Below are positions 1 to 42,743 of a stretch of DNA of 42,743 nucleotides, in pieces. The notes beneath the pieces are model-generated. The model ran no database searches. It saw nothing but the letters and a program-made list of their open reading frames with translations, and had not been told where the DNA came from. How positions within the stretch are numbered: the first letter of the stretch is position 1; each line of letters starts with the position of its first letter. This stretch comes from a bacterium (lineage in GTDB: Bacteria; Hydrothermota; 32-111). Made by a program: the position numbers and the translations under genes. The stretch lies in contig JBFXGO010000020.1 in NCBI GenBank assembly GCA_050239825.1, forward strand, positions 1 through 42,743, given 5' to 3'.

Positions 1-77
1 TCCCTGTGTTTTACTGCGATTCTCGCCACAAGGCGGCCTATTCTGCCGAACCCATTTATAGCTATTCTGATAGACAT
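1..77 (-). CDS. gap: Glyceraldehyde-3-phosphate dehydrogenase (type I), 5' end only; runs off the window
   Basis: Manual translation from ATG at 77: MSIRIAINGFGRIGRLVARIAVKHR, the INGFGRIGR NAD-binding signature; AGGAGGT RBS at 81-87. Confidence 0.95.
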   Translation of the reverse strand, partial: MSIRIAINGFGRIGRLVARIAVKHR

Positions 78-105
78 AAAACCTCCTGTTAATAATAAAA
101 AAGTA

Positions 106-133
106 ATTATATAGATAAAATATTTTATGTCAA
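106..133 (-). promoter_or_regulatory. Sigma70-type promoter for gap
   Basis: Minus strand TTGACA (128-133), 16-nt spacer, TATAAT (106-111), upstream of the gap RBS. Confidence 0.8.
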
Positions 134-174
134 CACATGGAGAAAGTTGCGGGTTACGCGTAAAAACAGCAATT

Positions 175-198
175 AAAAGGGAGGTTAAAAACCCTCCC
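175..198 (-). terminator. Intrinsic terminator ending block 2
   Basis: Minus strand GGGAGG-GTTTTTAA-CCTCCC followed by TTTT, downstream of the ABC permease stop. Confidence 0.7.
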
Positions 199-270
199 CA
201 CAGTTATACTCTTTGTCTTTATTTATTTTCCCGGCTTAACTGCCTACCAGTTTGCCAACGCACTAGGTTG

Positions 271-1539
271 CTATTTTTTCAGCAAACCCAGTATACCCTT
301 CTTCTTTCCTGTTTTGGGCACTCCCGCTGTAAGGATTCTGTCTGAATTGAATATCCTCACATTAAGGTACACAAGAAAAACAAAGAGAGCAGAAGAGTAT
401 ATAATTCCGGCCATGACCATGTCATATCTGTCAAACATCAAAAATTTCAAAACATTCATCGGATGGGTGAATGGAATTAAAAATAAAAGCACTCTGCCGG
501 CCAGCGGAAGAAGCTCAAAATCCATCATCATGCTTATGAAGTATGGCACCATCACAAGAAGAGTGAGGGGCATTGACATTGCCTGTGCGCTCTTTGTATC
601 ATTGGAATATATGCCGAGAAGCATCGCAAGCGCAAGTCCGCTCAAAATAGAAGCGAGAAACGATGCGCCTACAAATATGAAATCAAGTGGCATTATTTTC
701 AGGTCAGAAGCAATCTCTCCCAGTCCAGACATACCGAGAGACCTCATATAGTATGAAAATCCGAGCATATAAACTGCGGCAGTCATCAGACCGACTGTTG
801 AGCTTCCGATAATCTTTCCCACCACGATTTCCGACCTCTTTATAGGCATTGTAAGAAGAGTCTCAAGTGTTTTGTTCTCCTTTTCAATAGCCATCGAACC
901 TATGACATTTGTGCCTGCCATTATCATCAGCATCATCATTATCACAGGAGCTATGAATGTCTGCGACTGTACAACTTTTATCACAAGATTGGGAGATGAA
1001 TTCTTGACAACCTTATTCTTTATAAATGTGGTCTCTTTTAGAAGAATCGGAGAAAGCACATGGTCGCTATGAAACCCTTTGCCTTTGGAAATAAGAATTT
1101 TCGTAATTGAGCGCTCCGCATCAGAAATAAGCGAAGTTATCAAAGTTGTTTTCACTTCATTGGTCACTCCAATTCCTTCGAGGAACCAGAGCACATCAAG
1201 AGTTCCCTTCTCTTCAGCCATTATTAAAGAATCAAAGGTTGCGTCAGCCAATATCACTGCAACACCCTTCTTCTCCCTGCATATTCTCTCAGCTTCGCTT
1301 CTGTCGCCTCCAGAATAGAGAATTTCAGCTCCCAATGCAAAGCTTGCTTTCATCGCTTCTGTGAGTTCGCCTGTGCCCAATAGCACAAGACACACTTTCG
1401 GCTTCTCCTTCATTCCCTCATTCATGCTGTCAAAGATATTTCCGAGGAATCCGAACATCAGGACTATGAATACCATTGTAATAAGAACAGATTTATTGAA
1501 AAGCTCCTTTATTTCTTTTTTAATTATTGTGAAAATCAT
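271..1539 (-). CDS. ABC-2 type exporter permease (NatB-like)
   Basis: IIKKEIKE N-terminal motif, EKENKTLETLLTMP motif, multiple TM segments; coupled to the ATPase gene. Confidence 0.85.
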   Translation of the reverse strand: MIFTIIKKEIKELFNKSVLITMVFIVLMFGFLGNIFDSMNEGMKEKPKVCLVLLGTGELTEAMKASFALGAEILYSGGDRSEAERICREKKGVAVILADATFDSLIMAEEKGTLDVLWFLEGIGVTNEVKTTLITSLISDAERSITKILISKGKGFHSDHVLSPILLKETTFIKNKVVKNSSPNLVIKVVQSQTFIAPVIMMMLMIMAGTNVIGSMAIEKENKTLETLLTMPIKRSEIVVGKIIGSSTVGLMTAAVYMLGFSYYMRSLGMSGLGEIASDLKIMPLDFIFVGASFLASILSGLALAMLLGIYSNDTKSAQAMSMPLTLLVMVPYFISMMMDFELLPLAGRVLLFLIPFTHPMNVLKFLMFDRYDMVMAGIIYSSALFVFLVYLNVRIFNSDRILTAGVPKTGKKKGILGLLKK

Positions 1540-2258
1540 CTGATTACCTCCATAAAGACATCTTCAATGTTCTGTGCATTATGCTTCGTCTTAAGACCTT
1601 CGGGTGTGCCGCTGTCAACTATTCTCCCTTTACTGATGAGGGAAATTCTTTTGCATAGAAACTCGACTTCGAGCATATTATGGCTAGAAATCAGAACAGC
1701 CACTCCCCTCTCAGATACAGACTTAATCACTTCCCTTACCTCTTTGGCATTAATCACATCAAGCCCGCTTGTAGGTTCGTCAAGTATCATAAGCTCCGGA
1801 TTTGTCACTATAGCCCTCGCTATGAGGAGTCGCCGTATCATGCCCTTTGAATATGTATCCACTTTATCTTCAATTCTCTCTTTCAAATTTGAGATTTCAA
1901 TTCCGCTATCCACCATCTTCAGGGGATCCTGTCTCTTCTTGTAAAACTGCGCTATGAATTCCAGATACTCCTTTCCCGTGAGATTTCTGTAAATTCCCGC
2001 ATCCTCAGGAATATAGCTTATAAGTTCTCTCACACGCGCTCCGTCTTCAGGAAGCTTGAAGCCGAAGACCGAGACCTCACCGTCTGTCTTTTGAAGAAGT
2101 GTGGAAAGGATTCTCAGAGTTGTTGTCTTGCCGCTCCCGTTCGGACCTATTAAACCGAAGACCTCTCCCTTCTCAATTGAAAAAGATATTTTTGAAACCG
2201 CTTCAAGTTTTCCGTACATCTTTACGAGATTGTCAACCAAGACAATGTTTTCATTCAT
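1536..2258 (-). CDS. ABC transporter ATP-binding protein
   Basis: Walker A GPNGSGKTT, signature YSKGM, Walker B ILDEP, H-loop SSH. Confidence 0.95.
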   Translation of the reverse strand: MNENIVLVDNLVKMYGKLEAVSKISFSIEKGEVFGLIGPNGSGKTTTLRILSTLLQKTDGEVSVFGFKLPEDGARVRELISYIPEDAGIYRNLTGKEYLEFIAQFYKKRQDPLKMVDSGIEISNLKERIEDKVDTYSKGMIRRLLIARAIVTNPELMILDEPTSGLDVINAKEVREVIKSVSERGVAVLISSHNMLEVEFLCKRISLISKGRIVDSGTPEGLKTKHNAQNIEDVFMEVIR

Positions 2259-2764
2259 TGTTCCCTCTTTGAAACTGTATTTAGATTTTTCACCAAAAAG
2301 AATCCGGCGAATGCAAAAATGAATTTAAAAAATAATGCAAACAGATACTGGTTGGATATTTTCATATAAACATAGCTGTGCTCTCCAAGGCCATACTTCG
2401 CCAAAATCCGAATTGATAGGTCAAGTATAAGAACAGGCAAAAACAACTGCACCAACTCTTTTACTGCTTCGGATTTTTTCAGAGTCAGCTGAATTCTCCT
2501 TGATTTGATGAATAAAAATATCAGATATGTCGGTATTGTCATAAAATCAAACATATACATAAGCAGCATTTTTTCTGAATTCACAGTAAATTCACTGCTC
2601 TTTACGCCTGTAAATACGGCAAGAAAGAAAAGAAAAAGAAGAAGCATCTGTGTTATGCCTGTTATGAATGATGCCGCAGAGACAAAGGCTTCTATTTCTC
2701 TTGTCTTGACAAAAACCGCAGCAAGCGCTGTTAAAAAAAGAAGAAAAGGAATTATGAACAGCAT
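2255..2764 (-). CDS. Hypothetical membrane protein
   Basis: 169 aa with several hydrophobic segments; abuts or overlaps both neighbours on the same strand. Confidence 0.65.
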   Translation of the reverse strand: MLFIIPFLLFLTALAAVFVKTREIEAFVSAASFITGITQMLLLFLFFLAVFTGVKSSEFTVNSEKMLLMYMFDFMTIPTYLIFLFIKSRRIQLTLKKSEAVKELVQLFLPVLILDLSIRILAKYGLGEHSYVYMKISNQYLFALFFKFIFAFAGFFLVKNLNTVSKREQ

Positions 2765-2765
2765 T

Positions 2766-4385
2766 TCACTTCTGCAGAAGATAATCTATTCTTGTTTTCA
2801 GATACTTGTCATTCTCTTCAGAGTACCCGACTCTCATGTAGCGGAGATTGCCCTTCTTGTCGATAAGGTATAGAGTCGGTACTCCCTTGATTGATTCCCT
2901 GTCCATCAGTTCTCCGCCGTTATAGTATATGTCAAAATCAAACGACATATTCTTAGCAAACTCCCTTATTGTATCGGCATCTATTTCAGAGGAGACAGCG
3001 ACAAAAGCGATCTTCTTCTCTTTTGAATATTCCTTCTTCATCTGCACAAGGTCTTTTATCTCCATTTTGCAGGGTCCGCACCATGTTGCGAAGAAATCGA
3101 TCAAAACCACCTTGCCTTTGTACTTTGAAAACTTATGCTCTTTTCCGTTTAAATCAATAAGTGAGGTCTCTTCAAATATTTTCTTTTCGCTCTCAGTTTC
3201 AAGATACTGGTCTATCTTTTTATCAATATCTTTAGAGCTCATCTTTGAATATGCCGCGACTCTGTCCAAAATCTCTTTACTCTTTCTGTCGTAAGTGAGA
3301 AGCTCAAAAGCGGCATCCATGACCATTGAGGTATCATCCTTAGCCGCCGCCGCATCATACATGAGTCTGAAAAAATCATAATCACGCGGTGCAAATTCTT
3401 CGAGGGCTTTTTTGACGAAAAAAACCGCAGAGTCCGCCTCCCCTGAGGAAAGGTAGGCCTTTGCTATAGAATAAAGTACATACTCTCCGAATTCAGAATA
3501 AATTTCATTTTCCATGAGTTCCTTAAGCGAGGATATGGCTATATTCATTGAACGGTTCTGGTCTGCAAGATATGATGCCGTGTAAAACTTTACTTCGTCG
3601 CTGATTTGCTTATTCAGCAGACTCACAAGTTTATTTGAGAGAATTGAGTCCTCATTTTCTCCTGAATACCTGTCGGTTATGTGATAAATTATGAATAAAA
3701 AATCGCTTAAATCGTAAAAATTATCTATGGAGTATGCCACAGCTTTATTCAATGCATCCTCATCTGCATCTTCAAGTTCGTAGATAGCTGTTAGAACGGA
3801 ATTAAAATATGGTTCGCTCTTTTCAAACAGAGGAAGTATTTTTTCAATCAACGAGGAATAATCCTTATCCATCTCCCTCAACAGCGAAGCATTCTTGTAC
3901 ATGACGGATACATTGTTTGGATTCTCCGAAAGATGTTTTTCCATTGCAGATTCCAATGATTCCGGATACTCTGCAAAATAAAAATCCATCATCCTGTCAT
4001 AAACATAGTAGTCATTCTTATTTTGATAGAATGCCTTCAAATAATTATCAAGCGCCTTTTCGTTTTTCTTGAAGAATGCGTAATTGTCTGCAAGATAAAT
4101 GTGTTTGTTGGTTTTATCTTTTCTGTCCACAAAGTAGATTTCCAAGAGGGAATCTTCAAATGTGGCTATTGAAATGATTGTATCTTCCTTTTCTATCTTA
4201 TGACTGTAAGAGTTATTTTTCACAGGATAGATTGCCTCCCTGTCAAAAAAATTGGAATTTCTGTATAATATAAGCGAATCATCCGCCGATTCAAACTTTA
4301 TGCTCTTTCCTTCCTTTACATAAGTCTCTCCTGAAATTAAGACCGCCGCCGATAAGAGCAGTATAAAGATTACTCTTCTCATCAT
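2766..4385 (-). CDS. Exported TlpA/ResA-family thiol-disulfide oxidoreductase with a long helical (TPR-like) N-terminal region
   Basis: C-terminal KGKVVLIDFFATWCGPC and GVPTLYLIDKKG motifs; signal-peptide-like N-terminus; start moved to ATG 4385 (or 4382) after AGGAGG. Confidence 0.8.
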   Translation of the reverse strand: MMRRVIFILLLSAAVLISGETYVKEGKSIKFESADDSLILYRNSNFFDREAIYPVKNNSYSHKIEKEDTIISIATFEDSLLEIYFVDRKDKTNKHIYLADNYAFFKKNEKALDNYLKAFYQNKNDYYVYDRMMDFYFAEYPESLESAMEKHLSENPNNVSVMYKNASLLREMDKDYSSLIEKILPLFEKSEPYFNSVLTAIYELEDADEDALNKAVAYSIDNFYDLSDFLFIIYHITDRYSGENEDSILSNKLVSLLNKQISDEVKFYTASYLADQNRSMNIAISSLKELMENEIYSEFGEYVLYSIAKAYLSSGEADSAVFFVKKALEEFAPRDYDFFRLMYDAAAAKDDTSMVMDAAFELLTYDRKSKEILDRVAAYSKMSSKDIDKKIDQYLETESEKKIFEETSLIDLNGKEHKFSKYKGKVVLIDFFATWCGPCKMEIKDLVQMKKEYSKEKKIAFVAVSSEIDADTIREFAKNMSFDFDIYYNGGELMDRESIKGVPTLYLIDKKGNLRYMRVGYSEENDKYLKTRIDYLLQK

Positions 4386-6574
4386 TCCTCCTTGCATTTT
4401 TTTATGTCCAATATTTTAAATTCATTGGTCTCTTCATTCTTTTTCATACCGCTAAGCTTCTTAACCAGCGGAGAGAGGTAGGATATTATGTTTCTGTCAA
4501 CATCGACATCAAAGACGCCGAGTATCGTGTATGTTTTCGTCTCCCCTTCTATCTTATTAAGAAGTGTCACTATTGTTCCGGGCTCTACTTTTTCCCCGGA
4601 GACAGTCGAAATATCTATCGGCTCCATTTTTGACAGTTGATTTTTGAGCTCTTCCGCCCTGAGTGAAAAAAGCCTATACTGTTCCCTTGAAAACTTGTAC
4701 TCTGAGTTTTCGCTCAAATCGCCGAGGGCCGCCGCCTCCTGTATGGTCTTTGAGAGCTTGGGCAGAACCTTCTCTGTTATTTCCGCGAATTCCTCCTGTT
4801 TTCTCTTTATTGAACCGTGAGTTGAAAGAAGAAATTCTGAAGCTTTGTAGTCCCTGTATTCCGGCCTAATTGAATAAACCTGCTTCCTTATTTCATCCTT
4901 CTGATAATCATTCAGATAAAGTATCTTCATGAATTCGTCAAAGATACGTTTGCCTGTTTCATCATTGGTTTTCTTAATCACATCAAGAAATTTCTTTTTC
5001 TTTGGGTCAAAAAAGTATCTACGCATAAAATTCAGAAACTCATCGGTCTTTCTCATTGCGTGTATGTCATTCGAAATCATGATAGTCCTCAACACAAGGT
5101 ACTCTTCATTCATCTCAAAAAGCGTTTCTTCAAGATGGTATGTAAGATACCACTCAACCAATGTCATGTTTTTTGATAGTCGGAATCCTTTATGAACAGA
5201 TTCGAGAAGTCTGATTTTGTTAGATTTTGAAATGCACTCATAAAGCTTCTCAATATGCTGCGGGTCAAGCTTTTCTGTTCTTTCAATATCCTTTTCAACT
5301 GCCTCTGCTGTAATCATCCTGCTTTTTAGGGCGTCGAAAATAAACTTCATATAAACTGCATTTTCAAGGTCATCGTCAGAAGCCTGTTTCGCATATTCTT
5401 CATCGCCAGTCACGAGATGCAGAACTTCATTCTTTCTTTCATCTTTTATTGTTTCTATGTGCTTCAAAATTATTTCCCTGTCGTCTTCGCCTATCTCTCT
5501 GTTCTTCATTGCAGTCATCATGTAATCCCGTATCTGGTCTATCGTCTTCATTTTTTTGACTTTGTTGGAGACGAGATTTCCGTTGATTGCCAGAACAAAC
5601 CTCTCGGGTTTTTCATATATTATCTCTAAATCTGCGCACTGCTCGAGAATTTTTTTGTTTTTTGTGAGGTATGATGACGCATCCTTTCCGAATATATATA
5701 CAAGCTCATCCTTCAGCTGGCTCTTGTCAAGGGCGGAATTTTTGTATTTGAGTATCATTACGACAAGTTGGCACGGGGGAATTTCTTTCGCTTCCTCCGG
5801 TTTGAAATACTTGTAAACTCTAAAATCATCCTTTTCAATCGGGCTGGTCTTCTCAGCTATTATTGAATATTTCACCTGTCTCTTTCCAGCAAACCTATCC
5901 TTCAATGTAAACAACTGCGATTCTTTGTCGAACTTTTCTATTCTGTATAATTCATTTTCAAAGAGAACGAACATATTCTCCTTGAATTTAGCGCCTGAGG
6001 CGTATTTTTCAAACAATTCCAAGGTCAGCTCCTTTCCTTTGAGAAAATGCTCAAAAGAAGAAATCATTATTCCGTCTTTGTCTCTCTCTTCAAACAGATG
6101 AGCGGGGTCCTTTTTCAGAATAAAACTTTTTATTAGCAAAAAGCAAAGGTCTTCTCCCTTGTCATCAGTCATTTTGAGATAATCCGTTACTATATCCTTA
6201 TTCTTATTGTTAATGAGAAACTCATTCAGCTCTTCAAATATGGGTTGAAGATTTGTTTTGTCCATGCAGGTTATGACGAAATCCTCAAGCATGTCCTTTC
6301 TGTCTTCTAAAAGTATCTTTCTAAGTAGGCGCACAGCATCTTCGCGCAAAGGAGCTTCTCCATACAGAAACTTATTGAAAAGATAATCCGTCTCCTCTCC
6401 CATCAGAGATTCCTGCACAAAATCAAAAACTCTTTTTCCTATAATATTGGCGGATCTGAGAAACAACCTGAGGAGGTGCTCATCGCTTGAGCTTGAAGCA
6501 GTCTCCAAATATTCGTTCACCACCCTTTCATGTTTCTTTTCTTCATAAAGCTTCTCTATTTTGCTTATGCTCAT
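4382..6574 (-). CDS. greA: GreA-domain transcription elongation factor with about 570 aa N-terminal extension
   Basis: C-terminal AAALGDLSENSEY and IISYLSPL GreA motifs. Confidence 0.8.
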   Translation of the reverse strand: MSISKIEKLYEEKKHERVVNEYLETASSSSDEHLLRLFLRSANIIGKRVFDFVQESLMGEETDYLFNKFLYGEAPLREDAVRLLRKILLEDRKDMLEDFVITCMDKTNLQPIFEELNEFLINNKNKDIVTDYLKMTDDKGEDLCFLLIKSFILKKDPAHLFEERDKDGIMISSFEHFLKGKELTLELFEKYASGAKFKENMFVLFENELYRIEKFDKESQLFTLKDRFAGKRQVKYSIIAEKTSPIEKDDFRVYKYFKPEEAKEIPPCQLVVMILKYKNSALDKSQLKDELVYIFGKDASSYLTKNKKILEQCADLEIIYEKPERFVLAINGNLVSNKVKKMKTIDQIRDYMMTAMKNREIGEDDREIILKHIETIKDERKNEVLHLVTGDEEYAKQASDDDLENAVYMKFIFDALKSRMITAEAVEKDIERTEKLDPQHIEKLYECISKSNKIRLLESVHKGFRLSKNMTLVEWYLTYHLEETLFEMNEEYLVLRTIMISNDIHAMRKTDEFLNFMRRYFFDPKKKKFLDVIKKTNDETGKRIFDEFMKILYLNDYQKDEIRKQVYSIRPEYRDYKASEFLLSTHGSIKRKQEEFAEITEKVLPKLSKTIQEAAALGDLSENSEYKFSREQYRLFSLRAEELKNQLSKMEPIDISTVSGEKVEPGTIVTLLNKIEGETKTYTILGVFDVDVDRNIISYLSPLVKKLSGMKKNEETNEFKILDIKKCKEE

Positions 6575-7020
6575 TTATGATACCTCATGTTGTTTCTTAT
6601 TGTAAAGCCTCTGTAAATCTGTTCCAGCAAAATTACTCTGAATAGTCTGTGTGGAAATGTCATTTTTGAGAATGAGAGTATTCTGCGCGCGGCATTCGCC
6701 ACTTTTTCATCTACGCCCCAGCTTCCTCCTATTATAAACGCAATATTCTGATTCTTCAGAATAGTTGAGAATTCCTCGGAATCAACCATCTCGCCTTTTC
6801 TGTCCAAAAGATAAACTCTGTCATAGTCTTTTATCTCAGAGATAATTCTTTCGGATTCCTCCCTTATAGCAGTCTTTTTGTCGTCTCGAAGTTCACCCGA
6901 ATCCTTTATGTATTTTATCTTCAAAGCGTCAAATCCCCTTATTCGTTTGATGTACTCGTCTGACAGTGCAGACCATTCGTCAGATTGTTTTTTTCCAACA
7001 GTTAAAATAGTTATCGCCAT
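6571..7020 (-). CDS. rlmH: 23S rRNA pseudouridine-1915 N3-methyltransferase
   Basis: ILTVGK, FIIGGSWG, MTFPHRLFRVILLEQIYRG and YHK motifs; start moved to Met13 of the track ORF. Confidence 0.93.
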   Translation of the reverse strand: MAITILTVGKKQSDEWSALSDEYIKRIRGFDALKIKYIKDSGELRDDKKTAIREESERIISEIKDYDRVYLLDRKGEMVDSEEFSTILKNQNIAFIIGGSWGVDEKVANAARRILSFSKMTFPHRLFRVILLEQIYRGFTIRNNMRYHK

Positions 7021-7912
7021 AACTGCTTCCCTGATAAATTTTATTCTTTTCCGCACTGCTTCTCAACTTCTCGTGGAACCGCCTGTCAAGAGTCCACAGG
7101 GGAGCAACCAGTTCAAAAGCATCCGATGTTGATTTCAGCCTGTGAATAACCTTATCCTGCGGAACGAGAGAGAGAAGATTCAGAAGAATGTCGATATACT
7201 CCTCCTCAGACATTGTTTCTATGTTTCCTCTCTTGAAATCCGCTTCGAGTTTTGTATTTTTAATCACATAAAGATGATGAAATTTTATTCCGTCCGACCT
7301 GCTTTCATTGAACATACTTAGTGTTTTTTTGAAATCTTCTTCATCTTCTTCCGGCAGACCGATTATTATGTGGCAGACAAGATGACTGTCCGGAATCTCG
7401 CATTTTACTTTTGCGGAAGCGGAAAGGAAATCCGCCGACTTCATTTTTCTATTTATTGCTTCTAAAGTGATGTCATTAGCTGTCTCCATTCCGAGTTCTA
7501 TCTGCACAAACTTTTTTTTCGATATGTCTTTAAGAAAGAAAAGTATGTCGTCATCAAGGGCATCAGGCCTTGTCGCAATAGAGAATCCCACAATGTCATC
7601 AAGAGACAACATTCGTGTTATCTCTTCAATTATGCCTCCGCCTCCCTTGTACATGTTTGAATATGACTGAAAATAAGCTATGTATCCTGTTCTTCCCTCT
7701 TTTTTTGCCAGCAGATAATCTTTGACCTGTTCAAACGGAGATTTATCTGAAACTCTGCCGGAACCGGATCCTGAACAGTATGCACAGCCGCCAGTGCCGA
7801 GAGTTCCGTCTCTGTTGGGACAAGTCGCCTTTGTAGAAATGCTTATCTTGTACACATCTCTGTTGAATTTTCCTCTCAGGAAGCTTGAGTATGACCTGTA
7901 AAAATCAGCCAT
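6980..7912 (-). CDS. Radical SAM protein, YhcC/TIGR01212 family
   Basis: TCPNRDGTLGTGGCAYC, YFQSYSN, ATRPD, IKFHHLY motifs; start moved to Met34 (MADFYRSYS). Confidence 0.88.
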   Translation of the reverse strand: MADFYRSYSSFLRGKFNRDVYKISISTKATCPNRDGTLGTGGCAYCSGSGSGRVSDKSPFEQVKDYLLAKKEGRTGYIAYFQSYSNMYKGGGGIIEEITRMLSLDDIVGFSIATRPDALDDDILFFLKDISKKKFVQIELGMETANDITLEAINRKMKSADFLSASAKVKCEIPDSHLVCHIIIGLPEEDEEDFKKTLSMFNESRSDGIKFHHLYVIKNTKLEADFKRGNIETMSEEEYIDILLNLLSLVPQDKVIHRLKSTSDAFELVAPLWTLDRRFHEKLRSSAEKNKIYQGSSYGDNYFNCWKKTI

Positions 7913-8675
7913 TATCCCTGAACCATCGTGACAGGATATCAAGTTCGGATTTTTCATCTTCTGAGAGATTTGTGTATCCGATTTTTGAGATTTTATCCAA
8001 AAGCAGGTCAAGCCTCTCTTTTTTTCTTTGAAAATTCATTTCTTCAAATGATTTATACACCTTTGTATCCTTTACTTTCGAAATCTGTCTGAAAATTTTG
8101 TACTCAAATCGGAGATATATGAATCCTGCTATCAAACCGCCAAGATGCGCAAAATGAGCTATTCCCGAACGGGCGTTGGTTAGTCCGAAGAAGAGCTCCG
8201 TCACTCCGAATATTATAACGGCATATTTGGCTTTGACCGGAAAAAAGAAATTCAGATACAAAACCGTCTCTGGAAAAGTGAGTCCGTATGCAAGCAGCAC
8301 TCCATATACAGCTCCTGAAGCGCCTATCGATGGTATGACGGAGTTTACATTTATCAGATAATGAAGAATGCCGCCTCCCAGCCCCGAAACAATATAGTAT
8401 GACAAAAATCTTTTCGGACCCCAAAGTTGTTCCAGAGACACGCCGAATATAAACAGAGAAAACATGTTGAAAAACAGATGAGGCAGATTGCCGTGCATGA
8501 ACATGTGGGTAAAAAACTGCCATACAAACATTTTCTTTGTGACGAATGAAGGAATCAGGGAAAAATAATATATCATTACATCCCCAAACGGCTGTTGAAG
8601 TATAAATACAGTCACATTTATAAGTATAAGCCATGCAACCATTGAAATTTGGTTTGATCCTCTTCTGTAATACAT
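7905..8675 (-). CDS. Rhomboid intramembrane serine protease
   Basis: WQFFTHMFMHG, HLFFNM, GASG catalytic Ser, AHFAHLGG catalytic His; C-terminal LDLLLDKISKIG extension. Confidence 0.93.
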   Translation of the reverse strand: MYYRRGSNQISMVAWLILINVTVFILQQPFGDVMIYYFSLIPSFVTKKMFVWQFFTHMFMHGNLPHLFFNMFSLFIFGVSLEQLWGPKRFLSYYIVSGLGGGILHYLINVNSVIPSIGASGAVYGVLLAYGLTFPETVLYLNFFFPVKAKYAVIIFGVTELFFGLTNARSGIAHFAHLGGLIAGFIYLRFEYKIFRQISKVKDTKVYKSFEEMNFQRKKERLDLLLDKISKIGYTNLSEDEKSELDILSRWFRDNG

Positions 8676-8677
8676 CT

Positions 8678-9154
8678 TTATCCCTTGTATTTTTGTTTGA
8701 GACTATCCGCAGCCGCCTTAGGCACCATATTGGATATGTCTGCGTCAAGTTTTGCCAGTTCCTTTACCATGCTTGAAGAGAGATATGTATAGTTTATGTC
8801 TGTCATGAAAAATATGGTCTCAAAATCCTTGTTCATCTCCCTATTGGTGAGAGCCATTTGAAATTCATATTCAAAATCAGATACTGCTCTTAACCCTCTT
8901 ATCACTCCGTTTATTTTGTTTTCCTTAATATAGTTGACAAGAAGTCCGCAGTATGAGTCGATTTTGACATTCTTCAAATCCGCAGTCGCCCTCTTTATTA
9001 TTTCTATTCTCTCTTCAACCGTGAAGAGTGTTTTCTTCCATGGATGACAGGAGATCAGAAGAGTCACTTCGTTAAAGAGGTTTATTCCCCTTTTCAGAAT
9101 GTCTATATGTCCGTTTGTTATCGGATCAAAAGTTCCGGGATAAATGACCTTCAT
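8678..9154 (-). CDS. coaD: Phosphopantetheine adenylyltransferase
   Basis: YPGTFDPITNGH, RGLRAVSDFEYE, SSSMVKE motifs. Confidence 0.97.
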   Translation of the reverse strand: MKVIYPGTFDPITNGHIDILKRGINLFNEVTLLISCHPWKKTLFTVEERIEIIKRATADLKNVKIDSYCGLLVNYIKENKINGVIRGLRAVSDFEYEFQMALTNREMNKDFETIFFMTDINYTYLSSSMVKELAKLDADISNMVPKAAADSLKQKYKG

Positions 9155-9708
9155 TTTTTCTCTCCTGTAAAAATTGTTATTTTCGTTCTGGTAAAAACCT
9201 TTTCTTTTATAATCACCGCTTTTACCGCGTTTGTTTTGTCATCCGAACTGCTCATCAGAAGCCCTACTCCGCTTTCAGAGAGTATTCCAGCTTCAACAAC
9301 ATTGTTGATGATGTCGTATGCCTTTGTGAATTTGTACGGAGGGTCAAGGAAGATTATATCAAATTTCTGATTTCTCTTTGAAAGCGCCCTGAGCGCCATC
9401 CGAAAATCTGTATTGTGCACTTCGGCTTTAGAGATGTAATTCATGCTTTCAAGATTCTTTCTTATGAGTCCGGCAGCCGCCTTGTCTTTGTCTATAAAAA
9501 AAACATACGATGCTCCTCTTGAAAGCGCTTCCAGACCCAAAGCTCCGCTTCCCGCAAAAAGGTCAAGGCAATTCATTCCCGAAACATCTCCGAGCATAGA
9601 GAAAACTGACTTTCTCACTATTGCAAGAGAAGGCCTGGTTTTTTTTCCGGAGAGAGCGTCCGTCTTCACATCATGATTCTTGAATTCTCCGCCGATGAGT
9701 CTAATCAT
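9151..9708 (-). CDS. rsmD: 16S rRNA m2G966 methyltransferase
   Basis: RLIGG, TRPS, LDLFAGSGALGLEALSRGA, DPPY motifs; conserved rsmD-coaD adjacency; start moved to MIRLIGG. Confidence 0.93.
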   Translation of the reverse strand: MIRLIGGEFKNHDVKTDALSGKKTRPSLAIVRKSVFSMLGDVSGMNCLDLFAGSGALGLEALSRGASYVFFIDKDKAAAGLIRKNLESMNYISKAEVHNTDFRMALRALSKRNQKFDIIFLDPPYKFTKAYDIINNVVEAGILSESGVGLLMSSSDDKTNAVKAVIIKEKVFTRTKITIFTGEKK

Positions 9709-11596
9709 ATATTTTTTTCTGCCATTTGAATAAAAGCTTCGACATGTCATTCTCTTTAAGATAGGCGCGCCACTCCTCGTCAGTCAATCTTTCAGACATA
9801 GGGTTCTTGAATTCAAAATATGACATGGCGCCACCCGTGAAATCTTCTCCTCTGTATGAGACATTCATGCAAAGAACCGGACCGACGCCCTCCTGAAGAA
9901 CCATCTCTGAATTAGAATCCGTGTGCACATCAGATACTATCTCTATGTTGTCCTCTCTCTCTGACTGATTCACAAGCAAAACTTTCAGAGCATTGTCCAT
10001 TGTGAGAAGAGCGCTTCTCAAACTGTCGGATTCATAGTAATAACCATTCTTCATTGTGATATCCGATATCTCGGAGTAAATCAGGCAGAGATTCGTAAAA
10101 GCATCTCCGGCCGCCTCTATGTAGCCGTCATTGAAGATTTGATTCAGATTATCGACAAGAAAGACAGCATCCTCTCTCATTATTTTATAGAGAGTGTTGT
10201 AGCTCTCTGCTATTATTTTTGTCTGTTTTGCCTCCTTTGGCGCCGCGCTGGTCACTTTTACCGTATATGACTGTTTCGCATAGAGTATCACATCGTGCCT
10301 GAGAGAAGCCCAACTTGCCAAAAGCGAATTTAGCTCCTTCAACTGGTACTTTTCATCAAGCATAAAAGAAGGAGAGGATTCTTTTCTTTCGCTTATGACA
10401 TTTTTATACTGAAGAAGCATCCTGTTGTAAAATGATTCTTTTGAAAGGTCTTTCGCCTTCTTTTTCATCAAAACGGAGTTTTCCGAATAATCTTCATACT
10501 GCGCATCACCCTCTGATTCAAGTATTTCATATGCCTTGCCGGATCCGAGAATATACATCAAATCCAAGCCGCGCGGCATAGCTCTGACAGAGCCGAAGAG
10601 CGTAAAGGGCTTGCCTTTTCCTTTGTATTCGGTGACTTTATCGTACACAAGGTTCTGAAAGACCTCTGAATCAAAAATGTACCTCTGCCCCATGAATCCG
10701 ACAACAACCGTCTTTGCTTCATTGTCCTTTTTATAGTCGGAGAGTATTTTAGAGTCCGACAATCTTGCCGCTGTTTCCTTCGCTTTCATCATCTTTCCTT
10801 TGTCGCATAGAAAATCATCATCGACAATCTCTCCGATCGAATCGGAGAGCTCCGTCAAACAAAGGTCATCCTCCTTTGGAAGCAGAACCGAAACAGCATT
10901 GTTGATTCTTTCGTAATGATATTTTGCCTTCGAAGAGCTTTTAAGCGTTGATGAAAGTATCAGGGCTGCCTTAAGTTCGTCGAATGTGTCTTGATTTTTA
11001 GTCTCTGTCGAGAATCTCATCCTCATCAGATACATCATGGCTTTGAAATATTTTTCAAGGTTCTTTGTTCTTGTATAATGTCCTCTGGGAATATATTGGG
11101 AGTAATCCTCTTTTTTTGAAAAGACCGGAGATTCATCAAATCCGGAGTGATTCTCGATTTTCATCAGTTCTTTTTCGACATTCCCCGCAATGGGCTTTAT
11201 GAGCGGGTAGTTGCTATCAAGGCACTTTTTTGACACAGAGAGATAAGATAGAGCCATCATATAAGAATCTTTCAAGGATTCCTTTTTCGATTCATTCATT
11301 CTTTTTTTGACGCCTTCAATTAAAATATCAAGCATAGCATCAAGTTCGACGCAGAGAAATTTTTCTTCAATGTAATAGAGAGAATAATCAAGAAGGAGGT
11401 GCTCCGCGTAAAACATCAAATCTTTTGTCATTAAAACTTTTTCATTGTTTTTAAGAAGATCCGAGTAGTATCCGATAAATGAAGTTTCATCCGTGAAAGA
11501 AAGCGTGAGCATCTCGGCTTTTGGTTTTTCCAGAGAAAAGGCTCCAACCGAGAGACAAATAAAAGCAAGAACAAGTGCCACGTTTATTTTCCTCAT
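9701..11596 (-). CDS. Exported DUF3160-family protein
   Basis: Signal peptide; YIPRGHYT, GQRYIFDS, WASLRHDVILYAKQSY, RLTDEEWR motifs; AGGAGG RBS. Confidence 0.8.
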   Translation of the reverse strand: MRKINVALVLAFICLSVGAFSLEKPKAEMLTLSFTDETSFIGYYSDLLKNNEKVLMTKDLMFYAEHLLLDYSLYYIEEKFLCVELDAMLDILIEGVKKRMNESKKESLKDSYMMALSYLSVSKKCLDSNYPLIKPIAGNVEKELMKIENHSGFDESPVFSKKEDYSQYIPRGHYTRTKNLEKYFKAMMYLMRMRFSTETKNQDTFDELKAALILSSTLKSSSKAKYHYERINNAVSVLLPKEDDLCLTELSDSIGEIVDDDFLCDKGKMMKAKETAARLSDSKILSDYKKDNEAKTVVVGFMGQRYIFDSEVFQNLVYDKVTEYKGKGKPFTLFGSVRAMPRGLDLMYILGSGKAYEILESEGDAQYEDYSENSVLMKKKAKDLSKESFYNRMLLQYKNVISERKESSPSFMLDEKYQLKELNSLLASWASLRHDVILYAKQSYTVKVTSAAPKEAKQTKIIAESYNTLYKIMREDAVFLVDNLNQIFNDGYIEAAGDAFTNLCLIYSEISDITMKNGYYYESDSLRSALLTMDNALKVLLVNQSEREDNIEIVSDVHTDSNSEMVLQEGVGPVLCMNVSYRGEDFTGGAMSYFEFKNPMSERLTDEEWRAYLKENDMSKLLFKWQKKIYD

Positions 11597-11734
11597 AATT
11601 CCTCCTATTTCAAGAGAACATTGACCTCTCTTCTAATTCTAACGGCGCATTAAGCAGAAGAAGAATTATTGAGGATGCAAAAATATGAACATTTATCTTC
11701 AAAGACATCTTCATATTCAAATCAATTCTTCTTC

Positions 11735-13312
11735 TTATTTGCTGTTTTCAGATGCTATTTTACTGTTCATCTGCGTCACATCCTGCGAATTTTTAAGGAT
11801 ATCAGAGGCTTTGCGGATAAGAGCATCATTGCTGACAAATATTGAATAGAAGAGGTTATCTCCGCCTATCTGTCTGGCAAATTCATACTTTAACTGGCTT
11901 ACATTGTCTCTGTATAAAATTGAATCCGAAATAATCGCTTCTGTTTTAATATTCAACTTAACGAGATAATCGAAATACCCTTTAATAATTGATTCGTTTA
12001 GAGTTGGAATATCTTTCTTGTCCATCTTGTTCTTTGAAAGGTATTCGGCGACAAAAGTCATCAGCGCCTGCTGTCTGTAGACTTCTATCTCCTCCTTCGT
12101 CAGGTATCTCTCCTGATAGACATAATCAGGGATAATCCCTCCGCCTCCCAAAAGTTCTCTTTTGAGTTCTCCCAATGACCAATATTTTGTTGTATCTTTG
12201 TCTGCTTTTTCAAATGCAATCAACTCCTTGTCAATGGACCTGCCGGATGGTGTAAAATAACGGGCCGTGGTGAATTTGAGTATGCCCATGTCATCCTTGT
12301 TCTGTTTTGAAAAATCAATAACTGACTGCACCGAACCCTTTCCGAAGGTGGTGTCACCCATGATTATTGCCCTGTCCCAGTCCTGCACTGCTCCTGCAAC
12401 AATTTCAGAAGCTGAAGCTGATCCTTCATCAACCAGAACAATGAGAGGGAAGAAACCATTGTACATCGGCTGAGTCGCTCTAAAAACCATCTCCATAGTT
12501 TTGTTCTTTGATTTTGTTGAAACTATGTCTGCTCCCTTAGGCAGGAAGAAGTTGGATATATTTATAGCCTGCGGCAAAAGCCCGCCCGGATTCTGCCTGA
12601 GGTCAAGAATCAGTTTTTTTGCTTTTTTCTCCTTGAAGAGCACATCAAGAGCAGTTTTGAACTCTTTGTCTATTTCATCCGTAAACTGCACAAGTTTTAT
12701 ATAACCGGTAGAGTCATCGACCATCCCATAGTATGGAATAGATTTAATTTTGATAATAGCCCTTGTTATGTCATAGTCTATCAATGAGCCGAATCTATTT
12801 ATTGTAAGCTTAACCTTGGTGCCGGGCTCTCCCCTCATCTTCTTGACTGCTTCGTCGACATCCATTCTTTCTGTGGAAACAGAATCAATCATGATTATTA
12901 CATCACCAGCCCTGATGCCTATTTTAGACGCAGGTGTATTCTCTATCGGTGAAATAACTGTAATGGCTCCATCCTTCGAACCGACCCTGAATCCGATTCC
13001 TCCGAATTCACCGGTCGTCTGAGAAGAGAAGGCGTCAATATCATTTTTATCATAAATATAAACAGAATGCGGGTCCAGAGTCTTCAGCATTCCGTTGATC
13101 GCCTCATCTATAAGCTCGCTGTCAGAAACATCCCTGTAGTATGATTCTTTGAGAAGATTCAAAGTTTGTACAAACTTTCTCATTTCGGGATTGAAAAATA
13201 TATTGACTGATGCATTGTTCTTCTCTTCAGCTCCATAAACAACCATGAACCAGCCTATTGCTGATATGGTCATTATCAGAACCAAAAGAAGTATAATTAT
13301 CTGTTTTTTCAT
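11735..13312 (-). CDS. Carboxy-terminal processing protease, S41 family (PDZ plus peptidase)
   Basis: LDPHS, GIG PDZ motif, LDLRQNPGG, SASASEIVAGAVQD, TFGKGSVQ. Confidence 0.95.
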   Translation of the reverse strand: MKKQIIILLLVLIMTISAIGWFMVVYGAEEKNNASVNIFFNPEMRKFVQTLNLLKESYYRDVSDSELIDEAINGMLKTLDPHSVYIYDKNDIDAFSSQTTGEFGGIGFRVGSKDGAITVISPIENTPASKIGIRAGDVIIMIDSVSTERMDVDEAVKKMRGEPGTKVKLTINRFGSLIDYDITRAIIKIKSIPYYGMVDDSTGYIKLVQFTDEIDKEFKTALDVLFKEKKAKKLILDLRQNPGGLLPQAINISNFFLPKGADIVSTKSKNKTMEMVFRATQPMYNGFFPLIVLVDEGSASASEIVAGAVQDWDRAIIMGDTTFGKGSVQSVIDFSKQNKDDMGILKFTTARYFTPSGRSIDKELIAFEKADKDTTKYWSLGELKRELLGGGGIIPDYVYQERYLTKEEIEVYRQQALMTFVAEYLSKNKMDKKDIPTLNESIIKGYFDYLVKLNIKTEAIISDSILYRDNVSQLKYEFARQIGGDNLFYSIFVSNDALIRKASDILKNSQDVTQMNSKIASENSK

Positions 13313-13321
13313 TATGGTCTC

Positions 13322-13930
13322 CTAAATGTAATTTAGAACAGTGGACACAATCTCTTTGTGAATCTCCTCTATCGAACGCATACCATCCATTATCTTCATT
13401 CTTTCTTTGTTTTCTCTTGCTATTGTGAGAAAGGAACCCCTTACTCTGTTGTGAAATTCAAGTGATTCCTTTTCGATTCTGTCTTTTGTCGTAAGCCTTG
13501 ACATGCCCACCTCAGCGGGAATGTCTATAAGAAATGTCAGCGCAGGAATCAAACCGCCTGTCGCGAAGCTGTTTATCTCTGCGATTTTTTGATTTGGAAT
13601 ATTTCTGCCCTCTCCCTGATACGCGAGTGTTGAGTCAAAATACCTGTCGGATATGACTATTTTGCCGCTCTTCAGAGCCGGCTTGATCTTTTCGGCAGTG
13701 TGCTGTGACCTGCTTGCAAAATATAAAAAAAGTTCCGTGAGAGAATCCATCTCATGATTCTTTTCATCTAAAAGTATATCCCGTATCTTCTCTGATATAG
13801 GCGTCCCGCCCGGTTCATGGGTCAGGACGCATTCTATATTTCTGCTGTTAAGAAAATCGTAGAGAAGATTCGCCTGCGTCGACTTTCCGCACCCTTCGAT
13901 TCCCTCGAAGGTGATGAATATTCCTTCCAT
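13322..13930 (-). CDS. tmk: Thymidylate kinase
   Basis: FITFEGIEGCGKST, EPGGT, SDRYFDSTLAYQG. Confidence 0.97.
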   Translation of the reverse strand: MEGIFITFEGIEGCGKSTQANLLYDFLNSRNIECVLTHEPGGTPISEKIRDILLDEKNHEMDSLTELFLYFASRSQHTAEKIKPALKSGKIVISDRYFDSTLAYQGEGRNIPNQKIAEINSFATGGLIPALTFLIDIPAEVGMSRLTTKDRIEKESLEFHNRVRGSFLTIARENKERMKIMDGMRSIEEIHKEIVSTVLNYI

Positions 13931-13931
13931 C

Positions 13932-15023
13932 TTATTTTTTGCTTAGTTTAGCAATGAACTCCTCTGTCTTCTTTCTGCATATTGAATCCGGATACTGAAC
14001 AGGAGGCGACTTCATAAAATATGAAGAAGGCTCAATCTGCGGACCGGATATCTTGTTATCAAGAGCCAGTTTCATGCACCTTATCGCGTCTATTATCACT
14101 CCTGCGGAATTCGGCGAATCCCACACTTCAAGCTTAAGTTCAAGATTGAGAGGCACATCTCCAAATGTAGTTCCTTCCATCCTGAGATAACACCATTTTC
14201 TGTCTTTCAGCCATGGAATGTAATCGGATGGTCCTATGTGTATGTTATCCGGTTCAATCCTGTATGGAAGAATCGAAGTGACTGCCTGCGTCTTGGATAT
14301 CTTTTTGCTTTCAAGACGCTCTCTTTCAAGCATGTTCATGAAATCCGTGTTTCCTCCCACATTCAGCTGATAGGTTCTGTCAAGACGGACTCCCCTGTCA
14401 ACAAAAAGCGATGTGAGGACTCTATGAGTTATTGTTGCTCCGACCTGCGATTTGATATCATCTCCGATTATCGGCAGGCCTGCGTCCCTGAATCTTTGTC
14501 CCCAGTAGTCCGATGTGGCTATGAAAACAGGAATCGCATTGATGAAGCCGACTTTCGCCTGAAGAGCCTGTTCCACATACCACTTTGTCGCCTCTTCACT
14601 GCCGACCGGAAGATAGTTGATGACCATGTCCGTGTTTGTATCCCTGAGAAGCTGAACTATGTCAGCTGTCTTGCCCGGCGCTTTTTCGATTATCTGAGAT
14701 AGATACTTTCCAAGCCCGTCATGTGTCATTCCGCGCTCTACCTTAACACCAGCCTTTGGTACATCAATGAATTTGTAAGTGTTGTTCGGATAAGCGTAGA
14801 TCGCCTCTGAAAGGTCTTTTCCGACCTTTGTCTTGTTGATGTCGATTGCGCATGAAAACTCAACATCGGATATGTGATATCCGCCGAGAGTTGTGTGCAT
14901 AAGACCCGGTATCATTTCGTCATTGCGCGCGTTTTTATAGAACTCAACACCCTGAACGAGCGATGATGCGCAATTGCCGACACCGATGATGCCGACTCTT
15001 ATCTTTTTACTCTTCTTTGCCAT
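13932..15023 (-). CDS. ino1: myo-inositol-1-phosphate (inositol-3-phosphate) synthase
   Basis: [47 protein letters not shown] motifs. Confidence 0.95.
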
Positions 15024-15620
15024 TTACTTGACCTCCTTATTCATAATTGCAAATTTTACAATCACCATTCTTTGTATAACAGTTATAAATGTCAAAACAG
15101 TATATAATATTATCATATATTTGAAAATATTCAATGGGAAAAAGGATGCAACTATTAGAAAGACAACTCTCTCCACTCTGCCCATAAGTCCTTCGCTGCA
15201 TTTTATGTTTAAACCTTCTGCTCTTGCCCTCGTATAGCTTATCATCACAGAAAAGAAAATTGACGCAAATGTGAGATATGAGAAAAGATACATTCCCCAG
15301 GTGTTAAAAAAATAGCCGATGCCGAAAAGAACGGCAAATTCATTGAATCTGTCAATGGTTGAATCAAAGAAAGCGCCGAATAGAGTGACCTTGTTTGTCT
15401 GACGCGCTACCATGCCGTCAAACGTATCGTTTATGCCGGAGAGTACCAAAACAATCAGTCCGAGTATGAATTGCCCCTGAGAATAGAAGTACCCGGAGAT
15501 ACATGCTATCAAAAAGCCTGACAGAGTAAGCATATTCGGGTCTATTTTCATTTTTATGAAGAAAGAAACCAGAGGCTGTACTATTCTTCTGAATCCGTTT
15601 TTGATTCTGTCATTGAACAT
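15024..15620 (-). CDS. CDP-alcohol phosphatidyltransferase, probable phosphatidylinositol-phosphate synthase type
   Basis: PNMLT, DTFDGMVAR...GAFFDSTIDR family motif, SYTRARAEG, GRVER; abuts ino1. Confidence 0.85.
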   Translation of the reverse strand: MFNDRIKNGFRRIVQPLVSFFIKMKIDPNMLTLSGFLIACISGYFYSQGQFILGLIVLVLSGINDTFDGMVARQTNKVTLFGAFFDSTIDRFNEFAVLFGIGYFFNTWGMYLFSYLTFASIFFSVMISYTRARAEGLNIKCSEGLMGRVERVVFLIVASFFPLNIFKYMIILYTVLTFITVIQRMVIVKFAIMNKEVK

Positions 15621-16288
15621 TATTTATCTCCTTTTACAACCAGCACCATTTCGCCTTTTCTTATCCATTTTTTATCAAGCGCCTCGCGCGCAGTTCCGCG
15701 CACAAATTCTTCGAATGTTTTTGTAAGCTCTCTGGCCACTACAATACTCCTCTCAGGGTCTATCAGACAGATATCCTCCAGAGATTTATCTATTCTGTAA
15801 GGTGATTCAAAAAAAATGGCTGTCTCTTTTCTTGACATGGCCTCAAAGAGCTTCTCCCGCCTTTTTTTGTCCTTCTTGGGAAGGAAACCGTAAAATGTAA
15901 ATGAATCTGTGGGAAATCCCGCCCCCACAAGCGCAGTCATTACAGCCGATACTCCCGGAACAGGGACAATCTGAATGTTCGAAAGGGATGCCTGAGACAC
16001 CACATAGTAGCCCGGGTCAGACACCGACGGAGTCCCCGCATCCGAAATCAGCCCTGCGGACTCTCCGTGGCGTATTCTGTCAAGCACCCACGGCGTTTTT
16101 CTCCTCTCATTGAACTCATTGAGTGAAATCAGCTCTTTTTTCTCTATAGAATGTTTTTTTAGAAAAATTCCAGCCACACGGGTATCTTCACACAGGATGA
16201 ATGCGCATTCTTTAAACGCGTTTATGACTCTTGGGGATACATCATCGGGGTTCCCTATGTCCCTTGAAATAACAAAGAGCTTACTCAT
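15620..16288 (-). CDS. rsmI: 16S rRNA C1402 2'-O-methyltransferase
   Basis: IGN, CEDTR, SDAGTPSVSDPG, FYGFLP, FFESPYR, RELTKTFEE, KGE motifs. Confidence 0.95.
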   Translation of the reverse strand: MSKLFVISRDIGNPDDVSPRVINAFKECAFILCEDTRVAGIFLKKHSIEKKELISLNEFNERRKTPWVLDRIRHGESAGLISDAGTPSVSDPGYYVVSQASLSNIQIVPVPGVSAVMTALVGAGFPTDSFTFYGFLPKKDKKRREKLFEAMSRKETAIFFESPYRIDKSLEDICLIDPERSIVVARELTKTFEEFVRGTAREALDKKWIRKGEMVLVVKGDK

Positions 16289-17249
16289 CCTTGAACATTG
16301 AATAATTGTAATAGCCGAGAGATTTCAAAGCAAACCTAAAATCCTTCAAAGCCGAGCGGAATAACTTTTCCTTTACATCGTCTTTGCACACCATATCGTA
16401 AGTCTTCATAAATCTGTTTGTGAATTCGGCGAATGCCTTTACAAATTCATCCTTGGGCGCCATCGTGTCGCCCGCAAGTTCTATGTTGCTCAGAGTGAAA
16501 TCCTTCATAAATTTGTAATCATCATCTATATGAGTCTTTGCGAGAGATAATCCTTTCTTGGCGAAAGTGGGTCCGTAGGAGAGCGCAAATTCGCGGATAA
16601 TGGCATTCGTTGATTTTAACACAAGCTGTATCATTGCAGGAGTGGCCTGCTCTATCTTCTTCGGCAGTTCGTCGTAGAGAGAGAAAAGAACAGGGGTGCC
16701 GTCATTTGCCACCGCTTTTAAAACTGTAACAAGAAGCGACGGAGTCACCTGCACATTCAGCTTGTCAGCAAAGTATCCTCTTGTCGGTAGTCCGTTCTCA
16801 ATTATCGCATAGAACATCTCAGACCCTTTTTTTATTTCGAGGAAGCCGGTGAATTTTTCGATTCCAAGTTGTCCTATCATTTTTTCCGGCGACACCTCCC
16901 GAACAGATTTCAGCCTGAATACCGGATTTAGATGCATTGTTGAAATTATCATCAAAACAAGCTCTTCGGGAACTTCATAGATGTTAAGGATTCCCACGCT
17001 TGATTGCTTTACTTTATTTATGGCATCGGATATCGAGATGGAAGTTCTTTCAGCCGAACGAAATCTGGCGGCGTTTATCGGGTCTCCGAGAGAAAGAAAA
17101 ATAAAATCCACTTCCTGAGAGTAGATGATGGATATGTAACCGTGAATTTTATGCGACCTTTCCCTCTTTCCCGCATTAAGTATGTTGTCAAAATTCACAA
17201 AGTCTATGTTTGTATTCTCAAGTATAGCTCTGCCGCGCGGAAATCTCAT
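16281..17249 (-). CDS. Hypothetical protein with two similar N-terminal domains (PATAN/DUF4388-like by eye)
   Basis: 322 aa ORF overlapping glyS and rsmI ends; internal similarity IHGYISIIYSQEVDFIFLSLGDP versus FTGFLEIKKGSEMFYAIIENGLP. Confidence 0.75.
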   Translation of the reverse strand: MRFPRGRAILENTNIDFVNFDNILNAGKRERSHKIHGYISIIYSQEVDFIFLSLGDPINAARFRSAERTSISISDAINKVKQSSVGILNIYEVPEELVLMIISTMHLNPVFRLKSVREVSPEKMIGQLGIEKFTGFLEIKKGSEMFYAIIENGLPTRGYFADKLNVQVTPSLLVTVLKAVANDGTPVLFSLYDELPKKIEQATPAMIQLVLKSTNAIIREFALSYGPTFAKKGLSLAKTHIDDDYKFMKDFTLSNIELAGDTMAPKDEFVKAFAEFTNRFMKTYDMVCKDDVKEKLFRSALKDFRFALKSLGYYNYSMFKDE

Positions 17250-19315
17250 TTTTTATCCTCCGCGGTCAAATCCGATTCCAATACTATCTGAGAAAAGTCT
17301 CCGAATTTCAGGAATACTCGTCTGACGAAAAACAGCAGGCGGATTCTTCTCTGTCTGACTTCGGAATTTGGGTCCATTACCATTACATTGTCAAAAAAGT
17401 CGTCAATGGGTTTCCTTACGAAAAGAAGATTTTTGAGAGCCGCATCATAATCATGGCTTTCGAGAAGAGTTTCGTTGAGTTTGTCAGTTCTCTTCGCCGC
17501 TTCGTACAGACGCAGTTCAAACTCATTGTCATATGCCTCTGCGGCATTCTCTTCTTTTTCATTCTTGAGAATGTTGGTGACCCTCTTCAGACCGATTATG
17601 ATATCTTTAAAATCATCATTTGATTTGATTTCTTTTATAACTTTTGATTTTTTCAGAATATCGACTGGAATCAAAGTGTCGCCGTGAAGAGAGCACCTTG
17701 AAATATCGTATGTGATTTCATACGATGAGAAGAGAATTTCAATTCTTTTCTTTAGGTATTCCAGAATATCATTCTTTAGCTCAACTCTGTTGTACTCGTT
17801 GAGAGACAAGTTGAGGATTTCAGCTAAATCAATTTTGATCTGTTTCTGAGTCAGAAGATATATCAGTGCGAGGGAATCTCTTCTCACGGACATGGAATCC
17901 TTGCTTCCTGTGGGTTTATTGCCGGATACATAAGCTCCGCTTATATTGTCAATTTTATCAGCTATGGAGAATGCGCATCCCATAATGCTTTTAGGAAGTT
18001 CGCCTTCATTTGTCAAAGGAAGATAATGCTCTCTCGAGACATCGGCTATCTCTTCACTATAGCCCATAGCCCTTGCATAGTGTGCTCCGATGATTCCCTG
18101 CAGTTTTGTGAATTCCTTCCCGTCCTTTATCATTTCGGTTGCTATATCAAACTTTGACACAAGAGAGAGAAGTTCAAGGTCTTTCTCCTTCTCGTTCATT
18201 CTCTTCAGTATGAAAGATGCAAGATGTTTGTTCCTCTGTACCTTGTCATAGAATGTTCCAAGCTGTTCATGGAATACTGTCTTCTTTAGAGATTCTTCAT
18301 AATACTTCATGTCGTGAGATATGTCGTTTTTGTAATAGAACTCGGCATCCTCAAGACGCGATGTTATTATTCTCTGATTGTTGTTCACTATGTCATCAGG
18401 CTCCGCATACGGAGAGTTTGAGACAAATATGAAGTAAGGAGAAAGAGAGTTATCTGCATTTTTCAGGGAGAAGTATCTTTGATGCTGTTTGAGAGCGGCT
18501 ACTATTATCTCGGAAGGAAGATTCAGAAATCTTTCATCAAATTTTCCGCAAAATATCTCAGGATATTCGACAAGGTCTGTGACCTCATTTAGAAGTTCAT
18601 CATCCTCTATCAATGAGAGAGACATCTTTGAGGCGCACTTTTCAATCTCGTCAAGTATCATTTTCTTCCTTTTCTCAATGTCTATCTGAACATAATTGTC
18701 ATTCATCTTTTCAAAATAATCATACCCATTGAAAACAGTCACCTTCGAAGATGAGACGCTTCTGTTGCCGTATGTGTAGATATCCGATGATACTCCCGCA
18801 ATATCAACACGTATGGGAGAATTGTTTACAAATCCTGTCAACCACCTTATAGGACGGGGAAAAGAGAAGCCGCTCTTCTCCCACTTCATTGTTTTATCAA
18901 ATGAAATTGATGTTATGCATTTAATCAATGTTTCAGTGAAGACCTTTTCAAGAGGTTCTCCGCCGCTCTTCTTCATGTAGAACACAAAGCCGTCTCTCCT
19001 TGAGAGATTGTTTCTGTCTATATGCTTTGATTTGAGGAATCCCTCCCCCGCTTTCGTAAGTGAGTCTCCGTCAAAGAGAATCCTCTCCGCAGGGCCCTTA
19101 ACCTCATCTTCGGTTACATCGGAAGAGAGTTTCACATTTTCCATGAAAATAGTCAGCCGTCTGGGCGTCGAGAAAATCTGCAGGATGAAATCATTTTCTT
19201 TGAATTCCGGCGGGAAGGAAGAAAAGGTTTCATTGATTTTTTCACGAAGAAGTTTGTTCGCTTCAACCGGGAGCTCTTCAAACCCAAGCTCAAATAAAAG
19301 ATTATTCTTCGCCAT
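17246..19315 (-). CDS. glyS: Glycine-tRNA ligase beta subunit
   Basis: [52 protein letters not shown]. Confidence 0.96.
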
Positions 19316-20153
19316 TTTTTCTTTCCATGTATTTTTTGGCGACTGCTCTTGCGAGATTTCTTATTCTTGTGATGTAGTTTGCTCTTTCTTTCTGCGAGAT
19401 AGCTCCCCTTGCATCAAGCAGGTTGAAAAAATGGGAGCATTTTATTACATAGTCGTATGCGGGATAGACAAGGTCTTCATTTAAGAGACGCTTTACCTCC
19501 TCCTCGCTTTTTTCAAATTGCATCATTATAAGGTCGGTATTGGCTGACTTGAAATTGAAATAGCAGAATTCCTTCTCTGATTCAAGCATCATATCGGTCC
19601 ATTTCTTTTCATCCGACCAGTCAATATCAAGAACTGAATTCTTTTTTTGTATGAACATTGCTATCCTTTCAAGCCCATAGGTAATTTCCGCTGGAATAAC
19701 CGTAAGAGGTATTGAGCCCACCTGCTGAAAATATGTAAACTGGGTTATCTCCATTCCGTCAAGCCACACTTCCCAGCCCAAGCCTTTTGCGCCGAGAGTC
19801 GGTGATTCCCAATCGTCTTCTACGAATCTGATGTCATGCTTCCTGATATCAATGCCTATGTATTCCAGACTCTTCATATAGAGCTCCTGAATGTTTTCCG
19901 GAGCCGGCTGCATGATAACTTGAAACTGATAGAATTGCTGAAACCTGTTTGGATTCTTCCCATACCTTCCATCTTTTGGGCGTTTGGAAACTTCCACATA
20001 AGCGGCATTCCACTTTTGATTATCTAAAACTCTTATGAATGTGGCAGGATTGAATGTTCCGGCACCCACCTCACTGTTGTAAGGCTGAAGGATGGAACAA
20101 TTTTTTGAACTCCAATATTCTGAAATCTTCAGAATAATATCCTGAAAATTCAT
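19302..20153 (-). CDS. glyQ: Glycine-tRNA ligase alpha subunit
   Basis: [38 protein letters not shown]; start moved to MNFQDII because the track ORF begins inside the tRNA. Confidence 0.97.
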
Positions 20154-20174
20154 CACTCTCCTTTTGTTAAAATA

Positions 20175-20250
20175 TCGGAGCGACTGGATTTGAACCAGCG
20201 ACCCCTTGCACCCCAAGCAAGTGCGCTAAACCGGGCTGCGCTACGCTCCG
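20175..20250 (-). tRNA. tRNA-Pro (anticodon GGG), CCA not encoded
   Basis: Cloverleaf: CGGAGCG/CGCTCCG acceptor, GCGC D-stem, CTTGC-TTGGGGT-GCAAG anticodon arm, GCTGG-TTCAAAT-CCAGT T-arm, discriminator A followed by TATT. Confidence 0.96.
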
Positions 20251-20269
20251 ATATTTATTAAGATTTATT

Positions 20270-20297
20270 ATTATATATATTATTTAATTTTTTGCAA
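20270..20297 (-). promoter_or_regulatory. Sigma70-type promoter for tRNA-Pro and glyQS
   Basis: Minus strand TTGCAA (20292-20297), 16-nt spacer, TATAAT (20270-20275). Confidence 0.7.
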
Positions 20298-20369
20298 TAG
20301 TAACATTTCTCTCTCTATGCCTTAGGCTTATATGCGAATGAGCGCTACACCTGCCAACAGCCCCACAAG

Positions 20370-20509
20370 TCAGCCTTGAGCCGTGAGCCTTGTGCCGTGA
20401 GCTTAATACGGGGAGCTGATTAAATGACTTGGCTTTACAGTTCCGAGGAAAAATTCCAGTGCATCTCCGCACTGCTATTCGATGTTTTTCCGAGGACAAG
20501 CAAGTCAAT
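20370..20509. repeat. Module A copy 1 (140 nt)
   Basis: Matches 21032-21171 except one base; heptamer run followed by nested inverted repeats TGACTTG/CAAGTCA, GGAAAAA/TTTTTCC, CAGTGC/GCACTG. Confidence 0.93.
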
Positions 20510-20510
20510 T

Positions 20511-20651
20511 CTTATTGAAAGTGAAAGCTCAAAGTCGGCGAGGACGCTCCGCGCAGACGCCCATCAAGTGGTTGTCCCCTTGCTACGCTATCCCATCTTG
20601 ATAAAGCGGCGAAGCGGAGTGTGCGAGCCGACGCTACGCCCGCGTGTAGCC
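20511..20651. repeat. Module B copy 1 (99-nt hairpin at 20534-20632)
   Basis: Nested stems GTCGGC/GCCGAC, CTCCGC/GCGGAG, CGCC/GGCG, ATCAAG/CTTGAT; trailing GCTAC/GTAGC hairpin. Confidence 0.93.
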
Positions 20652-20670
20652 CCAGCTCAATCTTCAATTA

Positions 20671-20763
20671 TCAATTAACAATAAACTGATAGACCCTTCA
20701 CGATAGTCATAACCACAGAGGCGTTCAGGGTGACACTGCTGAATAAGATTTTGTCTTTACAGT
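20671..20763. repeat. Module C copy 1 (93 nt)
   Basis: Three mismatches to 21327-21419; core AGACCCTTCACG...GTTCAGGGTGACA at 20691-20735. Confidence 0.92.
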
Positions 20764-20835
20764 AATCTTCACAAAGTTCTGGTGCAACCCGATAACTCTA
20801 TCATGTGCGTTCGCACACATTCCACCCTCGCCAAT

Positions 20836-20864
20836 GTGGGGACATTCCTTCGGTGTGTCCCCAC
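20836..20864. repeat. REP-like palindrome within unique segment D
   Basis: GTGGGGACA-11 nt containing CTTCGG-TGTCCCCAC, 9-bp perfect stem. Confidence 0.7.
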
Positions 20865-20884
20865 TGCAATAGGCAATTAATTAA

Positions 20885-21025
20885 CTTATAGAAAGTGAAA
20901 GCTCAAAGTCGGCGAGGACGCTCCGCGAAGACGCCAATCAAGTGGTTGTCTCCTTGCTCCGCTAACCCATCTTGATAAAGCGGCGAAGCGGAGTGTGTGA
21001 GCCGACGCTACACCCGCCAGCAGCC
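20885..21025. repeat. Module B copy 2
   Basis: Hairpin 20908-21006, six substitutions versus copy 1 in the 99-nt core. Confidence 0.93.
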
Positions 21026-21031
21026 ACTAAA

Positions 21032-21171
21032 TCAGCCTTGAGCCGTGAGCCTTGTGCCGTGAGCTTAATACGGGGAGCTGATTAAATGACTTGGCTTTAC
21101 AGTTCCGAGGAAAAATTCCAGTGCATCTCCGCACTGCTATTCAATGTTTTTCCGAGGACAAGCAAGTCAAT
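21032..21171. repeat. Module A copy 2
   Basis: 662 nt downstream of copy 1; single G/A difference (20481 versus 21143). Confidence 0.93.
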
Positions 21172-21173
21172 AA

Positions 21174-21314
21174 CTTATTGAAAGTGAAAGCTCAAAGTCG
21201 GCGAGGACGCTCCGCGAAGACGCCCATCAAGTGGGCGACCCCTTGCTCCGCTAACCCATCTTGATAAAGCGGCAAAGCGGAGTGTGCGAGCCGACGCTAC
21301 GCCCGTCAGTAGCC
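21174..21314. repeat. Module B copy 3
   Basis: Hairpin 21197-21295, seven substitutions versus each other copy in the core. Confidence 0.93.
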
Positions 21315-21326
21315 TATAAACAAACT

Positions 21327-21419
21327 TCAATTAACAATAAACTGATAGACCCTTCACGATAGTCATAACCACAGAGGCGTTCAGGGTGACACGGTTGAGT
21401 AAGATTTTGTCTTTACAGT
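21327..21419. repeat. Module C copy 2
   Basis: Matches 20671-20763; ends 13 nt from the stop of the asparagine-synthetase-like gene. Confidence 0.92.
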
Positions 21420-21432
21420 TTTGCTGAACAGT

Positions 21433-23145
21433 TCATTTGATCAGGTGCTTCACTCCTGAAAGCAGTGTCAATACCTGAGTCTTCTCCTTGAGAGTTCCTT
21501 TTTTATACAGATACTCTGCGTCGCTCTTTATTCCTTTATCAATAAGGTGCAGATTTGTATTGTAATAATTGTCAAGTTCAGTCATCAGGACATTGTTTCT
21601 CTTCATCCATTTTTCCCACGGATTTTTTGACGGCCTGTATCCCAAAAACATCGTAGCTATCCTCTTGCCTGCTTTCCTTGCGAATATCTCTGCTTTTGTA
21701 GATGAGAGTTTAGCCCCAGCTATGTGTTCCCACCTGTAATCATTCACATGAGGTGTCTTTTTGAGAGCCCATTTTACATATATACCCGCATTGAATTTCA
21801 GTTTGGGGTCTATCCTCATTATATATTCAAGAGGAAGCGGATGAATGGACGGAGATGCAAATTCAGTAAATTGCTGAATCTGCATGAATGCATTGTACAT
21901 TCCGTTCACGCACTTTTCATAGAATGCCATCTGCTCCATTGTTTCGTATTTTTCACATAGAGGCCTCAGCATTGGAATCGCCCTCTCATACAATTTTGTC
22001 GAGTAAAATATTATCTTCAGCCTCTCCGGCGTCGGCTTGTCGTGATACGGAAACTGAAGGGATGTATAGAGCACCTCATTTCCAGCCACTCCTGTGTGCA
22101 TGAGACCATAACCTTTGAGATTAAGTCTCGAAATCATGGAATACATATATGATGAACCGCTGTAAAATACAAGAGAATCATTCGCTCTGCTTGAGCTTTC
22201 AATATCCCTGAGGTATGTGCCGTTATTGAGAGAATAAAACATATATTCGTCTTTCATATCTGCAGCTATCTTTTTCGATATTGTCTCATCAAGGTAATTG
22301 TTTTCAGAGAAACAAATGCTTAAGAAATCCTTGAATCCGAGTCTGTGCGCATTGAGCACATTCATTCTTGAATCAAGGCCTCCTGAGAGTGTAGAAATAT
22401 GCCTGTATGAATATTCAAGATCCTTCTCATACTCTGCCTTTATCGCTTGTATGTAAAGATTGTCAAGCTCCTCTATTATTGCATCCTCTGATTTTTGTAT
22501 GACAGGATAAGATGAGATTTTGAAATATTTTTCCTCTATGATATTATTCCCGTCATAAGAGAGAATTGTTCCGGGTTCAATTTTCCCGACTCCTTCAATG
22601 AGGGTGACATCTCCTATCATATATCCTATTGAGAGCATGCAGTTGGCTCCATTCTCATCCAATTTGACAGATATGCCGTTTTTCCTCATCATCTCTGCAA
22701 CAGCTTCAACAGTATTTGCAAACAAAAGAATGGATTTTTCTTTGCTTAAATAATAGAACATCTGCTTTGCGCCGTTCTGGCATGTGAAGAGAGTTATTCT
22801 GTCGGATGATTTGTCATAGACAAATCCTGAGAAGTTCCCGTGCATTGATGAAGGAAATGACTTTACGGAAGTTTTGAAATTCTTCTTTATAAGCTCAAAC
22901 ATTGAATTTACAGAGGATTGCTTTTTTAAAACATTTGAATTGAATACAATACCTTCACATCCTATCATAAACTCTTCGTCTTCAAAGAATACCTTATCAT
23001 TCAAAAACTGATTGAGAGTATTTCTTCCTGCAAAGCCGCGCCCCATATTCTTCATCTCATTGATTTTCAAATGGTCATTTGAAAATTGCGCAAAATCCTG
23101 CGCAATTTGAATCTGTTTTGAATAACATCCGTACAATCCTATCAT
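21433..23145 (-). CDS. Asparagine synthetase (AsnB)-like ATP pyrophosphatase-domain protein
   Basis: PP-loop LSGGLDSR, TG..GNE motif, GATase-like N-domain (HGNFSGFVYD, KIEPG); N-terminus MIGLYG lacks Cys2. Confidence 0.75.
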   Translation of the reverse strand: MIGLYGCYSKQIQIAQDFAQFSNDHLKINEMKNMGRGFAGRNTLNQFLNDKVFFEDEEFMIGCEGIVFNSNVLKKQSSVNSMFELIKKNFKTSVKSFPSSMHGNFSGFVYDKSSDRITLFTCQNGAKQMFYYLSKEKSILLFANTVEAVAEMMRKNGISVKLDENGANCMLSIGYMIGDVTLIEGVGKIEPGTILSYDGNNIIEEKYFKISSYPVIQKSEDAIIEELDNLYIQAIKAEYEKDLEYSYRHISTLSGGLDSRMNVLNAHRLGFKDFLSICFSENNYLDETISKKIAADMKDEYMFYSLNNGTYLRDIESSSRANDSLVFYSGSSYMYSMISRLNLKGYGLMHTGVAGNEVLYTSLQFPYHDKPTPERLKIIFYSTKLYERAIPMLRPLCEKYETMEQMAFYEKCVNGMYNAFMQIQQFTEFASPSIHPLPLEYIMRIDPKLKFNAGIYVKWALKKTPHVNDYRWEHIAGAKLSSTKAEIFARKAGKRIATMFLGYRPSKNPWEKWMKRNNVLMTELDNYYNTNLHLIDKGIKSDAEYLYKKGTLKEKTQVLTLLSGVKHLIK

Positions 23146-24032
23146 ACATTCTCCTCCATTTTAATATCTCTCGTAATATTCATAAGATAATTTTTGTAAT
23201 CACTCTCAGGATATCCACTGACCAATTTTCTATATTTCGGATAAGTTAAAAATCCCATTCTCAATGAAACCTCTTCTATGCATCCCACCTTCAATGACTG
23301 GCGCGACTCAATTGTTCCTATAAAGTTTGAAGCATCAAGCAGTGATTCAGGAGTGCCTGTATCAAGCCATGCGAAACCCCTTCCGAGCTTTACCACTTGA
23401 AGCGCTCTTTTTTTCAGATAAACATTATTCACATCGCTGATTTCGAGTTCTCCTCTATTTGACGGTTTTAGAGACATTGCAATCTTCGGCGAGTTCGAAT
23501 CATAAATGTATAGCCCCACAACAGCGTAATTGGATATATGATTCTTCGGTTTTTCAATAATCTTCTTTGCATTATCCTTTCCGTCAAACTCTATTATTCC
23601 GTATCTTTCAGGATCTTTGACATGGTAAGCGAATATTGTGGCATTTTCATTCTTCTCCTTTGCCCTTCTGATTTCAGTAAAATCTCCGTAAAAAATATTG
23701 TCTCCGAGTATGAGCATTACATTCTCTTTTTTTATAAAATCTTTTCCGATTATGAGAGCTTCAGCTATTCCCTTCGGCTCCTTCTGCTCAGCGTATTTTA
23801 TATCAAGGCCTATGTGCTTTCCGTCTTTGAAGAGAAGTTTGTACCATTTCAGCATTTCAGGAGTTGAAATAATCAGGACTTCCCTCACTCCGGCAAGCAT
23901 AAGAGTCGACAGCGGGTAATAAATCATCGGCTTGTCATAAACAGCAAGAAGCTGTTTTGAATAAATCGAAGTCAACGGATATAGCCTGCTTCCGCTTCCT
24001 CCGGCGAGAATTATTCCCTTAGTGTTCTTCAT
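23142..24032 (-). CDS. rfbA: Glucose-1-phosphate thymidylyltransferase (RmlA)
   Basis: GIILAGGSGSRLYP, SKQLL.VYDKPMIYYP, RGELEI, AWLDTGT. Confidence 0.96.
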   Translation of the reverse strand: MKNTKGIILAGGSGSRLYPLTSIYSKQLLAVYDKPMIYYPLSTLMLAGVREVLIISTPEMLKWYKLLFKDGKHIGLDIKYAEQKEPKGIAEALIIGKDFIKKENVMLILGDNIFYGDFTEIRRAKEKNENATIFAYHVKDPERYGIIEFDGKDNAKKIIEKPKNHISNYAVVGLYIYDSNSPKIAMSLKPSNRGELEISDVNNVYLKKRALQVVKLGRGFAWLDTGTPESLLDASNFIGTIESRQSLKVGCIEEVSLRMGFLTYPKYRKLVSGYPESDYKNYLMNITRDIKMEENV

Positions 24033-25057
24033 TTGACTGCCTTTGGTTTATAGTTCTTTTCATAATATTCCCTGTATTCGCCTGTGATGCAGTGCTCTAC
24101 CCATTTTTCATTTGACATGTACCATTCTATTGTATTTTTAAGCGATTTTGAAAACTCATGCTTAGGGAAAAATGCCAGTTCTCTCTCTGCTTTTGAGGAA
24201 TCAATAGCATACCTTCTGTCATGGCCCGGCCTGTCATTTACAAATTCAATGAGTTTTTCGCTCTTTCCGAGAATACTCAATATTTCCTTAATCAAGCTAA
24301 TATTTGTTTTTTCGTTTCTGCTTCCGAGATTGTAAATCTCATTCTTTCCGCCTTTTTCAAATGCCAGCAGTATTCCCCTCGAATGGTCTTCAACATGTAT
24401 CCAATCCCGGATATTCATGCCGTCTCCGTAAACAGGAAGCTTCTCTTCGCGCATCGCTCTATATATAATCAGCGGTATGAGTTTTTCAGGGAACTGATAA
24501 GGTCCGTAGTTATTTGAGCATCTCGTTATTATGACATTCTGACCGTATGTGCGGCTGAATGCCAAAACAAGCATATCCGCCGCCGCCTTTGAAGCGGCAT
24601 AGGGAGAGTTGGGTTTTACGGGAGACTCCTCTGTGAAGGCAGGTTGTAAAGAGTTTTCAAGTTCGCCGTAAACCTCGTCCGTAGAAACCTGATGAAATCT
24701 TTCGATTTTCTTCATTTGAGAAATCTGAAGAAGATTCAGAGTTCCCTTCACATTCGTGTCAATGAAAACGCCCGGGTCCAAGATTGACCTGTCCACATGG
24801 CTCTCTGCGGCAAAATTTATTATGCCATCAAACTCATTCTCGTCAAACACCCGCCCAAGAAGCTCTTTATTGCAGATGTCGCAAAGTATGAACTTGTGCC
24901 TTAAGCCGTCAATAGTTCCTTCAAGATTTTCAAGATTGCCTGCGTATGTCAGAGCATCAACATTCACTATGTCATAATCCGTATTTTCAAGAATATAGCG
25001 TATAAAATTAGACCCTATAAATCCGGCTCCGCCCGTTACTAAGATTTTTCTTTTCAT
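24029..25057 (-). CDS. rfbB: dTDP-glucose 4,6-dehydratase (RmlB)
   Basis: VTGGAGFIGSNF, AAESHVDRSI, STDEVYG, YAASK, NNYGPYQFPEKLIP, DRPGHD; start moved to MKRKILV. Confidence 0.96.
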   Translation of the reverse strand: MKRKILVTGGAGFIGSNFIRYILENTDYDIVNVDALTYAGNLENLEGTIDGLRHKFILCDICNKELLGRVFDENEFDGIINFAAESHVDRSILDPGVFIDTNVKGTLNLLQISQMKKIERFHQVSTDEVYGELENSLQPAFTEESPVKPNSPYAASKAAADMLVLAFSRTYGQNVIITRCSNNYGPYQFPEKLIPLIIYRAMREEKLPVYGDGMNIRDWIHVEDHSRGILLAFEKGGKNEIYNLGSRNEKTNISLIKEILSILGKSEKLIEFVNDRPGHDRRYAIDSSKAERELAFFPKHEFSKSLKNTIEWYMSNEKWVEHCITGEYREYYEKNYKPKAVK

Positions 25058-25112
25058 TGCCTTAACTTCCTTTTTTAGGATATTATCAGTTAAATGCTTT
25101 TTAGTCAATAAA

Positions 25113-26600
25113 CTACTTTTTTTCGTAGATGTATATTGTGCCGTACCCCTTTGTCTTCAATGAATCGATTATTGTTAATTTCTCTTCCGCATAGCGCAGA
25201 GCTCTGTAGTAAAATCTTTCAAAGTCCTCTACGGATTCTTTCTTCTCCTTCCTCCCGCTTGTACCGGTTTCTTTCGAGATGGCTGAGCTTGAAAGCACAG
25301 CATAGTCAATTTCGTCTGCAGAAAAAATCGAGTCCAGATCTCCCTTAGGTGTGAGCTTATAAATTGTGTAGTCATTGTAAAGAATGTTGTTCTTGAGAGG
25401 AAAATAGTAATTGATGTGGGACAGCACGACTTTCCCATCCTTGACATTCTCATCTATGAAACTCTCGACAACCGAGTAGGAGGTATTGTCTCTGTCTCTA
25501 TAAATAACATAACCGACTGCGGCGAGATTGTTTAGAATGTATGCCGCGCCTACAAAAACCAGCAGTTTTCTTGGCTTCGTTTTTGCTCCAGAAGAGTCAA
25601 TCATCAAGGAAAATAAAATTGAAGAGTAAAGAATTATCGAAATGAAGCCCCTTGACACTATTCTTTCAAGAAACACCAGAGAAAAGAAAAAGAAAGCTCC
25701 TCCGAGAAGCGACAGGATGATTCCGTTTTTGTTTTTTCTCAAGAAAAGGATACCGCACAAAAAAATCAGAGTTTCAAATAAAAGCACATAAATTCTCTTT
25801 AATCCAAGAGCATATTCGGAAATGAGATTTTTTGCTTTAAGAATCAAATTGCCCAAAAGAGTCCCTTCGTAAACTGAAAGTCTCCTTCCGTAATAAAGAT
25901 AAAAGTCATAAAGAGTCATATCCTTCACCAGATAGAGAAAGAGAAGGAACAAGAGACCCGTAAAAGCCACGCCTGCCGCAAAAAGCAAAAAGGGAGCGGG
26001 CTTCCTTCTCTTGAAAGAAATTGCCGCAAGCAGTATTCCCATGGCTACCGCGAACATTGTCTCATCCGGATGGCATAAAGCGGCAAAGGTTATCAAAGAA
26101 CCGGATAAAATAAAATAAAGATTATTCTTATTTATTCCCTTAAGCAGAAACAAGAGTGAAAGTGATGAGAAGATTATCTTGACGGATTCCGGACGCACTG
26201 TCCTGAATGCGATATATACAGTTGAAGAGAGTACAAACAATGCATAAAACGACGCGGTTCCTACTGCCGACACTTTCAGTTCCTTGAGTATGAAATACAC
26301 AATCAGAAGAAGCAAAACTCCGCAAATAACAGAGAAGAGACGAGCCGTGAAAAGAGAACCGCCGAAAAGCTTCATGAAAGAACCCAGAAGGAGAGGATAA
26401 CCGAAAATCACATCTCCGCCGTACATACCGACTACATTTTCATTTGTAAATCCCCTTCCCTGTGAAAAGTTATACGCTGTTCCTCCGTACCATGGCTCAT
26501 CCACCCACACCTTTGATATAGCTGTAAGGTACGGCAACTGCAGAAAAAGGAAAACAATTATGGCGGCAAATAAAATCAAAATTCTTTTATTTTCTTTCAC
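25113..26600 (-). CDS. Membrane glycosyltransferase, GT-C fold (ArnT/PMT-like)
   Basis: WVDEPWY acidic dyad after TM1, ARLFS, RPE motifs, many TM segments; GTG start. Confidence 0.75.
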   Translation of the reverse strand: MKENKRILILFAAIIVFLFLQLPYLTAISKVWVDEPWYGGTAYNFSQGRGFTNENVVGMYGGDVIFGYPLLLGSFMKLFGGSLFTARLFSVICGVLLLLIVYFILKELKVSAVGTASFYALFVLSSTVYIAFRTVRPESVKIIFSSLSLLFLLKGINKNNLYFILSGSLITFAALCHPDETMFAVAMGILLAAISFKRRKPAPFLLFAAGVAFTGLLFLLFLYLVKDMTLYDFYLYYGRRLSVYEGTLLGNLILKAKNLISEYALGLKRIYVLLFETLIFLCGILFLRKNKNGIILSLLGGAFFFFSLVFLERIVSRGFISIILYSSILFSLMIDSSGAKTKPRKLLVFVGAAYILNNLAAVGYVIYRDRDNTSYSVVESFIDENVKDGKVVLSHINYYFPLKNNILYNDYTIYKLTPKGDLDSIFSADEIDYAVLSSSAISKETGTSGRKEKKESVEDFERFYYRALRYAEEKLTIIDSLKTKGYGTIYIYEKK

Positions 26601-26613
26601 TCTCTCTCCTTTT

Positions 26614-27297
26614 TTAATTCAGACCGTCAAACAGAACTCTTCCCAAACGGAGCATATTTGAATGATTTTTCAGAGCCAGTTTATAATCATCCGACATACC
26701 CATTGAGAGTATTTCACAATTCATGAATTCTTTCTTTATCTCCGAATATGCCTCATACGCCGCGATAAATGACTTTTCAATCACTTCTTCATCTCCCGCA
26801 TGCGCTCCTATTGTCATTATGCCTTTCAGCACTATGTTTTTCAGTTTTGATATTCTTCTCCATCCATTTAAGGCATCGTCCGGATAAAAACCTGCTTTCT
26901 GCTCTTCAAATGATGAGTTTACCTGCATAAGGGCGTCAATTTTCCTTCCTTCTTTTCCAAAAGATTCATCGACTGCAGATGCAATATCAAACGAATCCAA
27001 TGACTGTATCATCGAGCAGTTTTTTAAAATATACTTTATTTTATTTTTTTGGAGTCTGCCTATGAAGTGAAGACAGACATTTTCCCTTGAATAAAAATCC
27101 GATTTATCCCTGACCTCCTGAGCTTTATTCTCTCCGAAAATTCTCAACCCGGCATTGAAGCCCGCATTTAGAATCTCAATGGGCTGATTTTTGGAGACTG
27201 CTATTATTTCAACTCTTCTGCCAGTGAAAGCGGTTATTTCCGAATCAATTCTCTTCAATCTTTCTCTTAATTCAGATGCGATATTATTTGTTTCCAT
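26614..27297 (-). CDS. yggS: PLP homeostasis protein, YggS family
   Basis: IAVSK, FGENKAQE, HFIGRLQKNK, SMGMSDD motifs. Confidence 0.95.
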   Translation of the reverse strand: METNNIASELRERLKRIDSEITAFTGRRVEIIAVSKNQPIEILNAGFNAGLRIFGENKAQEVRDKSDFYSRENVCLHFIGRLQKNKIKYILKNCSMIQSLDSFDIASAVDESFGKEGRKIDALMQVNSSFEEQKAGFYPDDALNGWRRISKLKNIVLKGIMTIGAHAGDEEVIEKSFIAAYEAYSEIKKEFMNCEILSMGMSDDYKLALKNHSNMLRLGRVLFDGLN

Positions 27298-28427
27298 TAT
27301 TTATAAATTGCGCTACCTATATAAGAATAGGAGCCTCTTTTCTCATAGATTGACTGATTGGAGAAAAGGCAGAATCCCATAACAGGGTATCTGGAAAGCG
27401 CTTCATAATTGGCTTTGACATTCAGCACAGTCTGGTTGTATGTTCCGAGCCCTATCACGACATTTTCAAGGGTAGTCTTTGAGTTTATCTTTTCAATCTG
27501 CTTTTTTAATACATTAAGAGAGGGAGAATATGCCATCACAGCGACAAAATCAATGTATCCTCCCGAGAGCCATTCCCACCAGTTCTGATAATAATTCACC
27601 TCAGCAATTTCAACATCCGCTATTACAGCCGAAGAGAGCTGAATGTTGGGGTTTGCGAGTTTGACATCATTGTAAATGTTTCTGATAAGCTCGTTAAGCT
27701 TCTCCTTTGGAAGTCTAAGCCAAAGGTTTTTCAGAAGATTCGCTCCGTTTTTGCCGAATATCTTTTCTGTGGAAGGATTACTCAGCTCCTCATAATTTAT
27801 CTGGCATTTGCGAAGAAAATCCGATTTGAGATTATTGTCATAAATGAATTCTCTTCCGGGAAACCTTGTATAATCAAGATGAATTCCATCAACATTGTAT
27901 TTTGAAATTATCTCCTGAATGATAAAAATGATATAGTCATATACTATTTCAGAGGATGGAGAGACATAGATTCCTTCAATGTTTCTCGTCTTTAGTCTGT
28001 CAATGGAATAATCAAGCAATGATGTGTTTTTATCATCGACTATAACACTCTCCGGATACCTGTTCACTATGTGCATTTTGTCATCAGTCATCTCCTGTCT
28101 GTCCCACATATACAAGAGGTTTACCCATGCGTGAACTCTTATGCCTTTCTCATGGGCGCATGTGACAAAAACATCGAGAGGGTCAAAATCCGTATACTTC
28201 TTAGGTGCGATTTTTGAATCAAAGTAAGCTGTTCCAGAGCCATAGACCTGAACAAATGCGTCGGTGACATTCGCTTTTTCAAGAGAATCAAGCATCTCTT
28301 CTATATGAGGCTGGGAATAAATATCCCATCTGGTTATCCAGACTCCCTTGATGGTTGTAGAATGTGCGTATAAGGGAAGAATAAATATCAAAAAAGCCCA
28401 TAAAAATGGGCTTTTTATCTTATTCAT
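27297..28427 (-). CDS. Exported glycosyl hydrolase-like 10 (GHL10, YddW/DigH-like) protein
   Basis: Signal peptide; KGVWITRW, FDPL, VHAWVN, VDGIHLDYTRFP, QNW..W, MAY motifs. Confidence 0.82.
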   Translation of the reverse strand: MNKIKSPFLWAFLIFILPLYAHSTTIKGVWITRWDIYSQPHIEEMLDSLEKANVTDAFVQVYGSGTAYFDSKIAPKKYTDFDPLDVFVTCAHEKGIRVHAWVNLLYMWDRQEMTDDKMHIVNRYPESVIVDDKNTSLLDYSIDRLKTRNIEGIYVSPSSEIVYDYIIFIIQEIISKYNVDGIHLDYTRFPGREFIYDNNLKSDFLRKCQINYEELSNPSTEKIFGKNGANLLKNLWLRLPKEKLNELIRNIYNDVKLANPNIQLSSAVIADVEIAEVNYYQNWWEWLSGGYIDFVAVMAYSPSLNVLKKQIEKINSKTTLENVVIGLGTYNQTVLNVKANYEALSRYPVMGFCLFSNQSIYEKRGSYSYIGSAIYK

Positions 28428-28432
28428 TTTTA

Positions 28433-28927
28433 TTACTTTTTCTTATCCGTCTTTTTTTCGTCTTTCTTGGCAGGCTTCTTCTCGACTTTCTTCTCTGCTT
28501 TTTTCTCTGCCTTCTTCTCTATCTTCTTCTCAGTCTTTTTTTCGCCCTTCTCCTTTTCCTTTGAAACCGGTTTCTCGACGAGTTCAAGTATTGATGTCGA
28601 AGCTCCGTCTCCTCTTCGGAGTCCTACGGAAATAACCCTCGTGTATCCTCCGTTTCTTGCTTTGTACATAGGGGCTATCTCTTCAAAGAGCCTCTTCACT
28701 ATTTCATTTGAGCGGATTCTTTTTGCTATCTCACGCCTTGCATGAACCGTGTCATCTGTTTTTGCAAGGGTTATCATTCTCTCTGCAAGCTTTCTTGCCT
28801 CTTTCGCCTTTGCGGTCGTAGTAATCACTACGCTCTTCTCAAAGAGCGATGTGACAAGATTGTTAAGCATTGCATTTCTGTGTTCAGTGGGTCTTGACAG
28901 TTTTTTTACTTTATCATTGTGTCGCAT
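28433..28927 (-). CDS. rplQ: 50S ribosomal protein L17 with Lys/Glu-rich C-terminal tail
   Basis: MRH, TT.AKAKE, RNGGYTR, RRGDGA; follows rpoA. Confidence 0.97.
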   Translation of the reverse strand: MRHNDKVKKLSRPTEHRNAMLNNLVTSLFEKSVVITTTAKAKEARKLAERMITLAKTDDTVHARREIAKRIRSNEIVKRLFEEIAPMYKARNGGYTRVISVGLRRGDGASTSILELVEKPVSKEKEKGEKKTEKKIEKKAEKKAEKKVEKKPAKKDEKKTDKKK

Positions 28928-28936
28928 AGGTCCCCC

Positions 28937-29917
28937 TTAGTCATTCTCTTTTTTGAAATATTTGCCTGTCTCCATGCCGAAGTGCAGTCCCAGTTCCTTC
29001 AGTTTGTCTTCAAGCTCACTGAGCGACTGGCGTCCGAAATTCTTGTATCTGAGCATTTCATCTCTGGTCTTGACAACGAGATCTGCAAGAGTTTCAATGT
29101 TGTTGGTCTCCAGGCAATTCTTCGCCCTGACTTTCAGTTCAAGGTCTGTTACTTTCTTTGAAAGAAGTTCGCGCATCTTCAGCACATTGTCATCTTCAAA
29201 CTCCTCTGTGATGACAGGCAATCTCTTGTCTCCTATTTCAAAGACATCAATATGCCCTTTAAGTATAATTACAGCCTGTTTGAGCGCATTATCCGGAGTT
29301 ATTGTTCCGTCTGTGGTAATTTCAAGAATAAGCTTGTCAAAATCAGTCCTCTGTCCGACTCTCATGCTTTCAAGTGTTGTGACAACCCTTTTAACAGGAG
29401 AGAAGAAAGCATCAAGCTGAATTGATTTGATGTTCTTGTCCGGATTTATATACTGCGATTGCAGGTACCCGCGTCCCCATTCTATCACAAGTTCAGCTTT
29501 GACTGAAGCCGGCTTTGTAATGGTGAACAGATAAAGGTCTTTGTTCACTATCTCAATGCCTGCCGGAAGAGCAATGTCACCTGCGGTGACTTCCTTGGGA
29601 CCCTTGATGTTCATCACAACTCTCTTGTCATCCATCTCCTCATCCATTTGAAAACGAATTTTTTTGATGTTGAGGACTATGTCAGTAACATTCTCCTTGA
29701 CGCCTTCAATTGTAGTGAATTCATGGAATGCATTGTCGAATATTATTTTTGTTATGCTGACGCCGTGTATGCTTGAAAGAAGTATCCTCCTTAGGACATT
29801 GCCCATTGTTGTGCCGAAGCCTCTTTCAAACGGTCCGATGACAAATTTCCCGTAAGTATTGCCGCGCTGTTCTTCAAGTTTGACGCTCTGCGGCATCTGA
29901 AAAGGTTTTAACTTCAT
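28937..29917 (-). CDS. rpoA: RNA polymerase alpha subunit
   Basis: PFERGFGTTMGNVLRRILLSSI, HEF, NFGRQSL. Confidence 0.98.
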   Translation of the reverse strand: MKLKPFQMPQSVKLEEQRGNTYGKFVIGPFERGFGTTMGNVLRRILLSSIHGVSITKIIFDNAFHEFTTIEGVKENVTDIVLNIKKIRFQMDEEMDDKRVVMNIKGPKEVTAGDIALPAGIEIVNKDLYLFTITKPASVKAELVIEWGRGYLQSQYINPDKNIKSIQLDAFFSPVKRVVTTLESMRVGQRTDFDKLILEITTDGTITPDNALKQAVIILKGHIDVFEIGDKRLPVITEEFEDDNVLKMRELLSKKVTDLELKVRAKNCLETNNIETLADLVVKTRDEMLRYKNFGRQSLSELEDKLKELGLHFGMETGKYFKKEND

Positions 29918-29939
29918 TTGCTTACCTCTTCGTTAATTG

Positions 29940-30566
29940 TTATTTTGAATACAATTCTATGATAAGCTGTTCGTTGATATCTGCGTCTATGTCAGCTCTC
30001 TGCGGAAGCTGTTTAACTGAGACGGACATTTTGGGAAGATCAAGTCCGAGCCATTCCCTTGTCTTTCCGCCGTTCTTGGCAAGAGTCTGCGTTATCATAT
30101 CAAAATTTTTTGATTTCTCCTGTACTTCAATGATGTCGCTCTCCTTAACCAAAAAGCTTGGTATATTTACTCTGTGCTTGTTGACCATTATGTGTCCATG
30201 GTTGACGAGTTGTCTTGCGGCCGACCTCGACGGGGCAAATCCCGCTCTGAATATCACATTGTCCAGTCTCCTCTCCAAAAACTGAAGAAGAATTTCGCCT
30301 GTGACTCCCCTAATTGAGGCGGCATTTTCATAGTATTTTCTGAACTGCTGTTCGTGTATTCCGTAAATTCTCTTCACCTTCTGCTTTTCGCGGAGCTGTG
30401 TGGCATAACCAGAGAGTTTCTTTCTTATCTTCTTTGCGGGCTCTCCGGGTGTAGTGCGGTTTCTTTCAATCGCGCACTTATTCGTATTGCACCTGTCTCC
30501 CTTGAGGAAAAGCTTCATTCTTTCTCTTCTGCAAAGCTTGCATTTTGCTTCTATGTATCTTGACAT
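29940..30566 (-). CDS. rpsD: 30S ribosomal protein S4 (Cys-containing form)
   Basis: CKLCRRE, LREKQKVKRIYG, LERRLDNV, IELYSK. Confidence 0.98.
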   Translation of the reverse strand: MSRYIEAKCKLCRRERMKLFLKGDRCNTNKCAIERNRTTPGEPAKKIRKKLSGYATQLREKQKVKRIYGIHEQQFRKYYENAASIRGVTGEILLQFLERRLDNVIFRAGFAPSRSAARQLVNHGHIMVNKHRVNIPSFLVKESDIIEVQEKSKNFDMITQTLAKNGGKTREWLGLDLPKMSVSVKQLPQRADIDADINEQLIIELYSK

Positions 30567-30575
30567 TATTCCTCC

Positions 30576-30974
30576 TTAGACTCTTCTTCTTTTTGGCGGC
30601 CTGCATCCGTTGTGCGGTATCGGAGTCACATCCTTAATCGATGTTATCTTGAAACCGAGGTTGTTCAGAGCTCTGACTGCGGTCTCTCTTCCGCCGCCCG
30701 GTCCTTTTACGCACACTTCAAGCCGTTTCACTCCAAGATTTAAAGCGTCCTTTCCGGCCTTCTCCGCAGCTATCTGAGCCGCAAAAGGAGTAGCCTTCTT
30801 TGAGCCTTTGTAGCCGACATTCCCTGCTGATGACCAGGCAATCACATTGCCTGTCGTGTCGGTTATTGTCACTATAGTATTGTTAAAGGAAGAATGCACA
30901 TGGCACACACCCTGCGATTCTATTTTTCTGACCTTTTTCTTTACTCTTTTCTTGACCTTTTTTTCTACAGCCAC
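30576..30974 (-). CDS. rpsK: 30S ribosomal protein S11
   Basis: [26 protein letters not shown]. Confidence 0.98.
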
Positions 30975-30986
30975 TATTTCCTCCTT

Positions 30987-31373
30987 TTATTTCTTTGCCG
31001 CTGCTTTCTTCTTCAGAGCCACAGAGCCTTTTGACGGTCCCTTTCTCGTTCTTGCATTGGTTCTTGTCCTCTGCCCTCTGACGGGAAGACCTTTAATATG
31101 CCTTATTCCGCGGTAGCACTGAATCTCCTTAAGCCTTTTTATATTCTCTGAGACTTCGGCTTTTAGAGCGCCTTCAACTTTATAATCTTTTTCAATGACC
31201 TTTCTTATTTTCTCAACATCGTCATCTTTCAGATCTTTGACTCTGATGGACGGTGCGACACCGGCCTCTTTGAGTATCTTTATGGACGATGTTACGCCCA
31301 AACCGAAGATGTAGGTAAGAGCAATTTCAATTCTCTTATTTTTAGGCAAATCAACACCAGCAATACGAGCCAA
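30987..31373 (-). CDS. rpsM: 30S ribosomal protein S13
   Basis: [30 protein letters not shown] start. Confidence 0.98.
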
Positions 31374-31384
31374 AATGACCTCCT

Positions 31385-31498
31385 TTATCCTTGTCTTTGC
31401 TTATGTTTAGGATTCTCGCAAATTATTTTTACGACACCCTTTCTCTTAATGATTTTGCATTTATTGCAAATCTTTTTGACAGATGATCTTACTTTCAT
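31385..31498 (-). CDS. rpmJ: 50S ribosomal protein L36 (not in ORF track)
   Basis: Manual translation [37 protein letters not shown]; canonical position between infA and rpsM. Confidence 0.97.
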
Positions 31499-31508
31499 TT
31501 GTCCTCCG

Positions 31509-31724
31509 TTATTTGAATCTGTAAATTATTCGTCCCTTTGAAAGATCGTACGGTGAGAGTTCAACAGTCACTCTGTCGCCCTTGGCGATTTTTATGTAGT
31601 TCATCCTCATCTTTCCGGAAATATGCCCTATTATCTGATGCTTGTTATCAAGCTGTACCTTGAAGCATGCATCCGGAAGCAGATCAACAACCGTGCCTTC
31701 AACAAGTATGCCTTTTTTTGACAT
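31509..31724 (-). CDS. infA: Translation initiation factor IF-1
   Basis: [29 protein letters not shown]. Confidence 0.98.
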
Positions 31725-31725
31725 T

Positions 31726-32361
31726 CTATTTCAGCACCTTTGCAATCTTTTCAAAGACCTCTTCAGCCGTCCCCGTGCCGTCTATTTTTTTCAACAGGGA
31801 GATTCTGTCGAAGTATCCTACAAGCTCCTGCGTCTCTTCTTTGTAGACGGCGAGCCTCTTTCTTATCACATCAGTATTGTCATCAGTGCGTTTTACAAGT
31901 TTCTGATTGCATTCCGAGCAGTTCTCCTCTTCGTATGAACCCGGGTACACTTTTTTGCACCTCGAGCACACAAGGCGGTTTGTGAGCCTTTCTATAACTG
32001 TTTCATCATCAAGAGAGACAAGAACCGCGCAATCAAGAGTCGAAGAGTTGTCTTTCATGACTTTTATCAGCTGTTCCGCCTGAAATATTCTCCTCGGAAA
32101 TCCGTCGAATATTACCTTTTTTTTATAGAGAGCATTCTTTTCAATATAGTTCAGAACATATCCTGTTATCTTTTCATCAGGCACAAGAAGTCCGTTGTCT
32201 ATGAACTCCTTCACCTCTCTTCCGAATTCCGTCTTACCTGCTATCTCTCCCCGAAGAAGGTCTCCTGTCGAGAGATGTATGAAACCGTTTCTCCTGCTGA
32301 GCATCTCCGCCTGCGTTCCCTTTCCGGAACCCGGAGGCCCTAAGAAGACTATTCTTTCCAT
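31726..32361 (-). CDS. adk: Adenylate kinase (LID with CxxC...CxxC)
   Basis: [26 protein letters not shown] and CSEC. Confidence 0.97.
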
Positions 32362-33677
32362 TATTGTCTGCCCTTTATCCTTCCCTTTTTCATGAAGCCT
32401 TCATAGCTTCTCATGAGGAGGTAAGATTCGATCTGAGAAACAGTCTCCAGAATAACGCCAACTGCGATAAGAATTGATGTGCCGCCGAAATAGACGGGGA
32501 TTCTCGTTACATCAATAACTATTATTGGAACTACCGCTATCAGTGCAAAGAATATTGCTCCCGGGAACGTGATTCTTAAAATCACTCTGTCAATGTAATC
32601 CCTCGTCTGTTTTCCGGGTCTGAGACCGGGGATGAATCCGCCGTACTTTTTCATGTTCTCGGACATATCCTGAGGATTTATAACCACGGATGTGTAGAAG
32701 AATGCAAAGAAAATTATAAGCAAACCATATGTTATCAGATAAACCGGTCCGCCCGGCATGAATGCCTCAGTTATCCAATTTGCCACTGGATTTCCCCTGA
32801 AGAAATTGGCGATTGTGGTGGGAAACATTATTATTGACTGTGCAAATATTATAGGGATGACTCCGGCCGCATTTACATTCAGAGGAATGTATGTTGACTG
32901 GCCTCCATAGACTTTTCTTCCCACTACTCTCTTGGCGTACTGCACGGGAATTCTTCTCTGCGACTGAGTTACAAGAACAACTGCCGCAGTCATAAGAACG
33001 ACTATCGCGAGGAAGATTACAACATAAGTAAAGTTGAGGGTTCCAGCAAAAACAAGCCTCACAACACTTATGATGTCCTGAGGAAGCCTCGCGACTATTC
33101 CTATGAGGATTATTATGGATATTCCGTTGCCAATGCCCTTGTCTGTTATTTTTTCTCCAAGCCACATTACGAACATTGTACCTGTCGTAAGGGTGAGCAT
33201 AGTAAGTATCCGGAAACCAATTCCCGGATTGGGAACTATCGTGAATCCTGAAAGACTCAGGCCTTCAAGGAAAAATGAAATTCCGTATGACTCAACAAGA
33301 GCAAGAATTATAGTCAGATATCTTGTGTATTGAGTTATCTTTTTTCTGCCTTCATCGCCCTCATGCTGAAGCTTCTGAAGATACGGCCAAATTGCGCCGA
33401 GAAGCTGCAGAATGATGGATGCTGAAATGTAGGGCATTATTCCAAGAGCAAAGATTGTCGCCCTCTGCAGGTTTCCTCCGGCAAATACGTCATAGAGACC
33501 CAGCATTCCCTGCTTCTGTGAGTCAAACCAGCTCGTAAGAGCCTGAATGTCTATTCCGGGGAGCGGTATGTGTGAACCTACTCTGTAAACACCCAGAAGA
33601 AGCAATGTGTATAGAAGTTTCTTCTTAAGGTCCGGAATTCTGAACGCATTCTGGAAGGATCCTATTATGTTAATCAA
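32361..33677 (-). CDS. secY: Preprotein translocase subunit SecY
   Basis: ALGIMPYISASII, WLGEKIT..GIGNG, IPGLRPG, GGTSILI. Confidence 0.98.
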   Translation of the reverse strand: MINIIGSFQNAFRIPDLKKKLLYTLLLLGVYRVGSHIPLPGIDIQALTSWFDSQKQGMLGLYDVFAGGNLQRATIFALGIMPYISASIILQLLGAIWPYLQKLQHEGDEGRKKITQYTRYLTIILALVESYGISFFLEGLSLSGFTIVPNPGIGFRILTMLTLTTGTMFVMWLGEKITDKGIGNGISIIILIGIVARLPQDIISVVRLVFAGTLNFTYVVIFLAIVVLMTAAVVLVTQSQRRIPVQYAKRVVGRKVYGGQSTYIPLNVNAAGVIPIIFAQSIIMFPTTIANFFRGNPVANWITEAFMPGGPVYLITYGLLIIFFAFFYTSVVINPQDMSENMKKYGGFIPGLRPGKQTRDYIDRVILRITFPGAIFFALIAVVPIIVIDVTRIPVYFGGTSILIAVGVILETVSQIESYLLMRSYEGFMKKGRIKGRQ

Positions 33678-34116
33678 TCGTCACCTCCACCCTGCCGCCC
33701 TTCTCCTCAATCATCTTTTTTGCGCTCTCAGAGACCTTTTCAACATGCACTGTGAGCTTCTTTGTCAATTCCCCTTTTCCGAGTATCTTGACCGGTTTCA
33801 CAGATGATGAAATGAGGTTCATATCCTTAAGAGTCTCATGATTGACAGTCTCTCCGTCATTAAATGCATTGAGTTGCTCAAGATTAACTATCTGATAAGT
33901 TTTTCTTGTAAAATTTTTGAAGCCCCTCTTGGGTATTCTTCTTATGAGAGGCATCTGGCCGCCTTCAAATCCTAACTTTGCAGAGTATCCGGTTCTGGAC
34001 TTGGCGCCCTTCTCTCCTCTGCCTGCTGTTTTTCCGTTTCCGGAACCGGGCCCCTGGCCCTTTCTCTTTGCTGTTTTTACGGCGCCCTTTGGTGGCTTCA
34101 GTTCATTGAGTTTCAT
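33670..34116 (-). CDS. rplO: 50S ribosomal protein L15
   Basis: GKTAGRG, GFEGGQMPL.RR.PKRGF. Confidence 0.98.
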   Translation of the reverse strand: MKLNELKPPKGAVKTAKRKGQGPGSGNGKTAGRGEKGAKSRTGYSAKLGFEGGQMPLIRRIPKRGFKNFTRKTYQIVNLEQLNAFNDGETVNHETLKDMNLISSSVKPVKILGKGELTKKLTVHVEKVSESAKKMIEEKGGRVEVTID

Positions 34117-34118
34117 CT

Positions 34119-34310
34119 TTATTCTCCATCCTTTATTTCTTCGACTTTAAGCAGGTGTTTCACCTTGAAGATCATTCCGCGAATCGCCTGATTGTCCTCT
34201 TTAATAACCGTGTGGTGAGGTTTCTTAAGTCCGAGTGCCTTCACGGTGCGCTTCTGTGTTTTTTCAAAATTAATGTCGCTCTTCATCAATGTAATTCTTA
34301 GTTTAGCCAT
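34119..34310 (-). CDS. rpmD: 50S ribosomal protein L30
   Basis: [23 protein letters not shown]; start moved to MAKLR. Confidence 0.95.
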
Positions 34311-34836
34311 TGGCGACCTCCTCATTCTTCTTTGTATAGACGTGACCTCTCTTCATCATCTGAATGTCTTCAGGAGAGTAGAGAGCCATCATCCCGTTGA
34401 ATGTCGCCTTGGCAAGGTTGATTGATGTATTGCTACCGAGAGATTTTGTCAGTATGTTCTTTATTCCTGCGAGTTCAAGAATATTTCTGACGGACTCGGT
34501 TGCTATGATTCCGGTTCCTTCAACCGCCGGCTTCAAAAGAATCCTTGATGCGCCGTTCTTTCCTATTATCTCGTAAGGAATTGTGCCTCTCGGATTGACA
34601 TAGACTCTCACTATGTTTTTTCTTGCGGCCTCTGTTGCCTTTTTAATTGCATCAGCCGTCTCAGTTGCTTTGCCTATGCCCAGTCCTATATAACCGTTCT
34701 TATTGCCAACTGCGACTATTGCCCTAAGCTTGAATCTGCGTCCACCCTTTACTACCTTTGCCACTCTCTTTATGTCTATGACGCTGTCAACCAGCTCAAG
34801 CGATGAAAGGTCGATTTTTGGTCTTACTGTTTTCAA
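34303..34836 (-). CDS. rpsE: 30S ribosomal protein S5
   Basis: [23 protein letters not shown]. Confidence 0.97.
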
Positions 34837-34848
34837 TATGCCTCCAGT

Positions 34849-35211
34849 TTAAAACTCAAGCCCTGCTTTTCTTGCTCCGTCGGCCATCTGTTTGACTCTG
34901 CCGTGGAACTTGTAGCCGTTTCTGTCAAATACTATTTTCTTTATGCCCTTCTCTACTGCCTTTTTTCCGAGCGCCTCTCCGACCTTTTTAGCTTTTGCTT
35001 TTTTGTCTCCCTTTGTCGAGGCAATGGTCTTTTCCAAAGAGGATGCCTGGCAGAGCGTGATTCCTGAGTTGTCATCAATTATCTGCGCATAAATGTGATT
35101 GAGGCTTCTATAGACAACAAGGCGCGGGCGCGCGGCTGTGCCAACAACCGAACCTCTTATCCTGATATGCCTCTTCTCGCGTTTTTCTCTTTTCAAAATG
35201 TTTTTATCCAT
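34849..35211 (-). CDS. rplR: 50S ribosomal protein L18
   Basis: RPRLVVYRS, FDRNGYKFHGRV, GLEF. Confidence 0.98.
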   Translation of the reverse strand: MDKNILKREKREKRHIRIRGSVVGTAARPRLVVYRSLNHIYAQIIDDNSGITLCQASSLEKTIASTKGDKKAKAKKVGEALGKKAVEKGIKKIVFDRNGYKFHGRVKQMADGARKAGLEF

Positions 35212-35212
35212 A

Positions 35213-35749
35213 CTATACTCCGGTCTTTCTCTCTTTCTTTCTTACCTTCTCGCCTTTGTACTTAATGCCCTTGCTTACATAAGGCTCCCACTTTCTCAGC
35301 TTTTTGATATTTGCGGTTATCTGTCCGACCAGCTCTTTGTCCCTGCCGGAGATGACAACCCTCTTCTCCTCAGGCACTTCAAACTTTATGCCATCCGGCG
35401 CTTTCATAATCACCGGGTGGGAAAAGCCCAAAGAGAGCTTCAATGATGTGCCTTCAAGCTGTGCTTTGTATTCACGGGCTTCAAGGATGAGCTCCTTCAT
35501 ATATCCATGAGTCACGCCAATCACCATATTATTGATGAGGGACCGTAAAAGACCCTGGTTCATGTTGGATATCTTTGTTTCATCATTTCTGCCGACCATT
35601 ATCTTTTTTTCCTCTATTTTCACAGAGACCCTCTCCGGAAAACTTCTTGTGAGCTCTCCCTTAGGTCCTTTGACAAAAATAGAATTATCCTTTAGAGTCA
35701 CATTGACTCCCTCTGGTATGCTTATCGCCATCTTTCCTAATCTTGACAT
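35213..35749 (-). CDS. rplF: 50S ribosomal protein L6
   Basis: MSRLGK, KGPKG, LGFSHP, EPY..KG. Confidence 0.97.
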   Translation of the reverse strand: MSRLGKMAISIPEGVNVTLKDNSIFVKGPKGELTRSFPERVSVKIEEKKIMVGRNDETKISNMNQGLLRSLINNMVIGVTHGYMKELILEAREYKAQLEGTSLKLSLGFSHPVIMKAPDGIKFEVPEEKRVVISGRDKELVGQITANIKKLRKWEPYVSKGIKYKGEKVRKKERKTGV

Positions 35750-35760
35750 TTTTCCTCCTG

Positions 35761-36159
35761 TTACCAGACCTTGCAGATCACTTCTCCGCCAACCTTTTCT
35801 CTCTTTGCTTTTCTGTCAGTCATGACGCCTTTGTTGGTAGAGATAATTTGAATGCCCATTCCGCCCATTACAGGTCTGAGCTCTTTATAGGAGACATACC
35901 TTTTGATTCCGGGCTTTGAAATGCGCTCTATTGAATGTATGACCGGCATGCCGTTCTTGTCATACTTCAGGCCTATCGATATTGATGTCTTTCCCTTCTC
36001 TTCACTCATCTGGAAATCGGAGATATATCCTTCATTCCTGAGAATTTCAAGAATCTTCTTTTTCAGCTCTGAATGAGGCATCGCAACAGTGTCCTTTCCA
36101 GCATTCTGTGCGTTGCGGATTCTGGTGAGCATATCGGCAATGGGATCTGTCATTGTCAT
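35761..36159 (-). CDS. rpsH: 30S ribosomal protein S8
   Basis: TDPIADMLTRIRNA, SKPG, VGGEV; start moved to MTMTDP. Confidence 0.97.
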   Translation of the reverse strand: MTMTDPIADMLTRIRNAQNAGKDTVAMPHSELKKKILEILRNEGYISDFQMSEEKGKTSISIGLKYDKNGMPVIHSIERISKPGIKRYVSYKELRPVMGGMGIQIISTNKGVMTDRKAKREKVGGEVICKVW

Positions 36160-36170
36160 CTGTGTCCTCC

Positions 36171-36356
36171 TTACCAGCTTGCCTTTTTGATGCCCGGCAG
36201 AAGACCCTTGTGAGCCATCTCCCTGAGGCAGATTCTGCATAATCCGAAATCCCTGTAGAAACCGCGGGATCTACCGCAAACTTGACATCTGTTTCTCTTT
36301 CTTATCTTGAACTTTCTTTCCCTATTGTTCTTGATAACCATACTTTTCTTTGCCAT
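36171..36356 (-). CDS. rpsN: 30S ribosomal protein S14, zinc-binding (type Z)
   Basis: 61 aa, [18 protein letters not shown]. Confidence 0.97.
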
Positions 36357-36366
36357 TTATCCTCCG

Positions 36367-36906
36367 TTATTTTTTAAAAGGCATTCCCAACTTTTTAAGA
36401 AGAGCGAAGGAATGCTGGTCATTCTTTGATTTTATCACGAATGTTATGTTCATACCGAACGGATATTTGATTTTTTCATATTCGATTTCCGGAAATATCA
36501 CATGGTCTTTTATTCCCATGTTGAAATTGCCGTACCCGTCAAACGAGTCTGAATCTATGCCGCGGAAATCCCTGATACGAGGAATGGTTATATTGAAAAA
36601 CCTTTCCAAAAACTCGTACATTATATTCCTTCTGAGAGTAAGCTTCAAACCCACTTTTACGCCCTTTCTGAGCTTGAAATTTGAAATTGATTTCTTTGCT
36701 TCGGTTATGACAGGCCTCTGTCCTGTTATTGCAGAAATGTCTTTCACTGCCTCGTCATAAATAGCCTTGTCCTGCAGTGCTTTTCCAAGACCCATGCTGA
36801 TGACTATCTTCTCAAGCTTGGGAACTTCATTGATGTTTTTGAGCTTCAGCTCTTTCATCAGTTCTTTCTTCATTTTTTCATTATAAAGTTTCTGTAATTC
36901 TGACAT
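36367..36906 (-). CDS. rplE: 50S ribosomal protein L5
   Basis: VPKLEKIV, ITGQRP, PRIRDFRG, IFPEI; start moved to MSELQ. Confidence 0.97.
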   Translation of the reverse strand: MSELQKLYNEKMKKELMKELKLKNINEVPKLEKIVISMGLGKALQDKAIYDEAVKDISAITGQRPVITEAKKSISNFKLRKGVKVGLKLTLRRNIMYEFLERFFNITIPRIRDFRGIDSDSFDGYGNFNMGIKDHVIFPEIEYEKIKYPFGMNITFVIKSKNDQHSFALLKKLGMPFKK

Positions 36907-36908
36907 TT

Positions 36909-37229
36909 TTACCTCGCTATCATTTCGCCGCACTTTTTGCAGACTCTGACTGATTTATTTTCAGTTTTTGTGTGGCTCACTCTTGTGGGCTGACCGCACT
37001 TCGGACAGACGAGCATAAGATTGGATACAGCTATCAATGCCTCCATCGTCACTATACCGCTCTGTTCACCCTGTTTTCTTGATTTCTTGTGCTTCTTTAC
37101 AAGGTTGATGCCTTCAACTATCGCCTTTCTCTCTTTTCTCGCGACTCTGAGGACTTTGCCTTTCTTTCCGGCATCCTCGCCCGAGATCACCTGTACGGTG
37201 TCGTCTTTTCTTATGTTGAGCTTTTCCAT
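36909..37229 (-). CDS. rplX: 50S ribosomal protein L24
   Basis: KOW motif VISGEDAGKKGKV, VEGIN; CPKC and CKKC near the C-terminus. Confidence 0.97.
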   Translation of the reverse strand: MEKLNIRKDDTVQVISGEDAGKKGKVLRVARKERKAIVEGINLVKKHKKSRKQGEQSGIVTMEALIAVSNLMLVCPKCGQPTRVSHTKTENKSVRVCKKCGEMIAR

Positions 37230-37597
37230 TACACAACCTCCGGTGCAAGTGACACTATCTTCATAAATTTTTTATCCCTAAGTTCTCTGGCTACCGGACC
37301 GAAGATTCTTGAGCCCTTCGGTTCGTTTGCCGCGTCTATGATGACGCAGGCATTGTCGTCAAATCTGATATAACTTCCGTCCTTACGCCTATGCTCTTTG
37401 CTTGTCCTCACTATTACAGCTCGCACGATTGCTCCCTGCTTGAGCTCGGACTCGGGTATCGCATCTTGCACTGCCGCAATAATGATGTCTCCAAGGTATG
37501 CGTACCTTCTGCCTGTTCCGCCGATAACTTTGATGCATTTCACTTTTTTTACGCCTGTGTTGTCGGCAATGTTTAAACGCGAATATTCCTGTATCAT
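37229..37597 (-). CDS. rplN: 50S ribosomal protein L14
   Basis: [27 protein letters not shown]. Confidence 0.98.
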
Positions 37598-37613
37598 CTA
37601 TGCCTCACTTTGT

Positions 37614-37877
37614 TTATTCAACTACATCTGCCTTTTTCATCACTTCCAGAAGACGGAACCTCTTGTTCTTTGAGAGGGGCCTTGTCTCCTCAACCTTGAC
37701 AATGTCGCCTATTGATGCAAGCTGTTTCTCGTCGTGCGCCATCAGACGGTATCTCCTCGAAACGAACTTTTTGTAAAGAGGATGCTTCTTCTTGCGGTTG
37801 ATTATCACGACAATGGTCTTATCCATTTTGTCGGAAACAACTTCGCCTGTATAAACTTTTCTCTGTTTCTTCTCCAT
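37614..37877 (-). CDS. rpsQ: 30S ribosomal protein S17
   Basis: VVSDKMDKT, HPLYKK, ETRPLSK. Confidence 0.98.
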   Translation of the reverse strand: MEKKQRKVYTGEVVSDKMDKTIVVIINRKKKHPLYKKFVSRRYRLMAHDEKQLASIGDIVKVEETRPLSKNKRFRLLEVMKKADVVE

Positions 37878-38077
37878 TATTTCTCCTGCTTTTTAATTCT
37901 CTCATTCTGTATGGTGAGAATCCTCGAAATGTCCTTTCTTATGTTTTTGAACTGTGCATTGTTTGTAATCTCATTAGTCTTCGTCTTCATCCTGAGTCCG
38001 AAAAGCTCGTTCTGCAGATCATGAAGCTTGCTGTCCAGTTCTTTCTCATTGAATTCGCGTATATCTTTTATCTTCAT
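37877..38077 (-). CDS. rpmC: 50S ribosomal protein L29
   Basis: ELFGLR, RKDISRILT; position between rplP and rpsQ. Confidence 0.93.
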   Translation of the reverse strand: MKIKDIREFNEKELDSKLHDLQNELFGLRMKTKTNEITNNAQFKNIRKDISRILTIQNERIKKQEK

Positions 38078-38080
38078 CTG

Positions 38081-38494
38081 CTACACTCCTTCTCTTTTGA
38101 CGAATCTCACCTTTACGGGGAGTTTGTGGGATGCGAGCTCCGTCGCCTTTCTTGCTATCTCTTCCGTGACTCCGGCCATTTCAAACATAACCTTTCCGGG
38201 CTTTATGACAACCACCCAGAATTCCGGCGCTCCCTTTCCTTTGCCCATTCTTGTTTCAGCCGGTTTCTTTGTGACCGGTTTGTCCGGGAACATTCTCACC
38301 CAGAGCTTGCCGTCTTTGTGCAGAGTCCTCTGTATCGCGACTCTGGCAGCTTCAATCTGTCGGGCTGTAATCCAGCACACATCCAAAGACTGTATTCCAA
38401 AATCTCCGAAGGAGACATCGAATCCGCCTTTGGCTGCGCCTTTTCTTCTTCCGCGCTGCTGCTTTCTGTATTTTACTCGTTTTGGGATCAACAT
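38081..38494 (-). CDS. rplP: 50S ribosomal protein L16
   Basis: [22 protein letters not shown]. Confidence 0.98.
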
Positions 38495-38506
38495 ATTTGT
38501 GTCTCC

Positions 38507-39214
38507 TTATTTCTTCTTTTTCACCTTGATGTTGGTTTCATCAGTCTGAATACCTTTATTGGTATGCTCGCCATTGTAAACCCACACCTTTACTCCTATT
38601 GCCCCTGCAGTCGTGCGCGCCACCCTGAATCCGTAATCAATGTCGGCTCTCAGAGTCTGAAGCGGCACCCTGCCTTCTCTGTACCATTCAGTCCTTGCTA
38701 TTTCCGCGCCATTGAGTCTTCCGCCGCAGGCGATCTTTATCCCCCGTGCGCCGAGACGCATCGCATTCTGCACAGAGCGCTTCATAGCTCTCTTGTATGC
38801 TACGCGCTTCTCAATCTGGCGTGCTATGTTTTCAGCTATCAACTGAGCGTCAATAGCGGAATTTTCTATTTCATTTATATTGATGTCGACATCCTTTGCA
38901 GTGACCATTTTGAGTTCTTCCTTCAGATTGTCGACTGTCTCTCCCTTTTGTCCGATTATTATGCCCGGCTTTGAGGAGAATATAATCACCTTAACTTTTT
39001 TTGATTTTCTTTCAATCACTATCTTCGATATGCCTGATGTCTCATCCTTCTTGTCGCTAGCTTTGACTATCTGCTCAATTTTGCTTGTTATGTATGTGCG
39101 TATCTTTTCATCCTCTTTGAGGAGAATTGGATACTCTTTCATGTTCAGCCATCTTGAATTCCAGTTTTTGGTTATTCCGACTCTGAATCCGAATGGATGC
39201 GTTTTCTGTCCCAA
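38507..39214 (-). CDS. rpsC: 30S ribosomal protein S3
   Basis: [38 protein letters not shown] start at 39214, 6 nt after GGAGG. Confidence 0.97.
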
Positions 39215-39227
39215 AAGCAACCTCCGT

Positions 39228-39569
39228 TTATTTTGTTTCTACGACAACAGTTATATGACTCATTCTCTTCCTGATGAGGAAAGCCCTTCCGCGCGCGCGC
39301 GGCTGGTTTCTCTTCATCATGGGTCCGCTATTGACCCTGATCTCTTTAACGATGAGATCCTCTTCCGAAAGTTTGCTTGCACCCATCTGGCTTATTGCAT
39401 TTGAAGCCGCAGAGTGAACAAGTTTGTAAATAATGCGAGCCGCCTTCTTCGGAGTGAACTGAAGCGTATTAAGCGCCTCCGGAATGTTCATTCCCCTGAC
39501 AAGGTCTGCCACCAACACTGCCTTTTTGGCTGATATCCTTGTATATTTTGCATGTGCTACTGCCTGCAT
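39228..39569 (-). CDS. rplV: 50S ribosomal protein L22
   Basis: SAASNA, PRARGRA, SHITVV. Confidence 0.97.
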
Positions 39570-39580
39570 ATAAATCTCCT

Positions 39581-39868
39581 TTATGAAGCTGTGACTTTTC
39601 CTTCTTTTCTATCGCCCGAGTGCACCCTAAATGTTCTTGTGGGAGAAAATTCGCCCAGACGGTGCCCCACCATGTTCTCGGTGATGAAGACAGGAATAAA
39701 TTTTTTGCCGTTATGTATCGCTATCGTGTGCCCCACGAATTCCGGAGAGATCATTGAAGCACGTTTGTACGTCTTCAAGACCTTTTTTTCTTTCTTTTCA
39801 TTGAGTTCGTTGACTCTTTTCATAAGTCTCTCGTCAATGTACGATCCTTTTTTTAATGAGCGTGCCAA
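39581..39868 (-). CDS. rpsS: 30S ribosomal protein S19
   Basis: [19 protein letters not shown]. Confidence 0.98.
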
Positions 39869-39879
39869 AGTTCATCCTC

Positions 39880-40707
39880 CTATTTTTTTCTTCTCGAAAC
39901 TATATACTTGTTTGAATATTTCTTTTTCCTTCTTGTCTTAAAACCCTTTGCTGGCATGCCGTTCCTGTTGCACGGATGACGGCCGCCGCTGGTTCTTCCT
40001 TCACCGCCGCCCATTGGATGGTCAACCGGATTCATGGCTACAGCCCTTACTCTCGGCTTTATTCCTTTGTGAATGTTCACTCCGGCCTTTCCGATGACAA
40101 CCGATGAATGCTCCGAGTTGCCCACTTTGCCCACTGTCGCAAAATTGTTGAGATGAATGAGCCGCACTTCGCCTGACGGCATTTTTATGTGGCACCAGTC
40201 GCCCTCTTTCGCAAGTATCTGCGCTGAAGATCCGGCTGAGCGCACTATCTGGCCGCCCTTGCCCTTTGTCAGCTCTATGTTGTGTATTTCTATTCCCACG
40301 GGAATATTCTTGAGAGGAAGAGCATTTCCAAGTTTTGCAGGAACATTCTCGCCTGCTATCACTTCGTCTCCCGCCTTCATTCCTTCAGGCGCAAGTATGT
40401 ATCTCTTCTCGCCGTCCACATAATGAAGAAGTGCTATGTTTGCGCTTCTGTTGGGATCGTACTCTATAGAGAAGACCTTTCCCGGTATATTAAACTTGTT
40501 TCTTCTGAAGTCTATCAGACGATATTTTCTCTTGTGTCCTCCGCCTGTCAGCTTGCTTGTCACTCTGCCCATGTTGTTTCTGCCGCCTGTCTTTTTCAGA
40601 ATCGATGTCAGTCTTCTTTCCGGTTTTGACCTCGTGATCTCTTCATAAGTAAGAGTCTTCTTAAATCTCAGTCCCGGCGTAATCGGCTTGTATGTCTTAA
40701 GTCCCAT
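39880..40707 (-). CDS. rplB: 50S ribosomal protein L2
   Basis: [23 protein letters not shown]. Confidence 0.98.
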
Positions 40708-40716
40708 ATTTACCTC

Positions 40717-41007
40717 TTATGCTCCTTCAAATAGTTCAATTCTCTGATTTTCCTTCAAAGTCACGTATGCCTTCTTTACATCCTTCCTCTTTCCGAACCC
40801 GAACTTGCTCCTCTTTATCTTGCCGAGCACATTCAAAGTTCTTACATCGCTTACTTTGACATTGAACAGCTTTTCCACTGCCTGTCTAATCTCTATTTTG
40901 TTTGCATCCTCAGCCACTTCAAAGACATATGTCTTGACAGAGGCTTTTGAGTATGCGGCTTTCTCCGTTATTATCGGATTGATGATTATTTTTTTTGGAT
41001 CTTTCAT
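40717..41007 (-). CDS. rplW: 50S ribosomal protein L23
   Basis: PIITEK, ANKIEI, KKAYVTL. Confidence 0.97.
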   Translation of the reverse strand: MKDPKKIIINPIITEKAAYSKASVKTYVFEVAEDANKIEIRQAVEKLFNVKVSDVRTLNVLGKIKRSKFGFGKRKDVKKAYVTLKENQRIELFEGA

Positions 41008-41633
41008 GGTTTGAACACCTCTTGAAGTTTTTTTAGACCGCTCTCTGTAATGATAAGATAGTCGGCATTCATGATGAAGTATGTGTTCACTTCATGCGCC
41101 ATGACAGGATATGATCCTTCCATGTTGCTGACGGACTTATACAGATTAACGAGATATTTGTCAGAGATGAAGAGTTTCTTCTCTGATTTCTTTATATTCA
41201 TCTTCTTTGCGAGGTCTCCGAAAACCTTTGTCTTCGGGGTCTCAATATTCACATCTTCTATGACATATATTTTGTCTTCCTTCGCCTTTAAAGTAAGCGC
41301 GGAAAGAAGAGCAGACCTTCTCACCTTCTTGTTTATCTTGTAGCTGTAATCCCTCGGAACCGGGCCGAATGCCGTTCCGCCGCCGACCCAAAGAGGAGAG
41401 CGTATTGAACCGGCTCTTGCGCGTCCTGTGCCCTTCTGCTTCCATGGTTTCCTTCCGCCGCCGGAAACATCTCCGCGTGTCTTTGCTTTTGCTGTTCCCT
41501 GGCGCTGATTCGCGAGATACTCTCTGACAGCCTCGTAAAGAGCTGTTTCGCTTACCTCAACATTGAAAAGAAAATCAGGAAGATTGATTTTCTTCGTGCT
41601 CTTTCCGTCAATTGAATATATCTTTGCTTCCAT
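41004..41633 (-). CDS. rplD: 50S ribosomal protein L4
   Basis: KPWKQKGTGRARAGS, GGG.AFGP. Confidence 0.98.
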   Translation of the reverse strand: MEAKIYSIDGKSTKKINLPDFLFNVEVSETALYEAVREYLANQRQGTAKAKTRGDVSGGGRKPWKQKGTGRARAGSIRSPLWVGGGTAFGPVPRDYSYKINKKVRRSALLSALTLKAKEDKIYVIEDVNIETPKTKVFGDLAKKMNIKKSEKKLFISDKYLVNLYKSVSNMEGSYPVMAHEVNTYFIMNADYLIITESGLKKLQEVFKP

Positions 41634-41642
41634 TTTTGCTCC

Positions 41643-42269
41643 TTATGCCTGCTTGACAATCACGAGAGAGTTCATCGGTCCCGGCACAGCGCCTCTGAGT
41701 ATCAACAGATTTCTCTCCTTGTCAACGCTGACGACCTTTATGTTGAGAGTTGTGACCCTTTCATTTCCAAAATGCCCAGCCATCCTCTTTCCGGCGATAA
41801 CTCTGCCGGGAAATGTGTTGGCTCCAATAGAACCCGGGCGTCTGTGAACTTCATGGGCTCCATGCGATGCGGGGCCGCCCTTGAATCCGTGCCTCTTGAC
41901 CCATCCGGCAAAACCTCTGCCCTTTGATGTGCCCTGCACATTTACTCTTGCTCCCACATCAAAAAGTGTGACATCCAGATAGTCTCCGACATTGTTTTTC
42001 TCAACGGATGCCTTGTCAAATCTGACTTCTTTGACTGTGCGAAGCGGATTGATTCCTATTTTTTTGAATATGCCGAGCTGCGGCTTGTTGAATCTTGATT
42101 CTTTGTTCTCTTCAATGCCGAGCTTTAAAGCATTGTATCCGAACTTCTCATCAGATTTCTTCTCGATGATTCTGTTCGGTTCCATATATATGAGAGTCAC
42201 GGGAATAACATTCCCCTGCTCGTCAAACATCTGGTTCATTCCCACTTTTCTGCCGATTAGACCTTTCAT
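41643..42269 (-). CDS. rplC: 50S ribosomal protein L3
   Basis: GRKVGM, SKGRGFAG, PGSIG, GAVPG. Confidence 0.98.
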   Translation of the reverse strand: MKGLIGRKVGMNQMFDEQGNVIPVTLIYMEPNRIIEKKSDEKFGYNALKLGIEENKESRFNKPQLGIFKKIGINPLRTVKEVRFDKASVEKNNVGDYLDVTLFDVGARVNVQGTSKGRGFAGWVKRHGFKGGPASHGAHEVHRRPGSIGANTFPGRVIAGKRMAGHFGNERVTTLNIKVVSVDKERNLLILRGAVPGPMNSLVIVKQA

Positions 42270-42283
42270 CTGAATCCTCTCTT

Positions 42284-42607
42284 TTAGTTGTCGTATGTTT
42301 TAATTTCTATCTCCACTCCCGCCGCGATGTCAAGTCTTGTCAAAGCCTCCATCGTCTGCTGGGTGGACTTTGAAACAAGGATCATTCTTTTGTGTATCCT
42401 TATTTCAAACTGCTCCCTTGATTTTTTATCAACATTGCTCGCCCTGTTGACCGTGTAAACACTCTTCTTTGTGGGAAGTGGAACCGGACCGCTTACCTTT
42501 GCTCCGGATTTCTTCGCCACCTTGACTATCTCTTTTGAAGCAGAATCAAGAAGAGCATGGTCGTATGATTTGAGTTTTATTTTGTAATCAAGCTTTTTAG
42601 ATGTCAT
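42284..42607 (-). CDS. rpsJ: 30S ribosomal protein S10
   Basis: LKSYDH, GPVPLPT, SREQFE.R.HKR. Confidence 0.98.
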   Translation of the reverse strand: MTSKKLDYKIKLKSYDHALLDSASKEIVKVAKKSGAKVSGPVPLPTKKSVYTVNRASNVDKKSREQFEIRIHKRMILVSKSTQQTMEALTRLDIAAGVEIEIKTYDN

Positions 42608-42616
42608 CTTACCGCC

Positions 42617-42743
42617 TTATGCTATTATTTCAGTTACGACTCCGGCGCCTACCGTGCGTCCGCCCTCTCTAATGGCGAACCTCAGCTCCTTCTCCATCGC
42701 TATCGTTGTTATAAGCTCCACTATGAACTCTGTATTCTCGCCC
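42617..42743 (-). CDS. tuf: Elongation factor Tu, 3' end only
   Basis: Manual translation ...[32 protein letters not shown]. Confidence 0.97.

What the first reader, a model, noticed from the sequence alone, without database searches (positions are those of the whole stretch)
20343..21419. Modular mosaic of structured non-coding elements (b'-A-B-C-D-B-A-B-C): best candidate for an undescribed system
Seen: in a window where genes nearly all touch, about 1.1 kb carries three unrelated 93-141 nt modules, each with internal inverted repeats, reused in different orders (on the + strand B follows A or D and precedes A or C). Module bodies are conserved while the short linkers differ (B-to-A: CCACAAG versus ACTAAA; B-to-C: CCAGCTCAATCTTCAATTA versus TATAAACAAACT). 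Known: BIMEs and REPINs are mosaics of short REPs mobilised in trans by RAYT (HUH) enzymes, but these modules are much longer than typical REPs. Inference: either a cassette-like array of non-autonomous elements shuffled by an enzyme encoded elsewhere, or an array of structured RNAs. No such enzyme is in the window.
Basis: partly seen in the sequence, partly recalled or inferred. Interest (0 to 1): 0.85.

Follow-up and report, generated by a model that had tools for sequence, protein, structure and literature searches.

The report
Mosaic hairpin repeat with nuclease-flank parts
This 1.1-kb gap is one of about 45 similar arrays in an uncultured WOR-3 bacterium, built from interchangeable hairpin and 7-base-repeat pieces, some matching the ends of small selfish genes elsewhere in the same genome; it looks like a new relative of the known intergenic mosaic repeats of Neisseria and E. 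coli, not a new kind of system or a proven RNA.

Summary
The unit is a fixed loop, B hairpin – variable hairpin X – 24-nt hub – variable segment Y. "A" is X1+hub+Y1, "C" is hub+Y2, "D" is X2, and b' is a truncated sister hairpin. The genome holds 45 arrays (1.9% of its DNA, 103 B copies). B was found only in this genus (3 of 151 WOR-3 genomes searched). Stems keep their pairing, and B folds best on the strand opposite the neighbouring genes, which argues against an mRNA structure. Y2 is the hairpin that flanks the genome's intact Ssn-type GIY-YIG single-strand nuclease gene; Y1 is the heptamer arm of its four-helix-bundle gene. B and X have no enzyme partner found. The fine shuffling of alleles is reproduced by ordinary gene conversion among about 100 copies, so no shuffling enzyme is needed. 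Verdict: a NIME/BIME-like selfish DNA mosaic, a new variant of a known kind; a role for Ssn in building it is a testable inference (about 0.35). This scan already reported the family at least eight times on other DNA of this genome.

The parts
20175..20250 (-). tRNA-Pro(GGG), neighbour on the native 3' side of the array (not part of the repeat)
   Evidence: Rfam RF00005 60.9 bits; ARAGORN
20270..20297 (-). sigma70-like promoter match of tRNA-Pro/glyQS; similar sequence is kept in two congeners that lack this array
   Evidence: consensus match only, 10 of 12; congener loci L037, L047
20318..20366 (-). b': Y-to-B linker plus the first ~25 nt of a truncated sister hairpin B2; native 3' end of the array
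   Evidence: BLAST to C66, C60, C54 where B2 is complete
20367..20416 (-). Y1 copy 1: heptamer tract (20371-20402) of the type flanking the genome's four-helix-bundle gene
   Evidence: 81-94% identity over 18-33 nt to flanks in L035
20417..20440 (-). hub 1 (constant 24-nt joint between X and Y)
20441..20496 (+). X1 hairpin copy 1, GA/GA internal loop on the + strand
   Evidence: folds; loop kept in 20 of 21 copies
20534..20632 (+). B long hairpin copy 1, GA/GA loop on the + strand
   Evidence: z -2.7 DNA, -3.2 RNA on +; -0.9, -1.4 on -; pair counts
20633..20690 (-). B linker and AT-rich 7-periodic tail of Y2
   Evidence: periodicity score 17 of 21
20691..20735 (-). C core (Y2) copy 1: TGTC-tagged hairpin with GA/GA loop, same type as the 5' flank of the Ssn-type gene on contig C27
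   Evidence: 85.7% over 56 nt, E 9e-14
20740..20763 (-). hub 2
20764..20870 (-). X2a ('D'): nested hairpins, inner 20803-20820 and REP-like 20836-20864
20908..21006 (+). B copy 2
21029..21078 (-). Y1 copy 2 (heptamer tract 21033-21064)
21079..21102 (-). hub 3
21103..21158 (+). X1 hairpin copy 2
21197..21295 (+). B copy 3
21347..21391 (-). C core (Y2) copy 2
21396..21419 (-). hub 4; native 5' end of the array, 13 nt after the stop codon of the upstream gene
21433..23145 (-). asparagine-synthase-like amidotransferase gene, upstream neighbour (not part of the repeat)
   Evidence: TIGR01536 E 1e-14, below its cut-off

Best explanation
A genus-specific, selfish intergenic mosaic repeat that works like Neisseria NIMEs and enterobacterial BIMEs. 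Shown: a 290-375-nt unit with two constant parts (B, hub) and two interchangeable slots (X, Y), 1-6 B copies per array, nearly always co-oriented within an array; stems keep their pairing; arrays appear at new sites; alleles are shuffled between copies. Shown by sequence: the Y slot is filled by the flank hairpin of the genome's Ssn-type GIY-YIG gene or by the heptamer arm of its four-helix-bundle gene, and TIRYT-type terminal repeats gather at array edges. Inferred mechanism: the hairpins form on single-stranded DNA (replication fork or incoming DNA); a site-specific nick beside a hairpin starts repair by recombination with any other copy through B or the hub; short conversion tracts swap X, Y and single alleles, unequal exchange adds units, and occasional copying seeds new sites. 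Ssn is the best candidate nicking enzyme for C (about 0.35 that it drives the arrays); the enzyme reading B and X, if there is one, was not found.
For: 45 arrays of 200 nt or more among 57 hit clusters, 40,560 nt of 2,115,113. Fixed grammar and near-independent X-Y choice (chi-square p 0.054, n 70); same grammar with other X and Y alleles in congeners. 84 distinct of 90 canonical B; mean r2 0.013-0.024 beyond 8 nt against 0.011 for independence; a plain gene-conversion model (100 copies, 30-100-nt tracts) gives 0.012-0.036. Neighbours in an array are more alike than copies elsewhere (5.1 vs 6.5 differences, permutation p 0.0005). Pairing kept: B 96.1% of cells, 4 pairs with two-sided change, 0 of 500 shuffles (22 sequences); outer arms of short D match in 34 of 38 copies. 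Invariant internal loop: B 103 of 103, X1 20 of 21, X3 18 of 18, C 42 of 43. Mobility: a site filled in a congener is empty in G000 (L064 vs C13), and one gap holds arrays of opposite orientation in G000 and G002 (C36 vs L006); at the window's own site both congeners have a Y1-transposase gene next to the tRNA instead. Ssn link: intact 94-aa GIY-YIG (C27:46085-46366), 44.9% identical (E 2e-18) to a N. gonorrhoeae protein with six NTS within 500 nt, with the three residues mutated in the SsnA paper aligned; C-type hairpin 50 times in G000, 0 for the reversed control.
Against: No enzyme partner for B, X or the hub, which are the constant core (B model: 3 of 151 genomes, all one genus; no B or X match in the flanks of 30 Ssn-type or 30 four-helix loci outside the arrays themselves). 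C does not match the published SRM pattern (4 genome hits, none in arrays). G001 has arrays although both of its Ssn-type hits contain stops, and only 21 of 103 units have C in the Y slot. Likeness of C to the gene flank could come from conversion in either direction. No fixed ends or target duplication were seen. Orientation follows both neighbouring genes (15 of 16 tandem gaps) and GC skew (38 of 45; 13 of 16 non-tandem, p 0.02; 12 of 16 by third-position skew, p 0.08), so replication and transcription are not separated. The simulation is a simple neutral model and does not reproduce the high r2 at 1-3 nt at those tract lengths.
Confidence: 0.7

Rival explanations
1. An array of structured RNAs (or mRNA-stabilising, terminating hairpins) kept for host benefit.
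For: Compensatory changes; native orientation matches flanking genes in 15 of 16 tandem gaps; convergent gaps are over-used (8 of 49 against 16 of 357 tandem); the window array starts 13 nt after a stop codon.
Against: B and X1 fold better as RNA on the strand opposite the genes (z -3.2, -3.3 against -1.4, -1.8); an invariant pair of B is G-U only on that strand (103 of 103) and a second is G-U there in 66 of 103, though another pair favours the gene strand in 10; no Rfam match; no positional conservation between congeners; no promoter-like site inside the array.
Confidence: 0.12
2. A dedicated cassette-shuffling system in which an enzyme swaps X and Y cassettes at the hub and B ends.
For: Strict slot grammar with a constant hub, conserved across the genus with other cassettes; multi-base allele blocks look like modules.
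Against: Exchange is not confined to cassette borders: linkage is lost everywhere inside B and is explained by ordinary conversion; no recombinase gene was seen beside the arrays examined (18 selected proteins); the only reverse transcriptase is in G000 alone among the three genomes; cassettes carry no ORFs or unique spacers.
Confidence: 0.08
3. Host-useful recombination arms: arrays promote gain and exchange of the genes between them, as proposed for NIMEs. Compatible with the best explanation.
For: Several accessory-type genes lie between or beside arrays: AbiEii/AbiEi pair, nucleotidyltransferase, two AAA_14-DUF4143 ATPases, Fic, RhuM.
Against: These were chosen by eye; many arrays flank core genes (dnaN-like, tRNAs, glyQ); no enrichment test against background was run.
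Confidence: 0.15
4. Assembly chimera: the mosaic order was made by the assembler walking through shared repeats.
For: Metagenome assembly; congener contigs often break at these repeats; no listed contig spans the array.
Against: Longest exact repeat is 111 nt; left junction reproduced in Logan contigs; matched-arm covariation over 60+ nt and the same grammar in separate assemblies would not arise from random paths.
Confidence: 0.05

Closest known systems
Neisserial intergenic mosaic elements (NIME: dRS3/NTS hairpins with RS elements) and the SsnA nuclease (PMC1797815, passages; PMC11893778, parts 1-5 of 11)
   Same: Long intergenic arrays of a constant element alternating with variable 50-150-nt pieces; syntenic sites differ in content; other repeats collect in them; an Ssn-type gene in the genome is flanked by the same tagged hairpin that occurs in the arrays.
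   Different: The constant element is a 99-nt hairpin plus a hub, not the nuclease-linked hairpin; C is only one of the fillers; units are co-oriented with few allele types (4 X classes, 2 main Y); no sequence match to dRS3/NTS or the SRM pattern; distant phylum (the 2007 paper says NIME arrays had not been seen outside Neisseria).
REP/BIME with RAYT; CGTC-tagged REPs; TIRYT/TIR families (PMC3733652, passages)
   Same: Extragenic hairpin mosaics near gene ends; C is a TGTC-tagged stem-loop; TIR-flanked Y1 transposase genes are present and their TIRs form a repeat family.
   Different: B, X and D are 55-110 nt, not 20-40; none of G000's four Y1 genes is flanked by B, X or C.
Pneumococcal BOX elements (PMC3184786, passages; boxA/B/C subunit structure recalled, not read)
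   Same: Modular non-autonomous intergenic repeat of variable length.
   Different: No sequence relation tested; here the parts come from flanks of several unrelated selfish genes.
Heptamer-armed four-helix-bundle (PF05635) cassettes
   Same: Y1 matches the heptamer arms around the G000 gene; 15 of 26 WOR-3 loci have a 7-periodic tract within 150 nt against 0 of 24 distant controls.
   Different: In the arrays Y1 is a single arm of one orientation, not an inverted pair around a gene.

Membership tests
NIME | dRS3/NTS repeats delimiting each unit | tested here: not met
   The SRM pattern, which matches NTS, has 4 hits in G000 and none in arrays
NIME | Intergenic arrays of constant element alternating with variable non-coding pieces, dynamic at syntenic sites | tested here: met
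NIME | Raised variation of flanking genes | not tested
   Only a hand-picked Pfam scan
BIME/REP with RAYT | 20-40-nt GTAG-tagged palindromes as the building block | tested here: not met
   Core hairpins are 55-110 nt; only the 29-nt hairpin in D is REP-sized
BIME/REP with RAYT | RAYT gene flanked by the same repeats | tested here: not met
   The four G000 Y1_Tnp genes are bounded by TIRs, no BLAST match to A-D
Ssn nuclease (for the C27 gene) | Single-domain ~95-aa GIY-YIG homologous to SsnA (E<1e-10) with catalytic Tyr, Tyr, Glu | tested here: met
   94 aa, PF01541; 44.9%, E 2e-18 to the NTS-flanked N. gonorrhoeae protein; Y5, Y16, E63 align with Y6, Y17, E64. That this protein is SsnA is inferred from its NTS flanks; the record has no annotation there
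Ssn nuclease (for the C27 gene) | Gene flanked on both sides by tagged hairpins | tested here: met
   Inverted TGTC-tagged GA/GA hairpins on both sides in G000 and G002
Ssn nuclease (for the C27 gene) | CDD cd10448 assignment; sequence-specific ssDNA cleavage | not testable with these tools
   No CDD search; needs an assay
SRM (for module C) | Match to the published degenerate SRM pattern | tested here: not met
   the pattern also misses most relatives: 2 of 30 WOR-3 Ssn-type loci match, while 9 of 30 have a C-like GA/GA hairpin against 0.9% of shuffles
MITE | Fixed ends with terminal inverted repeats and target-site duplication | tested here: not met
   Array ends fall at several points of the unit; none seen by eye in 45 arrays, part of the 3' end list was cut
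Known RNA family (Rfam 15) | Covariance-model match | tested here: not met
   (best E 2.6)
CRISPR-like array | Unique spacers between repeats | tested here: not met
   X and Y fall into a few classes repeated genome-wide

The most novel reading that the evidence does not exclude
Ssn-type single-strand nucleases are general builders of intergenic mosaic arrays, and in this genus one such enzyme (or an unknown partner that reads long hairpins with a GA/GA loop) has stitched the ends of three unrelated selfish-gene families (GIY-YIG, four-helix-bundle, TIRYT) into one self-spreading composite repeat with a fixed slot grammar: an independent, non-Neisseria NIME system with a natural enzyme-substrate set to test.
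Probability: 0.3. Interest if true: 0.6.

Novelty: new variant of a known kind. Interest (0 to 1): 0.36.

Why it matters
How CGTC/TGTC-tagged repeats and NIME-type arrays spread is open: PMC3733652 found no dedicated transposase, and PMC11893778 only raises the idea that SsnA expanded its repeats. This genome offers one intact Ssn-type gene, about 50 cognate hairpins and several look-alike hairpins on the opposite strand, so the question becomes a simple oligonucleotide assay. It also shows that repeat kits usually described one by one (Ssn flanks, heptamer arms, TIRs) can be fused in one array. If the assay fails it is an ordinary lineage-specific mosaic repeat filling 2% of a small genome.

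Tried and rejected
Rfam at gathering and E-value thresholds: nothing in the array. Coding: 84-aa ORF without a family. REP-type RAYT as mobiliser: G000's four Y1 genes are TIR-bounded; two REP-type RAYTs in G002 have other flanks. Reverse-transcriptase spread: RVT_1 found in 1 of 3 genomes. Loss of mismatch repair as the cause of fine shuffling: MutS and MutL are present in 3 of 3. Unusually short conversion tracts: not needed. A distant home for B: 21 exact 21-mer stretches in the GTDB contig scan; the 14 printed (output partly cut) showed the same repeat kit and no shared neighbouring gene, and four records with other organism titles may be misbinned; 0 of 148 genomes outside the genus by covariance model (only 25 candidates scored per genome). 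Independent strain assembly of this locus: metagenome scan gave one distant locus ending in the gene. Expression: no RNA holder listed. Small-share runs X2 and X3 were laid and show only short pieces. LD for Y1 and hub+C could not be computed (pattern errors). Replication against transcription bias: inconclusive. Literature: 6 searches found no description of this family or of heptamer-flanked four-helix-bundle genes; the library lacks most subscription papers and no supplements were read (the Ssn paper's Supplementary Data 3-5 may list C-like flanks).

Full report
Setting. The window is contig C35 of genome G000 (2.12 Mb, 39.8% GC). Records that share the repeat are titled WOR-3. The array fills the gap between an asparagine-synthase-like gene (21433-23145, minus) and tRNA-Pro/glyQ, upstream of the tRNA's promoter-like site. 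'Native' below means the window's minus strand, the direction of the flanking genes.

Observation. The repeats, their order and the linker differences are as described. Nothing in Rfam matches. BLAST with the four modules gives 57 clusters in the genome, 45 of at least 200 nt, 40,560 nt in all (1.9%), with modules co-oriented except in two clusters. The longest exact match of the array elsewhere is 111 nt and Logan contigs of run X1 reproduce the left junction, so a chimera is unlikely; the internal order is not independently shown and X1 may be the source.

Anatomy. Anchoring on the ends of B and on a shared 24-nt motif shows a fixed loop, B - X - hub - Y - B. Of 103 B copies in 43 arrays (1-6 each), 99 are followed by one of four X classes (X1 23, long D 27, short D 31, X3 18) and 100 by a hub; Y is a heptamer tract in 50, the C hairpin in 21, an end form in 23, unclassified in 6. 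X and Y combine almost independently (p 0.054, n 70). So A = X1+hub+Y1, C = hub+Y2, D = X2. b' is the start of a sister hairpin B2. The window array contains a ~660-nt-spaced duplication of A-B-C in which A and C stayed 97-99% alike but B only 92.6%, as expected if B was patched from other copies. Congeners use the same loop with other X and Y alleles.

Structure. B, X1 and D fold better than shuffles; C does not. On an alignment of 22 B copies (22 of 41 found in stored loci, picked for diversity; some may come from one genome under two ids), 96.1% of cells pair and four pairs change on both sides, 0 of 500 shuffles reaching this (relatedness inflates this control). The outer arms of short D come in two self-complementary versions and match in 34 of 38 copies, r2 0.65-0.88 over more than 60 nt (background linkage in D is also higher than in B). 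A 2x2 internal loop is invariant: it reads GA/GA on the + strand in B (103 of 103), X1 (20 of 21) and X3 (18 of 18), and on the native strand in C (42 of 43). Wobble pairs and fold scores favour the + strand for B, opposite to the genes, with one pair pointing the other way. That tandem GA pairs are stable in both DNA and RNA is recalled, not tested.

Where the parts come from. C matches the 5' flank of a 94-aa GIY-YIG gene on contig C27 (85.7% over 56 nt) and, less well, that of its ortholog in G002 (74.6%). The protein is 44.9% identical to a N. gonorrhoeae protein with six NTS repeats within 500 nt, and keeps the residues whose mutation abolished cutting in SsnA (PMC11893778, parts 1-5 of 11 and passages read). 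It is found in 35 of 201 WOR-3 genomes; 9 of 30 loci (7 of 27 outside the genus) have a tagged GA/GA hairpin within 250 nt, against 0.9% of shuffles. The C-type pattern occurs 50 times in G000, 9 in G001, 11 in G002, 5 in G004, 0 in G003, and never reversed. Against this link: C fails the published SRM pattern, and G001 has arrays with broken Ssn-type genes. Y1 matches the heptamer arms around the four-helix-bundle gene on C49; such arms are common at these genes (15 of 26 loci scored, 4 of 30 dropped for no hit or short flank; 0 of 24 controls). One TIR of the genome's TIR-bounded Y1 transposase genes occurs 22 times, 12 within 250 nt of arrays that cover 2.8% of the genome; it is not in the window array. 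B, X and the hub have no such parent: a covariance model of B hits 3 of 151 genomes, all this genus.

How it changes. 84 of 90 canonical B copies are distinct; linkage between variable sites falls to the sampling floor beyond 8 nt. A neutral model of gene conversion among 100 copies with 30-100-nt tracts gives the same profile, with MutS and MutL present. Copies in one array are more alike than copies elsewhere, so local duplication adds units. Arrays also arise at new sites: filled and empty orthologous gaps, and one gap with oppositely oriented arrays in G000 and G002; at the window's site the congeners have a Y1 transposase gene beside the tRNA, G001 also a short B-like piece. Ends are not fixed. 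Orientation follows genes and GC skew alike.

Mechanism. Most likely selfish DNA: hairpins form on single strands, a nick beside them starts recombinational repair from another copy through the constant parts, and conversion plus unequal exchange make the mosaic. The anatomy, pairing, shuffling and dispersal are shown; the nick, the enzyme and the single-strand context are inferred from the SsnA precedent. Rivals are an RNA array (0.12), a dedicated cassette shuffler (0.08), host-useful recombination arms (0.15, compatible) and assembly chimera (0.05).

Comparison and verdict. It works like NIMEs and BIMEs (PMC1797815, PMC3733652, PMC3184786: passages only) but is not a member: no dRS3/NTS, no REP-sized core, no cognate RAYT, no MITE ends. 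I found no printed description in six searches. This scan had already reported the family on other contigs of the genome at least eight times with a similar class, one note naming NIME and SsnA, and the heptamer link in other genomes; I had reached the grammar and the Ssn and heptamer links before those look-ups. New variant of a known kind; interest 0.36.

Noticed in passing
G000:C49:187-702 and 4281-6971 (L081), C25 from 47651 (L080), C66 about 2690-3010 (L082); also G002 (L072, L073): Ssn-type hairpins and heptamer tracts lie in frame between the start codon and the hydrophobic signal stretch of secreted LVIVD/T9SS-tail-type proteins, giving repeat-coded N-terminal extensions of 60-110 aa that differ in module number between paralogs, reminiscent of Rickettsia palindromic elements inside genes (recalled). 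Whether they are translated is unknown.
   Followed up: partly
G000:C27 about 42750-43170 and 45200-45500: Two tRNA-Ser genes are followed by tandem units that end in a copy of the tRNA's 3' end and contain the same REP-like hairpin as D, running straight into arrays.
   Followed up: no
G000:C22:10780-10905, C9:37880-38180, C19:6836-6985 and 9972-10120, C33:9180-9452: Gene-less pairs of the TIRs that bound the genome's Y1 transposase genes: MITE-like derivatives of TIRtrons.
   Followed up: partly
L047 about 3275-3345 (G001, ortholog of the window's gap): A short frame reading like the N-terminus of a REP-type RAYT (judged by eye against L072 and L073) precedes the B-like piece and an intact TIR-bounded Y1 transposase gene.
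   Followed up: no
G000:C28:24600-30550, C43:6857-7291, C39:6735-8003, C44:919-2094, C48:28453-29598: Accessory-type genes (AbiEii/AbiEi, nucleotidyltransferase, AAA_14-DUF4143, Fic, RhuM, Bro-N, ORF6N) sit between or beside arrays.
   Followed up: partly
G000:C17:34300-34725 (L087): A 498-aa reverse-transcriptase frame not found in the two congeners.
   Followed up: no
alignment A1, columns 34-73: The short B variant replaces the middle of the inner helix by a second GA/GA loop (6 of 22 rows).
   Followed up: partly
L051, L052, L069, L070, L056, L059, L061: Contigs titled Vulcanibacillus, Gammaproteobacteria and Pacearchaeota carry this repeat kit; probably misbinned WOR-3 contigs.
   Followed up: no
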